Shown here piece after piece: positions 1 to 64,000 of a DNA stretch of 64,000 nt (positions are counted from its first letter, which is position 1; the number at the start of each line of letters is the position of its first letter). Source of the stretch: Takakia lepidozioides (taxonomy: Eukaryota > Plantae > Bryophyta); contig CM060732.1 of the NCBI GenBank assembly GCA_030704615.1, forward strand, positions 19,592,001 through 19,656,000, written 5' to 3'. The translations under genes were made by a program, and so were the position numbers. The notes below the pieces were generated by a model. That model was not told where the DNA came from. It worked only from the letters and a program-made list of their open reading frames with translations, and ran no database searches.

Positions 1-207
1 CGAGCATGATAGCATAGTACCATGCAACATTCACATAAAATTTGGTGTGCTGACCCTTTCTGTATGTTTTTATATGTACGTTGCGGAAGACCGAGGGGCA
101 GACCCATTGTGAACCGCTGCAGACCTCATCACTCTTATGAAGTCTTCTCGTGCAGAACTGAGCGGAATTTGCATGCTCTGACCATCTTACATTGTGCATT
201 CCAACAG

Positions 208-2225
208 TTCCCATTGTACACGTTGATGGTCTTCGACGAGTGGTTGAACGGTATACCAGTTGCCTATATCCTATCCGCGAGGAATCGGACAAGAGACCTG
301 GTTCCGTGGATGAGAGCCTTGCGCGATTCACTCCTCGCAGATTTGCCGAGCTGGCGACTCAATGCCTTCATTGTGGACGATGCCGAAGCAGAAATCAACG
401 CTATTCGGTAAGTCTGTTGGTCCACAGCACCGGTCCATTGTCGAGGTCCACTGCAGCAGTCCATTGCTACAGTCCACTGGCAGACTCCTGTGGCGAAACC
501 CGATGGCAGTTCGCTGGGCAAATCCACTGGTAGTCCGCTGTCAAGTCCGCTCATCAGTCCCCTGGCAAGTCCACTGGCAGTCCCCGGCAAGTCCGCTCGG
601 CAGTCCGCTGCCAAGTCCGCTGCCAAGTCCACTCAACAGTCCCTGGGCCGTCCGCTGCCAAGTCCACTCGGCAGTCCCTGGCAAGTCCGCTCGGCAGTCC
701 GCTGTGGCAGTCCCCAGATGCAGTCCGCTGCCCCAGTCCTAGCTAGGGGAAGTCCAATGGGGAAGTCCACTGGGTAGTCCAATGGGGTTATTCCAGCACA
801 TCAACGTCATGGCATTGTACTGTCCACTGGGCGAGTCCACTGGCTCTGCTCGCTGATACAGGTCGTTGTTACAGTCCACTCCGGCAGTCCACCATTGCAG
901 TCCGATCCTAAGACTCTAATGTGTACCATGTATGTTGTGCAGAATTGTTTTTGAAGGAGTACTCATTTTCCTCTGCCTTTTTGAAGGCAGTACTCATTTC
1001 CTCTGCCTTTGGCATGTCCGCAATGGCATGGGTGAAGCAATCATGCAAGAAAACGAAGGATCCAGTGACTCTGTAAACTTGTTGAAGGATATGGGAGACC
1101 TCATGTACTGTAGAGGGGGACCACGCAACGAGAAAAGAGCGTTTCGGTGGGTGGCAAGGAGAATCCGTCGTATGAGGTCAAAATACCCGAAAGGACATGA
1201 ATTTCTTGACTATATCGAACAGTACTGGAAGCCCAAAATAGCAATGTGGTGTACAGCACCGCAATGTCCCTCATGCGAGCCAAGATACAAATGCAAGCAT
1301 TGAGGCATACCATGGAAATATGAAGGCAAGACTTGCCATGAGGAAAGGCAAGATGAGTGGTCGTAGAGTGGACTGGCTTATATGGGAACTCACTGGCCGT
1401 GTGCTAACACACTACTGGTATGCAATCCATTTGAAGACCCACGGGTTCATAAGAAATGACAAACACAAAAAGTACATATCCAGTTCTATACTTGCGGCAC
1501 GAGACATTCCTGCTGAGAGTGTTACTCTTCCCTTGGGTCCTGGTGAACCAGCCTACGTTCTCAGCAGCAACCACCCCGGCACAACATACATTGTTTACAA
1601 TCCTGATTGCGATTGGGGTTGTTGCACGTGCCCATGGGCAATGAAGGGAAACTTATGCAAGCGTCAGGTCCGTGTCCTGAAGATGCCTCACCCTGACCTA
1701 CAGGATGGCCTCCTTGTGCGCGCTTGTGGCACGACGCTGGGAACCATTCATGGAGGATTACCTAACTTGCTCTTGGGCAATGGTGCCGGCGGCAACGACG
1801 AATCCAATCAGTTCATGGAAAGACATCCTCCTGATGACTTCCCCTACGACGAGGCACCTCTGGAGGTCTCAGCCTCAATGGAACAAGAATTCGCGGACAT
1901 ACTTCGCATTGTAGGTGATGACAAATACCTGGAGGCACATGCCCGATCTGCTCTTCATATGTGCAGAGGGCAGCTCGTTGATATCCTGGCGAAAAGTGTG
2001 GCTGGAATGTTGCACCCTGTGGCAGCGAAGGCTTTCCGTCCTCTGAACGACAACAACAACATGTCTCTGAAAAGGAGACGAGATTTCGTGGAGGCCTGGA
2101 AAACCCGGCCTAGGGTTTTGCGGAGAACCAGCAAGAGGGTGTCTGCACCTGCACCTGCAGCACATATATACTCGAAAATTCGCAAGGTTTCAGGTCGTGT
2201 AGATGTCATGAAGAAGACAATATAA
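208..2225 (+). pseudogene. Mutator-like (MULE) DDE transposase with C-terminal SWIM zinc finger, frameshifted; the gene starts upstream of the window
   Basis: Exon 208-407 encodes FPLYTLMVFDEWLNGIPVAYIL...FIVDDAEAEINAIR (MULE core). Intron 408-941 runs GTAAG...TGCAG. Downstream are LCLWHVR (CxxH), YWKPKIAMW, frameshifted DTNASIEAYHGNMK and SWIM CTCPWAMKGNLCKR. There are several indels and a local duplication near 945-1010. Confidence 0.9.
408..941 (+). repeat. Intron of degenerate CAGTCC(A/G)CT short tandem motifs
   Basis: Dozens of CAGTCC/AAGTCC motifs lie between the donor at 408 and the acceptor at 941. Confidence 0.8.
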
Positions 2226-2372
2226 GTCTGCAATGCCTCGAAAAGAGACAAGGTTTCACGTCGTGTAGGTGTCACGGAGAAGACAATATAAGTCTGCAAT
2301 TCCTCGAAAAGAGACAAGGTTTTCACGTCGTGTAGGTGTCACAAAGAAGACAATATAAGTCTGCAATTCCTC
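2184..2372 (+). repeat. About 3 tandem copies of a 66-67 bp unit overlapping the transposase stop
   Basis: AAGGTTTCAxGTCGTGTAG...GAAGACAATATAAGTCTGCAAT starts at 2184, 2250 and 2317. Confidence 0.9.
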
Positions 2373-4372
2373 TGGTAGCATTGTCCCTTTCTGAAATACA
2401 AGTCTGCAATGGACTAATGCACAGTCTCCCAACGGACTCCTCCAGTCTCCCAACTGACTCCCACACAGTCTCTCAAGCATAGTCTCCCAACGGACTCACG
2501 CAGTCTCCCAACAGAGTCACAGTCAACAGATTGCGAGCGCCAGTAAGCCAGTCTGCTGGTCAGTCTGCTGCCCACTCCAAAAGTCTGCTCACCACACTTC
2601 CACCTCATCCCTGCAACTCTTCCAGCAGACTGCTGGACAGACTAAGTCTCAAGCAGACTCAAAATGGACAGGCTCCAGTGGACTACCTCCCTAACAACTC
2701 ATGCCAATCCAGCGTCCTAGCGGACTCATGGACATGTGCCTACCAGACTAGGTACCAGACCCACCAGTCCTAGCCTCGGCAGCGTACTGCTCGCACATTC
2801 AAGCTCAGCAGACTCGGGTGCATAGTGCATGAAAAAATTGACACCATTGTGTCCATTGAGTTTAGTACAACATTACAAAACATGCCAGCACCCACAGTAC
2901 ACAAAAGTGCTCATCACCACTGGAATAGTAAGCGAAAAGACTCGCAATTTTTATTTCGATACATAGACTTCACAGGACAAGTCCATCATACTCATGAGAG
3001 CAGTTTCTCTACATTGTCCAACCCCCGCACGATATACTGGGCACACTGTATTCGCTGCCCAAGTGTAAACTTGAAAGTAAATCAGTCCTTCGTGAAAGGT
3101 GTTCCTCTCTCTGGCTTTGCAGTCTTGGACATTTGCTCTGACTTTTACCCACTCATAAAACACTTGAATGAATGACATGACGTAAAAACCACACTCCCAG
3201 CTGAATGGTTCTGGGCAACATCAGGCGCGTGGAACTGAAATGCTTGGACAATCTCATGCCAATCTGGTGAGTCCATTGAGTACCCTAAGCACTCAGCATG
3301 AAGCTTCCGAATCCACCCTAGAACAAAGGGACATTTATGCGAGTCCCTGATAGAGTTCAGGTGAGTGTAACAGCCCTTGCGGAGGTCGATGATACAAATA
3401 CTCTAGTGCCCCCTGCAATGGTATCAAACAACATGGCGTCATTGCACAATCATGATGGGCAGACTCAGCAGACTGACACTCAGCAGACCGACCACTCAGC
3501 AGACTCAGCACTCAGCAGACTCAATCTTCAAACCCAGTCCATTGCACAAATACAGAGGTCAACTTAATCGCTCAGAGTCAAGATGACACTGCGAAACCAG
3601 ACTATGACTCAGGAGACAGTCTCAGCAGACTCGGAAGAGTTCTTACTCGTCCCCAATTGGCACCAAAATGAAATCGCACTCTTTCAAGTCTTTGCCCAGT
3701 CGTTCAGTGCTGAGGCAACCTTTCAAGACCTCAAGAAGGCTTTCATGTTGCCCCACCCCCAATGACTTCAACACCGTCCACGTCGACGTTGGAAGAACAG
3801 CAATAGTGTTGGTGAACGCAGCCTCAACCAACTTCTCATAGAATCGACACCACAGCTCCAGGAGTCTATCTGTGCACTCCGACTCAACCTTCTGGAACGC
3901 CTTTATGTCATCCGGCGACAGTCCGCATTCAAACCGTGGGTCCCCTTCAAAAAATATCAGCATGGAATTACCCGCCTTCACGTGCCAGCGTAGCTACGGC
4001 GTGAGCCCAGCCCCGTGAGCCTGGGAGCTGAGCTCACGTTGAAGCTGCAAAGCGTGAGCGGCACAAATCTGTTGGAGAAGCAGGTCCTATAGGCGAGGAT
4101 TGCAGGAAGAGGGCCTATTACCGTGGACAAAACAAAGGGGGCCACCATGCACCGTGTCTGCAATGCCTGCACAAAAAGAGGAATATGAAAACATGGCAGA
4201 TTTGAGCTCAGAATGATTGACACACTTTATTTCAATTCACAGATAGACGCTTACAATGAATGGCATGTGCATTTGCCCTGGTTCCGTGAACGAAATGTGT
4301 TTGTCATAAATGCAAAGTCTTCACACGGTAACCTGGAAACCAGCATGGGAAGCGGGCATGGCTCGTATGTGT

Positions 4373-4735
4373 TCAAAGAGAATTTGGCGGAGCCCCACGT
4401 GAGGTGTCCCGCTGCAAAAGGGTGATGACTTCTCCGTAGCCTAGTGTGGCTTGGTGAATGAATTGGTCTCTCTTACCGTCGCAACACATAATTACAAGGT
4501 ATATGTAATATTGATGCTTGCAGGGGACCCACTTCCTTCTCATGCCGAGAGCGCCCTCACGCATCGTTACAAAATCCGGACAAGTGCATTTAGGGAAATT
4601 CCCCACGGTAACCTGATATTCTTTGCCATGAAGAATTGAGCCAATAGACAGCACTGTGTAAATCCGTCCATACCCCGGGGCAGGGACTTCGGTGATACGA
4701 GTCACCCGAGCCTGCAAAATTCTAGCCGATTCCAT
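4373..4735 (-). pseudogene. SWIM zinc-finger region of a MULE-type transposase remnant
   Basis: YQVTVGNFPKCTCPDF...WVPCKHQYYI is a CxC...CxH SWIM motif. Confidence 0.8.
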
Positions 4736-4749
4736 CTTGCATTCGTGAT

Positions 4750-5568
4750 CTACACCCGATTCGTGATCAGCCGATTAACGCTGTTTCTCAGCCGAGGGCA
4801 AGAAATATTCACGCACTTGCAATGCCCAACGCAAACCGACCTTCGAAATTTTAATGTTTGATGTTTTGTCCTGCACCAAGGGTGTCCGTCATGTATCTTG
4901 TCCATGCCCTGCAGAAGCCCAGTCAGTCCACTGGAAGATGTGGGAGGGTTGAGCTCAAACAAGATGTCCCCATCAAACTTTGTTGGCACGTATTGAACCC
5001 GCTGCACACGAAGGGACTCCCAATCAACAAAACGCAGCTCGCTCTTGCACCCAGGCACCCCTGCCAGGGCTTTCAATTTCGGAATGACACTCGTTATCTC
5101 CTGCAATTCGTCATCATCCAAGATGGGAGTCTGCACTGGCGGAGGAATCTCAGAAACATCCTCCGAGGATAAGTCTGAAAGAGTCACGAATGTAGTGGAT
5201 GTGCTCACCTCTTGTTTCACATGAACTGTGCCCTTCTGCTGCACGACTGATGCTGCAGTGCCAGGGGTATCTACTGATCCTGTTGATTGTCTTCTCTCTT
5301 TTCCAAGGACACGGTATGTGCTTGGAAGGACGCTCCACTTCCTTCCACACTCGCCAACCAATGGTTTCTCCAAGTGCCCATAATCCAAATTCCCATCCTC
5401 GTCATACACCTCTTTTTGAACAAACAAAGAACCCAATTCCAGCGAGAACACTGTAACCAGCTCATCCTCATGAACAACTGCAAACCCATTGTCATCTGTA
5501 GTGGTAGTCAGTGGAAGACTACCTGCATTGGAATGAAATCGAGCGAGTCTATCTCGCTCCTTCGACAT
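4750..5568 (-). pseudogene. N-terminal part of the same transposase with a Cys-rich GCM/WRKY-like DNA-binding motif; catalytic core missing
   Basis: GMDKIHDGHPW...FRRSVCVGHCKCVNISCP directly abuts the SWIM ORF, with no DDE region between them. Confidence 0.55.
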
Positions 5569-6479
5569 GTTTTCCTCCACTGACCGAAAGTTGCGATTCA
5601 CAACGGAATCCCCGAACTGATAGCCCGTAATTCTCGAAAGGGGATCCACCACAAACAAACTGATGTCAATAAGGTTAGCAGTAACCCAAAGACTGCGGGC
5701 GATACCTGCAAAGGATGTAGGAATGACATGCACCGAACTTCGCAAACAACCACACTAAGAGACACCAACCAGAAAAACTGTTTAGGGTGACAAGAAGCCA
5801 CAAGAAGCCGTGCTGTATTTGGATGAAAAACAAACCCTGAATATGACATGAAACCATCCATTATGGAAAGACGACAACAACCCTGGAGAGCAGTAAACAG
5901 GAAGACCCCGAATGTAATGAGGTTGTGCTGTGCCAAAAGAGCACAGCACAAACACTGACACTCCGGGAGACACCTCGCACGAATGTGTGCAACACATGAC
6001 CATTGCCGACACAACCCTTTATACCGAATGACCCCATTGCGACGGTGACGGCAAAATGCAAACCAAAGAGTAGGCAGTAGAACACACGTGGATGCATATG
6101 TGAAGCATAACAATTATTACGAATCTGCAAGTACTGCACGAAATTGAACTAGCATTAGATTTATACGACACTTCCGAATTTGAAAGAATGCAAGAAGGCT
6201 GCCATATATTGGCAGGCGGCGAAGTACATCTGACATATATCACAAGTACATGTAACGGATGTACATTTTTTCTAGCACTCTATTTCTTGGACAATACAAA
6301 GACGCCGAAATGGATGAATTCCGTTCGCCCACAATGATAACACCCGCATCCAAATACGGTTAACAATGTCCAATTTTTTATTTTGGTTACATGCCATAGC
6401 AACCCTTGTTGCAAACGTCAAACTGGAGAGCTCTAGAGGTAGCGTGGGGAGCCCTTGTTTCCAGCGGAGGAGGAAGAGA

Positions 6480-8058
6480 ATGAAGTCATTATACTTCACG
6501 AGCACCAGGAACAGGAATAGAGCCAGATATAGAATGAGGATGGAAAGAGTAGATGAAGAGGAAAAGAAGGAAGAAGAGGGCAAAGAGGAAAGTCTGGCGA
6601 TGGAAGAGCAGGAATCTAGAGAAGAACAGCAGCCAGCCATACTTCCAAGAACAGGTGAGGAGGAGACTGCATCCGAGGGAGAGACAGACGCCGAAGATGA
6701 TGTTGATGCTGGCCTCACAAAGAACCAGGTAGTGGAAAAGAGGATGGGGGAGATGCTCCAGAACATGCTCGGCGTAGAAAGCAGTCCAAAGCGCAAAGGG
6801 TCCCCGGCGATTGGGGAGTCTCCTAGAGCAGCACAAAAAAAGGTACAATGTTTGAGACCCACTTTTGTGCTTCATTGCTGATGTGAACCCCAGTTGTGCT
6901 TGTATTTTGGTATGAAAATAGCCTACACACGGCATCTCTGGCATATTGAATCCACCCCGAACTGGAAGCTGAAACATTGTGCGGCAACGCACACTGTTTG
7001 AGCCCCCCATTTTGCTTGTTTTTTGATGTGCAAAACGGCCATATAGGGCCACTATGGTAGGCTCAATCCACTCCCAATTGGAAGCTCAAACAGTGTGCGG
7101 CAACGCACATTGTTTGAGCCCCCCTTATGCCTTGTTTTTTGGTTTGGAAATTGTGCACACAGGGCCTCTCTGTCCGATTCAATCCACCCCTATTATGAAG
7201 CTCAAACAGTGTTTGAGCCCACCTTGTCATTATTTTTTTCATTTGGAAATCGGCCTCATAAGGCATCTCTTTGAGCTTCAATGCACACTTACCTGGCAGC
7301 TCCAGCAGTGTGCGTCAACGCACACTGTTTGAGCACACCTTGTCATTGTTTTTTTCATTTGGAAATCGGCCTCATAGGGCATCTCTTTGTTGTTCAATGC
7401 ACACTTACTTGGCACTTCTAGCAGTGTGCGTCAACGCACACTGTCTGAGCCCACCTTGTCATTGTTTTTTTTCATGTGAAAATTGGCCACATAGAACATG
7501 TATTTGAGGTTCAATGCAGACTTACCTGGCAGCTCAAACAGTGTGCGTCAACGCACACTGTTTGAGCCCAACTTGTCATTGTTTTTTTCATGTGAAAATC
7601 GGCCACATAGGGCATGTATTTGAGGTTCAATGCAGACTTACCTGGCAGCTCAAACAGTGTGCGTCAACGCACACTGTTCCAGCCCATCATGTTTTTTTTG
7701 TTTTTTTTTTTGTTTTTTTTTTTGTTTTTTTTTCCGAAAATCCGCCACATAGGGCATCTCTTTGAGCTCCAATGCACACTTACGTGGCAGCTCCAGTAGT
7801 GTGCGTCAACGCACACTGTTTGAGCCCAACTTGTCATTGTTTTTATCATGTGAAAATCGGCCACATAGGGCATGTATTTGAGGTTCAATGCAGACTTACG
7901 TGGCAGCTCAAACAGTGTGCGTCAACGCACACTGTTTGAGCCCAACTTGTCATTATTTTTTTCATCTGAAAATCGGCCACATAGGGCATGTATTTGAGGT
8001 TCAATGCAGACTTACCTGGCAGCTCAGACAGTGTGCGTCAACGCACAATGTTCATCAT

Positions 8059-8091
<33 letters not shown>

Positions 8092-8529
8092 AAAATCGGC
8101 CACATAGGGCATCTCTTTGAGCTTCAATGCACACTTACGTGGCAGCTCCAGCAGTGTGCGTCAACGCACACTGTTTGAGCCCACCATGTCATTGTTTTTT
8201 TTATCTGAAAACCGGCCACATATGGCATGTATTTGAGGTTCAATGCAGACTTATGTGGCAGCTCAAATAATGTGCGTCAACGCACACTGTTTGAGCCCAA
8301 CTTGTCATTGTTTTTATCATGTGAAAATCGGCCACATAGGGCATGTATTTGAGGTTCAATGCAGACTTACGTGGCAGCTCAAACAGTGTGCGTCAACGCA
8401 CACTGTTTGAGCCCAACTTGTCATTATTTTTTTCATCTGAAAATCGGCCACATAGGGCATGTATTTGAGGTTCAATGCAGACTTACCTGGCAGCTCAGAC
8501 AGTGTGCGTCAACGCACAATGTTCATCAT

Positions 8530-8564
<35 letters not shown>

Positions 8565-11054
8565 AAAATCGGCCACATAGGGCATCTCTTTGAGCTTCAA
8601 TGCACACTTACGTGGCAGCTCCAGCAGTGTGCGTCAACGCACACTGTTTGAGCCCACCATGTCATTGTTTTTTTTATCTGAAAACCGGCCACATATGGCA
8701 TGTATTTGAGGTTCAATGCAGACTTATGTGGCAGCTCAAATAATGTGCGTCAACGCACACTGTTTGAGCCCAACTTGTCATTGTTTTTATCATGTGAAAA
8801 TCGGCCACATAGGGCATGTATTTGAGGTTCAATGCAGACTTACGTGGCAGCTCAAACAGTGTGCGTCAACGCACACTGTTCCAGCCCACCATGTCATTGT
8901 TTTTTATATCTGAAAATGGACCAGATAGGGCATGTCTTTGCGCTTCAATGCACACTTACCTGGCAGCTGGCATTTTAGAATCGACCACAAAGGTCATCTC
9001 TGTCAGGTTCAATTCACACTTGCCTGGCAGCCCAAACTGTGTGCGTCAACGCACATGGTTTGAGCCCCGTGATTTGCTTGTTTATGGATATGGAAATTGT
9101 GCACTTACGGCCAGTCTGGCAGGTTGATTCGACTCCAAAATGGAAGCTCAAACAGTGTGCACCGACGCACACTGTTTGAGCCCCCTTCACAGTCTTTTCT
9201 TTTATTTCAAATTGGCCACTCATGGCCACTATGTCATATTAAAATCACATCTTATTGCAAGCTCAAACAGTGTGCGGCAACGCACACTGTTTGAGCTTCC
9301 TTATGTGATTGCTTTTGATATGAAAATCGGTCTCCTGGGGCCACTCTGGGAGGTTGAATCCAACCCTTATTAGAAGCTCAAACAGTGTGCGGCAACGCTC
9401 ACTGTTTGAGCTTCCTTATGTGATTGCTTTTGATGTGAAAATCGGTCTCCTGGGGCCACTCTGGCAGGTTGAATCCAACCCTTATTGGAAGCTCAAACAG
9501 TGTGCGGCAACGCACACTGTTTTGAGCCCCCTGTCTGCTTGTTTTTCTATGTGAAATTGGGCCTAACAGGGCTAGTATGCATGCTCAAAACTCCCATAGT
9601 TGGAAGCACGAAGAGTGTGCGGCAACGCACACTGTTTGTGCCCCCTTGTGGCCCCCACTCTGCCTGTTTTTTGGTGGAAATGTGCCACATGGGGCCAAAT
9701 ATCATGTTCAAAACACCTGAATTTGGAAGCTGAAACATTGTGCGGCAACGCACAGTGTTTTCGGCCCCCACAATGCTTGTTTTCTGATGAGAAATTGGGC
9801 CACATAGGGCCTGTTTGCTATGCTCAAAACACCATCGTTTCATGCCTCTATCTTATATCAAATTGAATGAACAACCCTGCAGGAGAAGATGCAAAGTGTG
9901 GTGGATGAGATCCCTTTGGGGCAGGGGAAGGAGATCATTGTTGATGTGGACGATGAGTTCTATGAAAGCAAAGCCGCTGAGATGCTGGGGGGTCAGAAGG
10001 TAAACTCTCAGCTTGTGGTGCAAAGTATGTTTGCCCCGTGTGGGAGGTTGAAGATTCCCCTGTGTAGGTTGGTTTCCATGCCTGTCGTTCGTCCACCCCT
10101 CGTCAAGGACATCCTGAAGCTGGAGGCCGAGTTTGTTCATGGGTATTTGGATGGATCCGCAGTCTTTTACGTTTCTACAAGGGATTCCAGAGGCAATGAG
10201 CCAGTTCTGGATGTCCCTCCATCGGGTGCTTGTCCGGGTTGGAATGCTTTTGATGAGTGCTTCTGGAGGTGGGTTTCCTCTGCAATGCAGGTGTTTTGGT
10301 GCTCATTCAGTCCATCAACCTTCGTTGACGCCGTGCACTTGCCAACTATTTGAAAGCATCTAGTATGAGGGTCGTGAAGACATGGAATTGTGTGAACAGC
10401 ATGTACCTGACGAAGGGGGATCGTCCGGGAGAGATGGTAAATTTGCCTTCTTGTTCCTCTTCTTGCTGGTTCTCGGATGGAGTTGTATAGGTCGCTCAAA
10501 CTCATATGTTGGAGCCTGGTTTTGGAGCTTCTTAGTTCCTCGTGCATGTCATGTTCGCAGACTCGTTTGTTTGAAACTGTTTGTCTCGTCCGAGTGCATC
10601 CACCTACGACTCCAGCCATCATTCCGGAGTTCGCCATCACTCATGGGGGCAAGTTCATAGACGAGAGGACAGATCCTCCCACGGATGACATGCACCACAA
10701 CTACGTCGATAGCAACGTGTGCTTGCAAAGGGGGAATGGGGTTCCTTGTGGAGAATTGCTCGCACAAAGCCGTCGTTTCGAGGCAGGTGTTCCGCAATTC
10801 GAGTGGATACACGGCAACGTTGTTTAGAGATGATAAGGAGGAATCCAGATGGTGCTGTCCCTGCTCCTACTTTTACAGGAAGATTTGTCCATGCAAAGTT
10901 TGCGGAGGCGACAACCACCCAGTTCTGGTTCTGCAGGCACGACATTATGACTTGCGTGTATGGAAAGCCCAAGTACGGCATACAAACAATGCCAGAGGCT
11001 CCCCCGGTGTGGCCGGTGGAACTTGGTGAATCCATCGAGGTGAAGTCCACGTGA
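6480..11054 (+). pseudogene. Spliced gene: acidic exon, 3-kb repeat intron, ParB/sulfiredoxin-like exon, then fragmented downstream domains including a Cys/Trp-rich domain at 10719-11054
   Basis: Phase-0 donor AAG|GTACAA (6843) and acceptor CCTGCAG|GAG (9882) join ...AAQKK|EKMQSVV...IPLCRLVSMPVVRPPLVKDILKLEAEFVHGYLDGSAVFYVS. The ParB-like call is recalled similarity, and no DGxHR motif is retained. Confidence 0.55.
6900..9790. repeat. Tandem array of about 24 units of about 116 bp, each centred on the palindrome GCTCAAACAGTGTGCG-(G/T)CAA-CGCACACTGTTTGAGC
   Basis: Hairpins near 6980, 7096, 7311, 7427, 7544, 7660, 7802, 7918, 8034, 8157, 8273, 8389, 8505, 8630, 8746, 8862, 9041, 9158, 9273, 9388, 9503, 9618 and 9741, plus a collapsed unit near 7201. 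Confidence 0.95.
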
Positions 11055-14000
11055 TCAAAGATCGTTCAGGCATTCTCAAATCTGGTGAGCATCCATGATG
11101 CTCCCACACATACCTGGCATGTTCGCAAAGGTGGTGAGTAAGAAAAGATTTCACAGGGATCCGCTTTAGATGATGTCAGTGTGCACCTCCTCACGACGTA
11201 CCCACATTCCAATGCAGGGGCTTGGTATGTTGATAACGTCTAGATGGATGCAATGGATACAAAGGATGGATACAATGGATGTAACACATCCAGTCTGCAT
11301 TCCCGGGAAATGGCTGTTCAACCCGCGGTAATAGGTGACACCCGCGGAAATAGGCCCTGTATACATGCTGACGTGGCGTGAGCCTGTGCTGGGCTCACGG
11401 TTTCCTGGGCTCACAGGCTCACGCCTCCGGGCTCACAGAATAGCACCCCCCTTCACGTGCAGAGCATGTGCTTTGTCAAACCGAGCACCCATCCTGCACA
11501 GAGCAGACCATCCTTCGGGAAGCCTCATGTACTAAACAGACTAACGTCAACATGGTACCAAACACTCTACAGGCTGAACAATTCATCAGACTGACAAGAC
11601 TAACCACAACAGACAATGATGAAACCAGCAGCAGACTAACCAGCGTGCAGACTGACCACAACAGAGCGCAAAGCACTTAACGACAAAGACAGACGAGGAG
11701 ACTGAGCACAGTACTCACATGTGCTGCTCTAGGAAACGACCCACATCTTTGTCCATGTCCAAGGCCAGCTTGCGGTTCTTGTTCATAAAGACGCCAGACT
11801 TTTTCTTCGCCGGTCTCTTGGTACTCGGACCCTCCTCGACCTCCTCAGCATGGTCCACGACAGTCCGCTTCTTGGCTTTGCCTCTCCCCTGGGAAGCAGG
11901 GACATCTGTAGGCGGGCTGGATAGAGCAGACAAACGTAGCGCTGCCGCCCTACTTCGCAATAGAGGCTGGTCAGCAAGTTTGTTTACACTTGCCGGACCT
12001 GTCTTTGTAGCTTTGTGGGTCGCATGCGTAGAACTGACCCGCGCATGGGGGGGCGTACTCACCCCCACACCTTTCTTGGTTGTCGATCCCACGTTTGCAG
12101 CATGGGCGGAAGATGTCATGTCCTCAGAAGTAGACAGTCTGTCGACAGAGGGACGAACATCCTGTGAGGATACCGAGCAAAATGACAAATTAGCCCAATT
12201 TCACAATGTGCTAAAACATAAACAACAGTCCTGAAAGAGGAAATGACACAACCTGCCCAAGGGGTGAGGGAGCAGACTCCATGTAATCTAGCGCTATACC
12301 AGACGGTGTCTGCGCTGCATGTGGTTCCTTGTCAGTGTGCCTGCCAGCATGTTCAGTCTGTTGCTCAATGTGGGCAGTCTGCTCGGCCGCCGGTTCTTCG
12401 TCAGTCCTTTCGTCTGTGAACTGTGCAGTCTGCTGGCAACTCTACGGTTAAGTCTCTTCCTCAATGTGGGCAATGTGCTCGGTGGCAGGTTGGTCGTCAG
12501 TCCTTCCCTCTGTGAAGTGTGCAGTGTGCTGGTCAGGCCGTGCAGTCTGAACTGTGCAGTCAGAGCTGAGTTGTGCAGTCTGCCGCTCCGAGCCATCCTG
12601 GTCAATCTTTCCATCTGTGACCTGTGCAATCTGCTGGTTAGTCTGCGGTTTAGTCTGCTCATCAATGAAGACAGTATGTTGCCCCGCCACAGGTTGCTCG
12701 GCAGTCCTTCCATGTGTCCACTGTTCAGTGTGCTGGTCAGTCTGGTGGACAGCCGGCTGGGTGTTCAGATCTCCATGGACTTGGGAAACATCAAGAACAT
12801 GTATGGAAGACCCACTGGCAATTGCTTCCTCAGACTCTTCTGTAAGATCTATGATACAGTTTTGCGTTCCCAGATTGAGTTCGGTCATCACGTAAGACTC
12901 ATCTATGGCTTTCGCTTTCGTCACTGAGCGCACGAAAACGGGACTAAGCTGGAAGGTCATAGAAGGCAGGGCACGGGGAGCTGGATAAGAATGCTTTACC
13001 GGTGACCTGATGACGTCGTTAGTGAATGTACCTGGGGGAAAAGTGGACTCGGTCAGAACACTCATACTGGCAGATCCAAAAACATGTTGTTGGGAACTCA
13101 GCAGAAATTCATCCACAGGGTCCCGGTGAGGCCAGTGCATCCGAGTCTGTTGCACAATCCAGGGAACAGACTGGCTGTTAGTCTCCTGGATAGTCTGTTC
13201 GGCCATCTGCTGAGTGGGTTCGTCAGTGTGCTGCACAGTGTGCTGAGGGGCAATCTGCTGGCTGGATTCGTCGGTTTGCTGCACGGTCTGCTGAGGGGCA
13301 ATCTGCTAGCTGGATTCGTCGATCTACTGCACGGTCTGCTGAGGGGCAATCTGTTGGCTGGATTCATCGGTCTGCTGCACGGTCTGCTGTACAGTCTGCT
13401 GAGGGGCAGTCTGGTGGCCATGTTTGCTGGTCTGCTGCACAGTCGGCTGAGGGGCAGTCTGTTGGCCGGTCTGTTCTCCGGTCTGCTGCAAAGTCTGCAA
13501 AGTTCGCTGCCCGCTCAGTCCTGTTTGCACATACTGAGTATGTGTGTGCGGGGCAGTCTGCTAGGAGTGATCTGGCCTATTACCCGGGACGGTCTGGTGC
13601 ACATGCTCAGTCTCCATGACTTGGGCAGTCTGCCCACATGTGTCGTGGGGAATATGTTGTTCGACATTCTTGTGGCCAGTCTGCTGGACAGTCTCCCGAA
13701 CTCCTTGTAAAGCCAGGACAAGGTCCCTTGCACCTCTGGCAAAAGAAAGCAGCCTGCACTTGCTTGTCTCCCAGATCAACTCGCCCTGCAACACATGTTT
13801 ATGCAAATGTGAACTTGTAAAAAAGTTGGCAAAAGAAATTGAGCTGAAACACGAAAGTTGCCCATAATATTTTACCTTCCAAGAGATTCTGTGTTGTAGG
13901 AAGAAAGCTGTCATGCGCTCAAAGTCCTCCTCAGTCAATCCGAACAAGTGCTTTCTTCGCACCCCAAAGGTTGGATGTGACATAGGCATATGTCTGAGGT

Positions 14001-16149
14001 CTTCAGGCCGTGGGTCATCCATGAGAATTAGCTGCACAAGTAGAGGCGGCGCATTTTGGTCGCTTGTGGCTTCAATGGCAACAGCAGAGGCGGCTTCTAG
14101 AACATGGTTGGCTTCCTCAATAGAAAACTCCATGGAATAATGAAAGGGTACAAATGACCACCGGCGGTCCGCAACAATCCGGTGGAGCGCATTATGTCAA
14201 TCCAAATGGGGATTAATTTCTCCCACCCTAAGCCGGGGAAGTGTGAGGTCTTCAGCTCCGGGTCGAATTACCAGTGATGGCGATCGCCAAACTACAAAAA
14301 GCGCCGTGCTATGTGAGAGAAAGGCAGTCTGCTGGTCAGTCTGCTGGTCCGCAGTCTGTTGGATGACAGGTCTTCCCATTGGCATGGGCTGCATGATGGG
14401 ACCCTGGAGAGGAGTCTGCAGGATGACAGGCTGCTCGTTGGGAGTCTGCTCCGTTGGAGTCTGCTGGATGACAGGCTGCTGAACGGGAGTCTGCTGGATG
14501 ACGGCCTGCTGAATGGGAGTCTGCTGGATGGCAGACTCGGCTGTCCCAAACGCATTCCCCCCCGACGCGTCTTGAATATGTAATGCCGCTATAGCAGCAG
14601 ATGACCCAGGATACTTCAATAATATGTACTCTCGCACGCGGTCCACTTCCGCACGCACTGCAGTCGCTTGTAAAGGAGCATCATTGCTAGGTATCCGCCA
14701 AGCCTGAATGGCCCTACAAATAGAAACACGTTCATCCTGGTACACGGCAGAGAACTTGGACGTCAGGAACATGGACGCGGACTCTATATTCACCTCATGC
14801 AGCGGACTGGACTCACAGACCAGCAGACTGTAACGTGCGTACGTAGGGTGGAGGCAACTAGTAGACTATACCAGTGGACTGGACCAGCGGACTGACAAAC
14901 GGACTCAGTAAGTAATGCAGCGATATAAAACAGACTAACTGACGAGCGGAGTGAGCCAGCGGACTGAGGATAGAACGCAACGGACTGACCAGACTGAATA
15001 GGCAACGTGACCCCCCGATGATGGACTCAAACAGCACAGAGAACAGACTGGGCGGTCAGACTGACCATTACCTCCTCTACTTCATCATCGTCATCTTCAT
15101 CTTCAAAGCTGTTCAACCAGTTTTGTTCCACTTGTCGGATGAATGTGCGTAGCAGACCTGACTGGGCAACTCTGTAGAAATAACGGAAGAAGTCTGGATC
15201 CCCAATTGGTGGGCACTCAGGTGGGAAAAGCCCAAAGTCAACGAGGCGCAATGTGCCAGGGCAGACTGGCCCTTCAGTGCTCTGTTGAGTTTTTGGTTTT
15301 GACCCTAAACCGATGGCATGGGTCGCGATATTTGTGTGAGTCTGCTGCCGAGTCTGGCCCTTGCCAACAACATCCTAAAGCTTAGAGGAAACTTCTATTC
15401 TGGATACCATCCAGGAGCAGCCTAGCAAACATCGACCCAAGAGCTTGGTCATGAGATTTTGTTTACTTTTTACACACATTGATGAAGAGGATTCGCGGTT
15501 GGTTTCTTCTTTTCTCCCACTCACCAAATTGTCTCTACTACCTTGGGATAATTCAATATCATTTGTCGATATGGACACATGCTTCATAATTGTCCCCGTT
15601 TGATGCCATCACTAATCAATTGATTCATAGGATTTGCATTCGTGACGTTCCTCCCCTAATACGCCATTGGCTATTTTGCCCAATTTGTATTGCCCAAAAG
15701 AAAATTGAATTTCTTTTTGCAAGCAATGCTTGATCTTGTAAAACTATGAATGGTAGCTACAATGCAAGCATGACATAGCTTCAACCACATATCAATACCT
15801 ACAACACACCCAAACAAATCTCTATAAAATTAGATTTGTGTAAGTCAATGCCCCTTGCTTGAGGGCCTCATTGAAATGCATACCGGAATGCAAGAATTAC
15901 CCCATGTCACACCAAAATTATACCCAACAAAGCTGCCCCCTATAAGCCTCATTAATATTGTATTTGATAAGTTCTATAGCTGAATGTACTCTTAAAAAAT
16001 TATCATTGGGTGAGGGCGGCCTTGTTGAGATCCACAATTATGATGTATTAATTACACACAATAGGGCTGCCCCTGATAAACCTTATTGACTTTGTATTTA
16101 GTAAGTACCAAGAACACCAACGTGGGGCATTTGCCTACATGGCCACTAC

Positions 16150-17394
16150 ATGACATAGTGTAAAGCGTTGGGCTCAGTCGGTCCTAATTGCCTCTGAAAG
16201 ACCAGCTATTTTGAAACATTGCTTTGTGAAGGGACTGCCACCTGCTAGAAAAGTGTTTCTCTAAAAACAGACCTATACTACTGAAGATGAGATGGTTGAA
16301 TTAATAGAAGAACATCCCCGTTTAAAGGCTGCTAAGGCTGGCCTTGCCAAAGCTACCACCTCCCAGCACACACATCTTTCCAACATGTTGAATCTACTGA
16401 TGGGAATTTGAGGGTGGCAGATAGCGTTGATAACCTGGTGCCATCCATTGTGCAAGAGCTCTCTTCCTTTCGTCATGAAATTGAGGACCAGCTTCAGGCA
16501 TTCAAGGCTGAAGTTAACTGGAGGCCCTCTGGTACAAGTGGGTCAAGTAACAATGATAAGACTAACACTGGTCCTAGGTATGAAGCCAGGCTGTCCGTGG
16601 TAGCCTGAATGATTTGCAAATCCAAGGAACACTATACCAAGTTCTGCCCTCAGCTCCCTGCTCTCATTGAACGTTTTGAGAAGGAGAAACTTAGAAGGGC
16701 CATTTAAACGAACAAGATCGTCCATGAGGGTGCCGGTCGATCACAATAAGAACCCACATAGGAAACTATCCGGCTGATAGAGAAACCAAGATGGTGACAA
16801 AAGGAGCTTGAAGATTTAAGATGCACGGAAGCAGAAGATGGTACATCTCAGGGAAAAAGAGTCCAAGGACCCAACAAGACTCAGTGTCTAGGAAACCCAA
16901 CAGTAGGCCACTAAAATCTAAGCTGAGTCTCAACTTAGAGTCTCTGGAGCGGCGGTGCCTCTAGTTGCAATCTCCTTCTTCAGCCTCATGTGGGGACTTG
17001 CTATTCAGAGGGGAGAGAGTCGTGCTGTTGAAATTGAGTGTCAAATGAGCGGGTGCCGAGAACGCTGCCTTTACCCATGAGGAGTTGAAATCTGCCATGA
17101 AATTACGCTCAGTTATGATGGTGAAGAACACAATGTTAGTTGAGAATGAACTAGGCTGAATTAAGAAGGTCATAAGGATGAGAGTGGATAGGTTGTAGGA
17201 TTTAGGGTTCTTGGGCCTTGCATTTGGTTATGGCTTTACACAGCCATCTTGGGCCCAACAAATATATTATTTTAATGACTGAAGTTGGCCCAAGACACAT
17301 CCAAAAGTGGTGCAAATTGGGCCCATGATTCCTTGGGCTTGGGTCCTAATGTAAAGTGGAGACTGTAGAGGAGAGAAAAACTCTCCACTACAAC
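16150..17394 (+). mobile_element. Decayed LTR-retrotransposon remnant (gag with zinc knuckle, polypurine tract and probable 3' LTR)
   Basis: LKHCFVKGLP near 16212 and *MICKSKEHYTKFCP (CX2CX4HX4C with the first C lost) near 16606-16650. Purine tract AAGGATGAGAGTGGATAGG near 17174-17193 is followed by TGTAGG...CTACAACA to 17394. Confidence 0.45.
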
Positions 17395-17520
17395 ATAAAA
17401 TGTGGCTAAGTATACAAAGTATAGAGGGAGAGGGTGGAGTGAGGCGATTGTGGGTGGCCCTAATAACAAACAGACACGGAGGTGCGTGTTGGTGCTCATC
17501 TCGCTGGGGCATGCGCGCAT

Positions 17521-19986
17521 ATGGAGCTGCTACCCCCTGCAGCCTCGCTCTCTGCGTCGCCCTCTCTGGCACTGAAGCGCCCATGTAGCAACCCGTGTTC
17601 TAGATCTTCGAGCCGAGGGGTGGCGCTGGGTTTCGCCATCCCTGCGTCCAGTGTGGGGAGGTCCAACACAGAAACGGGCGAAGGGTGGGAGGCGTGTAAG
17701 AATGCGTGCAGATCACGTGCGAGAGTCACTTGCGTTGGGGGAAATGACAAGCTGGTATGGCGGTTTGATGAATTGCTTTTTAGAGGGCGGTAGAAGCTTC
17801 GTATGACTCAGGGTCTGCCTAAGAAAAGACATGGCTAATGTAAGTAAAAATATCTTTCTTCAAGTCTGGAAGACTATAGAGAGACATCCTAGTTTGGCAC
17901 TTTCTGTAAGGAAAAACAGTATGTCAGAGTTAAGTTGGTTTGCAATCTTTTCACTTCAGCTTGGTTTTGGGAGTCTTCAAAGGTTTTTGGTCTCATCTCG
18001 GTTGTCTAGGAAGTGATTTCATCAAAGGGAGCAAATACGCAAATACATTGAAGGTGCAGAGTTTGCATAAACACTGAGAGGGACATTGAAGCCATTGTAA
18101 CTCGAGTTCTCCTGAAAACAGTCATGCATGGATGTAACAACTCATCAACTCACAAGAAAGAGTATGATGTTTTATTACAAGGTTGCTCCCAATGCCTTGA
18201 TTGGATGTCACTGGCTGGAAGAGATAGCTTAAATCTTGGTGCAGAAAAAAGTCCGAACTCTTTCTGCTGGCTTTGCAGTGGATTTCAGGATACCTGTATT
18301 TTCATGTGGAAGGGCACACTGTCAGAGCTACATTGTGCTATATTCAGTAGAACGTATCTCGCTTGGATTGGTGTACACTTATCTTGTGTACACCAATCCA
18401 AGTTTATGGTGCACCATACACGTGCACCATACACGTTTATCTTTTTGGGGGCCTGGCTTAAGGAATTTCTTTTCTGGTGTTGTGAGTTGCCTATGATGTA
18501 CTTTTGAGGGGGTAGTTCCCACATGATATCGACCCTCTCGGAACTGCTTGTGCCCCTTGGGAAAGGAAACTCAGCTGGAAATTTCATACTGCTTGTGCAT
18601 GTGGCCTATGTCAGGGCACTGAGTATGTACATACAGTATAGACATATTAGAAAACACAATTGTTCATTCCAGCATGGCTGCTCAAGCCATCTCTTTGGCT
18701 GCAGAGAGACTGTGTTTGCCAGAGCCTTGGGCCCTGTTTGAGAGAGAATGTACTCATAAGACGTTGTTCGCCGTAGACCCGGCGGCCAGTTTGAGCGGAA
18801 CACAAAGGGACAGAAACTACCTTTGTCGGGGCGGTAGTATGACTTACCTTGAAACATACCCAGTTTGAGAGAATGTACTCAGAAGACGTTGTTTGCCGTA
18901 GCCTTGTGGCCATTGACCCCACGCCCAGTTTGAGCGGAACACAGAGGGACAGAACCTACCTTTGTCAGGGGCTGACGCCAGTAGTAAGATTTACCTTGGA
19001 ATAAACAATTGATCCTGGTTTTCCAGTTTGAGAGAGAGAGAGAGTTGGATTTTACCTGGCACTTGAATGGCTCACACACATGACCTTTCAGGTGATCGGC
19101 TTTCTCCCTCTCTGCCCATCTAAACTGCCTATGGGTTATAGGGATTCGAGAAGCATGCTCAAATTACAGGTTTTTTCTTCCTCGTTTCTCTCTCCCACAG
19201 GACATCCATCCGTTCCTCAGGGGTCCCTCCGGGTCCCTACAATTGTCAAGGCATTTGTTTTTTCTCCAACTACTACTGAGCTATTATGATTTTTTTCTGG
19301 TGAATGCAGGATGCTGCTCGCAAAGCCGTTGAGACCGCACTAGGGGAGAAGAAGGATGCATTCAGCAAGTGGGATGAAGAGATAAAGAAGAGAGAGGCAG
19401 GTGGCGGCAGCGGCGGTGCTAGAGGAAGAGGTAGAGGTTGGGGTGGTGGCGGTGGTGGTGACAGTGGGGAAGCAGGGAGTGAAAGCAATTCCTGGGAAGA
19501 AGCCAAGCAAATATTCTTTGCCTTCACCGGATTGGCAGCCCTTGTGAGTCTTTGTTTTTGCAAAGTGATGTTGTGGTCAGTTTATTGATGTTCTGGGTTT
19601 TTAAGAACCTTTCTGGAGCTGTACCTGTACAAATTGTATGCCTATCAGCATTTGTTTTAGCTTAGGGGAAAAGTAAAAATGTAGCATTGCATGCAAACCT
19701 CACTTTCCTACAGATCTGTGTGAAGTTGATATTAAAATCTTGTCCGATTGATCACTCGTGCTCAATTAAGGTGGTGTTGTGTCGCGCGGGGTGGCAGTAT
19801 TTGGTTCTTACGAAGGGAAAGAGCATGCTGGCGTTTACCTTGAACTCGGTTCTCTTTGTGCTGCGGGGATTCAAGCGCCCATCATCATACACGGCTCCGA
19901 TAGGGGAACAATCGCTTGGGCCAGTGGGTGCAGACGGACTGGGGCATGCTGAAAGCAATGTGATCAATAAGTGGGGCAGGGATTGA
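17521..19986 (+). CDS. Conserved plant uncharacterised Gly-rich membrane protein with a probable plastid transit peptide (3 exons, about 218 aa)
   Basis: Exons 17521-17754, 19310-19543 and 19798-19986 have phase-0 GT-AG junctions. The protein has a Ser/Arg-rich N-terminus, ARKAVETALGEKKDAFSKWDEEIKKRE, a Gly tract, a TM segment and C-terminal VINKWGRD, resembling a land-plant family as I recall it. Confidence 0.85.
18737..19008. repeat. Two tandem copies of a dispersed 130-150 bp repeat in intron 1
   Basis: GAGAGAATGTACTCA...TTACCTTG(A/G)AA occurs twice, with reverse-complement copies at about 61347-61483 and a partial copy at about 24543-24588. Confidence 0.8.
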
Positions 19987-22558
19987 CTCCTTCCCCTCGT
20001 ATTGCTGCCTCCCCCCCTTGCATTCTGCCTCTTTTTCTGTGGGTTCCTTGTATAAGGCCAAAGGTCATATGACTAAGGGAGGTAGTTCCTGACATGCTGG
20101 TTTCTGTAAAGTGGCGTCTAATGGAATTCTATCACAGTGGAGTGGTTGGTCATGTCGCCATTCTCCAACTCACCCTAAGAGCTGGGGTGTGCCGTGCGTA
20201 GAAGACTAACAGCAACATGAATTCTAACTGAGCTTAGTTGGGACCTATCCACAAAATGATTGGACCCTAGTTTTGTGTTAAGGGCCCTTCAACATAACAT
20301 TGTTTGAGTAGTGTGGTCTGTCTCTCTGCTTGAGACTGCTTGTCCAATAAAACTGCTCCGTTTTTGCTTCTTTTCTTTTTGTTTGTCCATTTTCATTTTC
20401 TGAAGCTTGAAGGTGTTGGGTAAGGTCATTTTCGGTACTCATTTCATGTGCTGAGAAATAGCTTTGGGCATAACTTTCTCTTTCTCCCTTTCTGCTACGC
20501 TCAATTTTGGGTACAGCATCTCAAGCCCCAAGGTGATGCTTGGGGTTTTTGTATGCTGTTGTTCTAGTGTCTCCTGCAACCCCTGGGCTGCTGTGGATGC
20601 AATAATTTCATTCTTCTTTGTCTGCTCCTACAGTGTGACTGGCAGTGCCACATCCGTGGGCAAATTGGCACCCAGAGCAGGAATGCTTAATTCATCACTA
20701 TGTTCTCTAACACCATGTCCATCCTGCCATTTTACCTTGGGCCCCTGGAAGCTATGTGTATGCAGTCATCAAGACTAGCAAACTCGCAGATGTGAGATGC
20801 TATACCTGGAACTTGCTTGCAGAAAGCAAGTTTCATTCATCAGTAGCCTCCTTCTGAAATGTATCTGCTGGTTCAATTAGCTCCAAAAAAGTATGAGTCT
20901 ACAATAAAGATCTTTGGGGTTCTGGGGTCAAACTCCAAATAAATCCTGCAGCAGTCCTTTCAATAGTATTTTCTCCCTGTTACACAAAATACTTCAAATG
21001 AGATATGCTGATGAAGAATTTGAGCTTCCAACAGAGTGCTCAGTCTGCACAGCATTCCTCTTGTTTCATCCCTACTGTTGGCATTGTGACCATCCAGCTG
21101 CTTTTTAGGGGTTTGTACCAGTGTTGGTCTGGTATCTTGAATCGGACATACCAGAAGGGTCCTGGTATGCAGTGCTGAATTTTTTTAAGGCAGGTAGGTT
21201 CTCCAATGATTTTTTCAAGTATGAATCTGGTATGCATGTCAATAACTTAGAAATATGAACTCTGATATGGTATTAAAATAATAATAAAATAAAAATGGTA
21301 CTAGTATTCAAATTCAAATTCAATATTGAAATGGCCATCTGAACTATTCAAATGGCCATTTGAATAATCAAGAAAACCACAAGGAAACCTGCTCATCTCA
21401 TAGGATACCAACCCCATACACTTATACACTGAATCAGAATTGCATCCATAGTGCCTCGCAAAATGAAGATCATAAAGAGGCGCTCATAAACACATGAAAC
21501 CCTGCATCCATAATGTCTATACATATGTGCATATTAATATGATACCCAAAGAGACCTGCAGCAACGAGTCGAGCTCTGGTAGGGGGCGGGGAAAGGAGAA
21601 CCCCAAACCGCCTGGTAGGGTTTGGGGGGGTTGCCGGGGAACTCGAGAACCTTATGGTAGGGTACTACAAATGTTTATGGGAACAGAGAACAGTAGGTTA
21701 GGAGAGACCCCGGTTGACACCCAGATACCAGCCCAAGACTCGTTTGTACATGTGAAACTGGTGGTAGCTTCCACAACACAACACGAGCGAGGCACTTGAA
21801 CTTTCTCTTGATAACCTCACTCTCGGAACAACCCCACTCCGAAGTTCAAATTCCTTGCAATTCAGACAGTTCAGCCTGTCGGCATAATGACCGACCTCTC
21901 TTTTGGCTGGATTGTGTGTAGTACCCCTACGAAAGCAAGCTCCATTCACAATCAATACCACTATGGTTAAATTTGGACTGCATGTTGTGGTACCATCATG
22001 CAGAAAAACAGGACTCCAATGTGCAGAAGATTGATGAATCCCTGACAATTAAACTAACAAACATTCGAGGTGTCTTTCAGATGGAGTACCTTGCTTGGAA
22101 CTCAAGAACGTGACGTCATAATGAACTCGCTCTCTTGTGATGTTTCTGCAGCCTCCGTTTCGACGTTTAAGAATATTCAAGACCAGGTTGTCCAGATGCT
22201 TGCCAATTGAAATGGGTGGTATGGTGTCGGTAGTTTTTGTTGAATGATCACATGTCGGCCGTGTCCTTGGGAAGTCCGATTGTGGCCAGTAAACTTCTGA
22301 GTAGGAGCGACCGGTCAGCAGGACAGCTGCTTTTGCCGGCGTGGATGAAGAGTATCATCTAAACGATCCGGTCACCCTGTGTCTGGAGGCTTCCACCATC
22401 GCACTACCGATTCTTTTGATCTGGTGCAACTGTACATTTGTTCTTCCTCATCATCCGAGTCGTATCTGTCTGAGTGTTTCTTCGTCCTTGTGTGTTCTCC
22501 AGTCTCAGGATTTGCTGCTGGTGATCTACTGAATTTGCTGCTCTGTCCGCGATCCACA

Positions 22559-25500
22559 ATGTCGTCTCCAGTTGAGTAAGTTCACACCCTTCTTCGTTTG
22601 TCTAGTACAATGTTTATTTCTTAGCAAGATTGCATAGGAATTTCATGCGGACGTATGGAGAAGCACGGGTTTGGGCAGTGGCTTTTTCTTCGAGGGACGA
22701 CGTTCACATTGTTATGCGGATGCCATCTTTCTCAAAAGCTGTTGTATGCTTACCAATAAAACCGCAATAAATTCAGAACTCGGTAATCTATTATCTGGAA
22801 CCAACCAGAGCGCTTGGTGGCTTTGTCCGATTCGGGGGGCACCTGTGAAGCTTCTCCACCTTTTCTAAGAGGAGGCACAAAGTACCAGTTCTGCCCATAA
22901 TGCATTAATATTATGACCATGACTTAATTTAGTGCGACCCCTAATGCGTGTTTCAATCTTGAAGCTTCCCATGGATATGCGTTTCCAAGGTTTGATCATT
23001 ACTGCTGAAATGAGTGTTAGGAACTCCTTTCACCTGAGGCGCCGTTGTAGTTTCAGAGACCCAAGTGGAGGCCATGTGTTAGTTCCTGGAATTATCCAAC
23101 ACTATGTGCACCATGTTTGATCACATGCCTAGACAAGGATCAGAAGCCTTGTTTTGCTTTGCATTGTTTTGTTGAACGGGTTGAGTTGCTCCAGTCCATG
23201 TTTGGAATTAGGGTTCAGGGCAGTTAATTTATTTTCAGCTTCACCATCCACAACAAGTCCCCGTCCCCCCTTCTTCCCTGCTTACTTGGGCGATTCCCTC
23301 TTGCATGTCACACCTACTGGCTTCCATCTTCTCTCCCTGAATGTGTTACAACTACAACAAGCATGATGTTGGCTGATTCGAGACAATATATATGTATTTT
23401 TGTGAGGGTTAGCTTCATAGGAATTATGTTTCTGGTGGTAGAATTGAGGCCTATGCTTACCAAGGGATGCATATACTCTTGAACTGAGGAAGGAAGGGGA
23501 AGTAGGGGGTCAGCCTGCAATGATCCATTACAGACTGCCCTTCTGACTGAATTTGGGAACTAACCCTATCCCTATTCCAAATACAAATTTCTGATGTGTT
23601 TTTCTATTTAAAAATTTCAGCTTCTACAACTCTCTGCCTCCGGTGAGCAAGGCTTATGGTACGATATGTTTTCTTGCGACTGTTGGATACGAGTTGCGTC
23701 TCATCAATCCTGAACACATTTTCCTCGATTTTGGGATGGTTGCTAAAAATTTTCAGGTTTGTGTTCTTTGCAAGTCTCTCTCAAATCTGGATCAGGTTGG
23801 ATAGGTTCCTGGGCGTGACAGAGAACCAGCCATCTCTCTGCGAGAGGCTTTAGCTAGGCTTGTAAGGCAAGGGTCCTTTTTCTTAGTCTCTTTCAAGGCT
23901 TATATGGTATCTTAAAGTACAATGTTGTTGGAAAGGTAATAGCCAAAGAGTTTCCCATCATAAAGAGATGTTCAATGTGTGGCTAAGTGGCCAAGAAGTT
24001 ATGGCCAGCCTGTTGTAGTCACGCAAAGAGTACAGGCTAATTCCCTACTTCTGCAACAGTATTGGTTGATTGGAGCTCACTACAAATATAAGGTCTATTC
24101 AAACTTGTGAAGAATCTGGGTGACTATGCCTTAGGGAATTTCTCGCAATGATTTCGTCATTTGGGTATAGTCTAGTAAACAATTACCACTAGTTCCGACA
24201 CACATGAGAATTGTGTTGTCTGTGATCTATGGTTGTGTATTGAACAGGTGTCGTCTTAAGCAGTTGGGTTCTTGGGTCATCCATGGAACAGAGTCATGTT
24301 GTAAACCATATGCCTTCTGGCATATCTCGAGTTTCTGATCTCAGACTAGGTTGCACTGTGAATTTACTTGGCGAATGGTCGCAATGTCTTGAATACGTAC
24401 AGGTATGGAGGCTGGTGACCAATTTCTTCTTTCTGGGAGGCTTCTCCATCCCTTTTGGTGTGCGACTTTTGATGATGTGAGTACAATGGGATTCCTTCCT
24501 TGGTTTCTCTTCCTTCAAATTTGGTCCTCTTTCATAAAGACTATGGCCACAAGGCTACAGCAAACAAAATTCATGAGTACATTTTCTTTCATAAACAATC
24601 GTGGGAAGTAAATCCAAGAATCTTTCTGTGTGTGCCAGAGCAAGGTATGGAGTACAACTGGAGAGGGGCCCATTCGATAAGCGTACTGGTGACTTTCTCT
24701 GGATGATGTTGGTATCGATGATGACTCTTCTTGTACGTGTGTGACCCTCTGTCCTTTTTCCTTACTCAGTCAATCACGAAATAGCTGAAGCTTAGACTTT
24801 AGCCTCAGGTTGTACCATCTTAATGAGAAGGATTGCCGGCCGTATCTGGTCAACAACAAAATATGATCATCCTAGTACTTAGTGAAGAGAGAAGTTACAT
24901 CCCCATCTTTTCTGGTAATGCAGATGCTTTTGGGTGAACAGCCAGGGTCTTTTTATAAGGTTTCGGGGTCATTGTTGTCTGTTTCTTTGCTACCGTGTGG
25001 AGGAGGCCATCCAAGTGGATCATAGCAGCAAGGCTACTCTCCGACATTTCTGGAAACTCTGGAACTCCGTGTTCATTGAGGAAATTTCTCATACTTAAAT
25101 ATAAAAGAGGATTCTGAAAGTGAAAGTGGTTTTTATGGCTTGGGTTGGCAGGCAATAGCACTTTTCATCCCGCCCTTGAAGTTTTATTTCATGTCCAACT
25201 CGCTGGTGTTCATGCTGCTTTATGTGTGGAGCCGTGAATTTGCCAATGCCCGTGTCAATCTCATGGGACTTGTCACCTTGCAGGTTTGTGGCCTGTCGTT
25301 TCTTCTGTTAGTTTTACTTTCAGTTTTCTAACTATAAGTGAGTATTTGGAAATGCTCGAAGGAGAGGACTATGAGCTCACTGTAAGCAAGTGGCATTTTG
25401 CAGGGTTTCTGGTTACCATGGGGGCTGTTGTTAGTAAATACCATCTTTGGATCACGCTTGCTGCCTGATGTACTGGGGATTTTGGTTGGCCATTCCTACT

Positions 25501-25989
25501 ACTTCCTCACTGTTTTGCACCCGCGTGCGACCGGACGGAACTATCTGCAAACTCCTCTCTGGATGTATCCTCATATTCATGAATGGGAGGTTGTGAGGGA
25601 TGATGCTACCAACAATAGTTGTTTGCTTTCTGCATATGTATATTTCTTGCTGATATTGTGGGTGTCTTATTCATAATATCAATTCTTGGCTAGAGAAACA
25701 TGCATAAGAGAGTTGAGTTCATGATGTTTCAGAGTTACTTTTCGGTCGAATTCTTGATTGTGTGTGGGTGCATTACTGTTTGTTTGCACACAACATTGCT
25801 TGGTGATCCTGTACAGGATGGTTGGTTGGATTCATTGCTTCTATTGCCATTCCATTGACTGAGAACACCTGCAGACACAAGCTGGTCGCCAAATGGGACA
25901 AGGCAGGACCACAAGCATACACACCTGTGCCAGCTGCTGCTGGGAACCGACCTACCTTCACTGGTAGGAGTTACAGGCTGAACCAGTAA
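22559..25989 (+). CDS. DER1: Derlin-1 (ERAD membrane protein), 7 exons
   Basis: Exons 22559-22575, 23621-23756, 24403-24476, 24639-24732, 25152-25283, 25404-25564 and 25875-25989 have consistent phases. Translation: MSSPVDFYNSLPP...QVWRLVTNFFFLGGFS...ARYGVQLERGPF...YVWSREF...GHSYYFLTVLHP...FTGRSYRLNQ*. Confidence 0.96.
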
Positions 25990-27436
25990 CACAGACGTTC
26001 ATGCAATCTGTCAAACAGGCTGAAACCCGACCCCTCTCAACTTACCTATCAAAAAATGTTGGATCAGTGCACCAGATGGCCAGGAGATAGCTTGAGCAGA
26101 AGAGCTACCAGCATCATGCCAACGTCGTGATGCGAGTCTTTGCTACCTTGGTTGCCCTCTTCAATAGGCCGCACTAAAAAAGGTGTAGAAACAAAATTTG
26201 AGTGCCAGAGGCCAGCTGCTAAGTATGGTATTCTGCAGTAGATATCAAGTTAGAATATCAAGTTGTCCAATGATAGTTCTCACGTTGTAGTAAGTGGTTT
26301 GATCAGTTATGTTTCTAGCCTTAAACCAAGACAAGCGGCATTTGTCGACTCCCGGCTGTTGTTGCTATGGTATTCAGGTTGTGAGGCTGTCCATGCTTGG
26401 GAAGTACGGGTTCATGCAGTACTCACCACGTGCATTGGCTTTTGTGAAGAGAAAGGGTCCATCCACTGTCAGGGTTCTTTCTTTGATATGCGTTATTTGC
26501 TTGATGCACTTCCGAAGAGCGGAAGCATAACAACTACAAACCGCGAGTTCAAAGTCCACACTGGTATCTTCCTGGGATACCCACATTCTATAGTAAAAGT
26601 TCTAAGCTGGTGTCCAAATATGAAAACTGGGTTGCTGAAATGGTCATCTTCAGATGTGGGGTCCTCTTCCCCAATTGTTTTTTCCTGTCCTCGAAGAGGG
26701 CGTTAAATGCAACGGCATTCTCTTCTCCTTGTAACCAATGACAGCAAAGCCCAATAGAAAATGAGTAATGAGTGGTTCATGATGAAAACCGCTTTTGCTG
26801 GAATTACAGGTCACAGCAGTATGTACTTTGGAGTCCACCTGTAGAGCAAGTTGTCAGTAGAGAGCTACATACACACTGTACCCACTGCCATGCTACTGCA
26901 TGTAAGTGGCTGCTGAATTGAATTTGTCAAAACAATGACAATGGGACCCGCATGGCAGTGAACTTAAGGTGGAGATGTTTTCAGATATTGAGTGAGCCAA
27001 ACACAGAGTTTTCTATAACAAAAGAGGGGCTTAGTAGTCACATCGTGTCTCACACAAGACAATCGGGGTTGCTGCAGATACGTGTTTGCCACTGGAATAT
27101 ACTGAGGGGCAGCATATAGCGTCCTGTTTGCACCTGTGGCAGGAACGGCCAATTTGCACTTCTCATGTGTGGGGGACGTGTGAGGAGCTGTGGCGCGGGC
27201 CAAGTCCCCAAGTGTGGCCTGGATGCACCTAATCGACTTTCCAGATTTAAAATGCAAATTTCTCACAATAAAACCCTCTTCTTCACGCATGCCCCATGCT
27301 CAATGTCATGCACAGCGATGTATGCTCGTGGGCCATCTCATGCTCTGTCTTTGATATGCACTTCCATACATTGATGGCAACATATTCAAGTACCATCTCG
27401 AGGCATCCCATACTATGGAGTCTGGTACTGCACTAC

Positions 27437-27554
27437 ATGCCATGTTATTTCCTGGAGAATTATATTCGAGTATATGTCCTGAATTACGTTTAAATATGCC
27501 ATGTTATTTCCTGAGAATTATATTCGAGTATATGTCTTGAATTACGTTTAAATA
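27437..27554 (+). repeat. Tandem duplication of about 59 bp
   Basis: ATGCCATGTTATTTCCTG(G)AGAATTATATTCGAGTATATGTC(C/T)TGAATTACGTTTAAAT occurs twice. Confidence 0.85.
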
Positions 27555-27872
27555 TATAATAATTTTTAATACATTATCTGATTATCTCTCTATAATGATA
27601 TTAGAGTTCATACTGAGCCTATAACTCAGTACTAATCAATATTACATATAAATTTGATAATAATTATATTTAAATTTCTCAGTTTCATGTCAAACATACA
27701 ACCGTCCCACCTCATAACCACTAAAAGTTTGATAAGAGAGACAAGAACCATTTTTTATGGAAAATAGATTATTTTTCTTATACAATTTATAAAAATAGAT
27801 GTATTCATTATATTATCCCTTAATTCAAGAAACAACCAAAGCACATATTGAATAAAAATATGAGATTGTAAG

Positions 27873-27903
27873 TACTGCCCGTGGGTGGGCAGTGATGGTC
27901 TAG
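27873..27903 (+). mobile_element. Possible Helitron 3' terminus ending an AT-rich segment
   Basis: GC hairpin ACTGCCC-GTGGGT-GGGCAGT is followed 6 nt later by CTAG. The next base is C rather than the canonical T. Confidence 0.3.
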
Positions 27904-30900
27904 CGTTTAAATATAATACTTGAGGCCTGGCAATACGCTGTAGCCACGTACATACGGAGATAGTGGCGAAACACCTGCAATTTGAATTTGATTGTACTTT
28001 GATAAATGTCCGTATCTGCCATATCGTACGAAGCCAGATTCAAACGGCTGATCCGAATATCTTCAATTAATCTATCTTCAACGACACTATACTACGTCGC
28101 ACCTTTGAAATCTCTTGATATTCAGTATAGTTGTTTCTTGCTGTTAGAGGGCTTCACTATCAAGCGCATGTCGTGGTGCATCCACTAATTACAGCAGGAA
28201 CAAGGAGATGATACTAATACCACACACTTAGCGCTAAGGTGATTAGGAATTCAATCTGACGCTGCCAACCTTGTGAATGAATGCACGAGTTGCCCAAATT
28301 ACCTTGCATTATGGTAGGTTCTTTTGTGTTTCTCTCTTGCTGGTTGTGCTTGAAAGTTGTGGGGAAATCTTAATATCTGAGAAGGTAATTTCTGTGCACC
28401 ACCTCAAGATCCAATAATTCGACACTCTAACTCAAAGATTAAGGCGTGTTCGTTTTGATTGAGAGATGGAGGTTATTTGTCCATCCATCTCGGAGTTTGC
28501 CATAAATTACCACTTTACCCACTTTGAAGTCCATTTGCTAGCCACGGTCATGCTGCAGCCGGACCCTTTATATTTGGGCGTGTCTATGGATATTGCGCTG
28601 TTGTAGGCTCGGATCATCTCATACATGAGAAAGGAATAACTTGGAAATGTGAGCTCATGCTACTATTGTTGTGCAGGCCTGAAGTAGCGAAGATTGACAC
28701 TTGGGAAGATTGACGCGCAAGACTAGAATCCAACGCGACTTTCAGGTAATTGCTAGAGATCCTTACTCCTGCAACCAGGTACATCATTACGGATCCGGTG
28801 CTTGTATACGAGCTATTCACAGTGACACGTCTACATATTCTTCCAAGGCGGTTCTTTGCTTCTTTCTACAAGTTACAAATATTTGCAACTCAACTGCTTC
28901 AGAACCGCTTGGCTTTTCATGCTTCATTGAAAACTTGTCGGCTATTTTCTCTGTCCCAAATTTGCCGAGGACTATGATACTGATTGACCACACAGCCGAC
29001 TTCATAAACACTAACCTCACGGTCAGACTTTGTCATTATATAACCTCAATGTTACTAGGAGTGTCGTATACTCTCTCTCTGATCATTGATAGACATTGAA
29101 ACTTACGGTTGCCCTTTCTAACTGCAGTGACTTGGAACTCGATCGTGTGACAGTGTGGTCATACTCCGGATGGTGTTGTTCAATATCAAATTTTTAGAAT
29201 GAAACCCTCACTAAAATCTTTGGTGGTGGTTCTCCTGTTGTTTCTTAGGATGGACGATGTGTGTTCTGAATGTTTCTGAAGGAGAAGTAGGTGCGAATTT
29301 TCGTTGGTTTTGTGTGGCCTTTTTGCTCGACAAAATGCAGTCTAATTTGTATAGACAATCGTCATGGACAAACATCACGTCGTGAATCAATTCAAGTTGA
29401 TGGTCGACTTTCCATTGGAGATTGACACGATTGAACATCCAACATTGGTAGGGGCAGTCACAAGAAGAATTAAATCTACTGCGCGAGAATGTCTCACTGT
29501 TAGTCTGCCACCAGAAACAAAGTGGGGCAGGATGTATGGAAATCCGAACGTGAGCTTTGCCGAGGGGACTGGTCAGAAGTATATTGCTCAGGCTGCTGCA
29601 GATTTTTATCAAAACCCAAAGTTTGCAAACATTGTAGGGTTCTTTTATTACATTGCCAAAGAGAAGGATGTTGCACGAAAATGACTTGGATTGGTGTTAC
29701 CGGAGTCTATTTTCTACCTTTGCAAAGATGAAATCTGGTCACACCTTCCTACAAAAAAAGGGGGGAGACCAAAGGTAAGTTTCAAATACAATAAATGGTC
29801 TTTGATTTGCTTGTCCTTTTTGCATGTATTCAATACAACCAGTTTACTTAGCTGCAGAGTACGTGCACATTTCTTTTTGAGATTTGTATTGATTATAATG
29901 TTTTAATTTATGTGATGCTAAATTTTTGGGTGTGGGGCTTGTTCAGATTATTTACATACCTGATCCTTATTATCTTCTAGTCCAAAATCAAGTGGACGGG
30001 TATGTGAGATCGGCAAGCCTACTTCAACGAAGGGAATTTGTTGTGGAATATACAGTCAACAACAATGATCAAGTCAAAGATGATGATGTTGAGGACGAGG
30101 CTATGGAACCACAAAGATCACCATCCTCCTCCAATGTTTTTCCATTCCCTCAACCAACAGCTACTCTTGTCACGTGTCCTTAAATAATTACAAGGTTGTG
30201 GCATTGTCTGTTCCAAGAACCAACGTTGTGCATAACCACCGGACTGCCACACAGGCACACTTTCCAAGAGTAAGAAGTGTGACTATTCCCGAGGTTTGCT
30301 CCAGTTCAAATGGTTCATGTCGCAAACGACCGATGGCATCTTCTGAAAGCGTTGAAGTGGATTGTTCCGATCATGTTGAACCTCCCAATAGTATGTCAAC
30401 ACATACTAATTTTATTGATCTGGAATCATCTAGCGTGTTTGAATGTGTTTTCTCCAGGAAACACACCTATGACAATAGCTCTTGTGGCCAAAACCAACAG
30501 ATATAAATTTGAAGAGGATTTTGCCTCACGGGCGATATTATTGGAATCTACGTGGAAGGCAGCCGACAGGGAGCTACACGTCCTAAACCAAGCGGCCAGC
30601 AAGGGTGAAGGAATGTTACAAGGTTTTAATTCTACTTGCGACCCCCATGTACATGTTCACAAGCTCATCAAATGGGACAACCTTTACAAATGCATGGAGA
30701 GCTCACAACATGAAATAGACAAGAGTGATCTTGCAGCAAGCTCAACATTGGCTATGTTGCTTGGAAGATGGAACGATCACCTTGGCCTAAGTGATGAACT
30801 CGTGGACACTCATTTGGAGATTTTGCTGGAGAACAACCCGTCATTATCTGTGTTCTCAAAATATGAGATACAGAGCATCTTTGAAGAGCATGCAAAACCT

Positions 30901-30909
30901 GATTGGGAA

Positions 30910-33407
30910 CACTAGAAGAGAAACCGGCTTTTTCCACGGCTCTGTCATCTCACACCTGGCACATTCCACGGCTTTTATCACGGGTCTGTAGAGTGAGCCA
31001 AGGTGTGGGTCAAAATGAGAGCTCATATTCTGTCAGTTACCAACGCAATTCCATCAGTGACGAAGGTCAACGAAGGTGAACAAAAACATTTCAATCTGCC
31101 CAACAAACCTGCCCGGAAAAAAGTAAATTTTAGAGTTTGAAATTGAATATAAGATCACATTCCAAAAAGTGAAAAGTACCTTATACAAGGACAGAAGAGC
31201 CACCTTCGTTCAACTTAGGTCCAACAAATATATATATTTTTCACCAGCATCCCTAGACATTTCTGTAGCATATGATAATCCAAGCTAGAGATTAAAATGG
31301 CTAAAAAACAGGCAGAATTCTTCCACGTTAGAAGTCCATATATCATGTTGGTTTTTTTTTGTTTTTTTTTTTTCGACATCCATTTATTTCGTGGGATGGA
31401 GGCATTGAGCAAATGATGCGGGAAGGAGGAGAGGAGGAGGAGATGAGATGAGAAGAAGCTCGCAAAAGGGGAAGGAGGTCCATGGTGACACCTTCAGAGC
31501 TGCACCAAATGTCATTTTGAACAATACCCTAGTGGACATGTATGCAAAATGTGGGTGCATCGAGGATGCAAAGGGAGTGTTCAATACTATGGCTGAACGA
31601 GATGTGGTGTCATGGAGTGCGATGCTTGCAGGGTATGCACAACAGGGACGTGGGATGGAGGCTTTGGAGACCTATGAGCAAATGATGGGGGAAGGGGTTC
31701 AGCCCGGCCACATCATGTTTGTATGCATTGCAGGCCTGGCAGCCCTGGAGAAGGGTAAAGAGGTGCATGGGGATATCATCAAAGCTGGAATAATGTCATT
31801 CGAAACACTGCCCTGGCAGCTCTGGAAAAGGGGAAGGAGGTCCATGGTGACACCTTCAGAGCTGCAATTGTACCAAAAGTCATTTTGAACAATACCCTAG
31901 TGGGCATGTATGCAAAATGTGGGTGCATCGAGGATGCAAAGGGAGTGTTCAACACTATGGCTGAACGAGAGTTTGACATTGCGGATGTGACGGCCCAGAC
32001 TATCAAGAACTGCGTACAAGCCATGCTACAATGTCATGCGATTTCAAACGGAGAGAAAATATTTCTTGCTCGTGTTTGCTTTTTCTGATTGCAAATTAGG
32101 CCAAAGCGCTTGGAAATTTTTCATAGGCTCTTCGTGCAGGGGAATAGAAAGGATTTCACGTGTGAAGTTCTGCAAGTTAGCTGGTTGAGTGAACCTTTGA
32201 TAGTTTGGAGTGACTTTGACATGATACTGCCAAAGTGACAATAGGAAAATATCCAGAAATAGGTAACAGAGAGGAGAAGTTGTGGAATGAATACTTTTCT
32301 AACCCTTGTCAATGGTGGGACAACCGTCTTGGAAGGTAAATGCCTTTGGATTACAGAGTGGTAGATGCAATTGAGAATAGGAACTGGTGTGATAAGTTGA
32401 GTTGGGTGTTTGTTGAAACAAATATAGGTTGTCATTGTCAGCTGCTAACAACAATGCAAGGATGTATGCATGATATGTGCAGAGGCATGGATAGCTGAAG
32501 GAGCAGGGATAGAGTGTCATCCAAGAGGGCCAGATTTCAAGCTCCACATTGCTTATGATTCCCTGTGGAAGGATAGCTACAAGAAACCTGCATGGGTAGA
32601 TGGTACATAGTTTGGAGTGATTTTGACATGATACTGCCAAAGTGACAATAGGAAAGTATCCAGAAACATGTAACAGAGATGAGGAGAAGCTGTGGAATGA
32701 ATGCTTTTCTGACCCAGTCAAGGGGAGGGAAAAAGGTGAATGTCTATTAGATTACAGAGAGTAGGAGACGCAACTCAGCATAGACACTAAGGCAAACTCT
32801 CATTCCCTGCAAAGGGTGTGTTTTGGTATCTGAGCGAATAAACATAATTTTTAAAAACATAATTTCAATATTTTGTTATTTAATAATGTTCTCATCAAGA
32901 CAACTGTCCATTTTTCCTATAATAATAATAATCATCATCATAATAATAACAATAAATTAAATCCATTAATATTCAAACTTAATATTGGAAATCGATTAAT
33001 AATTAATTAATGCGTACCACCACACAGGAACGAACACGTGTTGCATAGTGACTTGTCGAAGGTGTGAAATATGACACGTGTCGCATAGTGGCTTGTTCAA
33101 GGTGTGAAATCCGTCGTGAAACATGTCACACTGGCCTTTTTCACACTCTGCCATGTCAGCTATGCCATCGGCCATGTCAGCAGCCATGTCACCATGCACC
33201 CCGTGAAAAAAGCCACCCATGGAAAAAGCCTCCCGTGGAAAAAGCCACCCGTGGACTTTTCCACAGGGCCACCCGAGAGCCAGGCCGTCCACGGGGTGTC
33301 CGAAAGCACTAGTCGTTTCTTACACCCACGACAGGTGTGGACTGTGGCTGATTCCACAGAAAAATGTGTGGAAAAAACCGTGGAAAAAGCCGGTTTCTCT
33401 TCTAGTG
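30910..33407. mobile_element. Non-autonomous Pack-CACTA (En/Spm) element, 2498 bp, carrying PPR gene fragments
   Basis: Perfect 30-bp TIRs CACTAGAAGAGAAACCGGCTTTTTCCACGG (30910-30939 and 33378-33407), 3-bp TSD GAA (30907-09 and 33408-10), and subterminal CCGTG(G)AAAA repeats near 33200-33390. Confidence 0.97.
31390..31970 (+). pseudogene. Captured, internally duplicated PLS-class PPR gene fragment
   Basis: NTLVDMYAKCGCIEDAKGVFNTMAERDVVSWSAMLAGYAQQGRGMEAL. Segment 31465-31600 is repeated at about 31826-31969. Confidence 0.9.
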
Positions 33408-35288
33408 GAAGAATGGGAATTACTGTCAAGTTTAATCGATGGCGAATTTATAATTGGTAGCATGTCAGCGGCTGAATTGTGGCAAGTAGTCAAGGAGATG
33501 CCAAAAGCGAAGGGTGTAAGCTTATTGGGACTAGAGGCTATGGTTTCCAGACAAGCTAATTATACCAAAGCAATGGATGGATACGAGGAGGACAACCAAA
33601 AAATCAACATGAGGGCCATGCAGCTAAGGATTGCACTGAAAAAGTGTGGTGATGCATATGAAGCCCACATACAACATCACTTGAAACATAGGATGACTAC
33701 CTACACTCTTGCGGCACTTCAGTTGGACAAAACTGAATTACAGGTGGTTTCATTTCATCTGCGTGTAATCCATAGATGGTGCTTCATGCATTTAAATCAT
33801 GATAAAGTGCTCGAGTAATTCTTACCCATTTGTTTACGTTGGCTGAATAGGTGAAGGCAGGGATGGAGTTGGAGACATTACGGACTTTCTTCGATGGACA
33901 AAACCGAGATGGACTGTGCATTCCAATGCTATTTGTGAAGTACATAGCAATATCCCACTTTCATAATGGAGTCAGTATTCTGGAGGAAGGCACTGCTGAC
34001 ATCGGTGGTCCTACTCGAAATTTTTTAACGTCCGCATGGAAACAATTTTTCAATAACTCAGGGGTAAGCATTTTAATAAACTATTTTTCAATCTATCATA
34101 TAGGGTGTGCGTATATTATATTATATTGTTGTTGTAGTTGCTTAATGGTATGATCCAATTTATAATCATATCCTTTGTCATGTGCAGTGTGTTCACTCAG
34201 TCTTTGGCAGTCCCCAAATACGCCGTGTTGTCCATCATTTGAGAGACAATGAGGTCTTGAGCAAACGAGTAAGAGCAGACATCCTATTTATGGGCTTTTT
34301 GATGTTCATGATGGTGGCTTATGGACAACAAGTTCCAATGAGCTTCACAAATTCCACATTGGCCCATGCAACCGGAGATATTCCAAATTGGGATACAAGA
34401 GTAAATCGGGAGACGTTGTTATTGTATGAAAGAGACGTGAAGGAGCGTTTCCCAAACCATGTTCATGCTTTCCAGGTTCTCAAGAATATGGAAGATGAGA
34501 CCTCCAAAGAAGAGTATAGACAAGAACTTATTACAGATGATCGTTTCTAGGACATTATAGTGTTCATCTTGAAGATGGAAGTGAAGGACAAATCTCAAGT
34601 GGAGGGATCCCCTTGCTCAATTGATTCAACTTACAGATCCATCATGAAATATTTGTTATTTACAAAATGCTCTGCAACTGGAGCAGTTCTAAGAGAAGGT
34701 TTCTACTTCGCCATCAATAGTTTAGAAAAGGATGATACCGGTCGAATCTCACAGGATGTGCTCAACGATCTGAAGCAGTTTGAAGTGAAGACACATTTGA
34801 CAGTGACCTCATTACTCACCGTATTCAATGCAAAACTGGCTTTTACAGCGGATGAATTTCTATTGTCTTGCACATATAGCCCTGATTTTCCAGTACGGTT
34901 ACGTTCTTGGTTTGAGGAGCTTGTGAAATCAATGACGTTCTATGAAAGACATCGTCTCCACAAGTTCATCACAGACTCTCATTACTTCTCGGAGGTTGAC
35001 AAAATCTCCTTCGATATCCAAACTATCATTACCTTCAGCTCGGACATGTTTTCAGGAGTTCATGATACCCAACTATGATACCATGAAATCCATGACCAGC
35101 AAAATCATGCTTGCTATTACGGATGGTGAGGACGTGTATGGAATGGCTTAAGTCCAACAACATCGGGTAGATGAACAACAACATCTACATCAGGTATATT
35201 TATACATTTCACAAAGAGTCTATCTTGTTTTTCAATCAGTGAATAAAGAATAAATTTCATTGTGGATTCTGTTAAATAATTAGTTATA

Positions 35289-35379
35289 GGTGGCAGTCCT
35301 CCAAGGACTAGGTAGTTACAAGTGGCAGTCCTTGGAGGACTTAGTAGTTACTGTAAGTGGCAGTCCTCCAAGGACTAGA
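35289..35379. repeat. Three GTGGCAGTCCT(CCA/TGG)AGGACT hairpin motifs
   Basis: Seen at about 35290, 35322 and 35357. Confidence 0.75.
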
Positions 35380-36678
35380 TAGTTGGTAATTATAGCACCG
35401 TTGCACCGCACACTTATGTAGGGTACACTTTTGTAAATAAACTCTTGGCATAGTCCCTTTTATTTTGCTCACACTTATAGCAATCTAATTTCTGATTGTA
35501 GATTCCCTATCATAACACTTATGTAGGAATCAATGTCGTAGATGGACGGTTGGCATAGTCCCTTATAAGGTATTTTGCTCACACTTATATGGCAATTTGT
35601 TTCATGATTTTCAGGTTAAGAGGGTATGCTCCTTTGCCCGGCTGATGCGACATTAAATAGAGAGCTGGAGATGTGTAAGGGATCTACAACATGCAACCCA
35701 AAACAACGAAGAACCCACCTGCAATGCATGAACGTTTGAGTCACTGGCTTTTAGCCGTCAAAGTGGGAGTCACCACCTTTTAGCCATGAACTAGTGTGTG
35801 ACATTGACCATTAGGCTTTGAATTTTCCAGTATAACTATTTCCGGTATGTTTTCAGACATTTTAACAGTTGGGGTAGCTTAAAATTTCAAGGAGCTGGAC
35901 AACATCTTTAGTACCGCTCAACCGCAGCTGTAGGGGATCACTCCCCGCATGGCAACGCTATACCGGCAAAGCATCCATGCATGAGCAGACCACATATTTT
36001 GTGCTCACAACATCCTAGTGTAGTAAGAATGTTCTACAATATCATAGTGTACTAAGAGACATTCATGGTCATGTCATCGTTGGAGCTTATCATGTAGGTG
36101 ATCCACTGCACATTCAAACCTGAAAATGGCACGATAAGTAATACAAGAGCTCATTTTCAACATCAGACCTGTGACCGAAAATATCTGCCCGGCAAGATTT
36201 TTCTTCGTGATTCTCATGATGGCACTGAACTTTTTTCTGTGTCAGCACAAGATCTCTTCCATTGTCAATTTACGTTGCTGCAATTTGACCTGCAAAGGGG
36301 CAGCACATTAGATTTGGAGAGTCACTCTTCATTTTCTTTCCATCCATGGATCGACATGACTAAGGACTTCAAATTTCATATATGCCACTGCCATTGACAA
36401 TGTTATTTTTAATAAGGGTGGCCTCTCATGAGGCATTTCCCTCGCTGAAATTCTCAACACAATTGTCATAATCAGTTTTCACATATGTGGTTCAAGTACT
36501 GAAAAACAACAGAGTTGGGGGTAGTGAGAAGAGCTGGCACAAGCAGAGAGAGGCAAAGGTGTTGGTCTACACCAAGTTATATTTTTGAAATTGCGTTGCA
36601 GGCAGTTCCCATAATACTGGATTTGTGGAAGAACATTTCTGGCTGCAGCTCGTGCACTCACACCCACCAGTTGTTGCA

Positions 36679-37404
36679 TGTCGCGGCCCTGTGCCTTGAG
36701 GGCAGGGGGTCGGGACGCAGGAGGGGTTGCCGATGTGGTGGGGGCAGTGGCAGCGATAGGTACGGGGGGCTGAAGCACCCTTGAGTGCCCAAGGCGCTCA
36801 AGGAGGCGGAGGCGCTCACTAGGTGGAGCCCTGCACACCGGGTTGCGGTGGGGGTGGCTCCACAAGGGGTGGCGGTAGCTTAGCGAGACTTAGTGGGGGT
36901 GGCATAGGACTCACCATGGGGCGGAGACCTTGTGGTGGGAGTCGTGGGGAGTCTTGGGACTCATCACGGTCCAATGGGGCAATGGTGGGTGGGCCAAGAC
37001 TCACCGCGACTCATCACCGGGAGTCGAGGGTCTTCGTGGTGGTTCGCCATAAAATGGCAGGGTTGTTTGTGAAACCCCCGCGGACAGTCACAGAAGTATA
37101 TATAGGAAGTAGTAACCCCGAGAACGGTGCAAGCTCGTTGGTGACCAAAAACTAGTGAGTAAGCGTACGAGTCGTAAAGCGACCAAGGAATGGGGAGCTA
37201 TTCTGGACTGCCATCTACCAAAGGAAATTCCCACTAGGCCCAAATTGGTGGAGGGTCTTTTGGAAGAGTAAATGGGGACCGTTATGTCCCGGTGAGCAGC
37301 CGAAGCTCCAAGTTGGCCCGGCGGCCAGGTTGGGAGTTAGGCGCGCGCATCAAAGCGAGTAACTATGACTTGAAGGGGAGCTTACCGAAGTGAGGTGCGC
37401 GACA
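36679..37404 (+). mobile_element. 5' LTR of a Ty3/gypsy element
   Basis: Termini TGTCGCG...CGCGACA, TATA-like TATATATAGG near 37097, and a PBS immediately downstream. Confidence 0.85.
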
Positions 37405-37406
37405 CT

Positions 37407-37418
37407 TGGTATCAGAGC
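37407..37418 (+). promoter_or_regulatory. Primer-binding site complementary to initiator tRNA-Met
   Basis: TGGTATCAGAGC lies 2 nt after the LTR end. Confidence 0.9.
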
Positions 37419-37459
37419 TTAGAGTTCAGTACGCGATAGTCCTTGGGATCGGCCTCATC

Positions 37460-40125
37460 ATGGGGTCGGGCAAGCCAAAGCGAAAGCGGAACGGCCCGAA
37501 AGATGATGATCATGGTGAGCCCGATGGGGGCGACGTGTCACCGAAGCGGCCATTTGAGGAAGCGATGCATGCTTTTGAAAACGAGGCCACTCAAGAACGG
37601 GAGGAATCTGAGGAGTCAGAGCCCGAGGAATTCCTGAGAACTCCGACAGACCAACAGATGCATCCCATGCCAGCAGCCTTTTTGGGAAGGGTTGTTGGCA
37701 TAGTTTGGCGGGACGTTGAAAGACGTGTTGAAGGCGGCTAATGTCACTTCCACTAAGGCAAAGTTTAAGGTGAAGCCTAAGGAACCCGACACCTTTGAGG
37801 GCGTCCGAAATCGGAAGGCACTCAACACCTGGCTCTTGGAGCTAGAGCAGTACTTCCGGGTGGCCAAGTTGAGTGACGAGGATCGGGTGGAAGTGGCTCC
37901 CACCTATTTGAGGGGCTATGATCAACAATGGTGGCAAAAACGCCTTCACGACCGAGGTCCAAACCCGGAAACCTTGAACTGGAGTGGGTTCAAGGAACTT
38001 ATGAAGAGACAGTTTGTGCCCCTCAACGCGTCCTGGCTCGCCCGGGACAAGATGAGGAATTTGAAGCAAACGGATAACATTCGGGGATATGTTCAGGCTT
38101 TCAATGTGCTGTTGCTCGAAGTTGTGGACATGGTAGAACCAAAAATGGTCTTCAACTTTGTGGCGGGACTGGCCCCATGGGCCAGGCAAAGTTGGAGGAG
38201 AAGCCACCTAAGACTTTGAACGAGGCAATTGAGAGGGTTGAATGTTTCTCGGATGTCCCTAGGGGCGAAAGACAAGGCTGTACGGAGCTGAACCACAAGA
38301 AGGCCCGGCGGGAGGGTGACTCCTTCCGACCGGAAAAGAAGTGGGATAGGCCACGCGGTGACAATGGCACGTGGAAATCGAAGGGAGGGCCTTCACACGT
38401 CAAGGCGGCACCCGGTGCTCCGAAAGTAAAAGCAGGTGCGACGGCTTATGGCGGACAGAAGGCGACCTTCGATGGAGTGAGCTTCAATTGCGGGGAGCCC
38501 GGCCACATGGCCAAGAAGTGCACGAAACCCCGATTATTGAACATGACTCGGGCGACCACGGAGCTGTCCAAAGATTCAATCAGCCGCTTGGTGGAGGCGG
38601 TGGTCGCCAAGACTTGCAAGGTAGGCAACTACTTTTGTGAGTTGTATCAGGAAACTGGCGCCTTGCGTAAAGGAAGTCAGTTAATGTTCGTGGATGGGAT
38701 AATTTCCAGAACTAACGTGTCGTTGTTGGTGGATACATGAGCGTCGCACTCCTTCATGACACCGGCAACGGCACGAAAGCTGGGGATCTCGACAAGTGAC
38801 GTGGGGGCCTCTATTGAGGTGCGTTCTGCCAAAAGAGAACCACAATTGGCGACGAGGTTGACGTTCGATGTTCCTCTTCAACTAGGGAGTTAGGAGGGAT
38901 GTGAGAACTTAACCATTTGCGAGATCGATGGAGTGGATCTCATTTTGGGGATGACCTTTTTGAGCAAATCCGGAGCGGTCATAGATAGCCGCAAGAGAGT
39001 AGTCTCGCTGTCATGTGGGAATGGTGCGAAGTTTTACGAGTGTCGAAAACGCCCAAACCCGTGGGAGGGCGAATAAACCTTCTGTCAGCAAGGGAGTGGG
39101 CCGTGGAGGAGTCACACGAGCCCCAGTGTTTGTTTTACGTAAGACAAGTGAAAGGAGAAGGCGATGGGGAGCCGAGCCCAGATTGGATCAAGGGGATCTT
39201 GGAGAAATACTAGGATGTGATGCCGGAGGATTCACCAAGCGGCTTGCCACCGCGAAGGGGAGTTGACCACAAGATTGAGGTGATGCCGGGATCGGAGCCG
39301 CCTACCAAGGCGCCCTACCGGTTGAGCCACAGAGAGTTGGTCGAGCTGAAGACTCAGCTCAAGGATCTAATGTCAAAGGGGTATATCCAGCCGAGTAAAT
39401 CACCTTACGGAGCCCCAGTGCTATTCGCAGACAAGAAAGATAGAACACTGCGGATGTGTGTCGATTACAGGGCTCTGAATAAGGTGACTATCAAAAACCG
39501 GTACCATTTGCCAAGGATCGACAACCTTTTCAATCGGTTGGCAGGAGCGAAGTATTTCAGCCGGATCGATTTGCGCTCCGGCTGTCATCAAATTCGAGTT
39601 GCGGAAGGAGATGAGGAGAAGACCGCGTGCATGACAAGGTATGGTTCATATGAGTTCTTGGTGATGCCTTTTGGGCTCACCAACGCACCCGCAACCTTTA
39701 GCATGCTGATGAACAGCCTTTTCCAGGAGTGGCTGGATGACTTTGTGATCGTGTACATCGACGATATCTTGGTGTACTCAAAAACAAAGGAGGAGCACCT
39801 GGAGCACCTCAAAAGGGTGTTCCAGGAATTGCGGGAAGGGAAGCTGTATGCCAAAGCTTCAAAGTGCGAATTCGGGGTCATAAAAGTAGAGTTCCTGGGG
39901 CATGTGATTACACAAGATGGGATCAAAATGGATGACAGAAAGGTGAGGGCGATCTTGGACTGGGAGCCTCTGATTTCGGTCCCGGGAGTGCGATCCTTCC
40001 TAGGATTCGCCTCTTATTACCGAAAGTATGTGAGAAATTTTGTCAAGATCGCGGGGCTGCTGTCAGACTGTCTGTGTAAATCCAAGGTATGGGTATGGAA
40101 CACCTTTTGTGGCCAAGCTTTTGGG
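37460..40125 (+). pseudogene. Ty3/gypsy gag-protease-RT, frameshifted, truncated before RNase H and integrase; no 3' LTR
   Basis: Gag PKEPDTFEG...WLLELEQYF...LKQTDNIRGY, knuckle SFNCGEPGHMAKKC, protease LLVDT*ASHSF, and [13 protein letters not shown]...[13 protein letters not shown]...[10 protein letters not shown]...[11 protein letters not shown]. Confidence 0.95.
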
Positions 40126-40754
40126 AGATAACCATACGTGCGGGAGACATTCGAGATTGGTGGGAGAGAGAGCAGTTTTGCCGCGATCTGGGAGGGCATT
40201 GGAGTCAAAGAAGGTCCAGGTTTATCCGGCTCCTACAGGTTCTATGGGTGCCGGAGGAGAACGAATTGTATGACCGACAACCGATTGAGAGACATTTGTT
40301 GATGTCCGAACTGGAAGATGCTATAATATGTCAACGCCGAATGAATGATGCGTACGAGGTGGCTTATCGTCGAAACGACACAATGATTAGGGACAGGGCC
40401 CGCGAGAGGCAGTTGGAAAGTTTCAAAAGTACCATCAAGGCAGTTGTAGAGAAATGGAGGCGACTATGGACAGACTGTTATCATCGTGTTTCGGGGGCTG
40501 TATTGCCGGATGTGGACGACCTCGTTGCCGATTTGCATGCAACCCGAGCACTTGTTTTCGATCCACCTCCACCACGTCGTGAGAGTAAAGAAGAAATTCA
40601 ATTTTCGCTGCGAAGTAGGCGGATGCAGGCCAGAATTGATCACATGCCATTGGGCCCCTCATTGACCACGAGATCACAGTCGCAAGCTCTGGCAATTGGC
40701 AGTGCAAATCAGGTCACATCATCAAATTCCACATCCTCAGACAGTGACAACTAG
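40126..40754 (+). CDS. 5'-truncated orphan ORF (about 210 codons) joined to the broken gypsy RT
   Basis: Long stop-free frame with protein-like composition beginning at the retroelement breakpoint; no recognisable family. Confidence 0.4.
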
Positions 40755-41204
40755 GCTTTTAATGACTGGCAGCATAATACATATACAATATGCATTTTTA
40801 TTGTACCTTGAATATTGTTTAAAAACACAGTGATGGCATTCCGCCAAGTTTGTATATCACCAATTTTGTTAATACACAATGCACATGTGCGGCACCTGCC
40901 AATTTCAATTGCATGAGCAGCGTTTTCTTCACATTTACACTCATGTGATGGAGAAGAAGTAGTTCACCCTGTAAACAAATTTACAATGGTGTCATATTTG
41001 GTCATGACGTGTATGTGGGTATTTGCAATGAACTCCGAAAGCTGGAGAACAAGGAAAATTAATGTTAACAAATAAGTTATAACGAGTTACGAACGGTCGT
41101 CTTCCAAACAAATTTCGCCTGGTCCCTGCGTATTTCATAATCATTTCGCAAAATCTATGATCTTTCTACAAACATACCCACAAAGTTCTGAAAGCACAAA
41201 ATAA

Positions 41205-41870
41205 TTTCGATTGATCTCATATGACACTGGGACGTATCAGAGGGTACATTGAACACACTGGCCAAGTTTCAAAGCGAACGAAAATCATTTGGATGGGCAA
41301 CCATCCGTTGGCCCATTGAACAAATTTCGATTGAACTCATATTACTCTCGGGCCACTTACATGGCACATTGAACATAGTGGCCAAGTCTCAAAGCGAACC
41401 AAAATCATTTCGATGGCCAACCATCCGTTGAGCCATCGAATGAATTTTGATTGATCTGATGTTAGTCCGGGACCTGTGAGAGAGTGTTTCGAACGTGCTA
41501 GCAAAGTTTGGAAGCTAACAAAAATGATTTGGATGGGCAACCATCCGTTCACCCGTCGAATGTATTCCGTTGGAGCTGCTATTGCTTTGGGACCTGTTGG
41601 ACTATGTTTCGCGTGCTCACGATTTTTTTTCATTCTGTTTTTGAATGGGGCGTGTAATGTAGCCATATGCAACATGTGTGCCAAATTTGGGAGCGATCAA
41701 AATTCATTTGGACCCAAAACCACAATTTCTTCCCTGTTTTGCACTCCCAACTTGATTTGTGTTCTACTTCATGCACTATTTGTAGAGAGTTCTGCAATAA
41801 TGAGTGAAGAGAACACTTTTTTTTGGGGGCATTTTTTATTGGTCCAAATTTTGGTGGGGGAGTAGCCGTA
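41205..41870. repeat. 120-bp tandem array with GGATGG-GCAA-CCATCC hairpin, plus a conserved tail (block 1)
   Basis: AAAATCATTTGGATGGGCAACCATCC-type motifs at 41281, 41401 and 41521, with a degenerate copy near 41700. Confidence 0.9.
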
Positions 41871-42179
41871 GGATGTTGGAAGCCGCAGAACAAAATTGAG
41901 CCAAAAACAAAATCGATACGTGCCAGAAACCCCCTTTGAAAGGCAGTGCAAACCTATTTATTGGCTTAAAATAAATTTAAATTCAATTTAATTGTGGAAT
42001 GGCTTGAGCGGGGAGCGCGTCGATGGCGAGGCAAATGATTTATTCATCTATTGTGTCTCCGCACATGTGTCGCACACATGTTCAAGCACATGCGGGCAAA
42101 AGAGGGGCTTCAACCACATCCGTTCAATGGGTGCAATAGCCGTGCACACATTGCAGGATTTCTTTTTCGCATTGAACAA

Positions 42180-42625
42180 AAACCAGATGACAAGTGAACG
42201 CCTCATTGGACAATCGAACAATTTTCGATTGATCTCGTATTACACTGGGACGTATCAGATGGTACATTGAACACACTAGCCAAGTTTCAAAGCAAACGAA
42301 AATCATTTGGATGGGCAACCATCCGTTAGCCCATTGAACGAATTTCGATTGAACTCATATTACTCTGGGGCCTCTTACATGGCACATTGAACATAGTGGC
42401 CAAGTCTCAAAGCGAACCAAAATCATTTCGATGGCCAACCATCCGTTGAGCCATCGAATGAATTTCGATTGATGTGATATTAGTCCGGGACTTGATACAT
42501 GGTATGTTGAACATAGTGGCAAAGATTGAAAGCAAACAAAAATCATTTGGATGGGCAACCATTCAATCGCCCATTGAATGAATAGGGTTTGGTCTTCGAT
42601 TATGCTGGGACCTGTTACATGGTAT
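42180..42625. repeat. 120-bp tandem array (block 2, near-duplicate of block 1)
   Basis: The same motif occurs at about 42300, 42420 and 42540. Confidence 0.9.
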
Positions 42626-42638
42626 GCCCTTTGAAGCT

Positions 42639-42929
42639 CTTTTTGTAGTGTCTCCTGCCTCGTAATGCGGTGCTTCTCCATGTCCACTTTATCCAATATG
42701 TTAATATTCTCCACCTGGAACAGATCCACATATGTGTGCATAAATCCTTAAAAAAACAAATGACCATCTCAACTTTTATAAGCCTCATCCCCAGCTTCCA
42801 GTTTTGATGGTCATTTGGTTTTTTAAGTTATATACGTATGTGTGGATATGTTCCAGATGGAAAATATTAACATTGGAAAAATAAGAGTTGGAGAAGCACC
42901 TCATTACGAAGCAAGAGACATTATAGAAG
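42639..42929. repeat. Long imperfect inverted repeat (arms about 135 bp)
   Basis: 42639-42774 pairs with 42800-42929, e.g. CGTAATGCGGTGCTTCTCCA / TGGAGAAGCACCTCATTACG. Confidence 0.9.
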
Positions 42930-43232
42930 ACCTCAGCATGTTGAACATCTGGATGAAGAACCTTGCCCATCGTCGCTTCAAAGTTCTAGCGCTTCTGAAA
43001 TGATCACATGTTTGTTGGTGGAAGCAGATCTCGTAGGCCACATTGATCTCGTACCCATCGAAGACTCCCGTAAGCCACTTGGAACGGTTCATGTGATACA
43101 TTTTCACAAATGCGATGTGATACATTTGTGAAATGGTATCACATCAACCGTTTAATGTGGCCAATGCACGTCTTCCGCACCATGGCGGAAATGTTTGCCA
43201 CTTGAAAGCACAAACATAAATAATCCGTGCAA

Positions 43233-43602
43233 ACAATCTCAAGAATCATATGTACTGCAAGGTGTTTCATACTGCCGATGTTCATGTAGCTGAATTATTT
43301 AGGAATCGTTTTGCTACTCCCATGCCAACAACATCAGGTCCACTGTGACTGTCATATTCCGAATTCCGTATCAGCCACCACGGACATGAACCCAGGAACT
43401 TCGCACAAAATCTCCAATTTATTCAATTTATGGTGGGCCATGGCTGCAGCCTACAAGCTGGCCGGGGTGGCTGATACGTCTGTTTGAACATGACAGTCTC
43501 AGAGGACGTTGGCATGGGAATAGCAAAAAGATTACTACAAAATTCAGCTAGAGGAACAACAATAACATGAAACACCTTACCGTAAATATGATTGTTGACA
43601 TT
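43233..43602. repeat. Long diverged inverted repeat (arms about 145 bp)
   Basis: CGTATCAGCCACC / GGTGGCTGATACG, CCCATGCCAAC / GTTGGCATGGG and AAGGTGTTTCAT / ATGAAACACCTT occur in mirrored order. Confidence 0.85.
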
Positions 43603-43676
43603 GGTTGCGAGAGCTCCAATCAATAGAGAACTCGCACCATCAGTTGCGCTCCAACAGCAGTACCATTCCCCCGAGT

Positions 43677-44207
43677 AAATAAAATTCCGTTGTAGATAAT
43701 AAATTGCATATGCTCGAACCTCACAAATGTCATTTCAACAAAACCGGCCGTGTATTGTGGCACTGTTTGTAACTTCGAATGTTTCAATGTTTCTGACAGG
43801 GTACTGAGAAAATGATATATTGGATCCATAGGAGTTAGACAACAAACGTTCCATATCTCATTCAACTGTGCGACACTACCATGAGTGGCATGGATACAAA
43901 AGTAATAGGTGTACATGCGACCTCCGTACATTTAAGTAGAGACCTAGTATCAAACGTTCGGAGGTCGTATGTGCACCTATTACTTTTCGATCCATGCCTC
44001 TCATGATAGTGTCGCACAGTTGAATGAGAAAAGACGTTTGTTGTCTAACTCCCACGGAACTAATACATCGTTTTCTCATAACCCTATCCAAAACCTTGGA
44101 ACATTACAAATATAAACAGTGATCCAGTACACAAACCATTTATGTTGCGATGACAGGTGCCAGGGTCGAGCATATGCAATGTAGTATTTACAATGGGACT
44201 TTATTTA
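43677..44207. repeat. Long imperfect inverted repeat (arms about 255 bp, centre near 43943)
   Basis: TCTCATTCAACTGTGCGACACTA / TAGTGTCGCACAGTTGAATGAGA, GGAGTTAGACAACAAACGT / ACGTTTGTTGTCTAACTCC and TTGCATATGCTCGA / TCGAGCATATGCAA. Confidence 0.92.
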
Positions 44208-44290
44208 TTACATGCACGATCAAAATTGAGTTATGTCTTCATAAAAGAACCATTGTACCGCCAGAAATCTCATATCTACGAGACTATGGT

Positions 44291-45740
44291 CTACTCCGTC
44301 CTATATACGTCTTTCGGCTCAGGCCAATTGAATGGCTTGCCCATGAACCGAAGTACTACATGGGCTAATGTGACTCTCTCATTCTTGTTGTTGTTGTACA
44401 ACCTTTGTAGCATTGAATGCCAACAACCTCCCGTAAATTGGTCCTGGAACATACTTTGATCATAATGAGCACCGCCATTTATTTGTACCGCTATCTTCCC
44501 AATGGCAAAGGCCTCCGACGTCATGTCCTGGGGGGGGGTGGCATTCGCATTGAAAATCGATGCAATATCTTTTTCCACCCACCATCTTTTCGCGAGTTCC
44601 CGGTCCAGCTTGTCTTGGTTTTCAAACTGGTACGGCGAGACTTTGCGTATGCCCAATGGGGTGGCTAAGCCCCAATCACACACCCCAATCTTGATCTCCT
44701 CGGTGCCATCTGGAAAATGCGACAAGATGTTGTCGGGAGAAAAGTCGTTGTGCAGGACACCGTTCTTGTGGACAGCATCCATGATGCACACCAGTGCCCA
44801 TGCAAGTTTACTGCGCATTTTTTGGAAACGAAGTAAACGATCGCACTCCTGGAACTCTTCTTCCGTTCCCTTTTGTTCCAAAATCACCATGTTGTCCGAA
44901 TCGTTGCCCCATTTTCTGTCAAGGTTCATCATGTCGCGTATTGTCCCCCCATTCCACTAGCGAGTGTAACCCTCTACCTTACGTGCATTCACAGCAAAAT
45001 ACGAGATAACACCCGGATGCTGGAACTTCACTGCCAAACACTCGTCGTTATGTTGTCTCAACGCCTTTTTGAACTTGGGTTTTTTTTCCCGTTAGCTCCC
45101 AACGCTCTGTTATTCTAGAATTGCCAACAATCCTACAGTGATGGACCTTAGCATACCCTCTTTCTTTGTAAGGGCCAATCTCTATCACCTTCGCACTAGA
45201 GTTCAAGTAATAAAGACCAGTTGTGTCTCCCCCGCTCGATGACCCCGCCTTCCAAGGGACAACCCTAGTCCGGCGATGTGAATTCTGACTTGCCGAGCAA
45301 GCCCAATACTCAACACGCCGCATTAACTCAGCTTCGGCGGAGGGCACTTGACCCTCGGTTGTTCTACCCTTCCATGTCTTCATTAGTTGCCTCAAATTCC
45401 ACGTGGCGTTTTTCGCTCTACTTTGGATCCACCGATTGAACTTCGGTTTGTCCCTGTCCGCCGTCCACTTAGCCCCTACCAAAGCGTTTGTCATTTTCTT
45501 CTCTATATTTTGCTGAAAAATCTGAAACCCCTCCCATCCATGCCTGACATAAGCACTCACCAGCCTCATCATGTCCCTACCCTTGAAATAATCCACTACC
45601 ACTTCTTTCACCCTATCCAAGGCATCCGGTCCCGGGTAGTCTAGCTTGTTGACTTGGCTATCCAGCTCGTGGGCACATTTTCTCTTCCTCCGCCCCCGAG
45701 ACGACCTCGCCCCAGAACTTGAATTCACAACCTCCGACAT
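44291..45740 (-). pseudogene. Intronless divergent protein kinase (HND catalytic loop, DWG) with a frameshift and a stop
   Basis: RGYAKVHHC (subdomain I-like), frameshift at the poly-T run near 45080-45088, HPGVISYF, TAG at 44957-59, VHKNGVLHNDFSPDNIL, IGVCDWGLA and SEAFAIG. Confidence 0.85.
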
Positions 45741-46059
45741 TATATAAACATTTGTCCACTACATGGTCCAAAACCTCAAAAAACGGCAATGAACGTGTGT
45801 GTGGATGGTGTCTTCGTAGTTTTCTGCAAAAAAATAAGCCGCCGGAGATCCGGAAACGGCAAAATGGTGATACGATGATTGTACTGTGAACAAGTGTGTG
45901 GGACTGACCAATAGAAAACCGACAAAACCTCCCCCCCCAAATAATCACCTTTGTACCTCCCGTTGGAAGTGCCAAGCAACGAAGTCCTAAAGGACTACAG
46001 GATGCCAAGGAACCGCACCACAAGAGGGGCAAAAGTGATCAGAAAAGAAGGGGGAATGG

Positions 46060-46069
46060 TTTATATAGG
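46060..46069 (-). promoter_or_regulatory. Candidate TATA box of the kinase gene
   Basis: CCTATATAAA on the minus strand, about 320 bp upstream of ATG 45740. Confidence 0.4.
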
Positions 46070-46318
46070 CGCCCACCAACCCCCCCCCCCAAAAAAATGG
46101 CATTATGCTTGAAAAGGCGCGACAGGCCAGTGGCGCCTCGCCACGCGCACCCACATGGGAGAGGTCAAGGGTTCAAAACCACCTCCCCCCATCCCATTTG
46201 TTTCGTTTTTCCTGACCCGTGGCACCTCGCCACGTGGCGCCGAGGCGCCGCTTCATGATTAAAATTTAAAAATTAAACGCCACACGGGTCCCTGGATTTC
46301 TAAGGAAAAAAAAAACAC

Positions 46319-47108
46319 GCGACCGCCGCATGGCGGTCGCTATATTTATAAAAACAAGAAGAGCGACCGCCACATAGCGGTCGCTGCTTTTTAAAAATAT
46401 ATATTAAATAAGCAACCGCCTACTGGCGGTCGCTTAATTCAAGATTCAAAATATAAATAAGCGACCGCCGCTAAATGGCGGTCGCTTCATTTAAAAAAAT
46501 ATATTAAGTAAGCGACCGCTAAACGCGATTGCATAATTTAAAGAATCAAAATCAAATCGAGCGACCGCTTCCAAATGGCGGTCGCTGTATTCTTTATTAA
46601 CAAAAATAGCAACGGCCGCCAAATGGTGGTCGCTGCATTTTTCAAAAATTAACTGAAGACTCGACCGCCAAACGGCGGTCACTTTATTTAAGAATAAAAA
46701 TAAAAATAAGCGACCGCTGCTAAATGGCGGTCGCTAAATTTAAAATATATATATAGCGACCGCCACATGGCGGTCGCTGTATTTTTACAGAATATATCAA
46801 AGATATAATAATAATAATTTAATAAAGTGCGAGCGACCGCCAATCTGGGCGGTCGCTTCATTTAAAACATATTAAACTTCAACCGACCGCCAATGTAGGC
46901 GGTCGCTTATTTTAAAATGTAATAAAATACAAGCGACCGCCAATATGGGCGGTCGCTTCATTTATAAATAAATAAATTACCGGCGACCGCCAATACTGGT
47001 GGTCGCTTAATTTAACAAAATATTAAATTACAAGCGACCGCCAATATGGGCGGTCGCTTTTATTTTTAAAATAATAAATTATATGCGACCGCCAATATAG
47101 GCGGACAC
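46319..47108. repeat. Array of 16 GC-rich palindromes (A)GCGACCGCC-N4-7-GGCGGTCGC(T) separated by AT-rich, non-identical spacers of about 20-40 bp
   Basis: Counted directly; period about 50 bp. Confidence 0.95.
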
Positions 47109-47526
47109 ATTTTTTTTTTAAAATTAATAATTATTAATAATTGGCCACGTCTGTTTTACACCGTGGCTGCCATGTCATTACAAAAGGTAGAAGTAATCGT
47201 AAAAGTCAAATGTAAAAAAAATTACATGGGTAAACGTCTGGATTCGACGTGACGTGACGCACGTCGGACGTGACGGCCGATGTGACAGCGCCACGTCACG
47301 TTAGGAATGATAACTAGGGCTGGATCTGAACCTCAGGAGCTGTACTAGCCTCAGCAAGTGAAGACATATGACCTGCAGAGCATAGGATAATACAATATTA
47401 GCCATTCATTTTGTTTCAAGTAAATGGACAATTTGCATTAAACATTTGTATTGAAGAGAGACTCACGCTCACGCATATGATGCTCCCTCTCCAACTGAAC
47501 ATTGTTCTTTTGTTCCTTCCACAATT

Positions 47527-49164
47527 TTACATCATTCTTTGCATCAATGCCACTTGTGGTTGTGCGTGGAGAAAGTCGATTGCAGATGCTCCCATGACCT
47601 TGTAGCCCACACTTTTCATCCACAGTGGGTGGACTTGCTTAGCACAATTGTTAATTTTGCACTGTGCATAAGACTTCAGGTGTATGCCGAGGCAAATTGC
47701 ATGGTAGAAATGGCCACATGACAACGTAATGGCATCCCAATAAGGAAACCCACCGTCACAAAGTGAACAAACATTGACTGAAAGTAAAGGGTGTTTTTGA
47801 TGTGGAGGGTGAAGGATCCGTTTATGGTTCATCTGAATATCGTCCGGATTCTCCCCTCTCTTGACTTTTTCAAGCTCATCCCACAACTCCTTTTTTTCAC
47901 GCTCTCTTAATTCCAACAACTCGATGTTGCGGGCAATGAGCTCATCTTGATCCTTGTAACGGTCATGTTGTGCGTTGTACAACTTCTTTATCTCAGTGAA
48001 CCTCGCTTGGAGCAGTTTCTCCATGGTAGTAGCATTTTTGGCCCCCTCTTCCAATTGCTCCATCTTAGAGAGAGATTCCTGCAGTAGGTTTTCCAAAGAC
48101 TCTCGCTCATCTTTTTGCAGTAGGGTTACCAAAGACTCTCGCTCTGGACTGAAATTGTCTTCCTGCACTTGATTCTCCAATTCCAGTAGTCTTGATTGCA
48201 GTAGCTTTTGATGTTCTCTGGCATTCTTCAAATCGCAGGTTGTCCTGTCCAACTCAATCTTGGCATTTGACCATGCCATGTTGGTTTCAGTGGACTGAGA
48301 CCGAAAATTCTCCAATCGAGAGGCTATTTCTTGTCTCTCCGTCTGCAACACATCCATAGCTGCTTTCACCTCCTGGAGCTCGAATTCTCTGTCATCCACC
48401 ATATTCCTCACGCATACAATGTGTTCATTCAACTCTTCAATTTCCCTATTTTTCTTTGAGAGTGCATCCTCGTGCTCCTCATGCAATCGTTGCATATGAG
48501 CATGCAACTTTTCCTCTCGGACGATGGCTTTGTCAGCCACTTGCAGAATCGCTTGTTGAAGCTCGATTTCGTGCCTTCCCGGAGCAAGACACTCCATCTT
48601 ACTCTGACCAGCTTGCAAGGAGTTGGCTTCAGCAGCAAAATCAGCCTAGTTCACGTCATTCCCCATTTTTTCCGCAATAAACCCCCTACAGAATTCCGTA
48701 CCAAAAACGGCAGTCTGTTGTAAAGCTCTTGAATACACCCTATGGTACAATGACTCGATTTCAGGGAGGAGAGCTTGGTCAGCGATGTCCAGAACCTTGT
48801 ATCTATTGCGATCGGTTTTGGGCCCAAACATCTTAAGCAAATCTACCTCTACCAACTTCTTTGCTTCATTCTTCCTGAAATCCTTCTTGGGATCAATGCC
48901 ATGGTGTGACAACCCTACAATCTCTCTAAAATACCATGCAGGGAGTGGTTGTCTAGGGTCCAAAGCTTTCACCCGAGCGTGAAGTGCAACATCTAACCGG
49001 GGACGTAATGGCGCAACATGGCCAGAAAAGTGGGGGACTTCTAAACTGGCAAAGGACAAAGGAAGCTGAAAGGGTATGATCTTTCTGCCCAGGACCTCCC
49101 CAACTAATTCACACACAGAAGCTCTAGTAGAACTTGAAGACGAAGCTGTAGGATCTTGAGACAT
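47527..49164 (-). pseudogene. N-terminal unknown domain + long coiled coil + RING-H2-type finger; one in-frame TAG
   Basis: ORFs 48646-49164 and 47527-48618 are in the same frame across DVN*ADFA (TAG at 48646-48648). RING motif CSLC...LSCGHFYHAICL...CKINNC. Confidence 0.8.
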
Positions 49165-50588
49165 ATTGAGGTTGAACCTAGAGACCTCTCTTGTTTCTTG
49201 TCAAACAGTACTGGATGTGCTAGTATGTGGTGCTCTCTCTCAACACTATGGCCCTGAAGTCACTGTATAACACTTAAAGAGGAAGAAAAATGGGAGGAAA
49301 GTGAGGAGACACGAGAACATGATCCAGATGATGTGTATACGGCCACTGCATATGACGATGTTGACAAATTGCAGCGGATCGTCGAGCAAGGAGGGTGCTC
49401 CATGTCAGCTCCAGACGTTCGGCGGGTACCTCGCACTTTAATGGTGTGCCCTCAATAATTGCACTGCGGCTGTTCAATATCTTGTTAAGGTCTTCCCACC
49501 CTTGCCGTTTCCCCTTTGCAGCTCTCTGGATTCACCCTCTCTCTCTCACCCACCAGGTAGTCAGTGGTGTCACCCAGCTGATGGCCGCAAGGCTAAAGAC
49601 TAGAGCAAGGAAAGGGGAATCAGTACATTCACGAGGTATATCAACTACGAAAAATATCCCAAACAAGAATCCTTCTGAACAAATTTTGATTGTGTTGCCT
49701 AACCCCAGCCTAAATTCAGACTTGAGAAGATGAACCAAGAGGGAGAAAATCCTTTTCTTCCTGTCTAGGACGTTTAGGAACCTATCTTGTAGTAATAGAT
49801 CCTCGAAAAAGTTGGCTTGCGAGTACCTTTATCATCCAAATGATCTCCCAAAGCCGGAAATGCCTCCCAAGTTGCGGAAGACTCGGTCTTTGTACCAAAA
49901 TGTAGCACTCCATGGGACGACGTAGCACGACTTGGTCTTTGTGGCACAACACAGCAGTACAAATGGACGCCTTGAAGTTCTTCTTCAGGGCAATGTTGCA
50001 AGGCGTCCACCGTCCTTGCATCACTTCTTTGAAGCAAACGTTGTTGCATAGGGGTGAGTTGAACCACCAGGAGCTGTACTGCAACTTTTGCTTGCGTTGT
50101 AGTATACGACAAGATGGTTCATCTCAGCATTTGGTTGTTTTGTATGAAAAGTCCATGGAGGTTGCTGTGAACACACAGGAATGACACATTTTTCTGTGTG
50201 TCCGCAACAACCACCTTGATCTTTAATACCATTAAAGATTATGGTGGCATGCTGGCACCATGCTAGACCATGCTGGCACACATCTTTCGATGATCTTGAC
50301 ACACATGAATCATGATTCATCGAAAGGAAATGAGTGCGTTTAGAAAGCACTGTTTGACCACACTACGCTGCTAATGGCGGCACCAGCATGCACCGGAATG
50401 TGAAGGGGAAGTGCAATGATTGGTTCATCAAACTCGGTCCGAGGGCAGCTACGTCATGAGCCCAGAGGCGTAAGCCTGTGAAGGAAACGAGGTTCTGACC
50501 ATGTCACCAAAGTATATATATGGTGGGTATGCATGAAGTACTAACGGAGGTGACAAAGATGATGGTGGCCACCTGCACAGTGTCAGTA

Positions 50589-50782
50589 CATACGCTGGCA
50601 TTGATTGTAGAGCTGTCACTGTTATTATAGAATCCAAGCAAAGTCATGGTGGTGCACCAGGAATCTGTAAAGCTTTGTTGATGTTCGCCACCAGGCAATT
50701 TTCGAGATTCTTTCCGCACCACCAGCGTTTTGCTTGGATTCTTTAATCGCAGTGACACCTCTACAATCAATGCCAACGTATG
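50589..50782. repeat. Imperfect inverted repeat, 67-bp arms, loop about 60 nt
   Basis: 50589-50655 pairs with 50716-50782 (GGCATTGATTGTAGAG / CTCTACAATCAATGCC; AGAATCCAAGCAAA / TTTGCTTGGATTCT). Confidence 0.9.
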
Positions 50783-51149
50783 TTGTGAGACCTCCACAAC
50801 CAGTGCTGCCAATGAATCGCAGGGTATTGAGTGACACCTCTACATCCAATGGTACCAAGCAGTGCTGGCACTCCAATGCAGCCCAATGTATATTGATGTG
50901 GACGAAGAGAAACTTCACGAACTTCGTGGCATTTCAACTTTCTTCACCAAGTCTTGAGTTATTGTAGTGGAAGACGTCAGACCATGGAGATCCTTTTGTG
51001 CGGTATGATTCTCAAATTCATTTGTAGTTGACAATATGCAGCCGATCTACCCCAATATGTTTCCCTTTCAATACTTCCTTAGTTTCCACATCCCTGTTTA
51101 GGTTGTTTGCGCCTGAATGATATACATTTTCACATGTTTGCACCACTGT

Positions 51150-51288
51150 TGTGCGGGTATATTGTTTTAAACATACCCTCCGGGTCCAGGTAAGAATTAA
51201 TTTATTTTGTCTTACCATCTGGGTCCGGATATACCATATTTTTCAAAATTATATTTACCCTCCGGGTAAGGATATATTACTGCTAGTG
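51150..51288. mobile_element. Orphan CACTA-type right terminus
   Basis: Ends ...GATATATTACTGCTAGTG (reverse complement CACTAGCAG...) with ACCCTCCGGGT subterminal motifs. No matching left end was found. Confidence 0.5.
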
Positions 51289-52739
51289 GAATCTGAAGGG
51301 TATAAATAAATATTAAAAATCCTCATTTATACCCTATGGGTATAAATAAATACCGCGTATAATTAGGTATATTCATTTATATTGTTTATCTAGTTATATA
51401 TTCAAGATACCTATATCAGTGATATACTCAAGAATGCTTGCAATATTGATAAAATAATCCCTACATACCTACATAACACAACTTTAAGAGCTCCAACCCA
51501 ACCACATCACATCTCCTTTTCATATTGTTGCCAAAGGGTTTATGAAGACTGGTGTTGATTCTAAAAGTTCGCACATCCACTTAAATCAGGACATATGTAA
51601 ATAGAATACTTCATCCATATTTATAGATGAAACATGAAAATGCTGTAGTTCATCCGATCAAGTTGGTGCGTGTTTGACAGGTCAAGAGATATATTGTTCA
51701 GTAGTGGTGCAACTTTAGAGTTTCGTCTAGCACGAGACTTTCTAACAGAGGTGCCACCTGGATTAGTGTGTACAATTAGGGATCACTTTACAACCAATTA
51801 CAACAAGGCAGGGCTTGCATGAATTCAATGCGTTTGTTTTCTTTGTGTCGCTTTGCAAGATTGGACTCACGTATGTTAAGGGCGGGAGAATTATGGATGC
51901 TCGACGTGTGTTCAACATAATGTCTTGATGATGTTTGATTACATGGAATATAATTATGGCTATTCCCCTCCAACTCTACAAGGAAAAAGAAGGGGGAAAT
52001 GGCTATTCGCAAGGGGAAATGGCTACTACCGACTAGCAACGCAAGTAATAAGAACCGAGTTCACTACTTCTTATGAGGTTATTATATGTAAGTTGGTTCT
52101 TTCAGCGACAATCTTCCGTCTCCAAGCTAATAAACGAATTGTGCTGCACAATGTGTGATATTGGAGATGGATCTTATATGGATTGGTGAGCAGGGTGCTC
52201 TAAAGGCTGGTAAGCTTGCACAATGAAAAACATGCATGGGGCACATTTGGATATGTTCGTTCATATATGTATTTTGTTGGCCCCTTGATGAAAAGGTTCT
52301 ATTGTACTCATTTGAACTAACATCTACATTCAACATATTGAACAACCTGATTGTAATTTAAATTGATGTTCTCAAGTGCATAACATTGGTGTCGAATTTG
52401 GCATACTAATTGCAAGCTCTAAATTTGACCTTCAAACATGTATCACACCATGGCAACTCCTTGATCTCAACATTGCCCCAACTGGATTATCTCCCTCTCA
52501 GCACAAGGTCCTTTGACAGGAACAACCAATTCAGTCTGTACGAGATAATAAAACAACAATGTAGTGAGTAGACTACCCATGCATACTTAGATAGAATGTA
52601 TGATCATTGCATGGTCATATGCAACACACAAGGTCTAGCATTTCCAATAAATACTAGCACAACTAGCACGACTAACGCAATTCACACGCTTCAACACTTG
52701 AATCCATGCAGCAGACATGCATGTTCGAGTAACATTGTA

Positions 52740-53775
52740 CCTGCTTAAGTCGACGAATACCTGTTGGCTGGATGATCAAAATTATTATGTCAATTTAGGA
52801 GTGAGAAACTTTTGACAAAACGATGCCCTTTGTAGCATAAATAGCTTCACCCAAAAACTTCCACATGCGATTCCCCTTCAACGAGAATGATCCAACTCTT
52901 CACAACCCTTTCCCGTACTGCTAACGAGTGGGGCGGGCAAATAAAACCTTTCTGTTTGGTGTCTGCAAGACCCACCCGCTCCTACATGAAGTTAGCTCCA
53001 GGGTACACTAATATGTCTCTGCCACAAAAAGGAAACTTGTCGTGACTCACCCCACACATGCGTTGATCCCAGCTGAAGTCCTTAAGATGCATGAGACCAT
53101 GCACCCTGCATGATGCAGGTCTTACTTTAGAGAACAATGCAGCTGTGTCTCATTTTACGAATTCCCATAACCTAATAGAGCTAGGCTCTATAGGTGGAAG
53201 GAAACTCTCAAGTATTGTTGTGGGATGTCTTGAAACTACGTATTCAGGTATCCCCAATTCTGGCCAGCTCAAAAACTCTCCTTTAATAAGTTTGGCTTGA
53301 ATAATTTCCAACGGAAGTTGCGGTAGGGTCCGATCATCAAACAACCGTCGTAAGACCTTTGGAGAGGATGTGTTTGCAAGGCTAGAAAATGTTTCATCCA
53401 TCGTCATTGCTTCTGCCTCAGAGCAATCCAATTTCTTTGTTGCTTCAGCTGTATTGTCTTCTTCACACATCAATTCCCACATCAACTGGCACCCCAAGCT
53501 TCCATCTGTATCACGCGTAACCATCTCCTTCCCCAATTCCTGCTCATTCTCTCTCATCTTTTCTTGCCGCAGCCTCTTCACTTCTAGCTCTCGTTGCAAC
53601 TCTCTCTCCCTCTCAGCAGCTGCCTCCTGCTCGCTTTCCGATTCTGCCTCCATCTTCAAGACGTCGTCGATTTCTCAACGTATCGAGCTACTTCCTCTCT
53701 CAGATTGTGCTCCTCAGCTTCCAATTCCCTCTCAAATCGAGCTTATTGTTTCTCTTCTGCCTTCACCACAGGGTA
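52740..53775 (-). pseudogene. Decayed coding region with a Glu/Arg-rich coiled coil; family unknown
   Basis: ORF 53150-53659, and the frame appears to continue through isolated stops on both sides. Confidence 0.4.
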
Positions 53776-53849
53776 ATTGAGCCATAAGTGTGCACCAAGC
53801 ACAACCACAACATAAGGAAAATCATTATACAGGTCATGAGTTCTCCACC

Positions 53850-54075
53850 GTACAGATAGATATCACGCTTACATATATAGATATATACCAGGCATAAATA
53901 TCAGGCATACATAGATATCTAGATACATATCACGCATGTATGTCATGGATATCTTCATAGATATCACGATATCTCCAAAGATATCATGTGATATCTTCGT
54001 AGATATCTAGATAGATTTCACGCAAACATATCATTCATAGATATCTAAGTAGATATCACGCATCTGTAAGTATAG
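53850..54075. repeat. Low-complexity cluster of (T)AGATATC motifs
   Basis: About a dozen GATATC/AGATAT motifs in about 220 bp. Confidence 0.7.
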
Positions 54076-54139
54076 ATCAATGAGATTTCGATTGCATAAT
54101 AATCATTACTATGTATTTATCATGACAAGAACACACTCT

Positions 54140-55024
54140 AAGAGTCCTTGTGGGACTCTTTTAACGGTTAGGTATCGCACATAAACAATCCCCCAAGGAC
54201 TCTTCGAACTGTTACATGTTCAAAGACATCTACAGGGGGACTGTTTATGTGCGATATCGCGTAGAAAGATTCTTTTTTCTCTCCATGGATGTAAGAGTTT
54301 CCCAAGATTTTATTTTATTTTATTTTTTCTGGGGCACAAGAGAATAGATTGAAATGGAATTGCTTTGGTGCATTTCCTATTCCTTACATCTGTCTGAAGA
54401 GTCCTTGGGGGACTCTTTGAGTCGTTAGGAATGACATATGGGGGGAGCATGTGCAATGGTATGGTATATCCTAACAGTCATCATATTGTATTCAAAGTTG
54501 AAATTAAAACCAAATTGAGGGCAACATACAAAAGGTAAAAAAAAATTGCAACCACACATGCCCATGCAAACTAATTTGTATTGCTCATAAATTAGTGAAG
54601 GTCTTTGTAAGGCAGGATTGTAACAAATGGGAGAAAAGCTTGATGCCATGACAAAAACTGAAGAAATCCTGCATATTGTACCTTGTATGCTGATCAATCG
54701 GGGAGAAAGAGTCCCCCAAGGACTCTTCGAACCGTTAGGTAACAAAGAGTCGGGCAGAAAGAGTCCTTGTGGGACTCTTTTAACGGTTAGGTATCGCACA
54801 TAAACAGTCCCCCAATGACTCTTCGAACTCTTACGTGTTCGAAGAGTAACAGTTCGAAGAGTCCTTGGGGGACTGTTTATGTGCGATGTCGCGCAGAAAG
54901 ATTCCTTTTTTCTCTCCATGGATGTAAGAGTTCCCCATGACTCTCTTCTTTTTCTGGGGCACAAGAGAATAGATTGAAATGGAATTGCTTTGGTGCATTT
55001 CCTATTCCTTACATCTGTCTGAAG
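54140..55024. repeat. Left repeat block of AAGAGTCC-N5-GGACTCTT hairpins; 54140-54399 is duplicated at 54759-55024
   Basis: Direct sequence comparison. Confidence 0.9.
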
Positions 55025-56061
55025 CATTGCACATTATTCTACTTCTGGCAATATGCCTCGAGTGGTATTGCCCTTACAAGATTTTAATAGTTGGATTCAT
55101 ATCTTTATCTTCATGTGCTTGGCATTTTGTGGATTTTTAGTTGTGATTGAACCAAAAGTTACATGCACACATGCAAGAAGGTATGGATGGAGTCATCTTA
55201 TCCAATCTAATGATTCGAGGTATCCTCTTGATGAGTCCAGATAACACTGGTTTACTCTAAGAAATTTGCAAACATTTAGAGAGGAGGAAATCAGCTCCCT
55301 TCAGCTGAATGAACTTGGTTAAATGTGCTGCATTTAACACCTCATGTTGGCCTAGCTCATGTCCAGACTATGCGTCACCGGGGCAGGCCTAGGGAAATTG
55401 CAACTGCAAGTCCAGACATGCACCTAGAAACGGTGTACAGGGAAAAGGAAGTTATTTCTGCATGGTGGATGAGTATCACCCATTTGCATCACCAACAACA
55501 GGCCCAGACTTTGGGTTTCTCTGAAGCAATAATGAGGTACATCCAAGAAAGGGTCATAAGCTTACCTTGACTAGATTATATTGACCAAGGATCTTTTCTT
55601 CCCAAGCACACAAAGTAGCTATGGCTTCTTCAAGACTAGCTGTACTACCACCTGGGCCTTTCCCTGTGCTACCCCCATTTGCCCTGCATTAAAGAGTCCG
55701 AGCCTGTTGTAAGGTCGTAAATTCTGGTGATTTTTTGCAGCTATCTTTGATTGCATGTAGACTGCTCAGGTTGACGGTGAGATGAAAAGAAACATCCTCT
55801 ACCCGAAAACAAAGGAAATAAGGAAAGTTTCTAGTTTGTGTAGAAAAGGAGAAGTCAAAATGGGATCTTCTAAAAAGAGAAATATGAGAAAGTTTACCCG
55901 AAATATGACCAAACAAGTTGGTATTTGTTAGAGAGTTCGGGTCGGTGAGCATGTCTTGATGATTTGCTTATGTCAAAGATGTAAGACGAACTGCACCACA
56001 AATGCAGCTGTCACCAAGGTCTGTGCTCTTGAAAGTAAATTTGGTGGTCTCTATCTTGCAG

Positions 56062-56114
56062 GGACTGAAGCCTTGTTTGCTGATTTAGGCCACTTCTCTG
56101 TTCAATCCATTCAG
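56062..56114 (+). pseudogene. Isolated exon of a HAK/KUP/KT potassium transporter
   Basis: TTGCAG|...|GTAATT exon encoding (G)TEALFADLGHFSVQSIQ, the family signature. No other HAK exons were seen. Confidence 0.85.
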
Positions 56115-58061
56115 GTAATTGCCCTCAGCTAAATCTCTGCTTGACACAATTTCTTGAATGGCTCCACATGCTTTTGAGACGTCTTTTTGCCTTTCTTTGG
56201 GCATACAACACCTCTGCACCTGATCGTCGGGAACATGCATTCTTTTGAGCCAGTAAAAACTGCAATTTTGATTTATGTGAAGGGACCACTACCGGGTTAA
56301 TTGAAGTAACAATAACAACACAAACTGACACAAATGCACATATCCTTCTCATCCACAGCGGTGTCCGTTCATGCGAAAAAAACATCTGCAAACAACACAT
56401 TACAGTGAGGTCATGAGAGCCCCTTTACATTGGCAGTTGGAAGGGCTTGATGCAAGGATTTTGCTTTCAAGTGGGACAGATTATATACAATTGCAATTAC
56501 TTGGCATCCCAATCACTGTACTAGCAATGTATAATATACAATTAGTACCAGCTATTAAACACTTACATTTGTCCCTTCCATCAGGATTATAAGGAGCATG
56601 TGACGTGGCAGCAAAGAAACCCAACGTTCCAGCAGTAATTACTCCAGAAATGCCTGAGAGATTGAAGGAATGGCCATATTTCTGCGTAGCAAAAATCCTC
56701 CACCCATCTCAGAAGCACTTTTGTGTGGAGGAAATTTCCAAGAGTAACGTACCAGATTTCTGATTGATAGACTGAGCAAACAGATAGAGCACATCACACA
56801 AGGGGGACTCATGCATATGACAGGCAAATCTGATCCTGGAAGGCTTCATTGTCCCTGATGTATATTAGATATGGTACCCAGTGTGGAGTTGTGGTTATAA
56901 CAGACCTCATCAAAAAAGTGAGAAATAGGTCGTGCAAGTTCGTCCCGACATGTATTCACCAAAGCAATGGTGGTGCCCCTGTTGTTTTCCAATCTCAAGG
57001 TCAATAAACTTTGACGAAACAAAAACCTCACAGCTACATCCCAGTTCAGATAATATAACACCACCACTTCGACCTCAAGACTCGGAATTTGGTGCCTGTA
57101 AAATGTGAACTATGCATACTCAAATTCATATAGATGTGTGGTCTCTGTACCTTGTGAAACCCAGCTCCTTGAGCGCGTCATATGCGGCGCTGAAGAAGTT
57201 GCTGTCAACAAAGGCTAACGAGAAATACTTTGAGATCGTCTTCAAGGCCTCGGGAGAAGCCTGACGAGGATCCACTTGGGCCATTGTAACTCTTGGCTAG
57301 CTGCACTTCCAACCAGATTCAATAGTTTAAATAGGGAATTCCTGAAGAGAAAGAGACAAACAGTATGAATAGTTGCTCCTCTGCCTCAATCTGAATAGCA
57401 CAGAACAATGCAACGCAATGCATCCTAGCTTTGGGTTCTGTCTACATACTTCTGCAACCTCTGGCAGATCCAGGTGGAAATAGTTTCAACGGAATAGTCA
57501 GGGTTTGTGCTATCTCATAGGGGATTGCAATCTCTTCCACTTTTATGAAGGGATCACTTGTGATGATAGCCCGTGCAACATACTTACCACTTCCACCCAG
57601 AATGTTGTGGATAAGGGACGTAGTAGAAATACCTTGACCGGCTCGACTGATATGAGTATCAAGTGTTCACAAGATGGTTTCCAGACAAATAGGAAACGAG
57701 TGCAAGGGAAACCTGGAGAGGCCTTGATGTAACCAAGGAGTCGAAACTATCTGTCGACACTAAAAGGGGGAAAGGGAACAGGAAAAACATGCTTCGGAAA
57801 GGCAGCAATACCTTCTCCTAGCCATCGCTATCAAGGTCAGCAGCTGCCACACCAATGGATTTACTTTCAAGATCACGTAAGGGACTTCCAATGTCAATAT
57901 TTACCAATTCCTTGCCTGTCCACTGCAATCATCATCACCCTTGCATCAGCCAACACACTGTCTCATTCCAAGCTACATATTACACACTACCACTTTTGAA
58001 AACCTCATGGCAAATTGATCCACACAGACCACCTGGAATGTACTTACAGTGCTCACATATG

Positions 58062-60491
58062 TCATGCGGGTTGTATTAAGCGTTGAATTGCATAATCCGC
58101 GGCATGTAGTGCAACTTTCATAATTTGGGATTTATCTCCTTCGCCGCACTCCAAAAATAATTTGGACAATGCCAAACAGTCTTCAACATGTTCAGTGGAG
58201 ATGAAATCCATGGCTAGTTTCATAGATGCCAGCACATAACAAATTTCCGAGCAAAAACAATGGAAGCCACACATATTAGTGTGCGTATGCTTTTGGCATC
58301 TCTATAGATAATCATATATACATTTCCGCATCATACCTACTTTAAAGAATCATGTATTTGTCTTTCACTTGAATATACACAACACTGATATCATGGGATT
58401 GTAATCCATACTGACAAGTTTTGAACTTGATGCGGACAACCTGCTGGGAGAAGTACTGCTTCGCCCATTTTTTGAACGTGCTCCCATGGCTTCAAACCTG
58501 TATGTATTAGAAAAATGTATTGGTGACATCTACAAACGCGTATCATAATAACACACAGACCTTAATATTCATTTGCAAAAATGGTACATGCATAAGGAAG
58601 AGGTGTACTTGTTTCTTCCTGCAAAAGTTTCAACATGGATTTTTTTCAAGTAGAACTGGAAAGATAACACTGGAGGTTTACTAAATGGCTTTGGATTGTC
58701 GCCCTTTCGAATACCCAATAATTTTCTCTTGTGTTTATTCAAGAAGTCGTTCAAAGTGTCGACTGTGTTGGCAGGGAATATATGCCACAACGCTCCAGTT
58801 TCGGAAGGAACAATTGTTGTTGGAGTATGTACCATGATGTTAATCTGAAAGACAAACTTATATGAGTATAGTGAAGCAAATGAGCTAACTACTATAAGCA
58901 ACTTTAGGAATATAATCAAAGAACTAGAACTAGAAAGATTGTAAAGCACGGGGGTGATGAGCTCCTAATAGTACATACCGCATCGGAAAAGTCCATGTGG
59001 AGACATGTAATTGAATCACCATCTCCCTTCTCTTTTTGTTGTCCATATGCAATGTAGGCCTTTGGTCCCATGTCGGTTTTTTTAAGGCTACTAGGGAAAT
59101 ATGTAGTTAGGTTTAGAATCCCTTCCGGATGGGTATACTTTGAAATTGGTAAAAGATCTACAAATTCTCTATAATGAATGGGAAACACTTCTTCGAAACT
59201 GTTGTTAGAAGGCCAATCTTTTAGTTTTAATAATTCCTTCGGGATCTTCGAATCATATCCATCAATAAATGCTCCTAAAGTTAACTCTCGACTTGACTCC
59301 CAAGTAGAACATCTAATGATTGTAGGATTAATAGAGGTAGTATGTACATTAACCCTTTTCATACAAGTTCTCATTCCTCCGGGACTCCAATCTACCTTAG
59401 ATGAAATAGATACATCATTTATTACCACAGGTTCTTTCAAACGCCAATGGAGTAAGAAATGCTTCAATTCCGACTCTACACTATTTAATCTAGAAGATGT
59501 GGTAGTATATGACATTTGTTCACTCAAACACCCCTCCGAAATTGAACACATAGACATAGACATCTCGTGACCATACAAATTCTTGTGGTAATGGTCCTTT
59601 GAGATATTTTGTAGATACGACACTTTGTTAGGTTCAAAAAATGTCTTCATTACTGCATGTTCGCTGGTGTTTATACTACAACTATGCTTTAAGACCCCAC
59701 CATCATCAATTGACCACTCTTCATGGATCTTATTTTCATCTTTTAGCTGTAAATAACATGTCAAACATACTGCTTTATTTGGTTGTTTACGACATTGGAT
59801 GTGGAAGTCTATTAAAGAGGCTTCGCACATATCACTGCATAACAAAACAAAGAAAACAAGTGTTAGATTCAAACAAACCAACAAACGAAAGACATTGACT
59901 CAACGTATTATTGTGTAGACATACCATATGTACATGTAGTCTCCATCCAAAATTGCCATTTCCGGAGTATAGTGGCTATCACCTGCGCCCACAACAATTT
60001 AATTCATGATTGTTAAATCATCCCTACCATATGATCAATAGGAGAACCAAGATTTTCTTGAAATCCAAAGATCTACATATGAAGCAAATCATGTCATCTA
60101 TTTTTATGACAACAGAAGACTTACCAATTCTTGACCGTTCAATAGACAATACTTCTTGTTGCAATGCATGTAGTTCTTGGATTGGCTTGTACAATCTCAA
60201 CAAAATCTCCGACCAATGGAGTCGATTCTCTGCTTCTGTCAAACGCTTGGAAATTTCTTCTTGCTGGTTTCTCAAAGCCTTCAAGTTCTCTTCCAATTGT
60301 GGAATGAATGGTAAAGAATTTGAAGACTCGCTAGCATGAGATAAAGGTTGCACGATGGTAGCATGTCCTTCAATACACAAAACAACCTCCAAACATGAAG
60401 CTGGATTTGCTTCGGATACCCATACTCCAGGCAATGGTATTGTTTTGTTTCTTTTGTTGTAGCCATAATTGCACATCAACGTTCCACACAA
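58062..60491 (-). CDS. KDM3/JHDM2-family (IBM1/JMJ25-like) JmjC H3K9 demethylase; compact, with two apparent lesions (possibly a recent pseudogene)
   Basis: Exons ...-60125, 59982-59925, 59834-58979, 58844-about 58609, 58497-58412 and about 58230-58062. Motifs: [56 protein letters not shown]|[32 protein letters not shown]. One extra base in the T7 run at 58640-58646, and the last acceptor reads TG instead of AG. Confidence 0.9.
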
Positions 60492-61346
60492 TCACAGAAA
60501 CATAAGCAAACATTTCAATAGAATGATCGTCAAACAGACTTAACATAATGAAAACAAATAATATATAGCAAGCGTCCTTCCATCATCATATATGTTTGTG
60601 TTATATGAAATCATAACATACCTTGCAAATTCACATTTCTGTTTGCGTCTTGAAGAACTGAGTGTGCCATCAAAGAGTACTAAGGCCCCTGCCTCAGGTT
60701 TCATCAGAAACATACTATCAGGCAACGGCCTTGCGGTATGATGTGACATCTGATGGCGATCATAGTCACGTTTCAATTGTGGTTTCTTTAGCGGTCTGCT
60801 TTTATTGGTTTTCATGGATACAGGTCGGGTGCTACATTTCCAACATCGAAACATGAGAAGACGTGGATATTCAATGGGTACATTATGATTGCTATAATCC
60901 ACACTCTTCTGCAGATCTTCCATATCACTCGCGAATTTTTCTTTAGTATAGTAGAAACACTCATCTATTCCATTGATTTGAATCGTCCTCCTGTAGACAT
61001 AAATTGCTCCTACTTTGCTGCCCATGTACATGTGCACCACATTTATATGTACATTAGTTGTTTGAATGTAAATTTTTGCTCAACTCACAATTCAAGACAT
61101 TCTCAATGATCTAAAGTTTAATCCACAAGTCTTGACCCTACTGGATAAATCTGTTCTCTCACCCAAGAGACGGTCTCCTCAATTATATCAAGGGAATTGT
61201 GTTTGTACCTCTCTTTACCAACTTTTAAAGTATGGAGACTGAGCCAAAAGCCCAGGTCCTTTTGGGGCCTACTTATTGGGCATACCACACATACATGCTT
61301 ATGTGAAGGATTTCTAGAGGATGTCCAGAAAACTCGGAGCAATAGC

Positions 61347-61483
61347 TTATTTCAAGGTAAGTCTTACTACCGGCGTCAGCCCCTAACAAAGGTCGGTTCT
61401 GTCTCTTTGTGTTATGTTCAAACATGCTGGGTCAATGGCCACAAGGCTATGACAAACAACGTATTATGAGTACATTCTCTCTC
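61347..61483. repeat. Copy of the dispersed repeat found at 18737-19008 (opposite orientation)
   Basis: TTCAAGGTAAGTCTTACTACCGGCGTCAGCCCCT...GAGTACATTCTCTC. Confidence 0.85.
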
Positions 61484-62539
61484 ACTCATTTTGTTGAGGG
61501 CAGATTGATTGAGGCAGACCCCAAGGGCAGTTTCCGGATGCTCTAGGAGGACCCTGGTGGGCAACCTCTGCAACCGCCATCGTTGATTACTGTCCCAAGG
61601 GGCTGTATCCTTTGGGGCATGTTGTAGGACCAACATATGAAACCGAACAAAAAAATCCTAACCTGCTGTTGTTGATATTGTTGTCGTCGGCCATAACTCT
61701 TGTCGCCTCCTCACTCAAGGACACCTCAATGCAGGGATGTTGTTGTAGCCTTCAAACCTTCACGACAATGCCAGTTCAACTTTTGCATGAGGATGCTAAA
61801 CCCCAAAACAACTATTCACCAATTTCTTAGCCAACTAGACTGAAATTTGTCGGAGAGCCTACCTTTGAGCAATAAACAGATGCAGAGAGCAAATGGAGAT
61901 ACAACTAGCAAAATAACTGCCGGAGTGAACCCCTCACAGAGTGATTTGTCTCTTACAGCGACCAAAAGAAGGTTCCAGAGAGGGAAAGCAAGCAAAGATA
62001 AATTACTCTATGTAGTTGAAACCAAAGTATAATAAGAACAAAAGAAAACACTCAAGTGAAGAGAGAGAGATATTGTACCACTATAGTACAATTTCAGGAA
62101 GGGTAGGCACTCACCAACCTGCTAGCCAAAGACTACACTCTGCGAATTAATGTGACTAACCAATACACTCTGAAATTTAACATACAACCAACATACAGTA
62201 AAATGAAAACTTGGAGCTAAATTTGAGTTTGGAGTCTTGACAACGTCGATGAAGCAGGTTTTCTTGACAACGATGATGAAGCAGGTGGGCCCTGACGATG
62301 TCGTTGAAGATATTGTCTACTTATGGCGAGCCTAAAATGACACAACTAAAATGACACATAATGTTGAGTTGAACACTTACAAGGAAGAGAAGGCGAGCGA
62401 ACAAGTGATGCGCAGTGTCAATGCAGTGTCAAAGCAGAGTAATTCAGTATCCCAGGTAAGCTTTGCCCTGAGCACGTCGATGAAGCACCCGAAGCACCAA
62501 AGTCGCAAGCCAACAACATTTCGATGCTACTAAGAAGAG

Positions 62540-62612
62540 TGGCTATTCCGAGGGGGAAATGGCTATTCCCAGGGGGAAATGGCTAAATGGAGGGAGATTT
62601 GCTATTCCCCCA
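62540..62612. repeat. GGGGGAAATGGCTATTC tandem motif, also at about 51957-52028
   Basis: Direct observation. Confidence 0.7.
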
Positions 62613-62675
62613 ATTTCTCGCGCAAGGGCAGAGAGACAAAAGTGAATATGTGTATCACATGCGGTTCGCGCGGCG

Positions 62676-63000
62676 CGAAGAATCCTTGGGGGACTGTTTA
62701 TATGCGATACCTAACGGTTCAAAGAGTCCCCCAAGGACTCTTTCTGCCCGACTCCCCGTTACCTAACGGTTCAAAGAGTCCTTGGGGGACTCTTTTTCCC
62801 ATTACCTAACGGTTGGAAGAGTCATTGGGGGACTATTTTTCCCCGTTACCTAATGATTCGACGAGTCCTTGGGGGACTCTTTTTCCCCGTTACCTAACGG
62901 TTCGAAGAGTCCTCCTCGACTTAGAGCCTTTCCAAGCGAAGAAATGGTCCTTGGGGGACTCTTCGAAACGTTAGGTATCGGGGAGAAAGAGTCCCCGATA
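62676..63000. repeat. Right repeat block (AAGAGTCC-N5-GGACTCTT and TACCTAACGG motifs), inverted relative to the 54.7-kb block
   Basis: About six hairpin motifs alternating with (T)TACCTAACGG. Confidence 0.9.
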
Positions 63001-63399
63001 AAAGGTAAAGGATAATTATTTGGCTGGGCTCACAGGCTCATGTCGTGCTGCATCTTGTCACAAAGACCGCGTCTTTCGCAATTTGGGAGACATTTCGAGC
63101 TTTGGGAGATCCTCTGGATGATAAATGTGAGGTTGGATGAAAAAGGTAAAGGGCAATTATTTAGCTAGGCTCACACGTTCACGTCTGGACGCTCATGATC
63201 TAGCAATCCCCCGTCCTGAAGAGTATATGAGAAAGAAGGCGGACATCCGTATGCCTCAGGATATGAAAAACAAAAACTCATTTCCATAAATAGAATGCAG
63301 GCACAAACAAACATTCACAATATATTGAGGCAGGGGAGACCTCCCGTCCTTAAGAGTGACTTCTATGAGAAAGAAGACGGACAGCCATATGCCTCGGGA

Positions 63400-64000
63400 C
63401 GAACGAAAATCATTTGGATGGGCAACCATCCGTTGGCCCATTGAACAATTTTTGTTTTATCTCATATTACTCCGGGACCTTTTACATGGTACATTCAACA
63501 TACTGGCCAAGTCTCAAAGCGAACCTAAATCATTTCGATGGGCAACCATTCGTTGAGCCATTGAATGGATTTCGTTTCATCTCATATTAGTGCGGAACTT
63601 GTGAGAGGGTGTACCGATCATACTGGAAAAGTTTGAAAGCAAATAAAAATGATTTGGATGGGCAACCATCCATTAACCCATTCAATGAATTCTGGTTCAT
63701 CTGCTATTACTGTGGGACCTGTTGAACTGCGTCTCGCATGCACATGATTTTTTTTCCATTCTATTTTGGAATTGTATGTGTAACGACAACATATGTTACG
63801 TGCGTGCCAAATTTGGGAGTGAACAAAATTCATTTGGACACAAAACCACAGTTTCTTTCCTGTTTTGTACTCCAAACTTGATTTGTGTTCTATTACATGC
63901 AGTCTTCATAGAGAGTTCTGCAATAGTGAGCGAAGAGAACATTTCTTTTTTATTTGGTTTCATTTTTTTTTTGTCCAAAGTTTGCAGGGATGTAGCGGTG
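63400..64000. repeat. Diverged copy of the 120-bp GCAA-hairpin array and tail seen at 41205-41870
   Basis: Motifs near 63406, 63526 and 63646. The tail GTGCCAAATTTGGGAG...AAAACCACA...AACTTGATTTGTGTTCTA matches 41678-41767. Confidence 0.9.

Follow-up and report, generated by a model that had tools for sequence, protein, structure and literature searches.

Pack-type transposons are classically recognised by an interior that mixes intron-bearing pieces of unrelated genes and is enclosed by inverted repeats. Another relationship between element and host is illustrated by VANDAL21/Hiun of Arabidopsis, a DNA transposon with VANC, a factor that undoes the element's own epigenetic silencing. VANC has no known enzyme fold and works on DNA methylation by binding to specific sequences. 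We know of no transposon-borne histone demethylase, but genes for other mark-related enzymes are found on mobile elements. DNMT genes, for example, occur in retrotransposons. In basidiomycetes, KDZ transposons are reportedly associated with TET/JBP dioxygenase genes, an association ascribed to Iyer et al. in 2014.

The locus described here lies in a window of 64,000 nt from the bryophyte Takakia lepidozioides (GCA_030704615.1, contig CM060732.1, positions 19,592,001-19,656,000 of the forward strand; window coordinates are used throughout). With about even confidence, we read the stretch from ~54.7 to 63.0 kb as a Pack-type DNA element (non-autonomous and of low copy number), or its remains, whose KDM3-like cargo has decayed. 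The ends of such an element would be arrays of a 44-bp hairpin unit, and its interior would be host DNA gathered over two or more steps. Its most ancient passenger would be a complete-looking, intron-bearing gene of the KDM3/JMJD1 family that had long evolved fast under selection for an open frame, whereas polymerase, LCIB-like, KUP and unidentified gene fragments would have joined at different times. The KDM3-like gene would now be a pseudogene both in the window copy and in a ~90% identical paralogue, with the copies drifting neutrally.

Two arms, at 54701-54825 and 62676-62800, form an inverted repeat of 125 nt that is 91% complementary and lies in blocks built from 44-bp units, the unit containing an 8+5+8 hairpin. 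Allowing at most two mismatches, 13 occurrences of AGAGTCC-N5-GGACTCT were counted (0.11 expected by chance); every one falls inside 54141-54876 or 62679-62962, and the rest of the window, 55 kb, is free of the motif. Similarly, at least four copies or fragments of the end sequence are grouped within 9 kb and none lies in the remaining 55 kb. The left block (L2, 54697-55024, plus strand) comprises hairpin units u1-u3, the arm and a long foldback at 54793-54887 (-43.8 kcal/mol, z -13.8), for which Rfam returned solely sub-threshold generic miRNA-hairpin matches that were not taken as genes. Its inner part is common to L1, an additional, incomplete copy of the left-end block (54130-54440 with the unit after it, plus strand), in which 54140-54399 is 86% identical overall to 54759-55024, with sub-blocks at 86-100%; one more hairpin unit (54397-54440) comes after L1. 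In the right block (62676-62996, minus strand), the arm is joined by 44-bp units repeated 3.7 times in tandem (62753-62913) and by a foldback that points outward (62872-62996; -47.3 kcal/mol, z -9.9), the final 20 nt of which repeat 54697-54716 in direct orientation. Other tandem arrays are present on both flanks of the interval.

The repeat blocks may mark the approximate termini of a transposon. The interval ends are untidy, the left block being duplicated and the right side carrying extra units and a reversed fragment. A search for target site duplications (TSD) at every plausible boundary gave only matches internal to repeat units. No transposase was detected inside 54701-63000, nor elsewhere in the window among the 20 ORFs tested of the 36 of at least 130 aa. 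An earlier, sequence-only reading of this DNA had described inverted blocks of about 91% identity built from hairpins and had seen neither TSD nor transposase, and on both counts it was accurate. A Sola/ParB-type element was considered and rejected, as the palindromes are confined to the ends and a ParB-like gene is absent.

Between the blocks, the KDM3-like gene is accompanied by pieces of other host genes. An unidentified fragment on the minus strand at 55565-55950 consists of an exon (55565-55682) and an upstream exon from ~55897, and neither Pfam nor PDB gave it an identity; two RNA contigs (4380 and 3157 nt) match 55565-55682 with 8 mismatches in 118 and show a CT..AC joint from 55682 to 55897. 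On the opposite (plus) strand, 56049-56117 is a fragment of a KUP/HAK potassium transporter (Pfam K_trans, E 7.7e-05), to which host RNA contigs correspond over 56059-56114 with a single mismatch in 56 before becoming unlike it on both sides. The next piece, at 56157-57301 on the minus strand, is an LCIB-like (beta carbonic anhydrase family) fragment with introns (Pfam LCIB_C_CA, E 6.6e-07, above the curated cut-off; PDB matches LCIB and LCIC). Its exons lie at 57150-57301, 56906-56977, 56567-56681 and ~56157-56203, and a spliced contig from RNA (depth 821) follows them with 9 mismatches in 339 and is unlike the locus beyond 57301. The label 'HECT' for a neighbouring piece was discarded, the region being this LCIB-family fragment according to Pfam and PDB. 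Finally, two exon-like pieces on the minus strand at 57423-57934 derive from the largest subunit of RNA polymerase (Rpb1 domain 2; Pfam RNA_pol_Rpb1_2, E 6.8e-07), with host RNA contigs ~90% identical to 57423-57610 and 57821-57924; the PDB matches are Rpo1N and RPB1, which fit better than Pol V, and the designation 'Pol IV/V-like' was abandoned.

The host-gene fragments of the interval are thus 90-98% identical to expressed host transcripts and then divergent at the fragment edges, and this mosaic carries the signature of a Pack-type element. The caveat of the sequence-only reading that the KDM3 gene could be passive Pack cargo is borne out to this extent. No nested TIR element surrounds the LCIB and KUP fragments, where repeats are at chance level. 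Beyond the genes, 61121-62530 (no strand assigned, far limit approximate) is non-coding filler that, from read depth, starts with a very high-copy repeat: depth reaches 64,000-154,000 from 61126, and many contigs start at 61121 or 61153. A 157-nt unit of this filler recurs at 18739-19023. The very high-copy repeat, the four other gene fragments, the duplicated left block and the extra right tandem units with their foldback are all features beyond the earlier reading.

Sequencing runs were compared with 5,801 nt in all, and their DNA contigs fall into two identity classes, ~99% and ~90%. The ~90% paralogue keeps the KDM3 sequence beside the polymerase fragment (DNA joint 58345 to 57629), is without the last KDM3 exon and carries +1 after 59060, +4 after 59929 and -2 at 60317, all inside KDM3 exons. 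Its divergence amounts to 11.7% over 60605-60851, a stretch that falls almost wholly in the open frame upstream, itself a candidate 5' exon, and to 9.3-9.6% in pieces that include introns. With exons diverging as much as introns, neutral drift of the copies is indicated. This second class shows that the unit occurs more than once in the genome, with the cargo in the same order; judged from contig depth the copies number only ~2-3. The duplication may well have occurred by transposition. The LCIB part was found in one contig class only; if it was acquired after the duplication, a mechanism beyond one capture event is needed.

It is possible, if rather doubtful, that no transposon is involved and that segmental duplication copied a decaying cluster in repeat-rich heterochromatin, consisting of a KDM3-like pseudogene with scraps of genes, the blocks being pieces of a local 44-bp array or of small foldback MITEs, inverted by inversion or by independent insertions. 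The low copy number is in keeping with this account, as are the missing TSD and the further tandem arrays on both flanks. In addition, arrays of near-palindromic units readily give inverted matches, and the 20-nt direct repeat that brackets the interval and the foldbacks in both blocks would both fit rearrangement. However, the 125-nt inverted match retains the order of three different units, which goes beyond mere unit-to-unit similarity, the hairpin motif is confined to the blocks, and intron-bearing unrelated fragments between inverted repeats are what Pack-type elements typically contain. Counting against a Pack-type element are the lack of a TSD, the untidy ends, the lack of a transposase in the interval, the confinement of the LCIB part to one contig class and a copy number at which segmental duplication could explain the copies.

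The confident part of the KDM3-like JmjC gene occupies 58062-60450 on the minus strand, as delimited with PDB, Pfam, tblastn and a splice-site check. Its exons are ~60450-60125 (5' limit uncertain, the single in-frame acceptor being weak), 59982-59925, 59834-58979, 58844-58609, 58497-58412 and 58229-58062, with the stop codon at 58062-58064; four introns have canonical GT..AG ends and consistent phases. The exons were searched one by one, and for the reading-frame check two split-codon bases were added to one exon. In the PDB, human KDM3B and JMJD1C are the only matches to the main exon (E 2.7e-15 to 5.6e-14), exon 58412-58497 is a Pfam JmjC match (E 9.7e-07), and plant KDM3 proteins used as tblastn queries align from 59833 down to 58077. 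A representative protein library yielded 785 matches at E<=1e-10; those checked by name were, where family-annotated, JMJ25/JMJ29-like or JmjC domain, and the library offered no relatives other than canonical KDM3 proteins, ~40% identical. The four best matches owe their high score to several matching stretches, one having two JmjC stretches (Pfam). Of the iron site, T, H and D of T-x-L-H-x-D are kept in an 11-residue segment (LHMD on invariant columns), as is the second H in PAGCPHQV, where CPHQV is aligned to invariant columns. A zinc-finger remnant directly upstream of JmjC, CDMC...HIQC (CxxC...HxxC), extends across a canonical splice junction and has partly lost its second cysteine pair. 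The sequence matches and the iron site support membership of the KDM3/JMJD1 family and vindicate the sequence-only reading in its view of a spliced KDM3 gene with HxD...H retained.

A 179-codon open frame at 60543-61079 on the minus strand, is a candidate 5' exon for which Pfam, the ESM Atlas and a protein search gave no relatives. No close relatives emerged when proteins were searched with the 322-aa exon, with a core piece of 130 aa or with this upstream ORF; an exact-product look-up for the gene found none, and metagenome scans by protein and by a hairpin composite gave no match.

The gene is highly divergent. In a tree with 153 plant and algal rows it falls outside all of them, without supported grouping, on a terminal branch of 2.86 compared with a median of 0.14 (~20 times the plant and algal KDM3 median), longer than the algal and lycophyte KDM3 branches. 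The 'IBM1-type' placement proposed earlier is too specific and had to be given up: the gene lies outside every plant clade in the tree, and an origin within the angiosperms is reported for the IBM1 clade (bioRxiv 10.1101/2024.01.08.574644). At near-invariant KDM3 columns (>=90% conserved) 95 of 158 residues are retained, i.e., 60%, compared with 19% at variable columns. The 40% that are changed include part of the zinc finger and core motifs (TKLH to TCLH, HPIHDQ to PPVLSF, WEPMVMWR to WSPGGMRT). Exon A nevertheless has 285 codons open, and a neutral-drift simulation to the observed identity left the frame open in none of 2000 trials. A branch of about 20 times the median with frames still open suggests a gene that was selected and fast-evolving until recently. 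It is far too divergent for a canonical host KDM3 captured not long ago, a point that speaks for the sequence-only reading. The data suggest an old, selected KDM3 lineage, seen so far only in repeat-bounded, multi-copy contexts, whose long past as a fast-evolving gene was possibly spent on a mobile element.

Today the coding sequence is interrupted twice on the minus strand, by the two lesions that had been noticed at the outset. The homopolymer at 58640-58646 has seven bases, one extra relative to the KDM3 frame, and with one base fewer a 16-residue in-frame KDM3 stretch is restored; at 58230-58231 the last acceptor is lost, CTG (TG for AG) standing behind a pyrimidine tract where CAG is expected. 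No indel at the run is listed in well-supported DNA-run contigs, which suggests, but does not prove, that the frameshift is real and not an assembly error. Judged from its frameshift and lost acceptor, the window copy is a pseudogene. The sampled RNA shows no expression of the gene: two RNA-type runs gave no contigs on 58022-60931, where its exons lie, nor did their contigs include an expressed host gene at least 88% identical to it.

We consider it improbable that this family of elements supplies an H3K9 demethylase of its own that would erase H3K9me at the family's copies and counter CMT/KYP-type silencing, the window copy being recently broken and intact active copies lying elsewhere; in other words, that a bryophyte DNA-transposon lineage has long carried its own KDM3-type demethylase, diverged beyond every host KDM3 under selection, with putative intact copies erasing H3K9me2. 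The extreme branch, the open exon A, the preferential retention of near-invariant positions with the iron ligands, and the lack of a closely similar expressed host gene would all suit such an enzyme. However, neither of the sampled copies is intact and their divergence is neutral, RNA is absent from the exons, 40% of near-invariant positions are replaced, HPIHDQ and part of the zinc finger among them, the protein collections searched hold no close relatives, and the gene's link to a mobile element is itself only putative. The sequence-only reading had put forward an anti-silencing enzyme serving its element; mosaic cargo, exons diverging no less than intron-containing pieces and the want of TSD and transposase likewise tell against it. 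Very improbable is a still-functional, lineage-specific host KDM3 paralogue in which the frameshift is an assembly error and a cryptic in-frame AG 60 nt upstream of the lost acceptor starts exon D at 58289, for although every other junction is canonical and homopolymer errors are common in long-read assemblies, independent DNA-run contigs lack a well-supported indel at the run, the exons have no RNA, the cryptic acceptor would insert 20 residues inside the JmjC barrel and the paralogue is clearly decayed.

If the locus is a Pack-type element, it is one more, unsurprising example of how transposons in plants reshuffle pieces of host genes, and its recognition helps annotation by averting a false 'KDM3 gene' call. 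What is unusual is the passenger, more divergent than its algal homologues and apparently kept open by selection until recently. Nothing in the window shows a working transposon-borne anti-silencing enzyme; an intact, expressed copy on a mobile element would be, to our knowledge, the first transposon-borne histone demethylase and would allow a direct test of enzymatic erasure of H3K9 silencing by transposons.

The likeness to VANC of VANDAL21/Hiun is conceptual, with short-motif arrays in the element's non-coding parts, whereas the candidate here is a histone-demethylase homologue that is broken and has no RNA contigs on its exons. With KDZ-TET/JBP and retrotransposon DNMT the locus shares the theme of mobile elements travelling with 2OG/Fe(II) dioxygenases or with enzymes of chromatin or DNA marks; those associations concern another enzyme family, element class and kingdom, and are backed by many intact copies as against 2-3 decayed ones here. 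Members of KDM3/JMJD1 (JHDM2), which include JMJ24-29 and IBM1/JMJ25, are the best sequence match, sharing the JmjC domain with T-x-L-H-x-D...H, the zinc-finger remnant just upstream, its second cysteine pair partly lost, and the retained C-terminal helix region. Unlike these H3K9me1/2 demethylases, the window gene has a JmjC core of only ~40% identity, changes at 40% of the near-invariant positions, no long insert between the barrel halves, a very long branch outside the plant clades and a broken frame. Pack-MULE, Pack-CACTA and other Pack-type elements have in common with the interval inverted-repeat ends without transposase, and a mosaic of intron-bearing, unrelated host-gene fragments of different ages, mostly decaying pseudogenes. 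The interval differs from them in its very low copy number, in having no TSD and no superfamily-diagnostic terminus, its ends being arrays of 44-bp hairpin units, and in carrying one near-complete passenger from an old, highly divergent lineage instead of a recent fragment.

The interval between about 54.7 and 63.0 kb of the window is a mosaic, and we see roughly even chances that it is a low-copy Pack-type element, or the remains of one, whose cargo would now be decaying passively. The inverted repeat proposed in an earlier sequence-only reading of this DNA is real: a repeat search of the window returned arms of 125 nt at 54701-54825 and 62676-62800, which are 91 % complementary and separated by 7.85 kb. 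The hairpin motif of the repeat blocks, written as half-sites AAGAGTCC-N5-GGACTCTT, gives 13 matches as AGAGTCC-N5-GGACTCT when up to 2 mismatches are allowed (shuffle expectation 0.11), all confined to 54141-54876 or 62679-62962. A 44-bp unit makes up both blocks; TRF reports 3.7 copies of it at 62753-62913. The architecture is untidier than simple "two terminal repeats": there are two copies of the left end sequence in direct orientation (54140-54399 and 54759-55024, with sub-blocks 86-100 % identical), and the outermost unit has three additional copies in the right block. In addition, a 20-nt direct repeat, ATCGGGGAGAAAGAGTCCCC, at 54697-54716 and 62977-62996 encloses the entire interval. 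Long foldbacks, one inside each block, at 54793-54887 (-43.8 kcal/mol, z -13.8) and 62872-62996 (-47.3 kcal/mol, z -9.9), both near-perfect with arms of 42-44 bp, could serve as sources of hairpin small RNAs; Rfam returned only sub-threshold generic miRNA-precursor matches for them.

As the sequence-only reading had remarked, a target-site duplication and a transposase are not to be seen: none of the candidate boundaries tested shows a duplication beyond the repeat units, and none of the ORFs tested in the window is a transposase. Since the duplication is missing, the ends are untidy and the copy number is low, the main rival stays alive, namely a cluster of pseudogenes copied by segmental duplication, with rearranged hairpin arrays on either side; this we consider possible but rather unlikely.

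The remaining window is repeat-rich. Ty3/Gypsy genes (gag, zinc knuckle, reverse transcriptase) occupy 37716-40754 on the plus strand, with gag and reverse transcriptase at 37.7-40.1 kb. A minus-strand ORF at 44291-44932 that holds part of a protein-kinase domain (Pfam Pkinase, 1e-06, under the curated threshold) is probably one more piece of a gene. Flanking tandem arrays at 51980-52025, 53854-54062, 62540-62585 and 63400-63722 consist of a 120-nt unit (2.7 copies) and units of 20-40 nt; the 20-nt unit TGGCTATTCCCAGGGGGAAA recurs 10.5 kb apart in direct orientation.

Contigs of two DNA and two presumed RNA-type runs (the latter X5 and X6) from the same coded species were aligned to 55500-61300. 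Small differences from the assembly mean that the DNA runs probably come from another individual. Contig depth jumps to 64,000-154,000 from 61121, which places a repeat of very high copy number immediately upstream of the KDM3-like gene described below, starting at about that position. This repeat is also present in RNA-type contigs, and a unit of some 157 nt from it appears again, in part as tandem copies, at 18739-19023 with 73-83 % identity.

Host transcripts cover the cargo fragments and turn into unlike sequence past the fragment edges. It follows that the fragments come from host genes that are expressed, and that they were taken up, introns included, at different times. On the minus strand, 57445-57666 derives from the largest subunit of RNA polymerase (Pfam Rpb1 domain 2, 6.8e-07; PDB Rpo1N/RPB1), with host RNA about 90 % identical, and 56484-56708 from an LCIB-like gene (Pfam LCIB_C_CA, 6.6e-07, above cut-off; PDB LCIB/LCIC). 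A KUP potassium transporter contributed 56049-56117 on the plus strand (Pfam K_trans; 1/56 mismatches to host RNA). A further minus-strand piece, 55565-55682, differs from host RNA at 8/118 positions and found no identity in Pfam or PDB. Host RNA matches the LCIB-like fragment with 9/339 mismatches and is spliced at a minus-strand GT..AG; this contig (run X5, depth 821, 97 % identical to the captured fragment over 56157-57301) shows that the host expresses a gene of the LCIB family at a high level. Carbonic anhydrases of the LCIB type are associated with carbon-concentrating mechanisms and uncommon in land plants, which is why the parent gene may merit a separate study. Low-depth RNA-type contigs 96-97 % identical to the polymerase-fragment region (57588-58005), its intron-like part included, one of them joining 57302 to 57815, suggest some transcription through a cargo copy downstream of the silent KDM3 gene.

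That this gene is of the KDM3 type and keeps its Fe(II) ligands was well founded. Its exons were analysed singly, not as a joined protein. Among solved structures, a 322-codon minus-strand ORF (58916-59884) finds no match other than KDM3B and JMJD1C (E 2.7e-15), the exon at 58412-58497 matches Pfam JmjC (9.7e-07), and plant KDM3 proteins align by tblastn from 59833 to 58077, from the zinc finger through the C-terminus. The junction reading places minus-strand exons at about 60450-60125, 59982-59925, 59834-58979 (exon A, the main exon), 58844-58609 (B), 58497-58412 (C) and 58229-58062 (D). Four introns have canonical GT..AG borders with consistent phases, one junction restores a zinc-finger CxxC across its intron, and the iron site keeps T-x-L-H-x-D and the second histidine. 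An upstream 179-codon frame (60543-61079), with a single weak in-frame acceptor to the next exon, may be a 5' exon; Pfam, the ESM Atlas and a protein search detected no relatives of it.

Both lesions named in the earlier reading are present: the run of seven bases at 58640-58646 is one base too long, and the last acceptor, behind a normal pyrimidine tract, reads CTG. Use of an in-frame cryptic AG 60 nt upstream would move the start of exon D to 58289 and add 20 residues within the barrel. No contig of the two RNA-type runs falls on 58022-60931, which spans the KDM3 exons, nor did these contigs reveal any expressed gene at least 88 % identical. DNA contigs over the KDM3 part form two classes, about 99 % and 90 % identical, and their depth indicates some 2-3 copies in all, an approximate figure, as contigs give no exact count. 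The 90 % class carries exon indels (+T after 59060, +GTAC after 59929, -2 at 60317) and a direct joint of 58345 to 57629, by which the last KDM3 exon is gone while KDM3 still adjoins the polymerase fragment. Its divergence is 11.7 % at 60605-60851, almost wholly within the upstream open frame, versus 9.3-9.6 % in intron-including pieces, a pattern that looks like neutral decay. The LCIB part is found in one contig class only and may therefore have been added later to the window copy.

No close relative of the gene was found in any protein collection searched. In a quick tree built on the N-terminal half of the JmjC domain and including 153 KDM3 sequences from plants and algae, which gives the gene no supported grouping, its terminal branch is 2.86 versus a median of 0.14, longer than those of Cymbomonas (1.35), Diphasiastrum (1.03) and Spirogloea (0.52). 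Residues are retained at 60 % of columns at least 90 % conserved, 30 % of moderately conserved and 19 % of variable ones. In simulations, exon A stayed open in 0/2000 trials of neutral drift to about 43 % identity, and in 14 % of trials with the drift of about 5 % expected since the copies split. By branch length, conservation-dependent retention and simulation, the gene was long a selected, fast-evolving, non-canonical KDM3 derivative, and it died only recently.

As no other setting has yet turned up for this long period under selection, an intact copy elsewhere might still encode the anti-silencing enzyme envisaged at the outset, which we regard as quite improbable. For the copies observed that proposal is unsupported: both lesions stand here, the paralogue has exon indels and lacks the last exon, and no RNA lies on the exons. 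The 2.86 branch and the 0/2000 neutral trials rule out that a canonical host KDM3 was newly captured.

In the literature searched, no plant transposon is described as carrying a JmjC histone demethylase. The label "IBM1-type", formerly attached to the gene, should be dropped, because the IBM1 clade is reported to have arisen within angiosperms (10.1101/2024.01.08.574644).
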